Of a DNA stretch of 64,000 bases, positions 1-64,000 are shown piece after piece. Numbering within the stretch: position 1 is the first letter of the stretch; each line of letters opens with the position of its first letter. The stretch spans positions 102,920,001 through 102,984,000 of the forward strand of contig OZ336873.1 of NCBI GenBank assembly GCA_965287045.1. Reading direction: 5' to 3'. The notes under the pieces were generated by a model. The model saw only the letters and a program-made list of their open reading frames with translations. It had not been told where the DNA came from and did not search any database. This stretch comes from Carcharhinus amblyrhynchos (taxonomy: Eukaryota). The translations under genes were made by a program, and so were the position numbers.

Positions 1-939
1 TGTCTGCTTGCTCCACCCCTCATGATTCTACTGTGTCAATGCAGCTTCCTCCAGCTGAGACCTGCTCAATCCATGTTGCAGATGTTTCTGAGAGGCAGGG
101 TTACCAAATATGGCTGGAGACATTCCTTTAGGCTTGAGCGCATGACTTTCCATTTCCATATCCAGTATATTTTAGAAGTAATAAATCAAAATGTTATATA
201 AAAATTGACAAAACTCTTCCCTAAAAATGTCCCTGTGACTGTTCTCAGAGGTTGCTCACACCGCAGTGTCTTAGGAGATTAATATTCAACTTCTGGAGAT
301 TCCAGGCGTATCATGGAGAATGATATGAGCTCTTACCAGTGAGTTTGAATAATGGTTCTAACGTACTTACTTCACTTTACCCTTCCTGGACTGCGCTGCC
401 ACAAGTATCAACAGAGCCTGAATGGCTTCAACATAATAATGTTGAATCACAAATACCACTTCGCCTTTGGCCTCCTACTACTAGGTTAATGGGTTACTTT
501 ATCTCAGCTGGAAGATGAGCCATATTTAAATTTAGTGTTTATCTGAAAACTGGACTGTGTTTTTTGAGGAAGCCATTTATAAAAATGGAGGTGTTAGTTT
601 GAGGAGTTTTGTTACAGGCTGCTTAAATACTTATACGCTTACGATTATAAGCTTAATAGCCACTGTTAATGTGTAAATATCTTTAAATTCCTATGTACAC
701 AAATGCAGCCCAGCCCAAAGTAAATAGATACCAGATCCATCCCATATGACAGATTAGGTGAAATATTCATTGGCATCAGTGCCACTCCGAAGTGCACTAC
801 ACCAGACCTGCTTTGCTTCCCAGTAGATGGGCAGGCAGTGCTACACACCATTGTCTACATTGAGTTTATCAGTGATCTGAGCACGCACACCCACACCCAT
901 GCACAGTGAAAAGAAGCACAAAGCAACAAGATAGGCCTT

Positions 940-2450
940 GGAGGACTGGGAACATTAATTGAAGCATAGTTACATTAATGGAATATTTTCTGCTGGTAAG
1001 TGCTGGTTAGTTTTTGGGGGCATATTGGCACATTTGCCAGAGAGTGTTTCTGCACTCCTAGATTGGTTGGCAGAGGAGTAGGTGGCCTGTCCAGCAACAG
1101 GTATGGAAGTAGTAGGTGTGGTATACCTGGCTCTGCAACATGTTAGGAAGGTGGAGCAGAGCCTGCAGAGGGGGCAAACTTCACCATGCATCCTTTTAAG
1201 TTGGAGCTGGACTCCCCCATGCTCCTTGACAGTGACAGGGCACTGCCTAGCGGGCCAGTCAATGCACCCAACTTCTTGATGGACATTTCCAATGAATGCT
1301 ATTTGCCATGCTGCCCTCATCGAAGTCTGCACCCAAGTCCTCGGCTGCACTACCATCTGCTACCTCAGCCTCCTTTCATTCTGGCTTGGTTGTAGCTCAC
1401 TCATGCCTAGTGACTCACCAGTTTGTTGATCCCAATTCTGTAATAGTCTCAAAGGTAAGTGCAGTGCCAGTGGCTGGTAGTTGTGAGTGTCAGATCAAGT
1501 TACAGGGCCTCTTCATCAGTGCTGTGCTTTTTGCTTTCTTTCTTCCTCCTCAGGCTGCTGCAGTTATGTAGGTAGCAGCTTGTGGGTATCTAAAAGCAGG
1601 AAATCAGAAGGGGGCTGCTGTGAGAGAACGTGTGTGGGGTGACAAGCAAGAAGTCCAAGCTCACAGAATGAGCAGCTTGCTCATCATATGAGATAGCAGG
1701 ATGAGGGCATCTTGGGAATCAAGAAGGAACACAAGGCAAGGAGGTATCATCTTCCTCAATGTTCTTAGCTGTGGACCCTGTCACAGCCAGTTCCATGATG
1801 CAGAGAACCATCTCTGCCATCGTGCTCAGTTGATGCAGGTGTCTTGCTCCCCGCTGGTTCAGCTTTGGATAACACAATATGTCACTTTGTCCTGCAAGAA
1901 AGAGGGAAGAATGCCTGTGATGTGTTGTATTGTATTTGGATGATGTGCCTGCCATAGCTGGAGGTATATGGAGTAGTGGGAGATGGGTGTGGTGCAGACA
2001 GCATTGGTACGCATGTGAGACTGAAGTGGCACATCTGAATGTTAGGTGTGAATCTTGAGTGCCAGGGAGCGCTGATGGGTGAGTGATAGAGGTCTGGTGC
2101 ATTGAACAGTGTGAGCATCTGGTGCAGTGATGGGTGGGAGATGTGTTCTGAAGATGTATTCACTCTGGCATTAACCACCCATATGAGATCATTAGAATTC
2201 TTGTGGCACTGCTGCCAGGTTCTCAGGTTCAGATAATGGGGACTTGACCTTCCCAGCTTTCTGCTCCCATTCCCTTCTGAGGGTGGAGCGCAAAGATTTT
2301 CTAGTCCGTGCTCTGGAACCATGGTAACTCTCCTCTTGCCCACCTATACCAGCATTGTCTCCGGTGTTGTATCTGTTAGTCTGTGCGCCCTGGTGCTATT
2401 TTCTTGGGGGACAGGGTGGAAACCTGACATACCATATCCTCGGTCTTGAT
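940..2450 (-). mobile_element. Degenerate PIF/Harbinger transposon fragment carrying a Myb/SANT-like (ORF1) gene relic
   Basis: Minus-strand translations RAHRLTDTTPETMLV*VGKRRVTMVP and LRTWQQCHKNSNDL resemble the RAPRF...L...V..RR / RT..QCRKKFNDL trihelix motif. A putative intron follows, then tcttgcag|GACAAA and GARHLHQLSTMAEMVLCIM. Stops and frameshifts are present. Confidence 0.65.
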
Positions 2451-2461
2451 GATCGACCAGA

Positions 2462-2680
2462 AAGACAAAGCACTGGAAATGCTCAGCAGGTCTGGCAGCA
2501 TCTGGGGACAGAGAAATGGAGTCAGTGTTTCAGCTTGATGACTTTTCATTAGAAATGTTGATTAGTCTGGAATGTCAATTCTGGTGTTTCTCTCCACAGA
2601 TGCTGCCAGACCCATTGAGTATTTACAGCATCTTCTGTGGCCCTTTCAGATTCCCAACATCAACAGAATATTGCTTTTAA
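2462..2680. mobile_element. Penelope-like element-derived inverted-repeat fragment
   Basis: Perfect 16-bp inverted arms ggtctggcagcatctg (2489-2504) / cagatgctgccagacc (2597-2612) within longer imperfect arms. The sequence resembles elasmobranch Penelope 3' ends. Confidence 0.6.
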
Positions 2681-3454
2681 TAATTGGATTTGTGAGTTAG
2701 AAGCAAGCAGACTGGGACAAAAGTATGTCTAACTCAGTGGGCATGAAGGGAACCATGACACCACCTGTCTTATTATGTCAGATGCAGCAGCTCGATGCTC
2801 ATCATTATAATGGAAAATCATGACTTTGTCCACACTACAATGTTTGCCAAATCGCACCCACAGATAACAACATACTTTAGAAGTCTAATCACTTTTATGT
2901 ACAATGTGCTTTTGTAGCAGTTGTCTTTGTTTTTTTGCTTACATTGAATTATTGAATTAATGATTAAATAGACTCCAGTGGAAAGCAAATAAAGTGACCT
3001 TTTGCATCAGTTTAATCCATGGCCAACATTTTTCTGCAAGTGGCTGGGTATCAGAATTTAGCAGTGTAATATTAAGTAAATGAATATAAATATTATAAAA
3101 TAATTCATGAACTTGTGTTGAGATTACATGTTGTTTTGGAGGTTAGACAAGCCATTGGTCACAATCCTTGCAGCACTCATTCAAAAAAATCAAAATCCCA
3201 AACAAATCATGAACATAAGTTAGTGTTTAGGACTTTAAAAAAAACACCCTTTGTTGTACACCCTGCATTGTACACACCTACCCAAGTACCTGCCCAAGTG
3301 GATGATTTGTTAAATGTTGGAACAAAAATCAAAGGTTTATCTTAAATTTTCGGATACTGAAAGACTGTAGGAGCTAACATAATATGCTACCAATTGGTTT
3401 TCCTTTCCAAGGTGGGTGAGCAGTTAGTTTAGCAAATGATCATACAAGAAACTT

Positions 3455-3591
3455 AGGCCGGAATCTTATTACCGTTCATGCCGGCAGGATTTTCCCATCC
3501 CACTGCAGTGAACGGAGATTAGGCTGTCCGCCAAATTCTCCAACTTCGTTGCAGCAGGACTGTGGCGTGAGCAGCCGGTAAGAGCGTGCTC
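3455..3591 (+). mobile_element. Harbinger-type MITE (family A)
   Basis: Degenerate GGGCCGGAAT.../...ATCTCGCCC-type termini. The internal core cccactgcagtgaacggagat is shared with the copies at 3856, 11277 and 28035. Confidence 0.7.
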
Positions 3592-3855
3592 TTAATTTGG
3601 CCATTTGAAAACATTGAATACATATTTAATATCAAATGTCTTGATAGGCTGCAAGTGCACATTGCACCAACACCCATAGAGTAAAGAATGGATAATGTTT
3701 CCACCTCTGAGGAAAAACTTACACCAAGAATATTATTAGCCTGTCTTTTCCATTTAAAGTTGTTAATGGACTTATTTCGAACATTTCATATAGTTTTTGC
3801 ATTTAACCTCTGCCCATAAATAAAAATAAACAATGCAGTGCATAATTTAAAATTA

Positions 3856-3983
3856 CAACTGGAATTCTCTGGCCGTTTATGCCCTGCCAGAGAGGACAGC
3901 GAATTTGGTGCTCCGCAAAATCTCCATTCACTGCAGCAGGATGGGCTAATCTCAATGGTGTGAATGGCCGAAGAATTTCGGTC
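3856..3983 (-). mobile_element. Harbinger-type MITE (family A, inverted copy)
   Basis: The reverse complement contains cctgctgcagtgaatggagat...ccaaattc as in 3455-3591. TIR-like ends ggaattctctggccg / tggccgaagaatttc. Confidence 0.7.
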
Positions 3984-4031
3984 TATATTTTTGGAACGAC
4001 TGAATTTTTGCTTCCGTGTGTAATGAGCACA

Positions 4032-4135
4032 AAGAAAGACTTGCATTTATATAGCTCTTCACCAGACATCTCAAAGTGCTTTGCAGCCAATGAAGTGTTT
4101 TTGAAATGGAATAACTGCTGTAATGTAAGAAACAA
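4032..4135 (-). mobile_element. Deu-SINE/L2-type 3' tail fragment
   Basis: Reverse complement ends ...tggctgcaaagcactttgagatgtc...gctatataaatgcaagtctttctt. Similar tail at about 14690-14775. Confidence 0.55.
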
Positions 4136-4436
4136 CAAAACCTGGGGCAGAGTTTAACACCCTCACATGGGTGATTTGGAGGCAGGAAGGCCACGTGATT
4201 GGAGGGGGGGGGGTGAGTTGCAGACTTGAGATTCTGTTGCCTTTCTGTGGCCCTCCTATTAAGCCTGGGGTGGGAAAAAAGCTGGCGAGCAATCTTCTGC
4301 CCAGACACCAATTGAGATCCTTAAGTGGGCAATTAGGGACCTAATTTTCTTGGGGCTCCAAATGATCAGGTTGGCAATGGTGCTGCCAATATTGGTGGCA
4401 GATATGGCATCACTGCCACCCTCAATTCCACTCACG

Positions 4437-4563
4437 GGGTAGGATTCTCTGACTGTACTCACCCCAAAACCAAAGAATCCCGCCCAAGTTCAATGAACCT
4501 TTGCATGGTTTGCCCTCCACCTGCTATAATTCCAGTGGTGGGCAGGACGGGAGAATTCCATCC
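4437..4563 (-). mobile_element. Harbinger-type MITE (family B)
   Basis: TIRs gggtaggattctc / ggagaattccatcc, flanked by acg/atg (3-bp TSD with CpG decay). Internally similar to the copies at 6469, 16168 and 40435. Confidence 0.7.
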
Positions 4564-5503
4564 ATGGTGTCTACTATTCTTCAAAGCTGTTCACTATTAT
4601 TTTGTTGTGAATATTGGACTTAGAAGGCTATTTGTAAGCAGAGATTACCAGTAATTATTAGTCACACACTGCACTCTTCCTTGTTAATCCTTCCAAGTGC
4701 ATCCTGGTGATCATTAAGACGATATTATGGAACAGGTGAACTGTTACTCTATTCAAGTATTTCCCCATGTACTTGTATACAGTCTTCACAGGTTTATCTT
4801 CAACGGACACGTTGGGGGAAGAGAGGATGGTGAATCTATTCTACTTATTTTATGTCCAAAGTAGAATTTATTCCCTTGAAATCACATCTTTAATTTTGTG
4901 ACTTCAACAGAAACTTTTCATCTCATTAATTTTATTTTGAAAAATCTCATAAATTACTTTTATTTCTCCCCTTCCCACACAGCTCTGGGATGATTGAGTA
5001 AATGGTCGCGGGCACCATCATTGCGAGTCTTTACTTAACGTAGCAGTGTGGAATGATCCTCCTTTTCTAGTGGCATAATTTTACCCCACCCCTGAAAATC
5101 AGAATAAAAATGCTGGAACTATCTTTTGAGACAGATGGATATAAATGTCTGCGAAGACATGCATTTTGACTTGTCTTTTCTAATTGGAAATAGAATACTT
5201 TAGGCTGAACCTATATTATACATCATCCAAGCACTTAGCAGGTAGATTGTTGGTCTGGTTCAATGAATTATACCATGGCTTTTTTGCACTGATGTGCACA
5301 TAAACTTCAATACATCAACTTAAAACTGTTAGAATATAGTGCTTTAGCTTTACAGCTTTCAGATAGCATTTTATTATTAACTATTGAGTAGATGACACTA
5401 ATCAGTTACAGGTATAATATATTTTAACAATCTTCCACACTATAATAGACAAAATCACTGTCTTTCAAATAGTGACATGTTATTTTCATCATTTGTTTGT
5501 TAG

Positions 5504-5635
5504 GTTTAACTGCTGCAGCAATGGCTGAAGCGATGAAGTTACAAAAACTGAAACTTGCGACGATGAATAATCTCCATGGTAACGGTAGTCAAAATGGCAC
5601 TGAGTCTGAGAATGAAGAACTGAATTCTAGCACAG
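5504..5635 (+). CDS. DACH2: Dachshund homolog 2 internal coding exon (132 bp, phase 1/1)
   Basis: Pyrimidine-rich acceptor ttgttag|GT and donor ACAG|gtgagt. Translates to (G)LTAAAMAEAMKLQKLKLATMNNLHGNGSQNGTESENEELNSST(G), which closely matches recalled vertebrate DACH2 AAAMAEAMKLQKMKL...GNGSQNGTESE. It lacks the long poly-Ala tract of the equivalent DACH1 exon. Confidence 0.93.
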
Positions 5636-6468
5636 GTGAGTTCCCAGTCTGTAAGTATGAGCTACTCAAAGACAAAAGTTATTTGGAGTTAGTTTGCCAT
5701 GAATAGTTATCATCATATCTTTAACACAACGTGCCTATCACAGTGCCAGCATGGCAGCTGTATCCTGCCAAAAATCTACTACTTTGCAAAATCTCACTCT
5801 CAAAGTCCACCCAGAATCTGCTGCAAAAGCAAACATAAGTTTGTGGCACTTGATGTTATGAGTGTATTAAAAAGCAACACAGAAATTTGCGGCAAGGCAG
5901 AGGTACAAGATGAATTGCCAGAATGCAGTTCCATCCAGTTCCATCACAAAAACTTGGACCTTGCAGTCAACCTCCCCATGAATCTTATGAAATTGTTGGA
6001 CTTGGGCAAGTATGAATCAAACTCAGTAGTTAGAGCTGCTATTTCATCATACAAGACCAAGGTTAAGAGAATAATTTATGATCGGCCCAGAAAGAGAACA
6101 GTCAAAACTGAGGAGTGTCACTCTTGCAGATAATAAACTGTTCATAGAGATTTCTTTAAATGTTGGCTTTCTTTTTTTTGGTCACTTTTTCTATCTCTTA
6201 ATCCAAACTTTATTTCTCCTTTTATTTCTTTTGCTGTCTTATTGGATTCTATTTCTTCCTCTATCATTTCCTCTTTTTTTCTCTTCATCCTTAAAATCAT
6301 TGGCTAAGGAGATAGACTTTTGGTAACATTATTCATTAAGATTCTAGACGTTCTGCTTTCTCGACTTTACCATTACTATTTGCAATTTGCAGAACAAAAA
6401 TTATTGAGGAAAAAGTTCCAACTCATTCTCACAGACAAATTTTGGGCCAAAATCTTTTCAACGTCTAT

Positions 6469-6594
6469 AGCTGGGATTTTCCAGCCACGCTCGGCCCGAA
6501 AGCAGAAAATCCTGCCCAAGGTCAACAGATCTTTCCCTGGTTCGCCCCTCGCCCACAACGATTCCTGTGGCGGGTGGAACAGAAAATTTCACCC
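6469..6594 (-). mobile_element. Harbinger-type MITE (family B)
   Basis: gctgggattttcc ... agaaaatttcaccc. The reverse complement aligns with 40435-40559. Confidence 0.7.
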
Positions 6595-7029
6595 TTATGT
6601 GTTGTAATGCTTCCAAACATTTATAAAATTAGGACAGGCAGTCTGATTACAGAATACAGATTGCATCTCACTATCTGATAAAGCAGGTTGTTCTTGAAAA
6701 CCTTCCAGCAGTCGTGTCTCCATCAGGAAATATTGAGTAACAAAGACAATCTATTGGATTGATCACAAACTATTGGATTAACTGAACTGATGAACTGCCG
6801 ACTTTCTAAAAGGTCCACAGTTTTCCATGGTGTGCATAAATCTTTAGGCACAGTAGGATATGTAAAAGATGCAGGTCAAAATGAATACATAAAAACATTA
6901 ATCGATAGTTCAAAATCCTTTTCACCAAATTCATGTTTTTTTGGCATTTTCACTAACCAGGCTTAATTGTCAGAGCATAAAGAATCAAATGAACAGTTAA
7001 CATTGATATTGATAAATTAGTAAATTTTA

Positions 7030-7293
7030 CACAGTGCCAGCGACTCGGGTTTGATTCCAGTCTTGGATGAATGTGCGGAGTTTACACATTTTCCCCGTGT
7101 CGTGTGGGTTTCCTCCCACAGTCCAAAAATGTGCAGATTAGGTTGATTGGCCTTGCTAAATTGCCCCTTACTGCCAGGGGAACTAGCAGGGGAAATGCAT
7201 GGTGTTACGGAGATAAGGTCTGGGTGGGATTGTGGTTGGTGCACACTTGATCAGCTAAATGGCCTCCTTCTGTACTGTTGGGATTCCAGGATT
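7030..7293 (+). mobile_element. HE1-like V-SINE (CR1-type tail), 5' truncated
   Basis: B-box-like gggtttgattcc, V-domain gtgggtttcctcccacagtccaaa, tail aatggcctccttctgtactgttgggattc. Confidence 0.85.
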
Positions 7294-8371
7294 TTGAACG
7301 CAATATATGCTTAAAGAACAGTGTTCTAAGAAATAAAATGGCGTGACATTTAAATGTCTTGGGATTCAAGAAGGTTTGTCGAAAAGCAAATTGCCAAATG
7401 AAATCATTGCAATAAAACTCAGGACCCAGCTATACAGAACACTAGGGGCTGGAAGTTGAACCTTTATAGCAGAGCAGACGCCAGAACTTCTCACCCAAAC
7501 TCAGTAGACCATTTGCTGGTTTATCAAATTTTCCATCCCACCCACAACAATTACTGCAGTGGATGGGACTGAAAACTCCACCCTAGATTCCTGAGAAAAT
7601 CAGGGGATAAAGTTTTAAAAGAAGACAGGAAAGCAAGAAGCAGAGGATGCGGAAATAGTTGAGAACATAAAGTGAAGATAGTAGAAATTGAGGAAATAGG
7701 TGAGAGACCATGCGGTCTCTGAGAGTGGGTTGAGGAGCAGACTAAAGACAGCATAGATTGTAAAGGGAATAAAACAAGTGAAAAATGGAGACTATGGGTA
7801 GACAGAGGTAGGTACCGGAGACAGATACTGGAGAATCAGGGGAAAACAGTACACACTCAAATGAGAACCAGGTTGAGAGAGGAGAATAGACATTGGAATA
7901 AACTGCAAAGGGGAGAGATGTGGATATTGAGGAGATTTGGAATGAATGAAAGTGAGATATCATTGCATATTTTAATTGTGAAGATCAGATTAAATTTATA
8001 AACAAATGATAACATCTCAGTGACAGCACAAATATTGATGCATCATTTGTGTTATTTCATCATTGACTTGAACAAAGTAAAGTACTGCTGCATTTGGGAA
8101 TTAGTAAGTAGTTTATAGCAAGGTTTTTCATGGGATGAAACCAGATAGAACACAAACTACTGCTTCTGGCTTCACTCACATCTCATTAAAATTATCTATT
8201 TTAGTAAACTATTGTACAGTTATGTGCAAGGCACATTCTCATTAGCTGCTATTGATTTTAGAGCTTAACTATTTCCAGGTTGACGGACAGAGAAAAATGT
8301 CTGCCACTGCATCAGCCGGCTACATCCCCCTGCTGCCTTGTAGTTTTCTGTTGACTATCTTTGCTACTACT

Positions 8372-8570
8372 GGGGGGTCAGTTAGCTGAATTGGCTGGAC
8401 GGCAGGTTCTTGGCAAAGCCAACAGCAGGGTTTCAATTCCCCTACTGGCTAAGGTTATCCAAGAATGCCCCACGTTCACAACCTTGCCCTTCATCTAAGG
8501 TTTGGCGATCCTCAGATTAAATCAAAGGAGAGAGCAGTCTATGGTCCTCTGGGACTGTGGCATCTTTTTG
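8372..8570 (+). mobile_element. tRNA-derived SINE, family unassigned
   Basis: A-box-like tcagttagctgaattggctg, B-box-like gggtttcaattccc, T-rich end after ctatggtcctctgggactgtggc. Confidence 0.55.
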
Positions 8571-8896
8571 TTTTGCTATGCTACTGCGTAGAAATTGGCT
8601 GAAGAAAGCTGTTGTCCTCAAAAGTATTTTCACCTGAAAACTGTTACAGTACTACTCCACTGATAAAATAATGCAAATGGAATTGCAGTAAGAAGTAGTT
8701 CTGTAAAAGCTGTGTGTAAAGTGTGCAAAAGTATAGATAAAAAAAATTTTAATTCTGGAGAGAAAAAATTGAAAAAAGAGAAAAAATGTTCACAAGTACA
8801 CCTTAAATACTTGTATGCACACACTGGTCTTATTTGGCTTAATTTCTTAATTATATCCCTTTGCATTGAAGTGTGTAGCAGAACAAAGTACTGTGC

Positions 8897-9447
8897 TTTG
8901 ATTTGATTTGACTTATTATTGCCACTTGCATTTGGTGAAAAGTATAGTTTCTTGTGTGCTACACAAAGCATACCATTCATAGAGAAGGAAATGAGAGAGT
9001 GCAGAAGGTAGTGTTAAAGCCACAGCTAGCCATAGTAGAGAAAGATCAACTTAATGCAAGGTAGGTCCATTCAAACGCCTGACAGCAGTAGGGAAGAAGC
9101 TTGTCTTGAGTAGGTTGGTATGTGACCTCAGACTTTTGTATCTTCTTCCCAATGGAAAATGGTGATAGAGAGAATGTCTGGGGTGTGTGAGGTCCTTAAT
9201 TATGCTGGCTACTTTGCCGAGGTAGCGGGAAGTGTAGACAGAGTCAATGGACGGAGGCTGGTTTGCGTGATGGATTGGGCTTCATTCACAATCTTTTGTC
9301 ATTTCTTGCGGTCTTGGGCAGAACAGGAGCCATACCAAACTGTGACACAACCAGAAAGAATGCTTTCTGTGGTACATCTGTAAAAGTTGATGAGAGTCGT
9401 AGCTGAGATGCCAAATTTCCTTAGACTTCTGAGAAAGTAGAGCATTT
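8897..9447 (-). mobile_element. Rex1/Babar LINE 3' fragment
   Basis: Minus strand encodes LYFLRSLRKFGISATTLINFYRCTTESILSGCVTVWYGSCSAQDRKK, typical of the Rex1 C-terminus. It ends in an (AAATC)n tail. Confidence 0.85.
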
Positions 9448-11276
9448 GCTGGAATGTAAGCCAGCCATGGGGGAGGTTTAAGGGATGAATGGCAACAGCA
9501 GCTGATTTTCCAATCCCATCCTCTCCAAGAGCAGTATATTTTAGAATCATTACAAGTGGAACTTGCCTTTCTGATTGCTGAACGCAACTGCGTCAGAGTC
9601 AGATGGTAGAATGCGAGTGATTCCAATGTATCGTGGTCAAGCAAATGATGGATTTGGTAGGATTAGAACTAATTCTCAGTTGCTACATTAAACAAGGTGC
9701 AAGTTTATTTTGAACTGGCTTTTGCATTGAGTGACACTGAATTAAGGTTGAATTCAATGTAAGTTGACAATATAGTAGCATAATGCGAATGGTTTTGATT
9801 ATTGGAAACTTGCATTATAATTATCTTCCCATGCACAAGATGTACAAAATCTCCAAATCCCTATTTGTATTGAATGGAAATCTTCCTGGTTTCAGCTTTT
9901 GACTTCACGGAACAGCCAGGTTAATGAATTATAGCATCAGTAAAATTGTCAATAATTTATTATCAACTTATATACTCTGAGCCCCAAGTATGAAATATTC
10001 CAAAAGTTTTCAAACCTACTATTTTGATTAATTGCCTTATCAGTTACAGATCATCTTCCTTTGTGTTAAATAGCACAGTTCATTGAACAGTATCTGTTTG
10101 AGTGTTCACTGGAGTGGCTAGGAAGCTCAGCCTTGAGTAGTTTTTACTTCAACTATCGTAGTCTTGGTCTTTATTTAATGGTTTCTGCATGATTCTGCAT
10201 TGCCATTCCCCGATGACTAACAACCTGTTACAATTCTGCGATACTCCAAATTCAAAATACCATGCTTTATTGTTTTAGTAAATTGCTTTCAATTTATTGC
10301 TGCCTGTGCTTTGTAATCCATAAAGCATTAAGACTGGTGTGCACAGTTACATAAAAATATTTCATTGATTGGTCCTGCTACCTGCCATAAGAACAGAGTT
10401 AGGTGTAAGGTTCCATACTTTATTGTTACCCTAACAGTGTTCCTATAGGAGTTTGGTTGGAAACAAATTGCATAAGCAATCCCAACCTATTTTCATAAGC
10501 ACACAATGGGGGATTTGTTTTTCTGTTTGCAAGAGGAGCAAAGCACCTCCAGTGATATAATTTTATTACATCTTATTTGCCTTTATTGCAATAAAACAAA
10601 AGCCTCCAGTTAGGTGCAGTGGTTATCATAGGGACTGTCAAGTATGGCTTTAGACAATCTTACCCTTCGATAATAAGTTTATTTAAAGTAAAAAATGAAG
10701 CTGAATGAACGGGTAAATAGTAGGAGCACATTTTGTCATCTGTAATGAGTTAACCAGGTTGCAAGTCTATGATTGTTTTATTTTATGCTTACTGGTTAGC
10801 ATCAAACAATGAAGAGCATTTTGGAGGCACCAGATCAATATAAATTCACTGGTTGCCACAGGGCACCAGTCGAGCCCAAGAATGAGCAGCGTATGTGGGT
10901 CAGGTGGTAAATCTGCAACCAGATTAACCTATTAGGATCACAATTGCATTGCTCCCTGAAGGAGAAAGGTTTTTGTTATTCAACCTCTGATCGTAACGAA
11001 CAAATAAAAATGAATGCACATCGTATCAATTACAGTTAGTAATACCAAGGAATTGTTCAATGAGGATCCACACTTTAATGACCATGTCGACAGGGACTTC
11101 ATGTAAAATATTTTTAAAATAATTTTGGCATTTCTCTCCTAACTGGTTTTCTTCCAGCTGACTTGGGTCTTCTGAACTTTCCAGAAAGAATGAGAGGGTC
11201 TTAATAAAGACCGTTCGGATTGGTTTGTGTCCAGCTACTCCTCTAGAAATAAACATTGCAGATTCTCCATCCTACT

Positions 11277-11540
11277 GGGCCGGATTCTGCGACCTCACTG
11301 GTGGTTGTGATTTTCCCATCTCACTGCAGTGAACGGAGATTGGGCCGGGCGCCAACTTCTTTGACTTTGCTGCAGCGGGAGCATGGCGTGCACAGCTCGA
11401 GTCAGATGGTAGAATGCGAGTGATTCCAATGTATCGTGGTCAAGCAAATGATGGATTTGGTAGGATTAGAATTAATTCTCAGTTGCCACATTAAACAAGG
11501 TGCAAGTTTATTTTGAAACGGCTTTTGTAAGATCTCGCCC
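11277..11540 (+). mobile_element. Harbinger-type MITE (family A) with internal 129-bp captured segment
   Basis: TSD ACT (11274-11276 and 11541-11543), termini gggccggattc / gatctcgccc. Positions 11399-11527 duplicate 9596-9724. Confidence 0.85.
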
Positions 11541-11689
11541 ACTGTCTTTTCACAACATTATCATTTCTGAACTGTCACCCATATTTTGCCTCAGTGTTAA
11601 CAAAGGAAATGGATATTGGGATTGAATGATCACCGAATATGGGTGTAGATTTGCTATTAGGGATCATTATTCCAAAAAGAAATAAATGC

Positions 11690-12140
11690 GACTAAAAGAT
11701 TATTCAGATTTAAGGTGGAAATGCCATAGGGACCTGGCCGACCTGCAGATACTGAAAAAGTTCGTGCAGAAGTGACAGAGGCTCTGATTGTGGAATCATC
11801 GCCCAGCTAGTCTCCTAAGAGAGTCTGTAATACAGGATGACAGTCAGCCATGAGGCAGTCAAGGGGTGGAGAAAAGTGCTTCAGAGGATGAACTGAGTAT
11901 CAAATGCTTGTATAGAAGCTGGTCTCACGGATGTTGATACTAAGGAACGGCATGTAAATGAGATAAAAGACAGGACCAAGGATTGATCCTTGTGGGGCTG
12001 TGGAGCTCAAGACGTTAAGAAAGTAGGGGAGCCATTGCTGGAGATGCAGTGGTGCACACAGGAGACGTGGATGAGGATTACAGAGTCAACTACACTGAAC
12101 TGTTCAGAGTAGGGAGGAGGGTGAGGAGGAACAGGCATCA
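11690..12140 (-). mobile_element. Old L2-like LINE RT fragment
   Basis: The reverse complement of gcatgtaaatgag...ggaccaaggattgatccttgtggg gives a decayed PQGSILGP..F.IYM motif. Confidence 0.5.
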
Positions 12141-12162
12141 TCAACATAATAATCAAACATGT

Positions 12163-12841
12163 CAGGTGTGATTTTCCCGGCCTGCTGTTCTGTTTTAGTA
12201 GCAGGCAATTTCAGTGGGACACAAAATAAAATGGGATTTGTGCCCAGCAGGTCTCGATCTTCCCAGGCCGTCTTTTATGACAAGATCAGCCTCGCGCCCG
12301 AGGAAGGTGTGAAGCTGATCTAAATATTTTTAGGTCATTTACATCTGTTTAGCAAGCCCCGGATGCTATTGCCTGGGTTCACTTAGGTTTCTGACCTCGC
12401 CAGTGAAAGTTCCCACCAGTGAGGACCACAGCTGGTCCCCAGAAACAGGGGTCAGACATGATGGCCCCACTAGTGAAAATGGAGGCCCCTGAGACCCCTC
12501 CGGGAGGTCGGTAGCAGGGGAGGCAGTGCCAGCCTGGCACTGCCAGCCTGGCACCATGGCACTGCCCACCAGGCAGCATCAAGGGGGCCAGGGCCCAAGG
12601 GTGGGAAGTCAGAAAGAGGGGAACTCTGCATCTGGAGGGGGGTGTCGGGGGGTAGGGGGAGAGGGGGCTAGTGGTGGAAGGGGCGTTGACTGATTTCCCA
12701 TATAATGTACAGACTCGCACACAGTGGGTGGAATTTTCCCAGAAACATTCTAAGGCGGTGATCTTACCCTTCATCCTGCTGCCCGAAGAGTGGGGCGAGC
12801 TGGTAAGATCGTGAGAGAGCCGAGAGATCAGATTCATGCCC
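12163..12841. mobile_element. Non-autonomous Harbinger-like element fragments
   Basis: TIR-like gtgattttcccgg and gggtggaattttccc. GC-rich interior with tgccagcctggca palindromic repeats. Confidence 0.55.
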
Positions 12842-12999
12842 ATCATTTATGTCTTCAATTAGGAACATTTTGGAGCTTCAATGGAGACATGGTGAGGTAG
12901 GGATAAAGTTGGAATTAAATATTTTCTTAAAGGTCAAAGAGTTAAACCTCAAGCCTAAAGAATGACATTATGAGACAGTGGTAACAGTCATTCTGAATA

Positions 13000-14050
13000 C
13001 CAAAGTAACAAGGGTCTAGCACTCTTTAATTCAATGTATAACCTAAACTTGCCTCCTATGTATTTATAAAGCCAATAAGGAAGTGTAGAGACAGGCAATG
13101 ACAGGAAAGCCAAGAATGGGTTTTATTTTTGTGGACAGAGGGTATCTTACAATGATTCCTAATGGTCTTGACAAATAAAGCAAAGGAACAGCTCTAACAA
13201 AATGTCCAATATGCAGCACAACCTGTCTGTCAGTGAGTGACTCTGCATCATGCATGTGGGCTGTTTTCTAATGATTGGAGTGTGCAGACACGTTTCAAAA
13301 TGTGTCCGTGGCAAGACTGTCAATATAAGTTGTTTCTTGACTGTGTAATGTGTTGGAACATGAATATGCATGAGAGACAATGAAAGAAAATTTCAAGATT
13401 ATGTGAGGCTGTGGCATGAGCCAGCAGAAAAGTTGCAGCAATGTTTGTGACAGGTTGATGGTAATATTTTGGAGTGAGCATGCTTGAGCATTGATCAAAT
13501 GAACAATATAGTTGGGCAGAGTTACTTTGGCATCTTCCTCCACATCCTTGCCCAGATTATATGAGCAGCGTAAACAGAAGTTTGCACCGGTGGCATCTCC
13601 TAGTAGGCATGCTGCATTGCTGCCTTCTAGGAACTGTATCCTGGATGGCCAATTGGAACAACTTTTCTCTCATCCTATGTCCATTCTGCAGAATCTTCAC
13701 CTTGTCAATCATTGGAAAGGTGATTTGAATCTGTGCCACTCTATCCCTTTCCCATCAGTTCGGTTTGCTGTTTCTATATCTGTTGGATCATTCTTTAATT
13801 TTTGGCCAGTTGCTATTTTTGCTTGAAGCCTTTGGGGAAGCTTCATTGCCTCTTTGAGTTTGCTTACCTTAGCAATGACTACGTTGCTTTCAGTGTTGGC
13901 TGCAGCTTTGGAACGGCTGATGGCAGATGCAATTATAATATCTCACGCCAAGGAACCTGGACTCGGGGCTCATTGGAAGTACTTAAGAGGTGCTAACCTC
14001 AGGAGACAGCTGTCTAATACAGTAATCTCGGCATTCCATTCCCAGCACCT
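13000..14050 (-). mobile_element. Ancient RTE-like LINE relic
   Basis: Fragmentary minus-strand translations resemble RTE ORF segments (KLK.G-type, INLSQT, L.HIGH..R). Heavily degraded. Confidence 0.4.
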
Positions 14051-16167
14051 TCACACCAGGATGGAAAAATCTACACTGATATTCTTTTTTACAAAACAGT
14101 GCAAGGCAAGCCCAGTTCCTGGAATGTTAAGTTCAATTCCTGTCCTCCCATTAGCTTGAAACGCAAAATGGCTAAAACAATTTCCACTTCCATCATGACT
14201 GTTAATCTCCACAGAATCTGAAAATAGCCCCGAGTTTCAAGGAGAAAAATACTCATTTACTCCTGGTGTAAAAATTTGCATTGCGTTCACTCAATTTAAT
14301 GTTACTTTTAAAAGATCTCATGCTAACAAATACGAAGGGGAGTTGCAGTGACTGTTGATAGCTTGCATGCTGCCAATTAGATCCTGGTTACAATGTGAAA
14401 ATACTGTACAGGATTGATTGAAAAACAGGGAGTTCAGATAAAGTTTGAAAATAGGGAGTTCCTACGGAAGTCACTGCATTAAGCTGTTTTTTTTTACATC
14501 ACAAGCTGATGGCTTTTTCTCCCACAGTATAATCATCCTTGATCATGTGATAATTTTAACCTCTTGCCCTCTACAATCCAACCACAGACACAAAATACGA
14601 TAATCTATGAATATTTATGTGCCTCTGTCAAAACATACAATCTTTTTTTGATTTAAAAAAGTAGCACAAACTTCCCATATTACAGAAGTGATGACCTTTC
14701 CAAAGTACTTCATTGACTATAAAATGCCCTGGGAGGTATTGCGATGGTGAACGGTGATATATAAATGGAAGTTTTCTCAAATCTTATAAATATATCGCTG
14801 AGGTTTAGTTATATAGCTCCAATAGGTACTTTTGCAATTACGATGCACTTGTTTAAGAGAATTGCTTGTAGCTTGGTTTGTCCACTCAGTTTGCCAGACA
14901 AGGCACTGGCAGCAGTCAGTAAGGCAGCAGTTCACAAGATCCGTGAAAACTAGACCTCCACTGCCACTGCAACATGCAGAGTGAGGAGATTTATATTTCT
15001 AAGTGCAGCTGATGACAGAAGAACTACATATTGACAGCTCAATCTGCCACTAAAGTAAAAAGTATTTTACAATGTAATCTTAGCCCCCAGGAAATGGAGA
15101 ATACAGCTCGGGCATCGCAGAAAGACAGCAGCTGAAGATGAAAAAAACTCACTAGCCTCTGATCTACAGGTTTACTTGCTGGGCAGTCAATTGTAATGGA
15201 ATCTTGTCAGGGAAAATCAACATCACAAAGGCTACTGCAGTGGGGTTGGGACTAAAGGTTGACATTTTAAAAGAGAATCACATGTATTATTTAACAAACC
15301 ATGAACCATGATTGCAGAGCCAGCAAAGAAAAGGTGATGCAGATTAGGCCAGTGATAATGCCTAGGTTGCAATTCATAGCAGAACCTTTTTAGCTGTGCA
15401 CCTGAAATGAATCACTTATTAGCTTCTGACACAGCCACATTTTCCTTATTTTAATTGCACAATAAATGAAGCTTTATAATCCTTGCACCCGTTTCACACA
15501 ACTGCCTCTTGCCATGCTTGTCACACAAACTCAAAATAATTTCCTTCTAAATATTGTAACCATTTTAGCTTTGGATAACCTTTCTAAATTGGCTCTGAAT
15601 TGAATATTTTGCAGAAGTTGCCAGCACAGAACATTAGGAAAGGAATAGTGTAACTTCAACCTACTCCTATTATCATTATGACTAATTTAATAACTTTCAT
15701 AGCTTTTCTATTTTTGAAGTGGTAGACTTCACAGACTATGTTGGGTAGAAAGAGATATATTCTTAATTAAGTCTGTTTATTTTTATTGTATCACCATCAT
15801 CATCATCCTAAAAATAAATGATCGTCATGATTTATGCATGAATTTCTCAAACTCTGAATTCTGTCATCTCCAAAAAGAATATTCAAACAAATGAATTCCT
15901 GCTGGAGGGGCAAGATTTTATTTTGATATAATCAGCATTGCAGTGAAGATAACGGTCTAACAATGGTGCTGTGTGAAGATTAACATACAAGTGTTTGACA
16001 TGTTGGCTTCGCATTAAATATGTGTGTTGATCTTCGTATAGTATAATTTCAAGGTCAAAAAGCCAAATTGCAAGATATTGATGGCACACGATCATTTAGA
16101 GCATACCAAAGTTTTTTCTTAAAAGTTTCTTCCTTAATGTAGTGTTTAACCCAATCTTGTATTCCAT

Positions 16168-16294
16168 GGGTGGAATTTTCCCATCTCGCTCGCCACGGGA
16201 ATAGTAGCAGGTGGGACACAGACCATGCAAAGCCCCATTGACCTCAGATGGGATTTTCTGGACATGGGGTGAGCGTACCCAGAAAATACCGCCC
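16168..16294 (+). mobile_element. Harbinger-type MITE (family B)
   Basis: TIRs gggtggaattttcc / agaaaataccgccc with a perfect 3-bp TSD CAT. Confidence 0.85.
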
Positions 16295-19200
16295 CATGTG
16301 TTTCTTAGCCTAAGGTGTAACTGGTGGACTGTTGAACTAATTTTGGAGGGAATTTTCTATAAAAATGGTTGCCTCACCACCAGTCAGATTTTATACTGTT
16401 CCATATTCAACAAAACTGTTAACAGTGTGAACATCCTTGTCTTTACCTTATTTCAAAGCTCAGAGTTAAGCCTGTACAAGATCAAAAAGGTCAAGGAGGA
16501 AATGCTGCAATAGAAAGGAAAGAAAATCAAGTGCAGGTTCATGGCTGAAGCTCTGTGATTTTAGTCTCCATTTCCAGTCTTGCTGATGCAAATGTATTTT
16601 GTTTAATGACCCTGAAATCCTGGTTGTAATTAGATGTGGGAATTGTTCATACTTACAACAGATGATGCTCTTATAATAAAATGAGTGGTGTTAAGATGGA
16701 GCCTGTAAACAGGAGTCAGATTTATATAATCTCATTTTGCTGCCATGGCAACAAACTTAAGAACTGCAATAGAAATAAACATACAAAGTTTCAGTGCTGA
16801 GAGTATAGAAATGAAAATAAATGAATCAAGATAGATTTGATTTTCCATCACCTGATGTGACACAGTTATAGCTTATTGGTATCTTGCCAAGTCAGCACAT
16901 ATTGTTAGCATCGCTTATTAAAATGCCCAAAAGGATTTTGAATTTGCCCCATAAAATCCTGGTATTAAATCCTATATGATGTAATAACATTTGTAATCTT
17001 TGGCCTTTCTTGGCACACCATTTATAACAATAAAACAGATATAACTTTACAGGGAATGCAATAAAATGTTTTAGTGAGATGCACACAGCCATCTTCTCCA
17101 ACTTTGATAATACTTATCCCATGGAAGTTTATAAAGATACAATACCCACAATAAATAGGGTTCCATAGAGTCTTCTCAAATTTCCAACAACATTTTGCGA
17201 AATGATCTAAGACTATTGGTTATAGAATTTCTCCTCACTGAACAACAAGAGATTTTATAACTTGTACTGAGAATGGTGAAAAGAGTTGAAACCCAGCAGT
17301 AACGATGGACTGAAGGGTCAGTCCTACTGGTTTTTGCAAGCCACACAGGTTGGTCTGGTTAGCATTAGGAATGCTGATATTTGTTTTAATATGTGTGTGG
17401 CCTTTTGTTTCGTAGTACACAGCAACACAAAAAGAATCTTTGAGCATTGCTTCATTGAGGGTAGGTTTCCAATTCTATGTTGTGATCATGAGGTATATTG
17501 GGAATTTATTGCAGACGGATGGCTTATGAGTACCTTGGAGTGTATCAATGAACACGGGATTTAATTGAACTTATTAAAGGCCCATTGAGGCCTATTACTG
17601 AAGGCCAACTGGGATTTTCGACAGCCTCCAGATCCCCACAGCTGGCAGGGGATATACTTATTGCCTAGGGTGACAGATTGGGGGGGTGGGGTGGCAGGTA
17701 AGCTTAGAGGCACATATGACCCCACTCCCCACCTCCAGCTTTAGCAACAGCCACAGACTGCCCTGGACAGAGGTTACCCATCCTCCTCCCCACATTGCAT
17801 ACAATGGGGTCCAGACTACTGAAAGTTACTTCAAGTTTGATAAAGTTGGGGAGTGGATACCTCCATTTTGGTTGACCTCTATCACACATCAGCATTCTGC
17901 TGCTTATAAGCTGGAGAACCTCCTATGGGGTCTTTAGTGTTGGGAGTCTCTCCACTGCTCTTAGTTGAATGGTGAGCCCACCTTTTGCCCAATAATTGCA
18001 TCATTTGTGGAAGATAACAGGGTCGAATAGCTGCTTCTCTAAGTGGAGCTGGATTTTCATCCTTACAGTGAGTAGCGGGAGCAGGGAAAATTCCCAGTTC
18101 AGCCTGCCCACCTCAGGAGAAAGTGCCTGCAAGGAAGGGATGTTCATTATCCTTGTGGGTGCAGACTGCATTCAGGCCAGCTGAAAAGTTCGGCAGTAGC
18201 CACAGGGGATGTCAAGTGTGGAGACAGCCTCTTTAAAAGGCATGAAAGGATTTCTGTGCTCTCAGCCAAGCATTCATGACAAAGCTTAACTGAGAGCCTA
18301 AAAATCCATTCACTTGTTGAAACAGCTGGGCCCTGGAAAAAATATTGCTTAATTGACGGCTCTGGCTCTCTGATCCATGCTGTCAATTTCACAATGTTTA
18401 TTTGCTCACTCAGGATAGAGAAGTTTCAAATACTTGCAGTTTGAACTATTGATACAATAAAGGGTCTGAATGATTGCCATTTTGTGTTTTTTTTAAAATC
18501 AGTCGAAAATTATCAATTCATTATTATTTAAAAGATTTTTCTTTACACACTTTACTGTCACCTCAGAGTTCATTGGTCCTATACAGAGTATAGTAGTGTC
18601 AGTGAGTGGCATACCTTGGTATGGGTGGGTGAATATAGGAGGACCTTTATCTTTCAAATGTTCCTTCATGCAAACCACGTTCATTACATCTTTGAGATGC
18701 TGTGAGCCACAATGCCTTGAAACACTGGTCTAATTCCAGGAAAATTACAGAGGTCAAGTACATGCCTAGTCCACAATGGAGCCAGTTGTGTCCAGAGTGC
18801 AGGGTGCAAGCTCATGACTGGAACCAGCTCTCATCCTTAACAGGCATTACTGAAAATCAGAAGGCCTGGGAATGGGTTCGGGAATCATGGAATTGGACCC
18901 AGCCACCATTTCTTTTTAGAAAAAGCCCAGCCCATAGCGTGGGCTTCTGATCCCATCTGATTCTGACAATGGGGTTCAGAAAATTGCAGAACAAATCCTG
19001 CCCCAGGTGCGCTTTCTCTGAGCCTTCAACTCCCTAACTATGTCAATAGATAGAGGAAAAATATCAGAAAGCAGGTTTGATTCTGGCTCGTGGTGTGAAG
19101 AAGTTCAGAGTTTCATTTTGCTTTCTGTGAAATGACAATCCCTGATTAAGTTTGGAATTATTTGAGAGTGAATTGGAGATCATTTCGATCTGACCTCTGT

Positions 19201-19349
19201 ACCTCCAAGTTATTATCATTAAGGTGAAGCATTGAGCTGGTCAAATGCTGATAGCTTTTTCATTGGATCCAGTGTGACAGGGATAATTGTCTCCTCGAGA
19301 AGTCCGCTCTGAAGTGTTCTAGAAAATATTGCACTGACAGGGAAATTAG

Positions 19350-19936
19350 TGGGTGGAGTTTTCCCGGAATTCGGCAAAGGCTAATAATGGGCAGGAAAAG
19401 CAACATCAACAGTGCAGTGCCGGATGTAGGAGCGTCAAAGGGAGCACCCCATGATGTAATGCTGGTGGGGTGGCCTCTGATTCACCTGCCCTGCCTGCAA
19501 TGAGGTACCCCAAAGATTCAGGTGCCATTTTTAAAAGTCGCTCAGTGCAAATCAGTTCACCTGGAACCCCCTGCACAACCCCTTGGCATTGTCCCTTGGC
19601 AGTGGTTGGGTGTGATCCCCCCTGAACGCGGCACTCGTGAGCTTTCCAAGTGTCTGCCTTGGGAGACCAGTTGTGATTCAGGCTGTTCTACCCTCATGCC
19701 AACATGGATGGATTATCTGATAGGGGTGGGGGGCTGATTCAAGCTTACAATGGACCTGATAATGTATTCATATGATACTCCGGATGTTGAACATCAGAAA
19801 AGGCACTGCATCACTGAGGGGGAGAGGGCACAAACACGTTATATCGGAGCAAAATGTGATGTGGGAGTCCTTGCAAGATTCTCCATTCCTGTTGTCGAAC
19901 CCACCTGATATAAATGGAACCGGAAAATTCCAGCCG
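19350..19936. mobile_element. Non-autonomous Harbinger-like element (~590 bp)
   Basis: TIRs gggtggagttttcccgg / ccggaaaattccagcc. Confidence 0.7.
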
Positions 19937-20015
19937 ATATGTACAATTCTCTACGTTCCCCCAAAAGGAAATAGCTACCCTTAAGATTTAGCTACAATGA
20001 CATTTTTGAAGGCAA

Positions 20016-20145
20016 CAAAAGCAAAATATTGCAGATGCTGAAAACTTGAATAAAAACTGGAAATGCTGGAATTGCTGACAGGTCGGTCAACATCTGTGAT
20101 GAGCAAAGCAAAATACATATTTCATGTTGGTGACCTTCCATCATA
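20016..20145 (-). mobile_element. Penelope-like 3' end fragment
   Basis: Similar to the arm of the 2462-2680 element (aaaagcaaaatattgcagatgctg...aaatgctgga...aggtc...acatctgtg). Confidence 0.5.
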
Positions 20146-20494
20146 TTTCCTCTGACTATCTTGTATGCAGTGCAGAGAAGGCCCATCTGTTCATAATCAG
20201 ACTGCAACCTTTTCTAGTGATGATCAACTGTGCTGGAGATGCAGCAAGTGACTGTTGTCATTTCATTTACACCTGGAGAGTAATCTCGCCAACAAAATCC
20301 AAAGTTTCAGGTTTTGCTCAAAGAAAACATATTCAACTCAGTTTGCATTTTGGAGTTAGTGGCCATCCCTTTTTCTTTCTTCTACTCTTTCATTGGCCCC
20401 AAGTATAAAGTATATTTGAATCACAACCACATTGGGATAAAATTCTTAATTTCCTCACGTGCCTTTTCGCCGACACTCTTCGTGCAAAGCACAT

Positions 20495-20797
20495 GGGGTG
20501 GCACAATGGTGAGCACTGCCACCTCATAGCGCAAGGGACCCGAGTTTGATTCCTGGCTTGGGTCACTGTCTGTACAGAGTCTGTATGTTCTCCCCGTGTC
20601 TGCACGGGTTCCTCTGGGTGCTCCAGTTTCCACCCACAGTCCAAAAGATGTGCAGGTTAGATGCATTGGCCATGCTGAGTTCTCCCTCAGTGTATCGGAA
20701 TAGGCGCCGGAATGTGATGACTAGGGAACTTCACAGTAACTTCATTGCAGTGTTAATGTAAGATGACTTGTGACACTAATAAATAAATTTTAAACTT
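20495..20797 (+). mobile_element. V-SINE, HE1-like head with alternative (type B) tail
   Basis: tRNA-like head ggggtggcacaatggtgagcactg...gagtttgattcc, V-domain, tail ttcacagtaacttcattgcagtgttaatgtaag...ttgtgacactaataaataaa. Confidence 0.88.
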
Positions 20798-21639
20798 CAG
20801 CTGTTATTTTAGCCTCATTGATGTTAAGGATTAAACCTTTTAGCTATCCAAGATGAAGTATTCTCTCAGCTTCCCAGGGAATTCCAAGGTAGCGTGTAGG
20901 ACTCAGAAGGATTAAGGTAAAAGGTTGCATTTGGGAACAGTCAAGTCATGATGTTTCTTTACTGACTGACAACTGCCTTTCACTCTTCAAAGCAGTAAAG
21001 AAGAAGCTTCTGATTTGAACATATTTGTCTCAGGGAGCACCCCATTGACCCACCTTCATTGTTGATAGCAGAGCATCCATTTGCTAGGAATGCGCTCTTG
21101 GAATGCTTTTGCTTCCATCAAAAATGGAGAGAAGTTTACAAACTAATTAAGGCAGTGACAGAGGAAAAGGAACTAAAACAAGAGCAATTGAAAAGGAGAA
21201 GATGGGTAGCTTGATTAAAATGGAAACAGGAAAGGCAACCCAATCTGTAATTCCCACCCACCATTTTAAAGGTTGAAATATCTCAGAGTGAACATACAGA
21301 ACCTCTTCACAGAGAATCAAAACAGAAAATCCTGGCCAGAACTGTACCAGTAATCAGAAAAAGAGAGCAAACAGACACCAGACCAAGGATGCCAGCTTTC
21401 CCCACTGATAGTGTGTTCAGCTAAAAGTCCTGATCTCAAATGCCAATCACCCTCTCCTCGCTTCAGACACAACAGATATATACAATATAACCAGGACCCC
21501 AGCTATGGCTAGGAACTTAAGTATTCCAATTGCTGTTCAGATCCAAAGGTAGACTAGGGAAGAAATCTCCCATGACCTGGCTGGTGGGTTTAATGGTGTG
21601 TGTGTGCGCGTGTGTGGGGTGGGGGACAGTATTTGATGG

Positions 21640-22200
21640 GAGTCCAAAAACTGATATTACGCTGACGTGAACTTCCACCTGGGTCTTCCGCTGGCGTCTG
21701 CTATGTTGGTTTAGGAAACCGACTCCAGGCCGGTGTGAAACTGATTTCCATCCCGCTAATGGGATGCAAGTGAAAGCCCAACCAGAATCCTCCCTCCATT
21801 CCCAATTCTCCATGATGTCCGTGGGAAAATATATTGGTCCAGAAACTGTCAGGAGCAACATGGTGTGCCAAAGTCAGGACTTGCCTGAACCAATGCCAGG
21901 GGCTGTCTCTGGAGTTTGGGATGGAGGCTGCTAGCAACCCAGGACCCCAGAACACCATGGATGTGGTGAGTATCCATTTCAGTGTCATCGAGACGGTCCG
22001 CCTTCCAGCCTCAGAGTGTTCCTGGAGATCCATCTTCTTTTGTGAGAGGTCCATCTTCTTCCTCCAACAGTGGGTCTGTGAGATTGGAAGCCTTTCAGTA
22101 TGCCACCCAGATCTGATGGCTGGACTCAGACCCTCATGCCCACCTCGCAACAGAATCTGGTGCTAAGCCCCCGGTGCATAATTAGTGAAGTCGGTGCCAG
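21640..22200 (-). mobile_element. Degraded Harbinger-like element, possibly with N-terminal transposase relic
   Basis: Minus-strand TERLPISQTHCWRK and GRRTVSMTLK resemble the N-terminus of HARBI1-like transposases. TIR-like gtgggaaaatat nearby. Confidence 0.4.
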
Positions 22201-25200
22201 AAATATAATGGCGTGGTTTGCCTCCAGCCTCAGCAATGGAACTTAGTCCCAGGTGGGATTATTCTGGCCATAATGTTCCAGCAGTCTTTGTCAATAGCTG
22301 CTGGATCACTACAGAAATTAAACAGTGCGATGGGAGTGTGGAGGAAGAATGAAAATTGGGGAAAAAAATTACAACAAGAAGTTCCGGGCTGCCCTTGTTG
22401 ATAGAACTCGAAAACAGAGATGAGAAGGAAAAGTATAGCTGGCATTGGGGGCCATATTATTAGCGATACATAACAAAGGTATCTTTCAATGCGTCAAAAA
22501 TTAAGTCTGGTAAAAACAAATTATAAATCACAGCTACCTGCTATTTCGACAGTGAATACAATACCTCAGGCTGCCCACATAGATTGTGAAAATTGGCTTG
22601 CAACCCAGAAATTCCCCACACTAAATAGCCTGTAGAGAGAGAGCATCAGAACAGTGCTGGCTGTTTTTAACAAGCTGTCCAATTTGTACATTTACTTGGT
22701 TTGTGTTGTTTTGCATTAGCCAGAGAATAGAACAAAAAGCGTTAACCATATCTTCGGAGTGGTATCCTGTACCTCTGAGTGTCTGTGTATCCAATTTGTT
22801 TAACTGCAAAAGTAACAGTATAATTGCCAGTACATTGGTTCCCTTTATTTGATCATGAAACTGTATATCGGGCTGTAATGGCTGCTGTATGTTGTGCATA
22901 TTTCAACCCCTCATAAATTTCAAATTGATTAACAACACAAGGAAACATAGTTTGACCTGGTTCTTTGATCACACATGCAGAAAATATCCATAAACATTCT
23001 GTATCAAAGGGAAATGAGCCTTTTTTTCCAAGGTTGTTTTTGTGTATGCGTGATCAAAGTGGCTCCAGTAATTATTATAAAGAACAAGCCTCTTTACTGT
23101 AGAATTTCATTTTTGCACTGTACTTAGAATTTAATAGCTTCTTTTTTTCCATGTATACTCTGGTGGCTGATTGTAAACCTATTGTTCCTCAACAGACTTT
23201 TCCAAAGAGTTAAAATGATTCCTGTTGACCGGTCGCACAGCAACAAACTTTTCTCCTATAGTCCTCAGAGAAACAGTCAGGATTATTCCTTTTGATTGCA
23301 TTTTCATGCAAAAATTCTTTTCAGTCTATTTAGTACTAAACTCCATCCAACTTGGGTCACATTGTAACCAATATATTCTGAGAATCCTAAGTGTGGTCCC
23401 ATTTAGATACACAAGCTTTAAAAAACTTGTGGCAAGCACCTAATATCTCTAAAGAAGATACATTACCGTAGGAGCTCTGGGTTAGGATTACAGTTGGTAC
23501 CATTTTCTGGGTTTCTGGGGCTCTTTTACCAACTATGCCAAAGATGAATTGGCACACTCTTATGGATATTCAGCCTTACCCTCTTCACCCAAACACTTTG
23601 TAAGACCTGAATTTCCAATTCTTTCAATGCAAACGCTCAATTTCTTCAAAGAACCCATTTTCATGGCTGGAATTTTCCAGCTCTGCCACCAGTGGGGTCG
23701 TCCAGGTGCCACCAAAAATCCATGGATTTTTGTTCGGCTTGCCACGGGCCCAGCCTCGGCATGTTCACCCGGCAGTAAGAATACATAATTTGCCAGCAAG
23801 GAAAGAACTAACTTCACAAAGTAAATCAAAGAAAAAAGTTTAATAAAGAAACTTCATTGCACCAACTGTCAGACCATGCAAGCTCACCGCAATGCCCACC
23901 TGCATCGGCTGACCACCACATCATTTTGCCATTGGTTACATTATTTACCAGGTCAGATGACCCTCATGGCGTATTAACACTGGAATTTGATACAATGTAA
24001 CCAGTGTTAACACTGGTTACATTATAACATATTATGGCTTCTGTCTTGCCCTCCCCAACGTCCTATGTGTCTCTTCCTTCCTTTACCAACCATTTGTGAG
24101 CATAACTTGAGTCACTGAGCCCCCCATGATCTGCAATTCCCACTCTAAACCTTTGTCACCTAAGCATCCCCTTTCTATCTTTAAGGGTCTGATTAAATCC
24201 CACCACTTTGACCCAGTCCTTCTGATATCCCCTTTTCTGGCTTGATGTCTGCTTATTTCTGCTTCTCTTTAAAGTGCCTTGCCGTGTTTTGCTGTGCTAA
24301 CGTTGTTGTGTAGTTGTAAGCTATTATTGTTGTTATTGTTTTTAAGGTCCAGTGCATTGTTCTGCAGTACCTGTTGAGAATGTTTTGTTCTAGTGTCACT
24401 TGTGAGCGACCTAGATTAATGAATGGGCATTATGTGTGGAAACTAATCCATAAGCATCCTAAACTCCTCGTGACTATTTTCTATGTGAAAGAATAGTCAA
24501 GCAGGCAAGAAGATTAACAATCATGGCTATTAAACAAACTGGGCCATTCTCCTGGATAGCTATTCAGTGTGAGGGAGAACTGAGAGCAGACAGGGACGAG
24601 TAACAGAAAGTAACATATCATAATGTTTATATCATAATGAACAGAGTGTTCTTGTAAAGAACTGGGAATTGAAAACAATTAGCATTAAGAAATAACAAGA
24701 TCATTTTCTAATAGATGAGGACATTTTCTAGTAAATGGGCTTTAGCACTGATTGAGATTAGTTGTTATTTCTGCTGCAGGTATTTTATAGTTCTGACAGT
24801 AAGGGATTTATTTTCTTGAAGAATTATTTTGGTGCGCTTCAGGACTAGGGATGTTACTGTGGTTTGAGCACTGGTGTTGGGGGTCAGGTGCTCCCAGGTG
24901 CAAAATATAGTTCCATCTACATCTGTCCCAAAACTCAGAATCACATCTCTTACTACATTAGATACCTAGTTTTTATATTTGTTGGAATGACACAGGACTC
25001 AACTTTCATCCCAAATGTAGGCGGTGGGAGATGGGAAATTTCACAGCTCGGTGCACCCCACCTCAGAAGCGTCAGCAAAAGTGTGACGTTTGTTTGGGGA
25101 ATGACACTGATAACATGAGTCTGACCTCCCCCCACCTCACAGCTGGAAAAAACTTGGAGGCAGCTGCACAAACTGTGGGCTGTTTGTAAGGCCTTGCTCA

Positions 25201-25907
25201 GTGCCCTGGGACTTTGTCCCAGTTACAATAAAATCAGTAAGACAAGAAACAGCCGTTTAGCCCTTAGCCCCACACTCTCCCCATGTCACATCATGCATCT
25301 ACCCACCCATATCTATGGCCCCTCATATCCTCCATACTAAGCTATGCCACTCCACTCACCCCCGTGGACCCTTAAGCCCTTCATGCCAAGCTATGTAATT
25401 CACTCACTATACCCTTGGTGCAGAGCTAATGAACCTTATAGTATCAATACAGTGTGTGTAAAGTCTCTATAAAAAATAATTTTTCATAACTTTCTACTTA
25501 TTTAAGCTGATTTCTCTGCATCCCTATAATCCAGACATAGCAATAGCAGAAACTGCAGGTACTTGGCACCTTTTTATCTTGTGTGAATCAACATTGTGTA
25601 ATTGACAGAATAGATCACTGAGCAAGAGCTGTCAATCAAGCAGTGTTTTCCCCTGGGCCGCAGCTGTTTCAACAAGCTATGGGCAGGATTTTCACACCTC
25701 CTCACAGTATGTCCTCCAGTGGCAGAGGTAGCTCGCCATTGGCTACCAGTGGGATTTTCTGGCTGATTACCAATAAAATAGAATCCAATTGCACCCCTCA
25801 TTTGAAATAATTGTATTGAATAATATCAAGCACCTGGGCAGAAGAAAGTCTTCTATTCTTACAGAATGGAAAAATTCTTGTGCAGTTTATCTGGGTTGCA
25901 AGTATTA

Positions 25908-26226
25908 GGAGCGGCACAGTGTTAGCATTGCTGCCTCACAGCGCCAGGAACCTGCTCGATTCCCCGCTTGTGCCAATGTCTGTGTGGAGTTTGCACATTC
26001 TCCTTGTGTCTGTGTGGGTTTCCTCCGGGTGCTCTGGTTTCCTCCCACAGTCCAAAAATGTGTGGGTTAGGTGGATTGGCCATGCTAAATTCCCCTTAGT
26101 GCAGGGGAGGGGTTAGCTGGGACAAATTCATGAGGTGATGAGGTTAAGGTCTGGGTGGTATTGTGGTCGGTGCAGGTTCAATGGGCTGAATGGCCTCCCT
26201 TTGCAGTGTTGGATTCTATGATTCTA
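25908..26226 (+). mobile_element. HE1-like V-SINE (CR1-type tail)
   Basis: Full head gagcggcacagtgttagcattgctgcctcacagcgccagg, V-domain, tail gggctgaatggcctc...gattctatgattcta. Confidence 0.9.
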
Positions 26227-26689
26227 TTGCATCTTACCCAATACTATGAATTTACCATCACTGTGTCCATATGTAGCAATTTGCAGAACATGTTAATAAG
26301 GGCTGAGGCAGTCAACAAAATTTGCACAGTGTTATAAATAACTAACGGGATATTTTCCTGTCAAAATAACAATATTACGTGTTGCTGTTAAAATAAAATT
26401 TGTAGTTTCTGGCTTGGTTAATAGTCATGGTGGAGTCACTTATAGGGCACTCACAAACTAACACTGCATTATATCGTTGCTGCTCTTAATATTAATAACC
26501 CATACTGCATGTATATTGGATGATATTTGTAACAAGATGCCAACAATCGACATTTCATTTGACTAGAACCTGATGAATTCATTCATGAATCTTGAAAGGG
26601 GGGAAAAAATACCATGCATGATTTAGGGAGAGGTTAAACTGGCCAGGGTGGGTGTGGAAAGAATAAGAGGTCAGGAAACAAGAGAAATA

Positions 26690-26865
26690 TCAGGGCTCAT
26701 GACTTTGCTCCCTAGCCCCAATCTGCTGCCCTCGTCCTTCTGTGTGATAGAGGTCATCAGTTTGGAAGATGCTGTCAAAGGAGCCTCAGTGAGTTACTGC
26801 AGTGCGTCTTGTAGATGATACACACTGCTGTCACACTGCACGCATGATAGAGAGATTGAATGGCT
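26690..26865 (-). mobile_element. CR1/L2-group LINE (family B) fragment
   Basis: Reverse complement is similar to 38870-39030 (catctacaagacgcactgcagtaactcact...gacagcatcttccaaac). Confidence 0.6.
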
Positions 26866-26982
26866 GTGATCTTTCCTCCTCATCCATTTGAAATACATTC
26901 CCTGCTCAGCTGTTAGCCTTATACGATTCTCCCGTCCACCCTAGGATTTACAAAGCAGGGTCTGGACTTCTCAGTGGCGACG

Positions 26983-27284
26983 TAGAATCCCTACAGTACA
27001 GAAAGTGGCCTTTGGACAATTGGGTCTGCACCAACCACAATCCCACCCAGGCCCTTTCCCCATAACTCCACTTATTTACCCTGCTGACACTAAGGGGCAA
27101 ATTAGCATGGCCAATCAACTTAACCTGCCTATCTTTGGACTGTGGGAGGAAACTGGAGCACCTGGAGAAAACCCATGCAGACACGGGGAGAATGTGCGAA
27201 CTCCATACAGACAACCGTCCGAGGCCGAAATTGAACCCAGGTCCCTGGCGCTGTGAGGCAGCAGCATTAACTACTGTGCCACCC
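26983..27284 (-). mobile_element. HE1-like V-SINE (CR1-type tail)
   Basis: Reverse complement of the same head, V-domain and tail as 25908-26226. Confidence 0.9.
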
Positions 27285-28034
27285 TTGGCGGTTGTGGTTT
27301 CATATCCAATGTAACAACAATATAATGACCACATGGGCAGAGTACAGATGTGCCACAACACAAGTCTTTGGCCCCACTTCCTTCCAATACAATCTCCCTA
27401 CTTTCTCTCAAGTGCTAGAAAACCCCCTCAGTCCCCAGCACCTGATTTCTCCTCCCCTTCTTTGTACTCTGGAAATGTTGGAGGTGATTGGAAGAAAGAA
27501 ACGTAAGATGTGACTTATGAACAGAGAACGGAAAAAAGAAAGAATGGAGAGACACACTAGAGTACAGACAGGAAGAGGAAACATATAAAGAGGGAAGAAA
27601 GAAGTGGGAAGATTAGAACTGGAATCAAATAAAGAGATACGGAGATGACAAGAGAAAGTTTAACAGCTAAAGATGGTGTGGTGAGTGCCCTTTAAGGGCA
27701 GCACAGCAGAGAGTGCATCTTTACAGTGGGTGAAAAAAAAATACACTGGAAGACCACAGAATAAGAGGCGAACAAAAAATTAGACAATCAGACAAAGTTA
27801 CATGAAGAAAGAGATAATTTTCTTATGTTTCCTCCCCGATGAACAACAAATTTTATTTAAGGTCAAGAAAAGCTCTTTATTTAAACCGCAAGAGAATTAT
27901 TAATCCTTTTCTCATTTTCCTTGAGAGCAGAAAGTCTAGTACAGTATTACACAATGTATTCTAGGTAGAGTGCACATGTACTGAACATCACTCAGAATAT
28001 CACACTGCTTCATCCTCATGATATCAAGATGTAT

Positions 28035-28161
28035 GGTGGAAATTTTCCGGCCATTCATGCCGGTGGGATTCTGTGGTCCCGCTGCAGTGAACGGAGAGGG
28101 GCACATTCTCTGTCCTTGGTTGCAGGGGCAGCGGGGTGTGAATGACCGGAAAATTTTGGCC
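28035..28161 (+). mobile_element. Harbinger-type MITE (family A)
   Basis: TIRs ggtggaaattttccgg / ccggaaaattttggcc, core cccgctgcagtgaacggaga. Confidence 0.8.
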
Positions 28162-29047
28162 ATATTGTATGAAAAACTCTGATACACAAATAACTACAGC
28201 AGGGTATTGTGGATATCTTGTTACCAGCCAGGATGCTTCCATTCATGCTGTATTAAAAAGGACGAGGAGACATCAATTAGGGTTCCCATTGTATTAAAAG
28301 CATCAATAAATCACACTGTATTAAAAGTACCAATAAATCACTCAAGGGGAACATTTTTAGTTTCATGCATATCAACTAATTTCATAACACTGGTACAGCT
28401 CAGAAAGAATATTTTCAACATTGACTCAGTCAATCTCCATTTTCACTTCCAACTCTCAGGTAAATAACAATAGTGAATTCTCCATGACGCTAAAAGTTCT
28501 ACCATCCCTTAAGAACGGGGATTACCTCACTCAGGATTCCTGTACATTCACCTCTTGTTGCAATACTATGATTGACACCTTGGAATGCTTTCCCTAAACT
28601 CCTCTACTTTGATACTTCTCTCACTTGCTTCCGAACTCTTCCCTTTTGAACATCAGAAATTCTCCTCCCTTATTCTTTGGTATCCAGTTCCACCACAGCA
28701 CAGTGTTTCAGGGCATTTTCTTACATTTCAATATATTATAAAAATCTAAGCTGTCGCGGTTGTGAAAAAAGTATGAAAACTCCAGAAAAAATTTTGTTGA
28801 AATTAAAACATAAACATGCAAGAAAAGGATGGCTATGTTTGCATTACCTTCTATTTCAGTGTAAATATATGCTTCCATATCTAATGTTTCCCTATAATTA
28901 GCCTGAGTGGGGATCAGATAATTTAGAGAAATCATCAATTATGTCATTTGGATCCCACAAGTTTGAAATAATTACATATTTAGACTTAAAATACAGGGGC
29001 TACATTATTTCTTTCAGCGATCAATGTGGCTTGTGGACAGACACATT

Positions 29048-29740
29048 GGGCCCAATTTTTACCATCATTTTTGGGCGTGAAAACTTGGTAAAGTCGGGCA
29101 TGAGGCAAGTGGTGCGATCATTGCTCACCTTCGCACCGGTTCCCCCTTTACCAAGGTCCAAAAATGACCACGATCGGGACTGCGCCCGTTTCCATTGCAT
29201 GCACTTAAATTGACTTAATGGGCTGCACGCCTAACTTTACCAGCAGTTTCCCCCTTTACCACCACATTCGCCCATCCAGAATCGGTATAAGACAGATATG
29301 CTCCCCAAAAATCCAATTCAGACACTCCAGTTAATGAGGAGGTAAGTACATCTCTGTTGGGGATGGGGGATGGGTGGTCTGCTGCCACTCTGCCTGGGAT
29401 CAGTGAGGGAGAAAGGAGGTGGGGGGGATAAGGGGATCAGTAATGTTGTGGGGGTGGGGCAATGTTTGTGGGGGCCAGAGGGACATACATCTGGCCCTGG
29501 AGCGATGTGGCAGGGGAGCGGCACTTTATCCTTTCTTTTTTGTGCATGTGCAGTTGGCGGTGTCAAATCGGAGCTGCAGGATTTCGGGCGCATTAAGCCT
29601 GCCCAGAGGCTTGTGCAGCACGATTTGGAACTACTGATATTTTCTCGGGCAGAGGGCACATGGGGTGTCTGAGAACGACTCTGAAAGTCGGATCTGAAAC
29701 AGTCCCAACTTCAAGTCCACCCAGTGGTAAAATAGGGCCC
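29048..29740. mobile_element. Non-autonomous Harbinger element (~690 bp)
   Basis: TIRs gggcccaatttttacca / tggtaaaatagggccc with a perfect TSD ATT (29045-29047 and 29741-29743). Confidence 0.88.
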
Positions 29741-29752
29741 ATTGTTACTGTA

Positions 29753-30143
29753 GGGGAGGTGAAGGCCTAGTGGTATTATTGCTAGACAATTAATCCAGAA
29801 ACTCAGCTAATGTTCTGGGGACCCGAGTTTGAATCCCGCCACAGCAGCTGGTGGAATTTGAATTCAGTAAAAAATATCTGGAATTAAGAACCTACTGATG
29901 ACCATGAAGTTATTGTCGATTGTCGGAAAAATCCATCAGGTTCACTAATGTCCTTTAGGGAAGGAAATCTGCCATCTTTACCTGGTCTGGCCTACATATG
30001 GCTCCAGGGCCACAGCAACGTGGTTGACTCTCAACTGCCCTTTGAAATGACCTAGCAAGCCACTCAGTTTCAAGGGCAACTAGGGATGGGCAATATATGC
30101 TGGGCAGCCAGTGACACCCATGTTTCACAAATTAATAAATAAA
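29753..30143 (+). mobile_element. tRNA-derived SINE sharing 3' tail with family-B LINE
   Basis: A-box ggcctagtggta, B-box gagtttgaatcc. The tail caagggcaactagggatgggcaat...gccagtgacaccca...aataaataaa matches 39203-39278. Confidence 0.85.
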
Positions 30144-32412
30144 CTTGGCATCTAACTGCAGTGCAGCAGCAAATATAGCACCCTGGAAAACCATTTACCC
30201 AACAATTAGTTTATATTATTAGTTTATAACAATGCCTCTTCCTTTAAACATAAAATGCCTCTATAGATCAATTTAACTATTCCAGTCATTAACTTTTTCT
30301 TTTATATATCTGAAAATTAACAATTTTAGAATTAAATTAAGCACAATAGAGTCTGTTAAATAGTATATTAGTTAAATGTAATCATTTCAACAATTTACGC
30401 TAATATGTACGTTATCACAGGTAGTAATGTGATATTCCGTGATTCAGTTCTCTTACACAGTTAGCACATGTTAACCCGCTCTGGCTGGACTTCACCTTTA
30501 CCTGGCAATAACATGGTATTGCTTAGATGACAGGAGGTTGTGCCTCCATTTGGTAGGATTTTGTTTGTTGCTGTCAGTGGTGAGTTGACATGAGCGATAT
30601 GTGTGTTTCTTCTGGTGTTGTAGGACTCTTGCTTGATGCTGCTCATGCAGTATCAGTTGGTGATATTGTTGATATTGCACTACTTCTTGGTGATGCTGTT
30701 AATGTTGTCTCACTAGTTTTGAGAAGTTGCTGGCATTGTTCATGATCTTTTCTACTTCAGCAGCTCTGGTGTAGTTCTAATAGGAATTCTTGTTTCTTCT
30801 TGTTTGCTTATTGGTTTCCTTCTTACTAACGTATGACCTTAGAGTCTTAGCTTCCCCAGAAGGATGGGTGGTGGGTTCCAGCTTTTCCAGCCGCCTGTTG
30901 ATGGGCTCGGGAAGAGATTTTCCATGTTTGTTGAAGTGTTGACTTCCTTCTTTCTAATATTGATCTTTCTTCTGCTCACTCAGAGGATGTATATTGAATG
31001 GCAGGGTCACCTTTTACTTTCCCCCATTCAACTGCTCTGCAAGTGATTTCATGTCAACATTGAGAAGTGTAGATCAGTTGACAATAAAAGGTGAGGTTAG
31101 GGTCTTCCTTTGTTTCTGGCATGTCTTGAGGCTCTCTTAACCTTTCATCTCATCTTTCTACAAACTCATGCCTTCTTGGAGATAAGGTGGTGATGTTGAA
31201 CCCAGCAAAATCCTTAAATCTCTGGAAATGAATTGGGTTCAATTGTCACATATTACTGCTTCAGAAATCCCTTGCTCAGCAAACAGAAGATGATTGTTGT
31301 ACCTCTCAAGCCTTTCATCTTTTGGATACAAAGGAATTTTCAGGAGGCACCTTCAAATATGAGATACCATTCTTGACCTTGTGTGCACAAGTTTGACTCC
31401 CACAGTATGCCATCACCTAGGCAGTACTTCAGTAGGTACTATTTCCTCTTTCTGTTGTGTCTCTTTGTATTTCTGGCATACAGTGCATGTAGACACAGAT
31501 CATCGGATGTCTTTGTCAATGACTATCCAATACACAGCTAATCTGGCTCTCAGATCTTCTCCATTTTCCTGTGGCCTTCATGCACCTTCTGGAGAAGTAA
31601 TTCCTGCATCTTCTGGAGAAGTACTTCCTGCATCAGTTTTGGATATGATTATTCTGGATCTGGCTTGCTGAACAGCATATTATAGTGAAATGTCACCTCT
31701 GATAGATCAGTGCTGCCAGATTGCTGATTGCGTTTGCTGCATCTTATCAGGCTCTCCCTGGATCACTTTGAGAGAGCGTTCATTTTTGCTGGTCTTATTT
31801 TTGCCGGTCTTATTTTTGCCTCAATTTTAGTGGAGTTACATTCACCAGATGATCGTTCTTTACACCTAGATTTTCTATGTCATGCTTCTCATATGTTGAC
31901 AATTGAGATGTGGCATCTACTGGCATCATTTTTCTTCCTAGTTTGTATTTCAATGTAAAATTCTAATTCTGAAGTTTGAAGACTAGCTTCTGCAGTCTTG
32001 GTGATGTTCCACACAGATTTTTCTTGTCGAGCTGCTCTAATGGATGATGATTAATTTCTACAATGAACTTCTTCCCATGGAGATTTGTATGAAATTTCTC
32101 ACAACTATGTTGGCCATTTTGGACTTAAAGGACTTAGATGATGCTAGAGCTTTGGATGAAAATGTGATTGATTTTCACTCTTGCACTACGGCTGTTCCCA
32201 GTTCCTTTGTACCAACATTTACTCGCAGAACGATAGGCTTCTCTCTGTTATAGTCTCCCAGACTTGTCTCTAGCAGGCTGTTTTCTCAAAGTCTTTAATG
32301 TGACGCTGACTACTGTTACTCAGCGTCTTCTCACATCAACTCTCATAGGTTTGCTGTGTTTTCTGACATGAGGAGTAAGAAAGAACTCATTACTGGATCA
32401 AACTTACTCTTT

Positions 32413-32921
32413 AGAAGGTTCACTAGGCTAATACCGGAGGTGAGGGGGCTAGCCTATGGGGAGAGATTGAATAGACTGGGTCTTTACTCGTTGGAGTTTA
32501 GAAGGCTGAGGGATCTTATAGAGACATATAAGATAATGAAGGGGCTAGATAGGGTAGAGGTAGAGAGATTCTTCCCACTTAGAAAGGATAGCAGAACTAG
32601 AAGGCACAGCCTCAAAGTAAGTGGCGGGGGGTGGGGTGGCTGCAGTTTAGATCGGAGTTGAGGAGGAACTTCTTCACTCAAAGGGTGGTGAGTCTCTGGA
32701 ATTCTCTGCCCGTTGAAGTTGTGGAGGCTACCTCGCTGAATATATTTAAGTCACGGGTAGATAGGTTTCTGATAGACAAGGGAATTAAGGGCTTTGGGGA
32801 GAAAGCAGGAAAGCGGAACTGATCCATTTCAGATCAGCCATGATCTTGTTGAATGGCGGGGCAGGCTCGAAGGGCTAAATGGCCTACTCCTGCTCCTATT
32901 TCTTATGTTCTTATGTTCTTT
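32413..32921 (+). mobile_element. CR1 LINE 3' fragment inserted in the Gypsy relic
   Basis: RRFTRLIPEVRGLAYGERLNRLGLYSLEFRRLR..., RRNFFTQRVVSLWNSLP, and a (TTCTTATG)n tail. Confidence 0.93.
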
Positions 32922-33727
32922 ATGGCCTCAATCTCGAAAACGACAATGACTTTTTCAGGATAGGACTTGACCCCATCAGGTGTGCACTACATTCTGCAGA
33001 ACTGGCATCTCCACGATGCCTTTGTCTGTGTTTAGCTTGATCCCAGATTTTCTGGTTATCATCAACTATGCTGACTGCTTCTTTACATCCTTAGTATGTC
33101 TTGATAATATTCTGCTGGAACTCTAAGATCAAAAGATAGATGCAGGAATTTGTATTGTTCAAATGGTGTGTTGAACACTGTCCTCATCAAGCTTCATTTT
33201 CCAGTAGCCACTGTGCATTCATTGCAACCATTTTGTTTTTGCAGGACTTCTCAGTATTTCTCTGGCAGTAATCTGGGTTGATTTTTTTTTTTAACCAATC
33301 CAATTCAAATCTATTTAAAATATTTGAGTCTTACTTATGGACATCTGGTGCCATCATGTTGCGCCTTCTAATTCCCATAAGTTTGAAATAATCACACTAT
33401 TAAACTCAAAACGCTTCATCAAGTGTTTTTCTTACAGCTTTCCACATGGTTGATGGACTGGTGCATTATAGCTCCTGATTGCAGTGCAGCAGTGGGATAC
33501 ACATGTGCACGTATGCGTGATTTCTACACAAATAATACGATGTAATTTAGAAATGGTAGTATTAATAATTCAAGGATATCCCCTGCTAAGAAAACCTATC
33601 GAATTTTTCAAGGAGATACAGGGAGCTGGATAGACCTCTAGAACATCTCAATGCTGGTCCACGTTCTTGTTCCGTGCAGTTCCTATGTTGTAGTCAATTA
33701 ATGGAGGCAATTCCCCGGCCGTTTGTG

Positions 33728-33912
33728 TATAAGGGATTCTCCAGTCCTGCTGGCAGTGCGCCCCTGCCCACAGGTTTCACAGCAGCGTGACGTGACATCA
33801 ATGGGAAATCCCACTGATTGCGTAGAGACCAGAGAATCCTGTCATGCCAGTGAACAGCATGCCATCTCCCATCAGTGAGAAACACACAGCTGGAAGGCCA
33901 GAGAATGGCTTT
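33728..33912. mobile_element. Harbinger-type MITE (family C)
   Basis: TIR-like gggattctccag / ggccagagaat, internal palindrome tcaatgggaaatcccactga. Confidence 0.55.
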
Positions 33913-35017
33913 AAAGATTTTTACTAGAATTCAAGTGACAAGGAAAGGAAGTGGAGGCTGTGGAGGAGAGGTTTAGCTGACGCACACCTCTTGAACAATG
34001 ACTTCTTAAAGAATGGACCAAGAAGTAAAAATAATTCAATGATGTTACTGACTTTCAATAGTGTTATGGGTACAGTAGATGAAGGGGTAGAAGAGTAAGG
34101 GAGAATCAATAGTGATACGAAGGGATGGTGGATTAATTGGGCAATAGAGAAGATAAACTGATTCCGCAGCAACATGTTATATCATTGCATTAAAACCTGT
34201 GTCCAGCCATACCCACTAGCTTTGCCAAACCTCAAATTAACTAACATTGCAAAGGAAAGAAAATGTGAATATTTAAAAGATTAAATTTTATAAGCAAAAA
34301 GGCATCTCAAAAAGAAACTACTTTCAAATAATCAGTGCAAGAGAAAGCTACTCAATGAACACTGAAATGGGAGACTTTGTGCATTTAAAAACAACATCTT
34401 TGCAGTTTAAAAACAATAAATTCTATTTCCTTTTGGGTGTATGCTGGTTGTAAAAAGGCCTGGGGAGCCAATCCAAGAACACAGCTGTAAAGGCTGGTGA
34501 ACTAATTGCTTTTCCTTCCGCTGCCTCATTCATCTTCATTCTTCACCAGTTACAGAAAATTATCAATATTCTCAGTTGTATTTCATCCGTAATCCCTTTT
34601 TTGTGCAGCATTAGGCACTGCCAGATGATTCCTTGGCAGGAGTCAGGGTGAAGAGCCATGAAATGCCACTCATGGCAGATGGCACTGTTCAGAAGAAATA
34701 TGACAAACACATGCAATTTGTTAGCGAACTCTGGTATTACTAGTCATGTGAGCTGTCATAATCACCCGAGTGGTTTATGCTACGCGAACACGGAAAGCCA
34801 GGCTCTCCAGTAAGAATAGTTTATCACGAAAACACTGATTAAAATAGTCCCACCTATTCAGATACTTGTTGCCGATTGCACCATTTATTACAAGATGCGG
34901 ACTCTTTTCTTTACGACCCCATTCATCGGTGAAGAATTGTATTGTTTATCCACCTTCAATCTATCTCCCGTGCCCCATGAGGAAAAAGATGCCCTTGTGA
35001 CAGAGCAGCCACATTAC

Positions 35018-35862
35018 TTTTTAAAAAAATTCTTCCTTGGGATGTGGTGAGACCAGTATTGATTGCCATTCGTTAATTGCCTTTGAGAAGGTGGTGGTGA
35101 GCTGCCATCATAAACCGCTGTTGTCCGTAGATGTGTAAGTAGGTACACCCACAGTGCTATCAGCAAGGGAGTTCCAGGATTTTGACCCAGTGAAGGAACG
35201 GGGATATAGTTCCAATTTAGCATGGTGTGTAGCATGGAGTGGAACTTGCAGTTGGGGTTGTTTCCCTAAATCTGCTGCCCTTGTCCTTCCAGGGGGGCAA
35301 GGGTTGCTGGTTCAGAAAGTGCTGTCTGTTGAAGGAAACTTGGCGGGTTGCTGTCGTGCATCTTGTACATGGTAGACATTGCTGCCAATATGCATTGGTG
35401 GTGGAAAGGGTGAATATTTGTGGATGGGGTGTCAATCAAGTGGACTGTTTTGTTCTGGATGATGTCGAGCTTCTCGAGTGTTAGCATTGCATTCATCCAG
35501 GCAAATGGCAAGTATTTTTTCACAATCCTGAGTTATGCCTTATAAGTGGCGGACAGGCTTTGGGGAGTCATGAGGTGAATCACTCAGCTGAAATCTCGGC
35601 TTCTGACCTGCGCTTGTAGCCACAATATTTATATGTTTGGTTTTATGGTAACTCCTTCAAGGTCTTGTAATGGGGGAATTAAGTGATGGAAATTCCATTG
35701 AATGTCAAGGTGATGGTTAGATTTTTTTTGTTGGAAATGGTCATTGCAAGGCAGTTGTGTGGTATGAATGAAATCTACCGTTTAATCAACCCAAGCATAA
35801 ATACTGTCCAGGTTTTGCTGCATATGGATAAGAACTACTTCAGTACCTGAGGAATTACGAAA
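35018..35862 (-). mobile_element. CR1/L2-group LINE (family B) 3' fragment
   Basis: KYLPFAWMNAMLTLEKLDIIQNKTVHLI; homologous to 38480-39278; A-rich tail. Confidence 0.8.
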
Positions 35863-37500
35863 TGCTGAAAATTGTCAAATGCAGTCAGTGCATAAGGAGG
35901 TGTTTATCAGTCTCTGAGTGTGTTACCATACTAATTGCTTTTGCACAGTTGTTTGGTGAATCTTTGGAAGTAGTCTTGCGAAGGATATTTTCACAGGTTT
36001 GATAATGACTAAAAGGCAATCCTTCAGCATACCTACCGGCTGTGCAGACAAAGCAGTTACAGAGCGAGTAATAGAGAGGTCCACGAAAGGGAAAGATTTC
36101 TCATGTAATATTGGAGAAGCATTTTCCTTTTTAAACAATAGGCTACAATATCAGTGAATGTCAGCACCAGACTTTTAATGGGTTTTTTCTGTGAGAAGGA
36201 AGTTACACATTAATCAGACTTTAAGGTGTACGCCAGTAAAAATCTGACAATTTCTTAGCACGGTGCACATCGCTGACTGAAAGTAATTCCATGGGTTCCG
36301 TACAATTTCCTCAGGAGAACATAACTTTCCATTTAATAAACTGCACATAATACAGGTACATTTCAATTCCATTGCATTATACCATGCATCACACAATAGT
36401 TGAGAAAGATGTGTACTGACAATGGGCACCATCACAGGAACACCGGGCTGCCGCTTGTAAATGATGAGTTGCTGAAGGGAAATGACAATAATTGCATTTG
36501 ATTACCTTGGCACGCAGTAAGGTTATGTTTCTGAACTCAATAACATAAGCCCTTGCCTCGGCAGCAATTTATATCTGACCAATATTTCGATATCAAACAC
36601 TTGGTCACATAAGCCAATGGAGTGTTGCGGTGTCAGTTCAGCTTGATGCAAATGCTTTTATTGCAAGTGAGTTGGAGCCCGTGAGAGTAAGAGTTACACC
36701 TGAAGCCCTCCGGGCAGGAACAGATTTGTTTGGATTTCCAAAAGCGTACATGCACACCAGGCAAAATGGGAGACCACATTCTTGCCTGGGAGGAAGGGCA
36801 GCTTTGTTTGCAAGATGAACAGCTACAATTCACTTTATGTTTATATGTCCCAAGGAAACTACATGTTTATGTTGTGAGATCCATAAAACTTACCATTTTT
36901 ATAAAGACATATGCTGAGATTTATGGGACAGGCCCAATATAAACACTTAAATCCTATTTTGTACCCATAAAATGTTATTAAAAGCAATAAAAAAGGCATA
37001 TATCTTACTGCGTTCTATAAATGAATATAAGTATTGTATAGTTATGCATTCAGTTTCTGAGAAAGTGCATCTTGCAGCTAGTGAAATGTTGTGCTTTGAT
37101 CCATGCAAATTTTCAGTAATTTTCAATGTAATACATTTAATATTTGCCTTGAATTATATAATTCCCACAAATTTCTCCATAAAACACACCGTTGCTTAGT
37201 GAACATGATATTCGGCACAACAAGCTTAGCTTAAAATATGTTGCTACATCATTGGGGTAGGTTTGACAGTAGATATAAAGCTAACAGCGCTAACTGTTAC
37301 TCATTGGAGTTTAGAATGAGAGGAGACCTTATTGAGACATATAGGATTCTGAGGAGGCTTAACAGGGTAGATGCTGAGAGGCTGTTTCCACTTGTGGGAG
37401 AGTCTAGCACCAGAGGGCATAATCTCAGGGTAAGGAGTTGCCCATTTAAGATGAAAAGGAATTTTTTCTCTCAAAGCGTGGTGAATCTGTAGAATTCTTT

Positions 37501-37657
37501 TGTGGTTTGTGAAAAGAAATCCCACTCACCTGACGAAGGAGCAGCGCTCCGAAAGCTAGTGGTGTTTGCTACCAAATAAACCTACTGGAGTTTAACCTGA
37601 TGTTGTAAGACTTCTTACTGTGTTTAACCCAGTCCAATGCTGGCATGTCCACATCAT
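37501..37657 (+). mobile_element. Short Penelope-like/retrozyme-like element with 9-bp TSD
   Basis: TSD gaattcttt at 37492-37500 and 37658-37666. Contains a hammerhead core and AATAAA (37575-37580). Confidence 0.8.
37523..37564 (+). ncRNA. Minimal type I hammerhead ribozyme motif
   Basis: CAC-U-CAC | CUGACGA (37530-37536) A | stem II GGAGC-AGC-GCUCC | GAAA | GC-UA cleavage site | GUG-GUG pairing with the 5' CAC..CAC. Palindromic AGCU replaces helix III. Confidence 0.75.
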
Positions 37658-38099
37658 GAATTCTTTACCACACAGAGGACAGTAGAGGCTGCGTTATTAA
37701 GAATGTTCAAGGCTGAGATGGACAGATTTTTAAGTAGTAAGGGAATCGGGGTTTTTTGGGGATACATTGGGAAAATGAAGTTGAGGATTATCAAATCGGA
37801 TCTCACTGAATGGCAGAGCAGATTTATTGGGCCTTACGGCCTATTTCTGCTCCTATATCTAATGATCTGTTATCTATTAGAAAAAACATACAATAACTTC
37901 CACTGAATGCATTATTAAACATGGAAATCTGAAAGTTACTGTTGGAGATGAACTGCTTCTTCAGATACCAGTACCTCACCCAGACAATCATTACTGAAAT
38001 GCATTGACTGGTGTGAATTTGATATACGTACCTGATATACACTAAACCTGATGAAGGAGATGATGGTTTGTATCTTGGGCATGACTGAGCACACTCATG

Positions 38100-38460
38100 A
38101 TGATGATACGTTCCTGCTTTACGGCCCTTTTAAACTTAAAGATTACCCTCGTCTTGCTATGGCATGAATGGCAAGCTGCTGCTGACGTGAACCTCTTGCT
38201 TCATGTCTCCAACCCCCTTCCCTCACACCAACCTTCCCTTCCTAAGTTCCTGCTTTCAGACCAACCAAGAACTGCTGTCTGCCAAGCTCCAGGAGGAGGA
38301 GAGCGCAACGGCACAGCATTGATAAAGGGATCCTGTCACCAGATCCACCGCTTGCAGCCAGCAGCTCAGATACTGGCACTGCGTATACCCTGGAGGCCAT
38401 CAGCATGTTGTGAGGCACCGGACACGGTCGACCTACAGCCAGGCCAGAAATAAAAGATAG
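38100..38460 (+). mobile_element. Harbinger ORF1 gene fragment
   Basis: The segment cttgcagccagcagctcagatactggcactgcgtataccctggagg...ctacagccaggccagaa is homologous to the reverse complement of ~1370-1495. Confidence 0.5.
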
Positions 38461-38479
38461 TTTGTTTTCGAGCGCACTG

Positions 38480-39278
38480 GAAGCCGAGGAGACAAGTGGC
38501 AAGTGACATTCAAGCCACACAAATGTCAGGCAGTGACCATCACCAACAAAGGGACAATCTAACCACCACCCTTTGACATTCAATGGTGTTACTATCACTG
38601 AATCACTGTCAACAGCTTTGGGGTTACCATTGACCAGAACTGGACTTGCCACATAAACACAATGGCTACAAGCGCATGTCAAAGGCTAGGAATACTGTGG
38701 CGAGTAAATCATTTCCTGAATCCCCAAAGCTTAACCACCATCTACAAGGCACAAGTCAGGAGTGTGATGGAGTACTCTCCACTTGCCTGGATGGATGCAG
38801 CTCCAACAACACAAGAAATTTGACACAGGAAAAAGCAGCCTGCTTGATTGGCACCACATCCCCAAACATCCACTCCCTCCACCACCGAAGCTCAGTAGCA
38901 GCAGTGGAGTTGTGGCTTATCATATCTACAAGATGCACTGCACAAATTAACCAGCGATCCTCAGACAGCATCTTCTAAACCCATGACCGCTTTCAAAGAA
39001 GGACGAGGGCAGTAGATACATGGGAACCCCACCACCTGAAAGTTCTCCTCCAGCCACTCACCGTCCTGATAGGAAATATATGATCGTTCCTCCATGGTCG
39101 CTGGGTCAAAATCCTGGAATTCCCTTCCTCACAGCATTGTGGGTCAACGTACAGCACATGGACTGCAGTGATTCAAGAAGGCAGCTCATCACCACCACCA
39201 CCTCAAGGGCAACTAGGGATAGGCAAGAATTGCTGGCCAGCCAGTGAAGCCAATGTCCCACGAATGAATAAGAAAAAT
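38480..39278 (+). mobile_element. CR1/L2-group LINE (family B) 3' fragment
   Basis: Encodes TIYKAQVRSVMEYSPLAWM..., QEKAACLIGTTSPNIHSLHHR. The 3' UTR ends aatgaataagaaaaa. Confidence 0.85.
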
Positions 39279-40434
39279 CAAGTGGTGCTGAAAAGGACTC
39301 TGATGATGAGCATAGAGGAGGGCAGTGAGTGTGCACACCAAGATATTGGCTGGCTTGTCAGTCAGCCCACTGGCCAGGAGCGTAGCACAAAGCTTTCCCA
39401 CTTCAATTGCCCTTCTTCATTTACCTGTTGTTTTGAGAATACAGAGTCACAGGTACTGCCTCTCCCTATCCGTTGCACCCTGTGTGTGGACAGGTCCTCC
39501 AGCATCCTTGGGAAAAGGCAGTAACACCCTGGTACCAAAACACCTCCAAAAACACTCCCAACTATTTTAAAATGTTTTCTAATTGAAAATGTTCCACAAA
39601 TTTAACTCATCAGCAACCAAAGTGCCTGGTCCTACTGCAGGGCCCATCTTTCTGCTCCATGTTCCTTTTAAGGACTGGACAATGCAGGCATTGCCAGGAC
39701 CTCTGTTCGCTAAATTTGGAATCTTGGCATTAGATTAGCTGGTTGGGCAGTCTAACATCAGGGTAGTGCCAATTCAATATGTTCATGCAAGGCACCCAGC
39801 TACACACGACCATCTCATTGAGGAATTCCACGTGGGTCACACAGCTAGTGGCCCGTGGCGCTGCCTACTCACTTGGAAACAAGGTAAGCCTACATCATTT
39901 TGTGACACCATGCCAATGAACTTTGTATGTGCCATCTCTTAATCGTTTCTGCATTGCTCCAGCTTTGTGAACTAGAACTGGATCCTTCCAGTAAAATAAC
40001 TAAAAAATACATCTTCATTACTTTCAGGTTACCTTGACCTCAGATTGTGGTCAATCTTTTTTTTGGGAAACTGTAAAATTGAAGAATTTTTCAAATGAAT
40101 AGCATGCATTAGAAATTCATACAGGTTATGTTAATATGGTTTACATTTTCTACTGCTGTACTCATCAGTGAATTAATTGTTTTTTGTCTGTTCATTTTTA
40201 AATGGGTGGATTGAAATGGAAATTCTTCAGTCTTTCTTGCTTAGCTTTACCCAGCAGGAAATACGCTTTGGACCAGATTTTGTTGTAGCAAAAATCTAAT
40301 GGCTGATTAATCTAATATCTAATAGCGTCTGTCCTGAGTTAAGTCTGTGCCTGCACCCTTCATCCCGAAGGATACACTTGCCCACACTGCAATTGTGAAC
40401 TGTGAACATTGTAGTGAGGGAAACCAGACATCTG

Positions 40435-40559
40435 GGGCGGAATCTTCCCATCCCACTCACCATAGGAATCGTAGCAGGCGGAGGCGGACTGTGCAAAAGT
40501 CCATTGACTTCGGGTGGGGATTTCCAGCTTTGGGCGGCCGTGGCTGGAAAATCCCACCC
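40435..40559 (+). mobile_element. Harbinger-type MITE (family B)
   Basis: TIRs gggcggaatcttcc / ggaaaatcccaccc with a perfect TSD CTG. Confidence 0.88.
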
Positions 40560-40682
40560 CTGGAATCTGAGTGAACAGGGCCACCTAAAATGGTGTGTCC
40601 TTAACCAAAAAGATTTAAGCAATAGGAAATAAAGAAAGGATTTCAGTAGGAGAGCAAATTAAGGGTGGGTGAATTCAATGTC

Positions 40683-40993
40683 AAGTTTTAAGTTTATTTA
40701 TTAGTATCACAACTAGGCTTTCATTAACACTGCAGTTACATTATTGTGAAAGTCCCCTAGTTGCCACACTCCAGCACCTGTTCGGGTACACTGAGGGAGA
40801 ATTTAGCATGGCCAATGCACCTAACCAGTGCGTCTTTCAGACCCTGAGAGGAAACCGGAGCACTCAGAGGAACCCATGCAGACACTGGTTGAATGTGCAG
40901 ACACTGCTTAGACAGTGACCCAAGCTGGGAATCAAACCCAGGTCCCTGGCGCTGTGAGAGAGCAGTGCTAACCACGGTGTCAACGTGCTGCCC
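40683..40993 (-). mobile_element. V-SINE with type B tail
   Basis: Reverse complement matches 20495-20797 over head, V-domain and tail. An isolated tail fragment is also at ~41692-41758. Confidence 0.88.
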
Positions 40994-41894
40994 GAGTGCA
41001 GAAAGAGAAAAAGAGAGGGAAAGAACAATTGGAATGAGAGAGGCGAAAAAAATGGAAAAGGATGCTTAAAAAAGATTTGAAGTGTTTATCAACACCTAAA
41101 GCAATGCAACACCTGAACGAATGTGACTCTGCTTGCCATAAATTTATCTTCACCGTCAGAGAGGTTGATTGGCAGTCATTAATACTAGCATGTTACTTAA
41201 AGGATACTTCTGCTATTAATTACTAACTCTAAATATTTGTGGCAAGTTTAGTTCATATCTATTGCACAAATACAATGACTTTACAACATTCAATGCATGC
41301 CAATGGTGAGGCAAGCAGGAACGTGCTGTATTCATAAAACTAATGACAATATGGACAGCTTCTGGATAACCGTGCATCTGCTTCTCACTGAAGTTCTTAT
41401 ACCATATACCAATAGATAACGACAAGCGTCATTAGCCTCACTGTTATTTCGACACATAATCTTGTCCTTATTTCTCTAAAATAATTTATATAGTTCAATG
41501 GGCTCATAATTCCTGTGCATATTACATGCCTATATTAAATAACTCAGGGGCACCTCTCTCATACATTGTGTATAGAGATCCAGATGCCCATTATTTCTGT
41601 ATTAGAAAATTAGAGCAGTGTTATCAACCACATATCTTTCAGCAACTTAGTTTGTGTTTTAGCATAGGTTTGAAGGTAGTGATCAAGTATTGTCACAGTA
41701 ACGTCATTGCAGTGTTAATGTAAGCCTACTTGTGACACTAATAAATAAACTTTAAACTTATAATATTGTTGCTGAATTTCCACACATATATTACATCACA
41801 CACTTACATATCCAAGAATTAATAAGAAAGGCTTTGAACAAGTACTCTCAATTTGTGATTTTATAATTTTGCATGAAGTTTAATTACACCCAGG

Positions 41895-42100
41895 ATTTTT
41901 TGATTTGTTCACGGGATATGTGGGCATCGCTGGCAAGGCCAACATTTATTGCCATCCCTAATTGCCCTTCAGAAGGTGGTGACGAGTTACCTTCTTGATC
42001 TGCTGCAGTCCATTTGGTGTAGGTATAGCTGCAGTATTAGTTTGGGAACTCAAAGACAGTGACCCAGTGACAATGAAGGAACAGTAATATATTTTCAAGC
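41895..42100 (-). mobile_element. Family-B LINE 3' UTR fragment
   Basis: gtgggcatcgctggcaaggccaacatttattgccatccctaattgcccttcagaaggtggtg is the reverse complement of the tail seen at 39180-39278. Confidence 0.75.
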
Positions 42101-43168
42101 ATAATTTGGATAGGGTGCTGTTTATCACAAAAGATCCATAATACACAAACGGGACATTCAACCCAAGATGTTCATGCCAATCCTTATGCTCCACTTAATT
42201 CTGTTCCTGTTTTTCCTCATCTGAATGTAGCAGCATAATCATCCCTTTCTTCCTCATACGCTTGTCTAGTTTATAAGCATCCATACTATTCACTTTCCCC
42301 ACTCCCTGTGGTAATGATTCCCACTCTCTGAGCAAAGAAGTTTCTTCTGAATTCCCTATTCCATTTCTTGGTGACCATTTTATATTGATGGGTCTAGTTA
42401 TACTCCTTCCCCATAAGGGGAAACACTTTCACTGTATCTCCTCTAAATTACAAAATGTTTTAATAAAGGTTTCCATAGGATCACCCCCTCAACTTGCTTT
42501 TCTCACCCACCAGTTGGAGAATTGGCCAGAGCTCCACATTGCTTCTATTACGGAAGGCTATTGTGATATTAAGTACTACATATCACATCATATTAGGCAC
42601 TGAAATGGCCAGCATTGAGCCTTCCTTGAGATTAAGAATTCTGGGGACAGCAGTCATTGCTGTCAGAGCCACCAGGAGCAGTGGCAGCTGCTGGTAGTGC
42701 ACCTAGAGGCCCAGATCAACTAGGGAGCCCAAGTCAATAACTGTGGGATGGGCGTTGAGAGGGAGAGGGAAATAGGGAACAGAGGCCAGAGGAATGGGGT
42801 TGGCTCTCTGTGGTCTGATGCTGGACCCCGATTACGTATGACTGAGAGAACCTCACCCCCAAAAACCTGTCCAGCTTCGCTTTTTGGGCTGAGTGTCTAC
42901 TACTCCTTACACTGAATATCAGCAGCGATGGATAAGGCTCCTTAGCTATTGATAAGCCTTCCTGATTAGGCTTAATCAGGTGGAGACAGGAAGATGGCAG
43001 GGTCCTCATAATGTATCCTCTCAGATTAGGCACACCACCACCTTACTCCCAGGGGCAGTGGGGTGTGGGGGGAAGGCAAGAGCATTATGTTCAATAACTT
43101 ACCCTCGCTTATATTTTGTATCAGATGATAGATAGAGCCTGTTGGGTTAGTAACTCCAGGCTCTGGGT

Positions 43169-44412
43169 GGATGTGTCTAGGGCGGTGGATAGAGGAGAGC
43201 CGGTGGATGTGGTCTTTCTTGATTTTCAGAAGGCGTTTGACAAGGTACCTCACAAGAGGTTATTGCAGAAGGTCAGGGGACATGGAGTTGGGGTTACGGT
43301 GATAGCGTGGATAGAGGATTGGTTGTCAAATAGGAGGCAGAGAGTGGGGGTCAATGGGTGCTATTCGGACTGGCGGATGGTGACTAGTGGAGTGCCCCAG
43401 GGGTCGGTGCTGGGGCCTCAGCTATTTACCATTTATATAGATGATCTGGAGGAGGGAACCGAGTGTATGGTGTTGAAATTTGCTGATGACACCAAGATTG
43501 GTGGAATGGCAAATTATGCGGAGGGTGTGGAGAGTCTACAGAAGGATCTAGATAGGCTGGGCGAATGGGCCAGCAAATGGCAAATGGAATTTAATGTTGG
43601 CAAGTGTGAGGTGGTCCACTTTGGTAGGAATAATGGTAGGAAGGATTATTACTTACGTGGCGAAAAACTGCAGCAGGCGACGGTGCAGAGGGACCTCGGG
43701 GTCCTTGTGCGTGAGTCGCAAAAACCCAGCTTGCAGGTGCAGCAGGTGGTCAGGAAGGCTAATGGGATGCTGGCCTTCATAGCAAGGGGGATTGAATATA
43801 AAAGTAGGGAGGTCTTGCTGTAGCTGTATAGGGCATTGGTGAGGCTGCAGCTGGAGTACTGTGTGCAGTTTTGGACGCCATACTTACGCAAGGATATTTT
43901 GGCCTTGGAGGGAGTGCAGAGGAGGTTTACTAGGCTGATGCCAGAGTTGAGGGGGTTGATCTACGAGGAGAGGCTGAATAAACTAGGCTTGTACTCGTTA
44001 GAGTTTAGAAGAATGAGGGGAGATCTCATTGAGACGTATAAGATGATGAATGGGATGGATAGGATAGAGGTGGAGAGACTCTTCCCGCTTAGAAAGGATA
44101 GTAGGACTAGGGGACACAGCCTCAAGATAAAGGGGGAGCGGTTTAGAACGGAGTTGAGGAGGAACTTCTTCACTCAAAGGGTGGTGAATCTCTGGAATTC
44201 TCTGCCCGTTGAAGTGGTGGAGGCTGCCTCGCTAAACATTTTTAAGACGCGGGTTGATGGGTTTTTGATAAGAGAGGGGATTAAGGGTTATGGGGAGAGG
44301 GCGGGAATGTGGAACTGAGCCACGACAGATCAGCCATGATCTTATTGAATGGCGGGGCAGGCTCGAAGGGCTAGATGGTCTATTCCTGCTCCTATTTCTT
44401 ATGTTCTTATGT
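43169..44412 (+). mobile_element. Young 5'-truncated CR1 LINE (RT domain and 3' UTR)
   Basis: VDVVFLDFQKAFDKVPH, SGVPQGSVLGPQLF and KFADDTK motifs. A single premature TAG at 43821-43823 splits the ORF. (TTCTTATG)n tail. Confidence 0.96.
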
Positions 44413-47400
44413 ACGTAGCAACATTTTGAAATTAGATAGAATCTCTCATATAGTAAAATGTGCCATTCAACATCTAAATGTCCTGCACCTCATGCTGTTG
44501 GCTGAAACCTTCACCCCTCATTAAAATTTTCCTCAAGTTGAACATTTTTGACATTGTTTCCAGAGTGGAAACATTTTGTATCAGTGCTATGTATAACTTG
44601 AGCAACACTCTGAACATGCGGGAGTGCAGTCCACTGGGAGAGAGAATAGAGATGGCTTGATTGATGAAAAAGAGTTGCATATTCATCCTTCAAATCAACC
44701 AGAGACCCTCAGTTACAAATGGATTGTATGCTCACATTTCCATTTCTGCTGTTTAGTCCCAGCTTATCATCAGCTTTCTGATTCATATCTGTAGTTCATC
44801 AAAGAAGAAAAATATTTAAGACCAGCAACACAATCGGATACCCTTTTATCAACTTACACTGCCCTTCAACAAAAAATTGTAGGACACCTTGCAATTAGAT
44901 TCACAAGATTAAATGTTTGGGGACACAGGTATGGATTTAAATATTCATTTCTTGATATTAATCTTTTAAAAATGTTGAAAATTATGTTAATATCTTCGCA
45001 CACTTGACCGATGGTTAAATATGGTTATAATGACCACTCTAGTGTGCTTTTTGCAGGAATGGCTGTCAGACAGTTGATTAAAACATGAGGTACAGCTGAA
45101 TGCTTTCATCAACTTGAATCCCTTATATCAGCATAAAGCAGACTGGAGCATTAATTATTAGTATTGGTAGATATATTGTGACGCAACTGTTGAGCTACAG
45201 TTAAACTCATTCTAGATATACTAGCTTTCAACATGCATTCAACACCCATGGACTTTGAATGGATTCACTGTGATTTGATAACCTCATGAATACGGCAGCC
45301 ATAACGTAGCAATGGTTCAGAGAACACCTGCATCAGTTGGGAATGGCAAAAGCCATACAGATCTGCAAAGTTGTATGTTGCATTTGAACTATGGCCTTAT
45401 TTGGGAAAAGGCCTCCAATTCAGATGAAAAATGTTTGGATAGCCTCATCACCGGTGTTTAAGAGTGTGAGCTTGCAACGCAGAATGGATTTGATTGGATC
45501 TTTGCAATGATGTTCTGGCAGAACAGGATTTCTCCCATTCTTCTGACATCGCCGCAGTCTTGATCCAGTTTTTGGGTCAAGAATCACCACTGCAGCGCCC
45601 AAACAGGTGACAAAGGATCTTTAAGGGCCAGAGTGCCCTAAAGTCAACTGGTGGAGTCTTAACACCTGTAAAGATTTTCAGAGGCGTAGACACAAAGTAG
45701 TCCCAATCTTGCTGGGTGATGTCCATCTTGCTGCCAAAGCAATCTTACTGGAGGTGGCCAATTCCGAGGATGTCTTGGGAAGCATTAACCAATTAAGAAT
45801 AGCAGCTGGAGCTAGCACCCAGCTAGCTATTCTTGCATTTCAAACCTTGCACACTTCAGTTAAATGGATACTTCATAAGTAGTGCGCAAGCTGTGCAAAG
45901 CATGCAATGCATAGGTATTACAAAATCCCACAAATCGCAGTTCCAGAATCATCTTGCTTGGTGGAATCTTGTTATCCAGTTTAGCTGCTGATGGGAAGTA
46001 ATGAACTGTAAATTCAGAGGGATAAGAAGATTGGTGTCAATGGATTCAGACACTCATTACTTTGGTAACCATGACCAGCACCCAGTTGCCTCGCCTAGCT
46101 ACTTAAAGAGCCAGGTGAGCATTTCAGTGTTAAGCATCAGCTCCTACTGCAAAAACAAAGTTAAACCTTTGTACGTCAGCCTGAGGCTCAAAACAAAAAA
46201 AAGCTCCAATTTTTTGAACAATAACACTTGTTTGATACATTCTTTAAAAGTATTGAAGGATAGGAATGTCCCTAAACTCTGAGGTTGGTGGGGGATGGGG
46301 GATATAGAGGTGGGGGGATTAGCTTCAGTATGTATGACCTCGTGCTACTGTGACTGCTTTAGTTATCTGGAGTTAGGGAATCTCTGGGGCTCTGACAGTG
46401 ATATTTTAATTAGTAGATACTGAAGTTATTCATGGACTCAAGTACAAAAGACCTAAAGAACAAGAAGAATTTAGGCAAAAGAATAAACTAGTTCCTGTTC
46501 ATCGGAAGAATTATTTACAAAAACAGTTTCTTCATAAACTGGATTAGTTGCTGTGACTTGTTCAACAACTTGCTTTTAAAAAATTGTAACGTTTGCTGAC
46601 AAACCATTTTGTGATGATGAGCCCGATATTCAAACCCATCAAATGTAGCATTAGTAACTTCAAGCGAGTTAGCAGAATGATTTGTTCTGAAAAGTCACAA
46701 CTAGTTTGACTTTATCCTCTAGTTTACAAACCCTTATGCATAAACAAACGTTGAAAGATCGCTTTTGATTTTCTATGTGGGCCTTCGGTTAAGGTTCAGA
46801 GCATTTTGAATGACATTTCTGAAGTAAACATCAACTCTAGCAAAGTGTTTGCTTCCAGTTCTCTTTTCCTGGGAAAAGCACAAACCAAGGATGAAGTTAG
46901 GTTGCAGCTAGTGCAAGCTCAACCTGTGAAAATTGTGCACCTCAGGATGGACATCTCTTGCCATTTGGTCATAGTGCACTCATGAGCCACAGTGGGATAC
47001 ACGATCAAACTTTCATTACAGCACACCCTAAAGATGGCATCAATTCATTATAAACACAGCCCACGTGTTACCAAGCTGCTCATATTCAGTCATTTTAAAA
47101 AAGTCAATATTATTTTGGTCAATGTGTAAGCCACATTTTGTGTTAATTTAAACCTGAAAGAAAGCATCTCTCAACGTACAGAAATTCTTTCATTGATTTG
47201 GTTGGTGGTCACATTAGTATCAGAACTCGGAACTCAATAGTTAAATTATCACAGTTTTTCTTTCTTATAAAATGTGATCTTTGGTCCTATCAAAAGAACA
47301 AAGATCCAGTATATTAAAAACATGATGCTCAGAAGAACAGATTGGCCAGTGTTTTACATGCCTTCCCAGCATAGAGGAAAATGGAGGCTTTGTTGAATCA

Positions 47401-49733
47401 CAGCAAATACAACGTGTAACATTACAGGACGTTTATACCACAAGAGGTGATGAGGTAGATGTGGACGAGGAGGTCATTCCAGCCAACCTAGATTATCCAA
47501 TCCAGAAAGTTTGACAGTTCCATCATCAAAACATTCAATTCTTTCTGAAATGATTACAGGAATTTTATTTATGTCTCCGATATTCTATCCTGAAGTCTTT
47601 CCAAGTATTCATCATTCTGTGTGTAATAAATAACTGACACGAGCCTTGTTCTGAATGTGTCCCATTGCCTAACCTCTCCCCACCAGCATCATGTTACTCA
47701 AAACAATCTTCCAAATTTAACTTTTTGTACATCTCACAGGTCTCCTCTTCAAGAGTAAAAAGCTCAATACTAATAAAATGAATGATCATGCTACGATACA
47801 AGTCTACTAGAAATTTGACTGGGTTTCAGATTTAGTCCAAACATTAAGTCACAATGAAAGACATCCCATTGTTTCTTTAAGGTCAGAAGGTTATAATTAA
47901 TACGCCACTACAAATACCTCTCTGCAAGCATCCAGTGAATTATGGATGTCAAGGTGACAGCACATTTGCCTCAGGTATTTACCAAAGCCATTAGTGTTGC
48001 TGTAGGCATTCTCTATCTATTAAGAATGTTCCCTTATGTAATAGTCAGAACTCTACAGAGAAGAAATTTAATTCATATTATCATCAAAAATAATCAGTCT
48101 TCAAATCTGTAATGAAAAACACCACCTGCTTGTTTACCCACAGATCTCTATCTGCATAATGAGCAATCTCATGCACATTGATTTTAAGATTTCTCTATTA
48201 CCAATTTAATGTGTTCTCATTTTAAATACGACGCACCAGTATGCAATAAAAATATTAATTTCCAACATGACTACTCCACTGAGCATCACCAGTACATTCT
48301 GTTCAAACAACTGAATGGATATATTACTCTACCAATACTTAAATAATTGGAAGATGATTGCAAAAAAAAAATAAAAATTTGAATTGGTAGCATTTTCCAA
48401 ATTGTATCACTTTGTAGGACACATTTCTTTGATACTGTATATTTATAAATCTAAAATACTATAAAGAATATGAATAATAGAAACATCTTGATGAATATTA
48501 AACTAGATGTCACTGTGTATTACAGTACCCAACAATGTAAGTATAATGGATATAGTAATATCATACAAGTTATTTCACTTTGCCTTTTGGATATTTTTTA
48601 TTATTTACCTTTGCCGGTATTCTTTATTGTAAATACTTCCTGATTCTAGGAGAATGGATTAAATTGACACTCAGATATGAGACCCCAAAAGAAACTTAGT
48701 TTTTGCCCCAATTATTTAACTTTGCTTAACATTTCAGGAAGCTTACACTAACCACTCTCCTACTGTAGAGGTACATATAAAGGGGCTGGGGAAGATGCAT
48801 TTTGTTATCAGAATGCAGAACATATTGCTGCTCTTACACCACTGCACCAATAGATTGGCCTGACAGCGGCCAGTATCAAACAATGACAAGGTCCTGTTGA
48901 AATGAATTGCGTTAATTCAGAAAAGCTGCATTTCACAGGTCATTGAGTAAATTTGCAATGGTAGTTGCTGAAAGTGCAACTTAAAGGAGAAACACAACCA
49001 TAATGATCGAGGTAGTGGTAATTTAATCTGGAGAGATAGATAAATGGTGTAGTGGTCTTGATCAAGTTTTGAACATCTTTCTCACAACGTGGTACATTAA
49101 TAGATTATCAGGAATACACCAATAATGCAGATGCAAAAGTGACAAAAATATATTCATGTCATGCTCAAAAAAAATACAGCTTTATTTTTTTAAAAAAGAC
49201 ATCTGAAATAAATGTGGAATCAGCTTTCCAAGTATCTTTATTCTTATGACAGATCTTGAAACAAATATTACTATACAAATATTTTAGTTGGCAAGTGGCA
49301 TAGAAAGGACGATGAAATCTTATCCAAAGTGTAATTTTGTCAAATGATGATTTTTTTTAAAAGATAAGTAACCATTTGACATGTGAAGTCTCCCATGCTG
49401 CAAATAAATTGAACAAAAGCTAAACTGAAATTTCAGGCACCTGGCTGACTAAACTTGCTTAAAGTATATGTATTGTAGATCTCACATTGCCTATTTGAAC
49501 ACCGAGTATTAGAGCTTCTACTAATAAAATGTAACACTATTAACAGGATGTTATGATAGGCACAGATAATCTTACAAAACACATCTCCACAAAGTATCAG
49601 CTTACTTTGTCTGTTTCATATTCACATACTGTACTTGTGAACTCAATTGCTCAGTCTGCCAAGATGAGGAAGCAAGTGTTCTCCGGTTGTGTTTAATTAC
49701 CTAATTTATGATCCATTTGTTCAAGCACTTCAA

Positions 49734-49889
49734 GTGGAAGTAAATCTTTGTGGGGCAAAGAGAAACTCCAGTCACCCACTACCAGAGGGTCAGAGGACGT
49801 TGTCAACCATGTCACACTGTCTAGTCAATACAATTTCTTAGCCACACACCTGCTTAGCCTATCCCAACAGAATTGAGCCAAGAGTAAAG
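49734..49889 (+). pseudogene. DACH2: Decayed (pseudo-)exon of DACH2, the cassette exon normally lying between the two flanking exons
   Basis: Translates to GSKSLWGKEKLQSPTTRGSEDVVNHVTLSSQYNFLATHLLSLSQQN*AKSK, resembling recalled DACH2 GSESSWDKDKMQSP...LQQNHLLTN and DACH1 SSDGSWDKETLPSS...HPLNHLQQSHLLPN. In-frame TGA at 49874-49876. The acceptor reads caa|GT instead of cag, and the donor reads G|cacagt. Confidence 0.8.
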
Positions 49890-49930
49890 CACAGTTTACA
49901 TGTATCTTTTCTTTTAGGCCTGCAAAGACC

Positions 49931-49963
49931 TGTGTGTGTGTATGTGTGTGTTTGTGTGTGTGT
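49931..49963. repeat. (TG)n microsatellite, imperfect
   Basis: tgtgtgtgtgtatgtgtgtgtttgtgtgtgtgt directly visible. Confidence 0.9.
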
Positions 49964-52210
49964 TGATGACAGCCAAACTAAGTCATCTATAAAGATAAGA
50001 CCTTGTGATCTATTAAAGGATGTAAAAGTGGTTGGAGAGCATGATTACTCAGTAAAAGGACCATTGCACATTTCAGGAACCACACTTCCAAAACGTTCAG
50101 AGGAGGAGGAGCAAAAAGGAGAAAAACTGGAACACGAACAGAATTAACTCATGGCTAAAGCACAATTTGTGTAGCTTTCTCGTATCTTCCAGCGCAGTGA
50201 CTAAACTGTTTACATATTAAGGCGAGAACAATAATACTGGAGTGACATTATGTCGCTCAGTTCATAATACACCTTAAGCATAACTGTCAATCATTGAAAA
50301 TACTCTCTGTAGCTAACCCTTCAGCAAGAATCACAACCGTCAATAGCAAGCTCACGAGGAATTCCCTGGCCTGCTGGGAGGGGAGGATTTATAACCAGTC
50401 ATGAACACAGGGATCCTCATTCTTAGCAGCAATTAGTTTAACACCCATGGGCCTCCTTGGGAACTCCAAACAACTCATCACATCATCAGTACAATCTGGT
50501 ACATTAAAACACGATTTGATGCCGATTTGTAAACATTATCATTATAGGGAAATGACTCACAATACAAGTGCAATTTAACATTGTGATTTATATATCTAGG
50601 TGTGAAATCTATATGTGAACTGGACATTGTAGTGAGACAGAAGGTTGAATCTAACTTCTTCTGGTGGTTGAGAATATAGCCATGAATTGTAGGGTGTGTT
50701 TATTTCTATGCCATTGAACTACCAGTGTGCAGTTGATCAAGAACTAAAGATGTACTGAAAGGCTGTTTTTATTGCTTAAATAGTTACCTTCACCATGCTG
50801 CTGTTATTTAGTTTCCAATTACCGCAACGAGGAATGATCAGAAATAAATGAGTTAGGTAGAGAACAAAGGTTCTGCATATAAATTGCAAAAGAGAAAGTT
50901 ACATCAAGATTGCTCCTGCACAGGTCTAATTTAGTAGAGTTGAAAAGAATGGGGACATGTTTAGTTTCTTAACACGCTAGCCTGGCCTGCTACATCTACT
51001 GATTTGGCGAATGAGGGTGTTATGGTTCAGGCTTTCCCTCAACATTTTGCCTCACTGACTTTCCTATTGTAATGTTGTGCATGGATGAGTTCATATTTAC
51101 TGCCAGAACAGGACTCTACGAGATTATTCAATCCACGAGGTCTCTGAAGGCAGAGCTGCCCATCATCCATAATTAAACAGTTCAGACAGTTACACTGAAG
51201 CCTGATGAGTAGGTGCTCATACTTCATCTGCTTTCTGAACACCTGTTAATACTGCTGCCATATACAGCCAAATTAGAACAAATCCTCTGTAACCAATTTC
51301 CCGACTGACCTGGTCTTGTCCCGTTTACAATTACACACAGAATTTTCCATTCCTGGCACAGAATTCTGGTATCGTGGAATTGGAGCCAACAGAATTTTTG
51401 ATGGAACTCAGGTTTTGGCCTTGTTCACAAAGCCATGGTAGATTTTGATTGGTGAAGATTGCAAGACGTGCTTTTTCTGCCTGCCCTCTAGCAACGTTTG
51501 GGGACATTGTTGCGTTATCCCAATAACCCCATTAAGATACATTTCCAATAGACTCAAGGGTAAATATATCTTGACAAAGGTCTCCCATTGGTTACTTATT
51601 TCTTTGTACTGATCGTCTCAGCTCAGATTGGATCTTGAACTTTATCTCCATAATGACACTACAACAAATAGCCCATGCTGGTTAAATGAGTGCCAGAGGA
51701 TGATTGGAGCAGTAGTAGGTGTGATTCTGGGCTGTATGTGGGCTCTATTCTTTGCTATCTTACAAATACCATAAATCAGACTTTTTTGTATTGTGAACTC
51801 AGAATCAAGTGGGCTAGTAACTGTATACAAAGTACATTATAGTTCATTATTGTACATCTAATATATCATGAAAAAATTAAGCTTCAAAACAATGTCAAAT
51901 GAAGGATATTGTGGCTGATTTGCATTCAAATCTGACGGTGGAAACCAAGTACATGACTATTTAAAATAGGCAGTCTACTTATCCTTTCAAAATTTGACTA
52001 TTTTAACTTTCAGGTAGTTGGATGCATCACTGTTTGAAGAAGGCAGCAGCACGAGTGTTTGCAAACTGAGGTATAATCTCATCAGAAGGAACTTTATTGA
52101 ATTTGAATATACTTTAGAATGAAATCTTTGATCTTCCAAAAACAATATATCTTGTCCTGCTGTCATCCTCACTTGAACTCTGTTACCCTGGATACCATAC
52201 CTGGTTTCCA

Positions 52211-52476
52211 CAGAATCTCTATAGTGCGGAAGGAGGCCATCCAGCACATCTCTGAAAGAGCATCTTACCCAGGCCCACTCCCACTGCTCTATCCCATGCA
52301 CTTACAGAGGCCAACCTATCTAACCTTTGGACTGTGGGAGGAAACCACAGCACCCAAAATAACCCCACGCAGGCACGTGGAGAATGTGCAAACTCCACAC
52401 ACAGTCACCTGAGGCTGGAATTGAGTCAGGAGTTGTAAGGCAGCTGTGCTTTAACAACTGTGCCAATATGCTGCCC
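52211..52476 (-). mobile_element. HE1-like V-SINE
   Basis: Reverse-complement head, V-domain (tttggactgtgggagga) and CR1-type tail. Confidence 0.85.
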
Positions 52477-52677
52477 TGGGAAGCTGATTCTTCTTGACAT
52501 ACAGTGCCAAGTAGAAGCAAGGTGGAACCTTTTTTATCTGGTATTATCAACACTTATATAATGCTCTGCACACAGTCGGGTTGAAAGTTATGCTGGCATT
52601 TTCTGATGGAGCTTTACTGAGCTCACCTCTCAAATAATCATTGAAAAGCTTTGCAATATTGCTCTGAAGACTTGCTC

Positions 52678-53003
52678 TAGAATCATAGAATCCAACACTG
52701 CAGAAGGAGGCCTTTCGGCCCATTGAGTCCACACCGACAACAATCCCACCCAGGCCCTATCCCTGTAATCCCTGATAATTCCTCTAACCTACTCATCCCA
52801 GGACACTAGGGGCAATTTAGCATGGTCAATCAATATAACCCGTACATCTTGGGACCGTGGGAGGAAACCGGAGCTCCCAGAGGAAACCCATGCAGACACG
52901 GGGAGAATGTGCAAATTCTACACAGACAGTGACCAAGCCAAGAATCGAACCCAGGTCCCTGGAGCTGCGAGACAGCAGTGTTAACCACTATACTACCATG
53001 CCG
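52678..53003 (-). mobile_element. HE1-like V-SINE
   Basis: tagaatcatagaatcc tail, V-domain and tRNA head on the minus strand. Confidence 0.9.
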
Positions 53004-54705
53004 TACATTCTACTAGAATAAAACAATAAATAAGAAGGATAATAATTTACATCAATAATACCGTTTGGGTCAATAGAGGAATATTTGGAAAACTCGTAAT
53101 TCTAAATGTTTTAGCGATATCTCGTTAGTTAATCACCAACATTACAGCATTTTATCTGTTCACAGTTGTGTCAATTAACCTTGGCACTTTTTTATGTTAA
53201 GCACATTAAGTAAATACTGGCTACTGGCATTGCCTCTGATAGTAAAATATATAAACTAGTACTGTTGAAGACTCCAGAATTCTCTTTGAGGGAGAATTTG
53301 TCTGGTGCCTCTGATCACGAGTGATTGCCAAAGTAAACAGCACCCAGCCAATAGCAAGTTCAGTTCAGAATTTGATGTCTTGCTGCAAGTCATGTTGTGG
53401 GCCCACACTAGATAATCCCTCAACATTGAGGAAGATTTGAATGTACTGTTAAAATTACAACTGAAAGGTTCACCAATTGTCCCCTTATAATTGCAATCAA
53501 AGTTAAGTTTCAAAATTCAGAACGTACAGACCATTGTTTCCAAATCCATCCTACGTTAGAAATGGGGCAGATTCAGCAGCAGTGAAAATGACCTGCATTA
53601 TCTATTGGACATACTTCTAGATAATAAATGGTGAATAAAGTACAAGTACTCTGTGGTTGGTTGTCTTTTAACTGTAATAAACATGACTAAAAACAAAAAA
53701 CTATGTTTAAATGGTGTCTTCACAAATGTTGATGAAGATGTTGATTTATGTGCATGAGAAAACCAAGAAAATTGCCACTGCTATATTATTAGGAACTTCT
53801 ATATAACACATTTATTAACCAACATTGTTAGTAACCTCATTTACAGCAGCATCACAAGAAACTTTTTCTTTTTTCTAACCTCGTCTCAATTTGAGGTTTG
53901 CTTGAAGATGACACAGCCATTACAATGCAAGCGTTAAACATTGCATTATGCCAAGGATATCAAAGAAAAACTTAAGTGCTTAAGGAGGAGATCCCAGAAT
54001 TTAATTGCTGATATCGACAGGTTGTTGCCCATTCAGTCACAACTGTGATTTGAAATTTTGCTATTGTTTCTTGCAACATTGTCTTCAGTGGTAATATTAG
54101 TTATAACGGCCATCCAAGTGGTGCCAGAGATGATGCACTTATATATACGCTTTCCAGGGTAAGTCCCTACACAAAATTGTTTACTCATTAGAGCCCAGAC
54201 ATATAAAGTTAAAGTAAGCAACAAAAGAAATGTAGACTCGAATTCTCCCATCCCGTCCGCCTCTGGAGTTTTAGAGGGCAGGTTGCAGAGAATGTGAAAA
54301 GCCATCGATGGTCGGATGGAGACTTCTGGCTTTTAGACCAGCGTGGCCGGAGAGTTCCACTCATATACTCCTGATCAGTATATAGACCTCTTGGGTGAGT
54401 GAAGTATCTGCTGAGGGGGTCGTCAGGTTTTAAGGAATCATTGCATCCTCCATTATTGAGATGCCAGCTAGAAATCAACTAAATGACCACAGGTATGACT
54501 TATAGAACATTAAAACGTATCTTAACATTTTTGTCAGATATTTAAGAGTTGTTATATTAGATTGTAATTATATTAGTTGTTAGGTATTTAAGAGTTGTTC
54601 CTTTCAATTTAAAATAACACAAAATGTTAAATCGGAGATGGAATGATGGTCACATTCGAGTGGAAAAGACATTAACGCATACAACCTTTTTTTTCTGTAT
54701 AAAAG

Positions 54706-54878
54706 GATTAGAGTTGCCATTCATGATGATGCCCCACCCCCTCATCCCTGTCAGCCTACCTCCTGCATCGGTTACCATGGCAATGAGCCAGATGAGTCAC
54801 CTCAGCACCATAGCTAACATGGCAGTGGCAGCCCAAATGCACAGTCCCCTTTCCCGAGCAGGAGCTTCTGTTATTAAG
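54706..54878 (+). CDS. DACH2: Dachshund homolog 2 internal coding exon (173 bp, phase 1/0)
   Basis: T-rich tract then aaaag|GA acceptor, and AAG|gtaagc donor. Translates to (G)LELPFMMMPHPLIPVSLPPASVTMAMSQMSHLSTIANMAVAAQMHSPLSRAGASVIK, a hallmark DACH segment. The QMHSPLSRAG portion is DACH2-like. Confidence 0.95.
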
Positions 54879-56023
54879 GTAAGCCTGAAATCATTGCAAT
54901 CTTTGTGTGGAAATAACTGGTAATTAGGATTTTGCTTTCCTTCGGAATCAATATCAAAACTGATGAACTGTTTTATTTCTCTGACGGCTATTCCACATCC
55001 AAATGTGGCCTGACTTTTTACTTGAGAATGATGGGAGTGAAAAACCTTAAAGCTCAAGGTTAAGTTGCACAGTAATAGAATACAGCACAAATCAATTGTA
55101 CCGTGTGCTGACCTGAAACATGCAGCCTGTAAACTTGACTTTCTATCCAGGGTACAGACAACTGCACGCACACATAAGCCTGATGCATAAAACAAACTGT
55201 TGGGCTTTTCCTAAAGGTGCAATGAAGAACAACAGTCAGATTTCAGTTCCCTTATCTATACTGAACCAGCCTTATATACATGGTGCAGTTAGATTTGAGA
55301 TAGTATGCTCGTGGTTTATCCTTATTGATGGTGGGTGTGCATGGGTGCAGTAGGCGTGGTGAGTGGAAAGATAGTGTTAGATATGCTTCAAATGGCTGAT
55401 AGCTTTCAATATTGTTTTTCATCTCAACTGCTGCTTTCACCTTACCACGACACACTTTGAAATTTTTGATTCTCCACCACTTGTTCTCTTCTTCATTTAA
55501 TTTACCTTTCTTAATTTGAGAATGGATAGTAACATGCCTAAACCTGCTATTCTGTAACTGACCCACAGGGGTGTGCAAGAGTACACCTGCAATTTCCTCC
55601 TTTTGGGTCCAGGAATAGGTGTACTACTATTTGAGGCAAACACTCGGTCATCAAAAGTTCTTAAAAGTCATTCCTTAAAAGAAGGAAAATCTAGGGAAAG
55701 ACTTCCAGTATAACCGTTCCCCAGCCACCTGGATAATTTGAAATAGAAGAACACTTTCCGAGGAATCTTTTCCATTTAGTGACCCTTTTCAAGTACTCCC
55801 ATCGCTGTCCTGATGCGAGCATTAGATATCTGCCCATGACTCCTTGTAGTGAAGCATAATTTAGCACTTTAGACAGATCCAGGAGGTTGAACTAGTAAAA
55901 GTAAAAGTTGAATGTACACCAATACCTAACGAGGTTACTGGGATTTTCCAGCTTGGAAGGTTCAATTTCGACCCCTGTATGAAGTGTCAATATACAAGTT
56001 TGTGGATAAAATTGTTTCAAGCT

Positions 56024-56562
56024 ACAAGACCACAAGACATAGGAACAAAAGTAGGTCATTCGGCCCATTGAGTCTGCTTTGCCATTCAGGGAGATCATGT
56101 CTGATCTGATCCACTTTCACCTCATAACCCTTGATTCCCTTACTGATTAAAAATCTGTCTATCTCAGCCTTGAACAACTTTAACAACCCAGCCTCTACAG
56201 CTCTCTGTGCTAAAGAATTCCACAGATTCACGATCTCCCCCAAGAAAAGAAATTCCTCCTCACTTCTATCTTTAATCATTGACCCCTTGCTCAGAGAATA
56301 TAGCCTTTGATTCTAAACTCTCCCAAAAGGGAAACAACCTCTCAGCATCTAACCTGTGAAGCCTCCTGGGAATCCTATAAGTCTTAATAAGGTCACCTCT
56401 CATTCTTCTAAACTCAAATGAGTACAGGCTCAACCACTTGTTCACATAAGAAAATTGCTCCCTACCCAAGATCAACCCATTGAACTTTCACTGGGCTGCC
56501 TCCAATACCAGCATTTCTTTCCTTAGATAAAAGGGACCAAACTGTTCACAGTATTCCAGCTG
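56024..56562 (-). mobile_element. CR1 LINE 3' fragment
   Basis: LSLYSFEFRRMRGDLIKTYRI and VNLWNSLAQRAVEAGLLKLFKAEIDRFLISKGIKGY on the minus strand. Confidence 0.9.
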
Positions 56563-57989
56563 TGTGGTCAATCCGTGGTAAACATATCTGCAACATAGTT
56601 CCGGGTTTGGGCAAAGTCAAAAATGGTCAGATTCCATAGGAGAGAACTTTGGTTATATTGAAGTTATCGCTCAAACGCGCATTCAATTTTATTTATAAAT
56701 AACTCACTATATACTGAAAATGTTCCCCCTTGGCCTTTTCTTCATTGTTTTCTTAATTAAGCTACTGAATATTGAATGGGCAGTTTGCACTCCATCAATC
56801 ACATCAAGAGTTGATAGACTTTGAACACAATTATTAATGGCAAGGAAGCAACACCTCATGAGTTGTGACTTGTCATTAGTTGCTGGACAATTTGCTTTGC
56901 TCTATCATTAACATTGCGAAAATGGCAACTTTCCCTTAAAATTGCTGTGAATTGCATGAAGTTGCGATATTTCTTCATTAATTATCCATTAAACTCTCAT
57001 AGAACATGAAGTCTAGTAATCAGAAGCATAAGTATACTTTTGGTGTTGGAGTTAATCATTGCCTATCAACCTTCCCGGACTAGAAAGTAAAAAACTTTGA
57101 AGCCTTGTTCTTTCATGCAGTAAAGTGCTGTTAGAGATTTTAAAATTTTTATTCTTTTTTCTTTTGTTTCCTTGGTATCTCTTTTCTCTTCTTAAATCAA
57201 TTCTTTGTTTCCCTTTCTGTACCTGATATAACATTAAATTCACTTGCTGCAACTGACCCTCCTCCTCGATTCTTTCTCTGTCCGTTTCTCATTCCCATCA
57301 CCAAGCTCCCAGATACCCTGTTTTCCTCCCCATGTCATTGTCAACTTGCACTGCCAACAACTTACAGGGCTAAACATTTATGAGCTGAGGAGGGGGGAAG
57401 AGATCTGATTAAATATGCAACACTGAGATGTTCCACTCAAGGAAATTTTGGTCAATGTCTATTTCCAAATTTACTACATTAAGCCAATAATTCATTTTTA
57501 TTATAGATTAGAACTTTTGGGAGAAAAATCAACTTTCTTCATGACAATTTGTCTTTATAAAGGAGCTGCTGTGCTAACTATTCATTGAGAATTCAAGCCA
57601 TAACCTAATTGAACACTGGTTATTGAGCTGTGGAATGATGAAGGCTGCAGTTCATTATGGTTTGTGCCCAGCTGAGCAGGGTTGGAGCTGTAACTGTTGG
57701 CTGTTATAGTCTACAGTTTCATGACTAAAGGTTCTGGACAACTGCACAATCCTCCACCTCATGGAGGATGATGCAGTTATGTCATCAATTTATTGCATAT
57801 CTTGTGACAGAATTGCATCAAGAATCTGCAGTGGCCATTTCTTTCAAAGAATCGTTAGGAGGTGGTTACCTTCTGAACCCTCCCTGCTCTCCCTCTTCCT
57901 CTCCCCATTGGTCTTTCGGGCTTTTGTTACTTGTGGCTGGGGATGACTTAAGTGTATCTTCAAATGCTTTTTTTTCCCTTTGAAGTATA

Positions 57990-58150
57990 GTGGGGAAATG
58001 ATGGAAGGATTCCCAAACTGTTTTATCAGCCAATTTAATCACATTATAAATGCTCCTTCTACGGCTAAAAAGTCCTGGCACTGGACTTGACCCCGGAACT
58101 TCTGGTCCAGAGGTAGGGATACTACTAATGTGTGTGGTGCAAGACCTCCT
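57990..58150 (-). mobile_element. tRNA-derived SINE head fragment
   Basis: Reverse complement tagtagtatccctacctctggaccagaagttccggggtcaagtcc is tRNA-like with a B box. Confidence 0.45.
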
Positions 58151-58178
58151 TGCCAGGAGGCTTTTGGGCATTCTGAAG

Positions 58179-58195
58179 TTGCCAGCAGGGGGCAC
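58179..58195 (+). promoter_or_regulatory. Candidate CTCF-binding site
   Basis: TTGCCAGCAGGGGGCAC closely matches the CTCF core consensus CC[A/G][C/G][C/T]AG[A/G][G/T]GGC. Confidence 0.45.
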
Positions 58196-60267
58196 AAGAG
58201 AGCATCCAGTTTTTCATCTTTGTCTTCATCAGGCCACAAATCCAATGTGCAAAGTTTAACATTGCACCATTCCAGCTATATAAGTATCAATAGAAAGGCT
58301 GCATACAAGGAAAATACAGCAATTCCGGGGAAAAAAATCCACAGCTTTAGTTTTTAAGTGGGATGACCTTATTGTTTTGCCTTTGTGAACATTGCGACGC
58401 AATAAAAAGGTAGTTTCTTCTTGCAAAGCAATGGTTCAAACCTCCATTAAAATAACAGACTCATTGGTAACATTCATATGATAACATTACTGAGTAATTG
58501 TCAGGCTAAAGCATTTGACAGTTGGCAATTTTTGAAAGTGGAAATAGTTCATTTTCTTTCAACCTGCTGAGAGTATGACATGGAAACCAAATCACAGCAT
58601 TCAGAACATTTTGCAGTACAGAAGGTGTTTCCTGCAGAGACAGGAAGTAATGTTGCAAGCTTTTGGAGAATAGCATCATTGCTAGAAGCGCAAAGATAAT
58701 ACCATTGCCTTAACCTTTATAAACCTGTCACAACTGGTACTGGCTGCTATGATAGCTGGACACAAAAAAATAAAACCACCACTATCTGCAATGGGAAGTG
58801 ACCTTTTTATCCAAGATCATTATTAGGGGTGAGCTGCCCTTTACCTATGACAGGGCTAATACTGGCATAATAACCTTTACATCGTTAGGAGTCCTGCTGG
58901 GAGAAATGAATACCATTTTCTTTAGTCAGGCAATCATATCCTTCTGATGAGATGCTAAATTAAAGTCCAGTCTTTCTACTCTGTTGTTGGACAATAAAGC
59001 TCAATTCCATTTAGTGCAGACCGTTTTCAAATGTTCTGGTCAAACACTCCTCTCTCAATATCATAAAATTAAATGCATCAGCCCACTATCTATTTCATTG
59101 TTTTCTTTTGTAGGGCAATGCTGGCATAGAATGGATGCTAAAGTCCAAAAGTAATTCACTGTGTGAAATGTTCTCTGACATTGGTGATACACACAATGTT
59201 TGTCATTATATCGTGGATCACAATGTTTTACCAGTATAAACCAATGCAATATTCATGCATCTTTTCTGGCTGTTCGTACCTGAGAAAATAAATATGGATA
59301 AACACATTTGACATTTCTTTTCCTCTTCAGTACAGCGAGATAGTTTCACACGTGTATGATTACTTTCATCATTAAACTCTCATTGCTTGGTTTAATGTCA
59401 TACCATTAGTCACTTGATTTATTTAGCAAATGATATAGTTACTTATCAGATTTAAAACAGGCTTCCACAGGATAGTAGTTACCTAATGAGGCACTGCTTG
59501 TAGGGCTTGAGTAACAGAATGCATGTCGACTCATTAGCTCACTGACTGATAATAGGTTTGTTTAGTTACATGCTTAAGCACAATTCCTAAACTAGTCATG
59601 CCTAAAATAGATAACAAGGCATTAAAATAGCTACCTAGTCTCAGATTTAAATGTTCCCCAAGGGCCTGATGTTTTATTTTGTGACGCAGAGTCCCACTTC
59701 TTAAATTTTTAAAAAGTTTGTTTCCTCCCATTTCCCTGTTAATTTTCTCAAGGTCCCACACACTTGAGGCAGCTAGCTGAAATATTACCTGGATGTTACT
59801 CAGGAATGAATGTCTGCCGTGAATGCTAGCAGCTTGTTTGACAGTGACTGTGCACAGCAGAATTCAATTCCATCCTCGTCCCATGTTTAAACACAGATAT
59901 CTGGACGGTGATCAGGAGCAGTATTTCCTATTCTAAGCAAGGACTGCTGAGATCAAGTGCAGTGGCCCCATGATTGGCCAACTCTGTATCGGGTCCGAGT
60001 GTCAGCATGCCTGACTTCTAAGATGCAATTACTCTCTGGCTTAAACAGCTAAATCATCGGAATCGCGATTTGTATCGTTTTGGCTCAGTTGCCAGCAGGC
60101 TCTTCACTTTGACTGTTTGGATTGGAGCTCCGCCTCCAGAATTTGAGGGTAAAATTTAGACAAAGTGGGGGGCAGGCGGGTGCTGCACTGTTCAAGGCTC
60201 CATCGGCCTACTCCGTTGGCTTAGGCGGGGTTTTAAGATCTTACAACTACTATTACAAGAGAAACAA

Positions 60268-60360
60268 AAAGCCCTCAGTGTCCTGGCCCATCACCACAAA
60301 CAGATTAGCTGGTTAGTCATTTCATTGTTATTTGGAGGTTCTTGCTGGAAGACAAATTAG
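60268..60360 (+). mobile_element. Deu-domain SINE relic
   Basis: cagtgtcctggcc...catcac...aaacagatta.ctggt...tcattgttatttggagg.tcttgctg resembles the Deu domain. A similar relic is at ~58940-59060. Confidence 0.45.
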
Positions 60361-62722
60361 ACGTGATGAGGTATGAAATAAATGCAAGTCTTTTGTTTGA
60401 AGCACAGGATAGATTTAGACCTGGATTCAGAGACAGCTGCAAACCACTTTGGGGACATGGCCATTGCACTTAGTTTATTTTGGAAAAGGGAAATTCTTAG
60501 CTCAGATTGAGATTTGTGTTTCTCTAACAAGGAGTTGCTATGATGCATGAAGGAACAAGGTCTTGTACTAGAACGAAAGATAGAAATTTAAAGTGGTTAA
60601 AGTTTTAATTAGCTAAAACATTCTATTAAATAATAGAACCTATGCAGTCTATGTTAAGTATTTAGTGCACTACCCCTTTAAGGTTAGGTACACTAGCGGT
60701 TTTCATATTTAAATTGCTAGAATGTGAGACTCTATCAGGGATTAGCACCTGCTTACTGGCCAGATAGTTTATTAAAATAACACCATTTACTAATGCAATT
60801 TATTTTATACCCATTCAGGATATTTGTGCCAAATAGTCAGTTAGTTCATTCTGCTTAAACTCTGCTTATTTCCTGTGAGGGTCAAAAGGGTCATGATGAA
60901 AACACATGACCTCACTCCTTTTGTTGGCTGTGCATTACTTGGAGAAACTTCTTTACTGAACACTATTTGTAGTAAATGGAGCATAGAATGAACACATATT
61001 GGTTATGTTTGTTATTACACGGTGGGGATTTGATTTCATCCTTTTATGACTCAAAATTAACTTTTGCATTCCCGGGTTTGCTGCTGTGAGCAGGAGTTAA
61101 CCCTTAGTTCTCCAACAGCTTTGGGGAATTCCAGTTTCCTCTGGTTGAAACATTTAAAAGTACATTCAGCTTACATTGAAATAAAGCTTGGGTGTTAAGA
61201 GTAACTTAAAAAACACACAGGATGCAATCAAGAATCCGTTTTAAATAATTTTACTGGCTCTGTCTTCTTCTCTTCATCCTCTTTTACCTTGATCTATCCA
61301 AGGATGAAGTAAGGGTCTCAGACTGGGGAAAACCCATTCATGAACCCTCTGCACACACAGACAGAGAACAACTAAAATCTTGTTATTGTGTAGAGAACCT
61401 CCCTCACAACTTGAGTGTCCCACCTCTTACTTTCTGCCCCCGCCTTCCTCGCCTCTCTCATGGTTAACTTCTCTCTGAACTTTTCCCTTCTTCTTTGTCC
61501 GAAGCTCCGACTACAGTGTAGAAATTTGATTTCCTCCACCTCCTCCTCTCCATCAATCCAGATTTCTACACTTTTTCTCAGGACATCGAAACAGTTGGTG
61601 TCCTTACCTCTCTCAGATTTCTGCTCCTCCTGTGATCCTTATGGTTTTAGAGTGTATAATGGAGGCCACTTGATCACTACTTCCAAATTAGCTTCACCTT
61701 CCCTTGCACTATTTTCAGCCTCAGTGGTGTCACATGATATTGGCCTTCATTTCAGTTACTCAATTTTATTTCTAACTAATATAACCATTTCATTTCAAAT
61801 TTAAAATGCCCTTTTTGCAAGCTTCCTCAATCGCATCATGCATTTGGAGGTGAGACCCAATTGGAAACCGTTGGCTTCTCCCTGACTGGGAATTGGCTCT
61901 GGGAGTTCTATCCATCAAATCCAGGATGTTGTTATGGGTGTGAAATAAGCCAATTCTGACTAACTTCACCCACAGCTGAACGATGTCTGACCAAAGCCTG
62001 ACTGCAGCAACTTTAGGCATCAAGCTTGTTCAGGTTTGACAACACCATTCTCAAAAAATGCCATTTTCTTTGTAGAATCATTTCAGCTGTAATGCAAATT
62101 AGCCTTCCCTTTATCTAGACAAAATCTTCATTTTTCTCCGTCTGAAAAATATGAAGATCCATTTTCTGTGAAACATCCATCTAAACAGTTTCACGTGTGG
62201 TTTGTGAAAGCTATGTTAAACAACTGCTTTGTGTGGTATCTCTGTCACATTATTCATTTTTCCCCCTAACTCCCCACTATTGCCTCTATTTTTCGCCTTC
62301 AGCCATTTCAATGGAAGATTGCAAACATAGGATTTAAATGTTGTGCTGTGTGTTGAGTCAGAGTTGCCCATCTGTGGGGAGGATTTTCTTCTTAAAATGG
62401 AGCAATTCATTTCTAACCAAGCCTCCATCCTGCAGGTTCCCAAAAATTGCTGATTTTCTTTCCCCTCATCGAAGGCACCAGAGTTCAAATGTCAGATTGG
62501 CATTCACATTTTTATATTTTTGGGAGTCCCACACGAGCTCACAAATCACTGAGCAGTGTTCATTGATTAACTTTACTTTCACTCAGAAATATTATATTAG
62601 CCCTTTCGCACATGCAGGGTGTTTATGTTTTTGGATTTACTCATGTTGGTATCCAGGCTATATGGACCACAAAGTATTGGAAATGGAAATAATTCACTAC
62701 ATTAAACGATCACACTAAGTGC

Positions 62723-63058
62723 GAGTCTTCCTGCTCAGAAAGGACAGTAGGACTAGGGGGCACAGCCTCAAGATAAAGGGGGGGGCGGTTTAGAACGGAG
62801 TTGAGGAGGAACTTCTTCACTCAAAGGGTGGTGAATCTCTGGAATTCTCTGCCCGTTGAAATGGTAGAGGCTGCCTCGCTAAATATTTTTAAGACGCGGG
62901 TTGATGGGTTTTTGATAAGCGAGGGGATTAAGGGTTATGGGGAGAGGGCGGGAATGTGGAACTGAGCCACGACAGATCAGCCATGATCTTACTGAATGGC
63001 GGGGCAGGCTCGAAGGGCTAGATGGCCTCCTCCTGCTCCTATTTCTTATGTTCTTATG
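62723..63058 (+). mobile_element. Young CR1 LINE 3' end
   Basis: Nearly identical to 44080-44411, same (TTCTTATG)n tail. Confidence 0.93.
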
Positions 63059-63501
63059 AGTATGATAAAGGATGTTACGTTTCATATCTGAATTATAAAA
63101 TGGGATCAGTAAACTTTGATAAATAAATTATTTTTCAATACAGATGTTTTATAGTGTTGTAGGTAAATTGATGCCTTTGGGATGTGTTAATGGTAAATAA
63201 TTTATTGACTAGATTTAAATACAAGTGAGCAGAAAGTACCCAAATGATCATTTAATAAAGAACATAATATTTTGATTTGACCTGTATTTGAGTAGAAATA
63301 TGTTGAAATGTTTAAATGTTTAATGACAGTATTTTCCACAGTAACATCAGTAGTAAGAAAATATTTAAGTATGTATATACAAACGTGAATGAATAATGAA
63401 AATTAACCTTGTATTTCGGAATGTAGGGAATGCCACTACAAGCCAGTAAAGATTACACTCATCTACTTGGACAACCTCTTGAATTTTTGTTCTGCCACCA
63501 G

Positions 63502-63637
63502 GAGCGGGTTCATAATAGCCCATCCCCAGCACCGTCCCTTGAAGACAGTCACCGGCCTGGAAGTCACCCCTCTTCACACCAGAGCAGCAGTGTGTCTAGC
63601 TCACCATCCCAACATGACATTGCCTCTGACAGAATAT
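63502..63637 (+). CDS. DACH2: Dachshund homolog 2 internal coding exon (136 bp, phase 0/1)
   Basis: Acceptor ttttgttctgccaccag|GAG and donor ATAT|gtaagc. Translates to ERVHNSPSPAPSLEDSHRPGSHPSSHQSSSVSSSPSQHDIASDRI, matching the DACH ER..SPSPAPSLEE..RPGS..SSH.SSSVSSSP segment. The phase is compatible with the upstream exon. Confidence 0.94.
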
Positions 63638-64000
63638 GTAAGCAAGTTCTTGTTATTGAACTTTCTGAACTATTACACACAGCTCGAAATTTACAGCTCT
63701 TTTGTGTTGATTAAGTATTTCTGATACTTGCAGTCTGTTTAAGCCATTATTAATGTTTGAATGCATTATTACACAGTTTTAAATAATTACCAAGCTGCTG
63801 CATTGAGAGAATATAGCAACAACAATACACTGGTCACTTTGAATTGGAGCTTACATAATGGCATGAGCCAAGATCAAAAATAGATCGTTATTTTCCAATG
63901 ATTACTTCAGTCTCAAGATAAGAATTGAATTTACCAATATGCACACATCTATATATCTCACATAAAGACGTGGTGATTTTATTTCACTGACAGATCGGTG

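Follow-up and report, generated by a model that had tools for sequence, protein, structure and literature searches.

The closest described counterparts of the element analysed here are the minimal type I hammerhead motifs of metazoan Penelope-like elements (PLEs; Cervera & De la Pena 2014, PMC4209133), which are described there as mostly single and as "probably related to truncated PLEs". PLE insertions are reported to be heavily 5'-truncated and to carry a 30–40 bp tail (PMC8557442), target-site duplications (TSDs) of Adineta PLEs are given as 8–10 bp (PMC3846280), and endonuclease-positive (EN+) PLEs are described as nicking AT-rich DNA, with reverse transcription beginning at fixed internal sites (PMC11167929). 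For an Anolis PLE, subtraction of the positions given in the same study (+111–118 minus +26) places the start of reverse transcription 85–92 nt after the hammerhead cut, again in AT-rich targets. A second described system is that of the animal non-LTR retrozymes, whose monomers are reported to be dispersed and frequently intronic (44% in X. tropicalis; bioRxiv 10.64898/2026.07.22.740005).

We studied a window of 64,000 nucleotides from the shark Carcharhinus amblyrhynchos in which a 157-bp insert, lying within an intron of DACH2 between two exact copies of the 9-bp TSD GAATTCTTT, carries a minimal hammerhead (Table 1). We consider it probable, at roughly 0.8, that the insert is the dead-on-arrival, 5'-truncated end of an EN+ PLE, that its hammerhead is passive and that DACH2 RNA is most likely left uncut. 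The insert would then be a single dead end among a great many from a known retroelement class and would extend the 2014 observation to cartilaginous fish; the abundance of its family and the fixed 3' end described below provide material for examining the role of the pLTR hammerhead and the start of the template RNA in PLEs.

Table 1. Features of the DACH2 locus and of the insert, in coordinates of the 64-kb window
Feature	Position	Strand	Basis or remark
DACH2 (dachshund a) exon upstream of host intron	5504..5635	+	tblastn 86–96%, 8/8 cartilaginous-fish proteins tried; AG/GT ends
Host LINE, old 3' fragment divided by insert	37298..37870	+	68–76% alignments to window copies; RVT_1 in the copy at 43098–44318
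Left TSD, GAATTCTTT	37492..37500	+	identical to 37658–37666; target word single in 4 other CR1-type copies
Junction bases TGTG, outside family sequence	37501..37504	+	loose ends of the family join at 37505, 4/4 runs
5'-truncated pLTR end of very high-copy putative PLE	37505..37657	+	depth, upstream continuation, fixed 3' end
Minimal type I hammerhead	37523..37564	+	core bases, descriptor, fold; matches published minimal hammerhead consensus
Stem I, CAC/GUG	37527–29 / 37559–61	+	extendable by 37523–25/37562–64 across bulge
Hammerhead core CUGACGA	37530–36	+	followed by extra A at 37537
Stem II, GGAGC/GCUCC	37538–50	+	5 bp, 3-nt loop
Hammerhead GAAA	37551–54	+
Palindrome AGCU in place of helix III	37554–57	+	no helix III loop
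Cleavage triplet CUA	37556–58	+	predicted cut after 37558
AATAAA	37575..37580	+	also in family loose-end consensus behind 37561
3' end stem-loop CCAGU/GCUGG, C/A-rich loop, then fixed terminus	37629..37657	+	fold; contig ends at 37656–37658
Right TSD	37658..37666	+	first G completes ATG at 37656–58
DACH2 exon downstream of host intron	54706..54878	+	peptide identity, tblastn
DACH2 exon	~63427–63645	+	tblastn

The host gene was identified from its exons. The peptide encoded at 54708–54878 matches cartilaginous-fish proteins named "dachshund a / homolog 2" at 100% identity in 49 cases and at 98% in 12, and these 61 DACH2 matches are the top 61 of the 120 listed; the ESM Atlas and PDB returned nothing for the exon. 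Since all DACH2 exons in Table 1 lie on the + strand, the insert is intronic and in sense orientation, as a first-pass annotation of this DNA had proposed, with ~32 kb to the working exon on one side and ~17 kb to that on the other. The last of these exons has two apparent acceptors, some isoforms aligning from 63427 and others from 63499. In addition, the window contains at 49734–49886 (+) a DACH2 cassette exon that isoforms in other cartilaginous fishes contain. Five of the eight proteins tried align to it, at only 63–71% compared with 84–100% for the other exons; AA replaces AG at its acceptor, and an in-frame TGA is found at 49874–76. Judging by these changes, the cassette exon looks dead in this lineage.

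The LINE divided by the insert is one that we take, from its sequence motifs, to be of the CR1 type. Elsewhere in the window, four CR1-type copies align through the insertion site without a break and contain the target word once each, the closest of them (56424–56035) matching the locus without the insert at 74% over 408 columns. Because the insert-free flanks align as one piece in which the target word is single, the insert is younger than the LINE and the target was duplicated. The earlier annotation of a perfect 9-bp TSD around these 157 bp, and of a CR1-type copy split by them, is confirmed. The 20 bases 5' of the insert have a GC content of 30%, i.e. the target is AT-rich. Stop codons occur in all three frames of the insert, the 157-bp copy contains no RT or GIY-YIG ORF, and the locus holds no tandem or inverted pLTR copy, both of which are optional features of EN+ PLEs.

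A hammerhead descriptor applied to both strands of the window found a single site, in the insert, compared with 0.025 sites for each of 200 dinucleotide-shuffled windows (0.005 when a palindromic helix III was demanded). A hammerhead-like pattern that arose by chance, the insert being another short repeat, would fit the outcome of the Rfam search, in which no hammerhead family was found among the six matches at E ≤ 10 in 36000–39000 and no gathering-level match was obtained across the whole window. It would also fit the observation that the insert folds only modestly better than its shuffles (z −2.14 with the TSDs and −0.62 for 37510–37657). Against this stand the absence of any descriptor match among 20,000 shuffles of the insert and the agreement of features outside the core with the published minimal hammerhead consensus; an Rfam miss would, moreover, be expected for a motif without helix III. 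We therefore regard a chance pattern as barely conceivable, and the intact minimal hammerhead that had been annotated, with all of its parts and the downstream AATAAA, is borne out. The AATAAA is probably the element's own poly(A) signal. A 13/14 near copy of the hammerhead 5' core lies 518 nt downstream at 38046–38059 (+), without stem II or GAAA, and is probably due to chance or a much older relic.

The motif resembles the metazoan PLE hammerheads in considerable detail (PMC4209133). Shared features are the CUGANGAH core, a single additional base placed between 9 and 10.1, the G10.1–C11.1 pair, the short stem I, the lack of helix III, the palindromic 15.2–16.2 positions and the occurrence as single dispersed copies in large numbers. 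By eye, the nearest rows of Figure S3 of that study are those of a turtle (Chrysemys), which shares the AGCU palindrome and has CCAAAUAAA downstream, and Xenopus(2), which has the same CUGACGAA core, a cut after A and AAUAAAC downstream; in both rows AAUAAA follows, and neither is marked as ORF-linked. One supplement file of the same publication gave no matches for shark, Callorhinchus or Leucoraja, and among the papers listed in our literature search, with Repbase and Dfam outside its scope, none treats the hammerhead of this shark family.

The family to which the insert belongs is seen in contigs of related organisms. Contigs from four of the 22 listed runs (X5, X8, X12 and X17, from four related organisms) were aligned to 36900–38100 at 80% likeness. 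Relative to the unique flank, depth over three bins of the insert was 128,728–271,228x in X5, 33,759–59,488x in X8, 123,935–253,363x in X12 and 132,349–344,118x in X17, ratios (~3x10^4–3x10^5) that give an order of magnitude only and no copy number. The insert family is very abundant, and the depth ratio suggests far more copies than the 4,000–9,000 motifs reported for coelacanth and Xenopus (PMC4209133). Orthologous flank contigs are present in all four runs and, among the pieces listed, none bridges the insert; joints that skip from 37500 to ~37671–37697 are probably derived from further CR1-type copies, and we did not treat them as empty sites at the orthologous position. X12 also has a 15-nt insertion at 38077. 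Family motifs gave no matches in viral contigs, metagenome contigs or prokaryote genomes, collections that are not expected to contain shark DNA.

The loose ends of these contigs, taken from the 24 rows listed of 2,616, define the two ends of the insert differently. At the 3' side, 217 and 196 contigs of X5 stop at 37656 and 37657, and 239, 260 and 200 contigs of X8 stop at 37656, 37657 and 37658, respectively; beyond these positions the loose ends have a median length of 255 and an agreement of only 0.33–0.35. Since the contigs stop here and their flanks disagree, the family has a fixed 3' end that leads into unrelated flanks. For X12 and X17, a 3' pile is not among the 24 loose-end rows listed. 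The element and its target may share the G at 37658, and the ATG that this G completes may, weakly, be the element's ORF start; the X8 consensus past 37658 starts GCTAC, with an overall agreement of only 0.35.

At the 5' side, by contrast, the loose ends before 37505 (147, 205, 86 and 65 contigs in the four runs) form one consensus with an agreement of 0.72–0.74, visible for 30 letters. This common upstream sequence indicates that the family is longer than the DACH2 copy, that the copy is 5'-truncated and that 37501–04 are junction bases; family homology thus seems, from the position of these joins, to start at 37505 rather than 37501. The TGTG at the junction may be untemplated or may, together with 37505, form an inverted 5-nt scrap from the 3' end; the 5-nt match between the junction and the reverse complement of the insert's 3' end is so short that it gives no more than a hint. 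Further loose ends reveal subfamilies that differ around the hammerhead core, and the DACH2 copy differs from the family consensus behind 37583 at five of 30 letters, a proportion that is inflated, since loose ends start where a mismatch occurs.

These data bear on the two origins that the first-pass annotation had offered, a truncated Penelope end or an independent 157-bp ribozyme-bearing family. The second was rejected: the 5' boundary of a 157-bp SINE-like unit is not shared, the common sequence running on upstream of 37505 in all four runs. The first is supported, since the fixed 3' end, TSD, minimal hammerhead and copies running on upstream together make up the published pattern of 5'-truncated PLE ends, and the insert is very probably a solo example.

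A short non-autonomous element derived from a PLE, a bit longer than the DACH2 copy, could nevertheless produce a similar insert if it were transcribed by itself and moved in trans by PLE proteins, either as a retrozyme monomer or as a SINE-like pLTR unit. The hammerhead-bearing part of the family is very abundant, and depth falls ~5- to 10-fold from 37515–55 to 37505–14 in all four runs, where the bin depth is assigned to 10 family bases. A possible reading of this drop is that many copies begin shortly before the hammerhead rather than at random; diverging subfamilies or edge clipping account for it equally. Retrozymes with a mean consensus of 363 bp are reported from one chondrichthyan genome, with dispersed, pLTR-related monomers (bioRxiv 10.64898/2026.07.22.740005), and pLTR formation is also known for non-autonomous PLEs (PMC8557442). 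The locus itself fits such a unit less well: it holds no tandem unit, the 5' boundary of the copy is unshared, no low-agreement 5' pile is found among the 24 loose-end rows listed of 2,616, and the motif is of the minimal PLE type, most described retrozymes being tandem repeats with canonical type I hammerheads (PMC7229834). We consider this origin unlikely.

Animal non-LTR retrozymes are like the insert in being short, non-coding and pLTR-related and in carrying a dimer-dependent type I hammerhead (PMC7229834; bioRxiv 10.64898/2026.07.22.740005). As described, however, they form tandem units with mostly canonical hammerheads and give rise to circular RNAs, whereas the insert stands alone, is truncated and has a minimal motif. 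The retrozyme hammerhead has a helix III of 1–2 bp with a loop, a 6-bp stem I and a 4-bp stem II (PMC4209133), compared with no helix III loop, a 3-bp core stem I and a 5-bp stem II in the insert. Two retrozyme features, head-to-tail tandem units and the canonical motif, are missing at this locus; the window contains one copy.

Because depth drops just upstream of the core, we also keep in view a PLE-dependent SINE-like reading in a broader form. According to this, sharks would harbour a short non-autonomous element, derived from a Penelope pLTR and enormously amplified (order 10^5 copies), with an RNA start slightly upstream of the hammerhead and SINE-like copying by PLE proteins; introns would hold copies at such density that pairs within one pre-mRNA might assemble into active dimers, and the insert would be a slightly clipped member. 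We regard this as quite unlikely. If true, it would amount to a PLE-dependent SINE-like family and a latent source of ribozymes in vertebrate introns.

Returning to the truncated PLE end, the likeness to published EN+ PLE truncations (Penelope/Poseidon, Neptune; PMC8557442, PMC3846280, PMC11167929) extends to a fixed 3' end ~100 nt after the cut, the predicted cut lying 99 nt before the family's 3' end, and to a small C/A-rich stem-loop near this end, 5' truncation, a 9-bp TSD and an AT-rich target. By analogy with PAc (PMC11167929), 37629–37657 is a candidate region for the start of reverse transcription ("tail"); its predicted stem-loop does not fold better than shuffles (z −1.3). Unlike such truncations, the insert has no adjacent inverted copy or partial tandem (a 5-nt scrap at most). 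The PAc ORF is described as beginning inside the hammerhead (PMC11167929), whereas the only candidate ATG of the insert is at its very 3' end.

We propose that the insert arose by one aborted target-primed insertion of ~153 nt. The GIY-YIG endonuclease of a PLE would have nicked an AT-rich site within the old LINE fragment, and the reverse transcriptase would have begun at a fixed site in the 3' end of the terminal repeat, ~99 nt past the hammerhead cut, and halted after ~153 nt, 25 nt beyond the hammerhead core. Repair would then have left the 9-bp duplication and the four junction bases. The hammerhead would be an ordinary pLTR motif of the element, passively carried, which, if it is active, would act within the full-length element RNA, either as a dimer or together with the element's protein; the lone, mutated copy would be transcribed only within the DACH2 intron, most likely without cleavage.

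Structure predictions are consistent with a passive hammerhead. In the isolated 47-nt core, stem I forms with a probability of 0.82–0.86 and stem II with 0.98–1.0. Stem II persists in all contexts (0.95–1.0), but the probability of stem I falls to 0.025 in the whole insert and to 0.002 in a 361-nt context. Stem I is predicted to be mostly unformed there because 37556–62 pair instead with 37582–88 (probability ~0.7); two of the pairing bases, 37584–85, are positions at which the DACH2 copy differs from the family consensus. For the 47-nt core, the predicted energy of the active dimer is −25.9 kcal/mol, that of two monomers −27.8 and that of the best cofold −35.1, so that the active dimer lies 1.9 kcal/mol above two monomers in nearest-neighbour energies, which ignore core contacts, Mg2+ and proteins.

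The suggestion that the insert might cleave by dimerising in trans with other copies was not upheld. No second copy occurs in the 64-kb window (search at ≤30% mismatch; blastn), the predicted folds described above sequester the substrate strand, and in the published minimal hammerheads no cleavage is reported for the monomer and low cleavage for dimers and trimers (PMC4209133). Eight of nine Xenopus dimers tested are likewise described as not cleaving (bioRxiv 10.64898/2026.07.22.740005), and the RNA reads described for PAc include none ending at its cut site (PMC11167929). From the modelled folds and these analogues, cleavage of DACH2 RNA by the insert is unlikely. More generally, the copy might act on DACH2 either through cleavage of the pre-mRNA on pairing with another copy or through the use of AATAAA as a cryptic intronic poly(A) site. 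Its sense orientation and its intact core and AATAAA would allow this, DACH2 extends past the window so that its pre-mRNA may contain another copy, and the Anolis PLE hammerhead is reported to cleave on addition of the element's protein (PMC11167929). Weighed against the missing partner, the predicted misfold, the unfavourable dimer and the published cleavage data, and considering that the copy lies far from both flanking exons and that nothing indicates selection on it, we judge any such action very improbable.

Other features of the window were recorded in passing. A Pfam scan of 21 of the 70 long frames in the window gave only RVT_1 (43098–43820) and ALKBH8_N (9299–9589), and no PLE domain; a scan for bacterial promoters and terminators, a method not applicable to this organism, returned nothing. 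Several long, overlapping stop-free frames at 13295–14160 (−), three of which were scanned without a Pfam match, could represent a decayed coding element or a retrocopy. The ALKBH8_N match (E 1e-5) lies in a frame at 9299–9592 (−); the ALKBH8_N model additionally hits some LINE reverse transcriptases of fish in their C-terminal part, and the frame is probably a repeat fragment. The RVT_1 match belongs to the longest LINE fragment in the window (43098–44410, +), presumably also of the CR1 type, whose frame is broken, with a stop near 43823, and whose 3' end has closely similar counterparts at ~62800–63050 and 32480–32910.

What the first reader, a model, noticed from the sequence alone, without database searches (positions are those of the whole stretch)
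49734..49889. Fossil DACH2 cassette exon: both splice sites lost plus an in-frame stop
Seen: a 156-bp segment not in the ORF track reads GSKSLWGKEKLQSP...HLLSLSQQN*AKSK, in the expected position and phase between two intact phase-1 DACH2 exons. The acceptor is CAA instead of CAG, the nearby AGs (49724-25, 49733-34) are out of frame, the donor is cacagt, and TGA replaces a conserved His. Known (recalled): DACH1/DACH2 have a 52-53 aa exon here, and it is alternatively spliced in DACH1. The segment aligns without gaps to the recalled DACH1 peptide (W, KE, L, S, G, H, H, L, QQ in register). Inference: this lineage has permanently skipped the exon, so its DACH2 is constitutively the short isoform with the frame preserved (5635 joined to 54706). 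Alternatively, residual inclusion could act as an NMD poison exon.
Basis: partly seen in the sequence, partly recalled or inferred. Interest (0 to 1): 0.8.

Follow-up and report, generated by a model that had tools for sequence, protein, structure and literature searches.

The report
Fossil DACH2 exon in a houndshark
In this shark, one optional piece (exon) of the developmental gene DACH2 has decayed into a silent-looking relic that sawsharks, rays, chimaeras and bony vertebrates still use; this is a real and probably very old case of a well-known process, exon loss, rather than a new mechanism.

Summary
Real. The segment is the decayed orthologue of DACH2 (dachshund a) coding exon 4: tblastn E 1e-17 to the sawshark exon, the only copy in the intron, in an otherwise intact gene. 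One correction: the donor is not at 49889. A 6-nt deletion shortens the exon to 49734-49883, where the orthologous GT survives but is very weak. The acceptor is dead (CAA) and TGA is in frame. Decay looks neutral: 15 of 49 codons changed against 1 of 49 in sawshark, and invariant positions are hit as often as variable ones. About 0.17 substitutions per site points to a loss more than 100 My old. The exon is in 0 of 39 annotated isoforms of 10 galeomorph sharks but in 9 of 12 other chondrichthyans, which suggests one loss in the galeomorph stem (inferred; no other shark's DNA was seen). Skipping was already an ancestral isoform, the exon lies in a predicted disordered linker, and DACH1 keeps its copy. 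A poison-exon role is unlikely but untested: no reads were seen. The window's richest UG repeat lies 47 nt after the old donor, a possible TDP-43-type silencer. This is a new instance of known exon loss; the scan had not noted it before.

The parts
5504..5635 (+). DACH2 coding exon 3 (132 nt, phase 1-1), intact
   Evidence: AG and CAG|GTGAGT sites; donor score 8.1 bits; no mismatch to Mustelus asterias P0134 inside the exon
49731..49733 (+). Dead acceptor: CAA where the intact DACH1 paralogue has CAG
   Evidence: neighbouring AGs give exon starts 49726, 49735 and 49741, all +1 frameshifts
49734..49883 (+). Fossil DACH2 coding exon 4 (150 nt; 156 nt in intact orthologues)
   Evidence: tblastn E 1.4e-17; DNA alignment to own DACH1 exon; 15 lineage-specific residue changes in 49 codons
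49871..49876 (+). Approximate site of a 6-nt deletion, followed by the in-frame TGA at 49874-76
   Evidence: gap in the DNA alignment to DACH1 exon 4; exact gap position is ambiguous by a few bases
49884..49889 (+). Orthologous donor, GT kept but weak (AGA|GTAAAG: no G at -1 or +5)
   Evidence: aligns with the DACH1 donor; score -1.1 bits against 2.4-8.1 for 10 real DACH1/DACH2 donors; 20% of 2659 intronic GTs score as well (matrix values recalled)
49931..49962 (+). Interrupted (TG)n tract 47 nt after the old donor; candidate TDP-43-type silencer (untested)
   Evidence: highest TG count of any 40-nt window on the + strand of the 64 kb: 16, next 12
54706..54878 (+). DACH2 coding exon 5, intact
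   Evidence: 100% identical to elasmobranch 'dachshund a' proteins; in-frame with exon 3
63427..63637 (+). DACH2 coding exon 6 with a second acceptor 75 nt downstream (long and short forms); end approximate
   Evidence: tblastn; isoform pairs differing by 25 residues here

Best explanation
The segment is a dead relic of DACH2 coding exon 4. In the jawed-vertebrate ancestor this was a frame-neutral cassette exon coding 52 residues of the disordered linker between the DachBox-N domain and the C-terminal coiled coil; its donor had A at -1 and so depended on a good intronic match (inferred from the conserved junction Arg). Because the skipped form already existed and DACH1 keeps the same exon, inclusion could be lost at little cost. 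Once the acceptor (CAG to CAA) and the donor's +5 G were gone, exon 3 joined exon 5 in all transcripts and the sequence drifted without constraint, gaining about 17 non-synonymous changes, a 6-nt deletion and a stop. The depth of decay and the distribution in annotations best fit one loss in the stem of galeomorph sharks, roughly 180-240 My ago. Shown: homology, lesions, decay, intact rest of gene, annotation pattern. Inferred: constitutive skipping in this species, the single origin and its date, and the order of lesions.
For: Homology and single copy. Lesions. Ten of the 11 exons of the short form were mapped and show no mismatch to P0134 inside the exons. Fossil-specific changes 15 of 49 against 1 of 49 in sawshark, Fisher p 1.7e-4; flanking exons differ from sawshark at 2 of 43 and 0 of 57. 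Columns invariant in 30 intact DACH2 proteins are hit 5 of 16; columns at least 90% conserved 10 of 32 against 8 of 19 for the rest, p 0.55. Exon in 0 of 39 isoforms of 10 galeomorph species from 3 orders, and in 37 of 66 distinct sequences from 9 of 12 other chondrichthyan species, Fisher p 4.6e-4 with species treated as independent, which they are not. Divergence 0.168 (0.09-0.29) gives 204 My (113-353) at the catshark rate (rates from PMC9826928); the Orectolobiformes split is about 181 My and the shark-skate split about 237 My (PMC11406177). Exon region pLDDT about 31-35. DACH1 exon 4 intact with canonical sites.
Against: No RNA or raw reads were seen. No DNA of another shark was seen, so shared lesions are not shown. 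Absence from annotation is not genomic loss: 3 of 12 non-galeomorphs also lack it (Heptranchias 0 of 5; Leucoraja 0 of 3, longest isoform not found; Mobula birostris 0 of 3 although M. hypostoma has it). Some rays show partial relaxation while still including the exon (Mobula 6 of 32 conserved columns changed, Hypanus 4, Amblyraja 3), so part of the decay could predate loss of splicing. The deletion preserves frame. Published shark rates differ sixfold, and the slowest gives an impossible 1053 My. GT is still present at the donor.
Confidence: 0.7

Rival explanations
1. Stepwise, repeated loss. The exon became weakly constrained and rarely included across many elasmobranchs, and was finally inactivated separately in several lineages (this houndshark's line, perhaps other galeomorph orders and Heptranchias). 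It is still a dead fossil here, but not a single galeomorph event, and some galeomorphs may keep an intact, rarely used exon.
For: Heptranchias, a non-galeomorph, has 0 of 5 isoforms with the exon; M. birostris 0 of 3. Included exons in rays carry 5-9 changes from the majority form in four lineages. The frame-preserving deletion could have been fixed while the exon was still used. The lower bound of the date (about 90-110 My) is younger than the galeomorph crown.
Against: 0 of 10 galeomorphs against 9 of 12 others. The point estimate of the date falls at or before the galeomorph split. Sawshark, sawfish, electric ray and chimaera exons have 0-1 changes in 32 conserved columns.
Confidence: 0.2
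2. Poison exon. A shifted acceptor (49726 or 49735) and the surviving GT at 49884 are used at low level, adding a premature stop that sends DACH2 mRNA to nonsense-mediated decay, possibly gated by TDP-43 on the UG tract.
For: Inclusion from 49726, 49735 or 49734 to 49883 each gives a stop inside the cassette, with many exon junctions downstream. GT is retained. A UG tract sits where TDP-43-repressed cryptic exons most often have it (PMC5959245). Protein annotations would not show such an isoform.
Against: The donor scores no better than 20% of random intronic GTs. The shifted acceptors are AAG with modest pyrimidine tracts (0.62-0.69). Divergence is at a neutral-looking level, whereas regulated poison exons are usually highly conserved (recalled).
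Confidence: 0.08
3. Assembly error or a rare broken allele: the species has a working exon 4.
For: Raw reads were not seen. CAAGT could be read as a single missing G.
Against: About 17 non-synonymous changes, a 6-nt gap and a stop within 150 nt, while ten other exons show no mismatch to an annotated houndshark protein. Both annotated Mustelus isoforms lack the exon.
Confidence: 0.02

Closest known systems
Lineage-specific exon loss by weakened splice-site recognition (review PMC12992808, passages read, citing Wang et al. 2015 and Alekseyenko et al. 2007, which were not read)
   Same: An exon present in outgroups persists as intronic DNA with damaged splice sites, and the gene stays in frame without it.
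   Different: The review frames loss for constitutive exons; this one was already alternative. It appears far older than the primate examples and is still 65-70% identical in translation.
Loss of alternative exons in mammalian lineages (PMC2231371, passages read)
   Same: [quoted passage not shown]
   Different: Different clade and gene; here the fossil itself was found and its decay measured.
TNNI3 exon 3 lost or inactivated in moles and shrews, partly skipped in bats (Joyce et al. 2024, as summarised in PMC12992808)
   Same: Complete loss in some lineages and partial skipping in others of one in-frame exon; here galeomorphs lack it and some rays show relaxation.
   Different: TNNI3 exon 3 has a known function and a phenotype. 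No function of DACH exon 4 was found in the searches, and no phenotype is shown.
DACH2/dachshund a exon-4-skipped isoform of other vertebrates, and DACH1 exon 4
   Same: The protein expected here equals the short isoform annotated in sawshark, rays, chimaera, turtles and birds. DACH1 has the homologous exon (33 of 52 identical to the sawshark DACH2 exon).
   Different: In those species both forms are annotated; here the long DACH2 form cannot be encoded.
TDP-43-repressed cryptic exons (PMC5959245 and PMC11163724, passages read)
   Same: UG repeat downstream of a 5' splice site; inclusion would add a premature stop.
   Different: Those are non-conserved exons with usable splice sites; this is an old coding exon with a dead acceptor, and TDP-43 binding is untested.

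Membership tests
DACH2 (dachshund a) exon 4 orthologue | Lies between exons 3 and 5 of DACH2, not DACH1 | tested here: met
   Exon 5 is 100% identical to elasmobranch dachshund a; the paralogue with 82% identity is on C10; exon order
DACH2 (dachshund a) exon 4 orthologue | Sequence homology to the 52-residue exon | tested here: met
   E 1.4e-17, 32 of 46 identical; E 1.6e-10 among 1.84 billion proteins
DACH2 (dachshund a) exon 4 orthologue | Phase 1-1 ends, last base A giving the junction Arg | tested here: met
   49734-49883, 150 nt, ends in A before GT
Lineage-specific exon loss (pseudoexon) | Exon used in outgroups | tested here: met
   Annotated in sawshark, 7 batoid species, chimaera and bony vertebrates
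Lineage-specific exon loss (pseudoexon) | Splice sites disabled | tested here: met
   Acceptor CAA; donor GT kept but -1.1 bits against 2.4-8.1 for real donors; matrix recalled and human-based
Lineage-specific exon loss (pseudoexon) | Coding constraint released | tested here: met
   15 of 49 against 1 of 49; invariant columns not spared; stop and deletion
Lineage-specific exon loss (pseudoexon) | Not included in transcripts | tested here: inconclusive
   Only indirect: 0 of 39 annotated galeomorph isoforms; no reads seen
Lineage-specific exon loss (pseudoexon) | Lesions shared across the clade (single event) | not testable with these tools
   No other shark genome is held; a metagenome scan found 0 matches and a short-protein search found no candidate
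Poison exon (AS-NMD) | Inclusion creates a premature stop | tested here: met
   All three inclusions ending at 49883 stop inside the cassette
Poison exon (AS-NMD) | Usable splice sites | tested here: not met
   Orthologous acceptor lost; donor at background level
Poison exon (AS-NMD) | Inclusion rises when NMD is blocked; DNA conserved across species | not testable with these tools
   Needs RNA-seq and other shark genomes
TDP-43-repressed cryptic exon | UG repeat downstream of the 5' splice site | tested here: met
   49931-49962, richest TG window in 64 kb; noticed after the fact
TDP-43-repressed cryptic exon | Appears on TDP-43 depletion | not testable with these tools
   Needs knockdown or a minigene

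The most novel reading that the evidence does not exclude
A UG-repeat, TDP-43-type silencer just after the donor switched DACH2 exon 4 off in the galeomorph ancestor about 200 My ago and still holds the relic down as a latent NMD-coupled cryptic exon. The same exon was lost independently in hexanchiform sharks and is now decaying in stingrays and devil rays, making it a repeated natural knockout of a linker conserved from chimaeras to mammals, and a clade marker for Galeomorphi.
Probability: 0.12. Interest if true: 0.55.

Novelty: new member of a known kind. Interest (0 to 1): 0.3.

Why it matters
The process is known, so the surprise is modest. The case is useful in three ways. If the lesions are shared, it is a rare genomic change marking galeomorph sharks and a neutral clock for a group whose published rates differ sixfold. 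It is a natural deletion of a DACH linker segment that is otherwise strongly conserved across jawed vertebrates and has no function found in the searches made here, so long and short DACH2 forms can be compared by species. It also suggests that slowly evolving shark genomes keep readable exon fossils for very long times, which invites a genome-wide survey.

Tried and rejected
Sequencing reads: none were seen, so inclusion levels and base-level confirmation stay open. Other sharks' copies of the fossil: a search of 29-95-residue proteins found no candidate, an HMMER search of 1.84 billion representatives returned no second fossil among 12 hits, and an exact-pattern scan of metagenome contigs gave 0 matches; none of these is evidence of absence. 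Four long repeat-protein hits were set aside as chance. The donor at 49889 and the ungapped 156-nt reading were rejected. A GC donor at 49889-90 is out of phase and scores -1.9. Fourteen other AG/GT pairs keep the frame without a stop, but all use donors of 0.5 bits or less and no galeomorph isoform has an insert here. A repeat insertion as trigger: no interspersed repeat in 49400-50200 by own-genome DNA search (40 of 86 candidates scored; the non-self matches listed are all the TG tract), and no other window match to 47001-52000. The majority peptide was batoid-biased and gave 19 changes; it was replaced by a sawshark-based reference giving 17. Paralogue calibration: DACH1/DACH2 fourfold sites differ at 95 of 163 (JC 1.13, near saturation); with a recalled duplication age near 500 My this gives about 1.1e-9 per year and about 150 My, a rough figure. 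Two papers were not held; bioRxiv 2022.10.17.512540 and PMC10587355 passages gave no per-year rate. Earlier scan notes: none on look-alike DNA, none on DACH2.

Full report
What the locus is. The window lies at G000:C4:102920001-102984000. The exon at 54706-54878 is identical to proteins named 'dachshund a' or DACH2 in sharks and rays. A paralogue with 82% identity lies on C10; I call it DACH1 from its sequence and from recall. A search with the Mustelus asterias protein P0134 mapped the gene's exons along C4. Ten of the 11 exons of the short form were inspected and show no mismatch to P0134 inside the exons; the last short exon was not fetched. The animal is therefore most likely a houndshark-type galeomorph, and DACH2 is an intact gene. 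The finding lies between coding exons 3 and 5.

The observation. The sawshark exon matches 49736-49873 at 32 of 46 residues, E 1.4e-17, and the next best window hit is E 0.029. Genome-wide, 3 candidates were scored and 2 matched: this segment and the DACH1 exon. The 801 bases around it are single copy apart from a TG tract (40 of 86 candidates scored). The 3' end was misread. The own DACH1 exon is intact, with CAG and G|GTGAGG sites, and its DNA alignment puts a 6-nt gap near 49873 and its donor on the GT at 49884-85. Exon-bearing DACH2 proteins have Arg at the junction with exon 5, apart from a few with extra inserts there. Since exon 5 starts with GA, the exon must end in A: 49883 is A, 49889 is G. 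The fossil is thus 49734-49883 (150 nt), the stop aligns with Leu, and the donor GT survives. It is weak: -1.1 bits against 2.4 to 8.1 for ten real DACH donors of this genome, and 20% of 2659 intronic GTs score as well (frequency table recalled, human-based). The in-frame AGs inside the exon can pair without a stop only with a donor of -3.7 bits.

The decay. Against sawshark, sawfish and chimaera, 15 of 49 aligned codons differ only in the fossil and 1 of 49 only in sawshark (Fisher p 1.7e-4); the flanking exons differ from sawshark at 2 of 43 and 0 of 57 residues. In an alignment of 30 intact DACH2 proteins, the fossil alters 5 of 16 invariant columns, and 10 of 32 columns at least 90% conserved against 8 of 19 others (p 0.55); 13 of 51 positions hold a residue, gap or stop seen in none of the 30. 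This is the pattern of drift without protein constraint. The minimum is 17 non-synonymous changes on 113 sites, 0.168 per site after correction (0.09-0.29). With per-generation rates and generation times from PMC9826928 (passages) this is 204 My (113-353) at the catshark rate, 157 My at the bamboo-shark rate, and an impossible 1053 My at the hammerhead rate. PMC11406177 (passages) dates the Orectolobiformes split at about 181 My and the shark-skate split at about 237 My. The date is rough, but no rate makes the loss recent, and assembly error cannot explain this many changes.

Distribution. I sorted the chondrichthyan DACH2 proteins returned. The exon is in 0 of 39 isoforms from 10 galeomorph species (three Carcharhiniformes, two Lamniformes, five Orectolobiformes), the first-numbered isoform included for each. 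It is in 37 of 66 distinct sequences from 9 of 12 other species: sawshark, seven batoids and chimaera (two Mobula sequences are shared by two species, Hypanus and Hemitrygon share sequences and are counted as two species, and one chimaera entry has a shortened exon). Fisher p is 4.6e-4, too small because species are related. A search drawn from the exon alone listed no galeomorph among the best 120 of 387 hits; the other 267 were not shown. Against the simple picture: Heptranchias has 0 of 5, Leucoraja 0 of 3 (its first isoform was not found) and Mobula birostris 0 of 3 although M. hypostoma has the exon. Annotation absence therefore does not prove loss. Some rays show relaxation: Mobula changes 6 of 32 conserved columns, Hypanus 4 and Amblyraja 3, against 0-1 in sawshark, sawfish, electric ray, Rhinoraja and chimaera. 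No other shark's DNA could be examined.

How it most likely works. Skipping of exon 4 is ancestral: both forms are annotated in sawshark, rays, chimaera, turtles and birds. The exon is frame-neutral and falls in a region predicted to be disordered (pLDDT about 31-35, between a confident domain at about 50-146 and a long helix at 478-583, overall model confidence low). Its donor always had A at -1, which makes it depend on the intronic bases (inference). DACH1 keeps the homologous exon. Loss of inclusion was thus cheap; after it, the sequence drifted. The order of acceptor loss, donor weakening, deletion and stop cannot be read from one genome. Any residual inclusion through 49883 would carry a premature stop, which would favour further silencing. 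One lead, noticed after the fact: the most TG-rich 40 bases on the + strand of the window (16 TG, next 12) start 47 nt after the old donor; about 0.16% of the window lies within 100 nt upstream of such a run. PMC5959245 (passages) reports that TDP-43-repressed cryptic exons mostly carry UG repeats downstream of the 5' splice site, and PMC11163724 (passages) that TDP-43 can also repress conserved exons. The DACH1 intron has no such tract in its first 200 bases. Whether the tract is cause, later safeguard, ancestral regulator or chance is untested.

What is known. Exon loss through weakened splice sites is a named pattern (PMC12992808, passages), and loss of alternative exons is described as common in mammals (PMC2231371, passages). 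Five searches for DACH exon 4 splicing or its loss in sharks listed no paper on it; I saw listings and abstract openings only (25 of 194), most subscription papers are not in the library, and no supplements were read. The scan's earlier notes held nothing on this DNA or on DACH2.

Verdict. Real, partly misdescribed, and a new member of a known kind. Dead exon with a single old galeomorph loss 0.70; dead here but lost repeatedly 0.20; poison exon 0.08; artefact 0.02.

Noticed in passing
window 49931-49962 (+): Interrupted (TG)n tract, the most TG-rich 40 nt on the + strand of the window, 47 nt after the fossil donor; position typical of TDP-43 silencers.
   Followed up: partly
window 49900-49918 (+): A good-looking acceptor (long U/C tract, TAG|G at 49916-18) lies between the fossil donor and the TG tract; by eye the phase-1 frame after it stays open for about 75 codons. 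No annotated galeomorph isoform has an insert here.
   Followed up: no
P0043, P0042, P0051 (exon 4 region): Mobula, Hypanus/Hemitrygon and Amblyraja still include exon 4 but with 6-9 changes from the majority form; Mobula shares three changed residues with the fossil. Looks like independent relaxation.
   Followed up: partly
P0004, P0009, P0135-P0137 (Heptranchias perlo): All five annotated isoforms of this non-galeomorph shark lack exon 4: a second loss or low inclusion.
   Followed up: partly
window 63427-63501 (+): Exon 6 has two acceptors 75 nt apart; the 25-residue extension is open here and nearly unchanged in sawshark, carpet sharks, lamniforms and catsharks.
   Followed up: no
window 5504-5635: Exon 3 is also skipped in some annotated isoforms of several chondrichthyans, alone or with exon 4 (for example P0004, P0012, P0036, P0046), so exons 3 and 4 form a pair of 132/156-nt cassettes.
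   Followed up: no
P0138, P0037 (Scyliorhinus canicula): Two catshark isoforms carry an extra 47 residues, in P0138 between exons 2 and 3, not seen in the other sharks printed; possibly a recent exon gain or an annotation artefact.
   Followed up: no
window about 32300-32800, 37250-37900, 43500-44500, 56000-56500: Several fragments whose translations resemble the 3' end of CR1/L2-type LINE reverse transcriptases (label recalled, not tested), scattered through the 49-kb intron.
   Followed up: no
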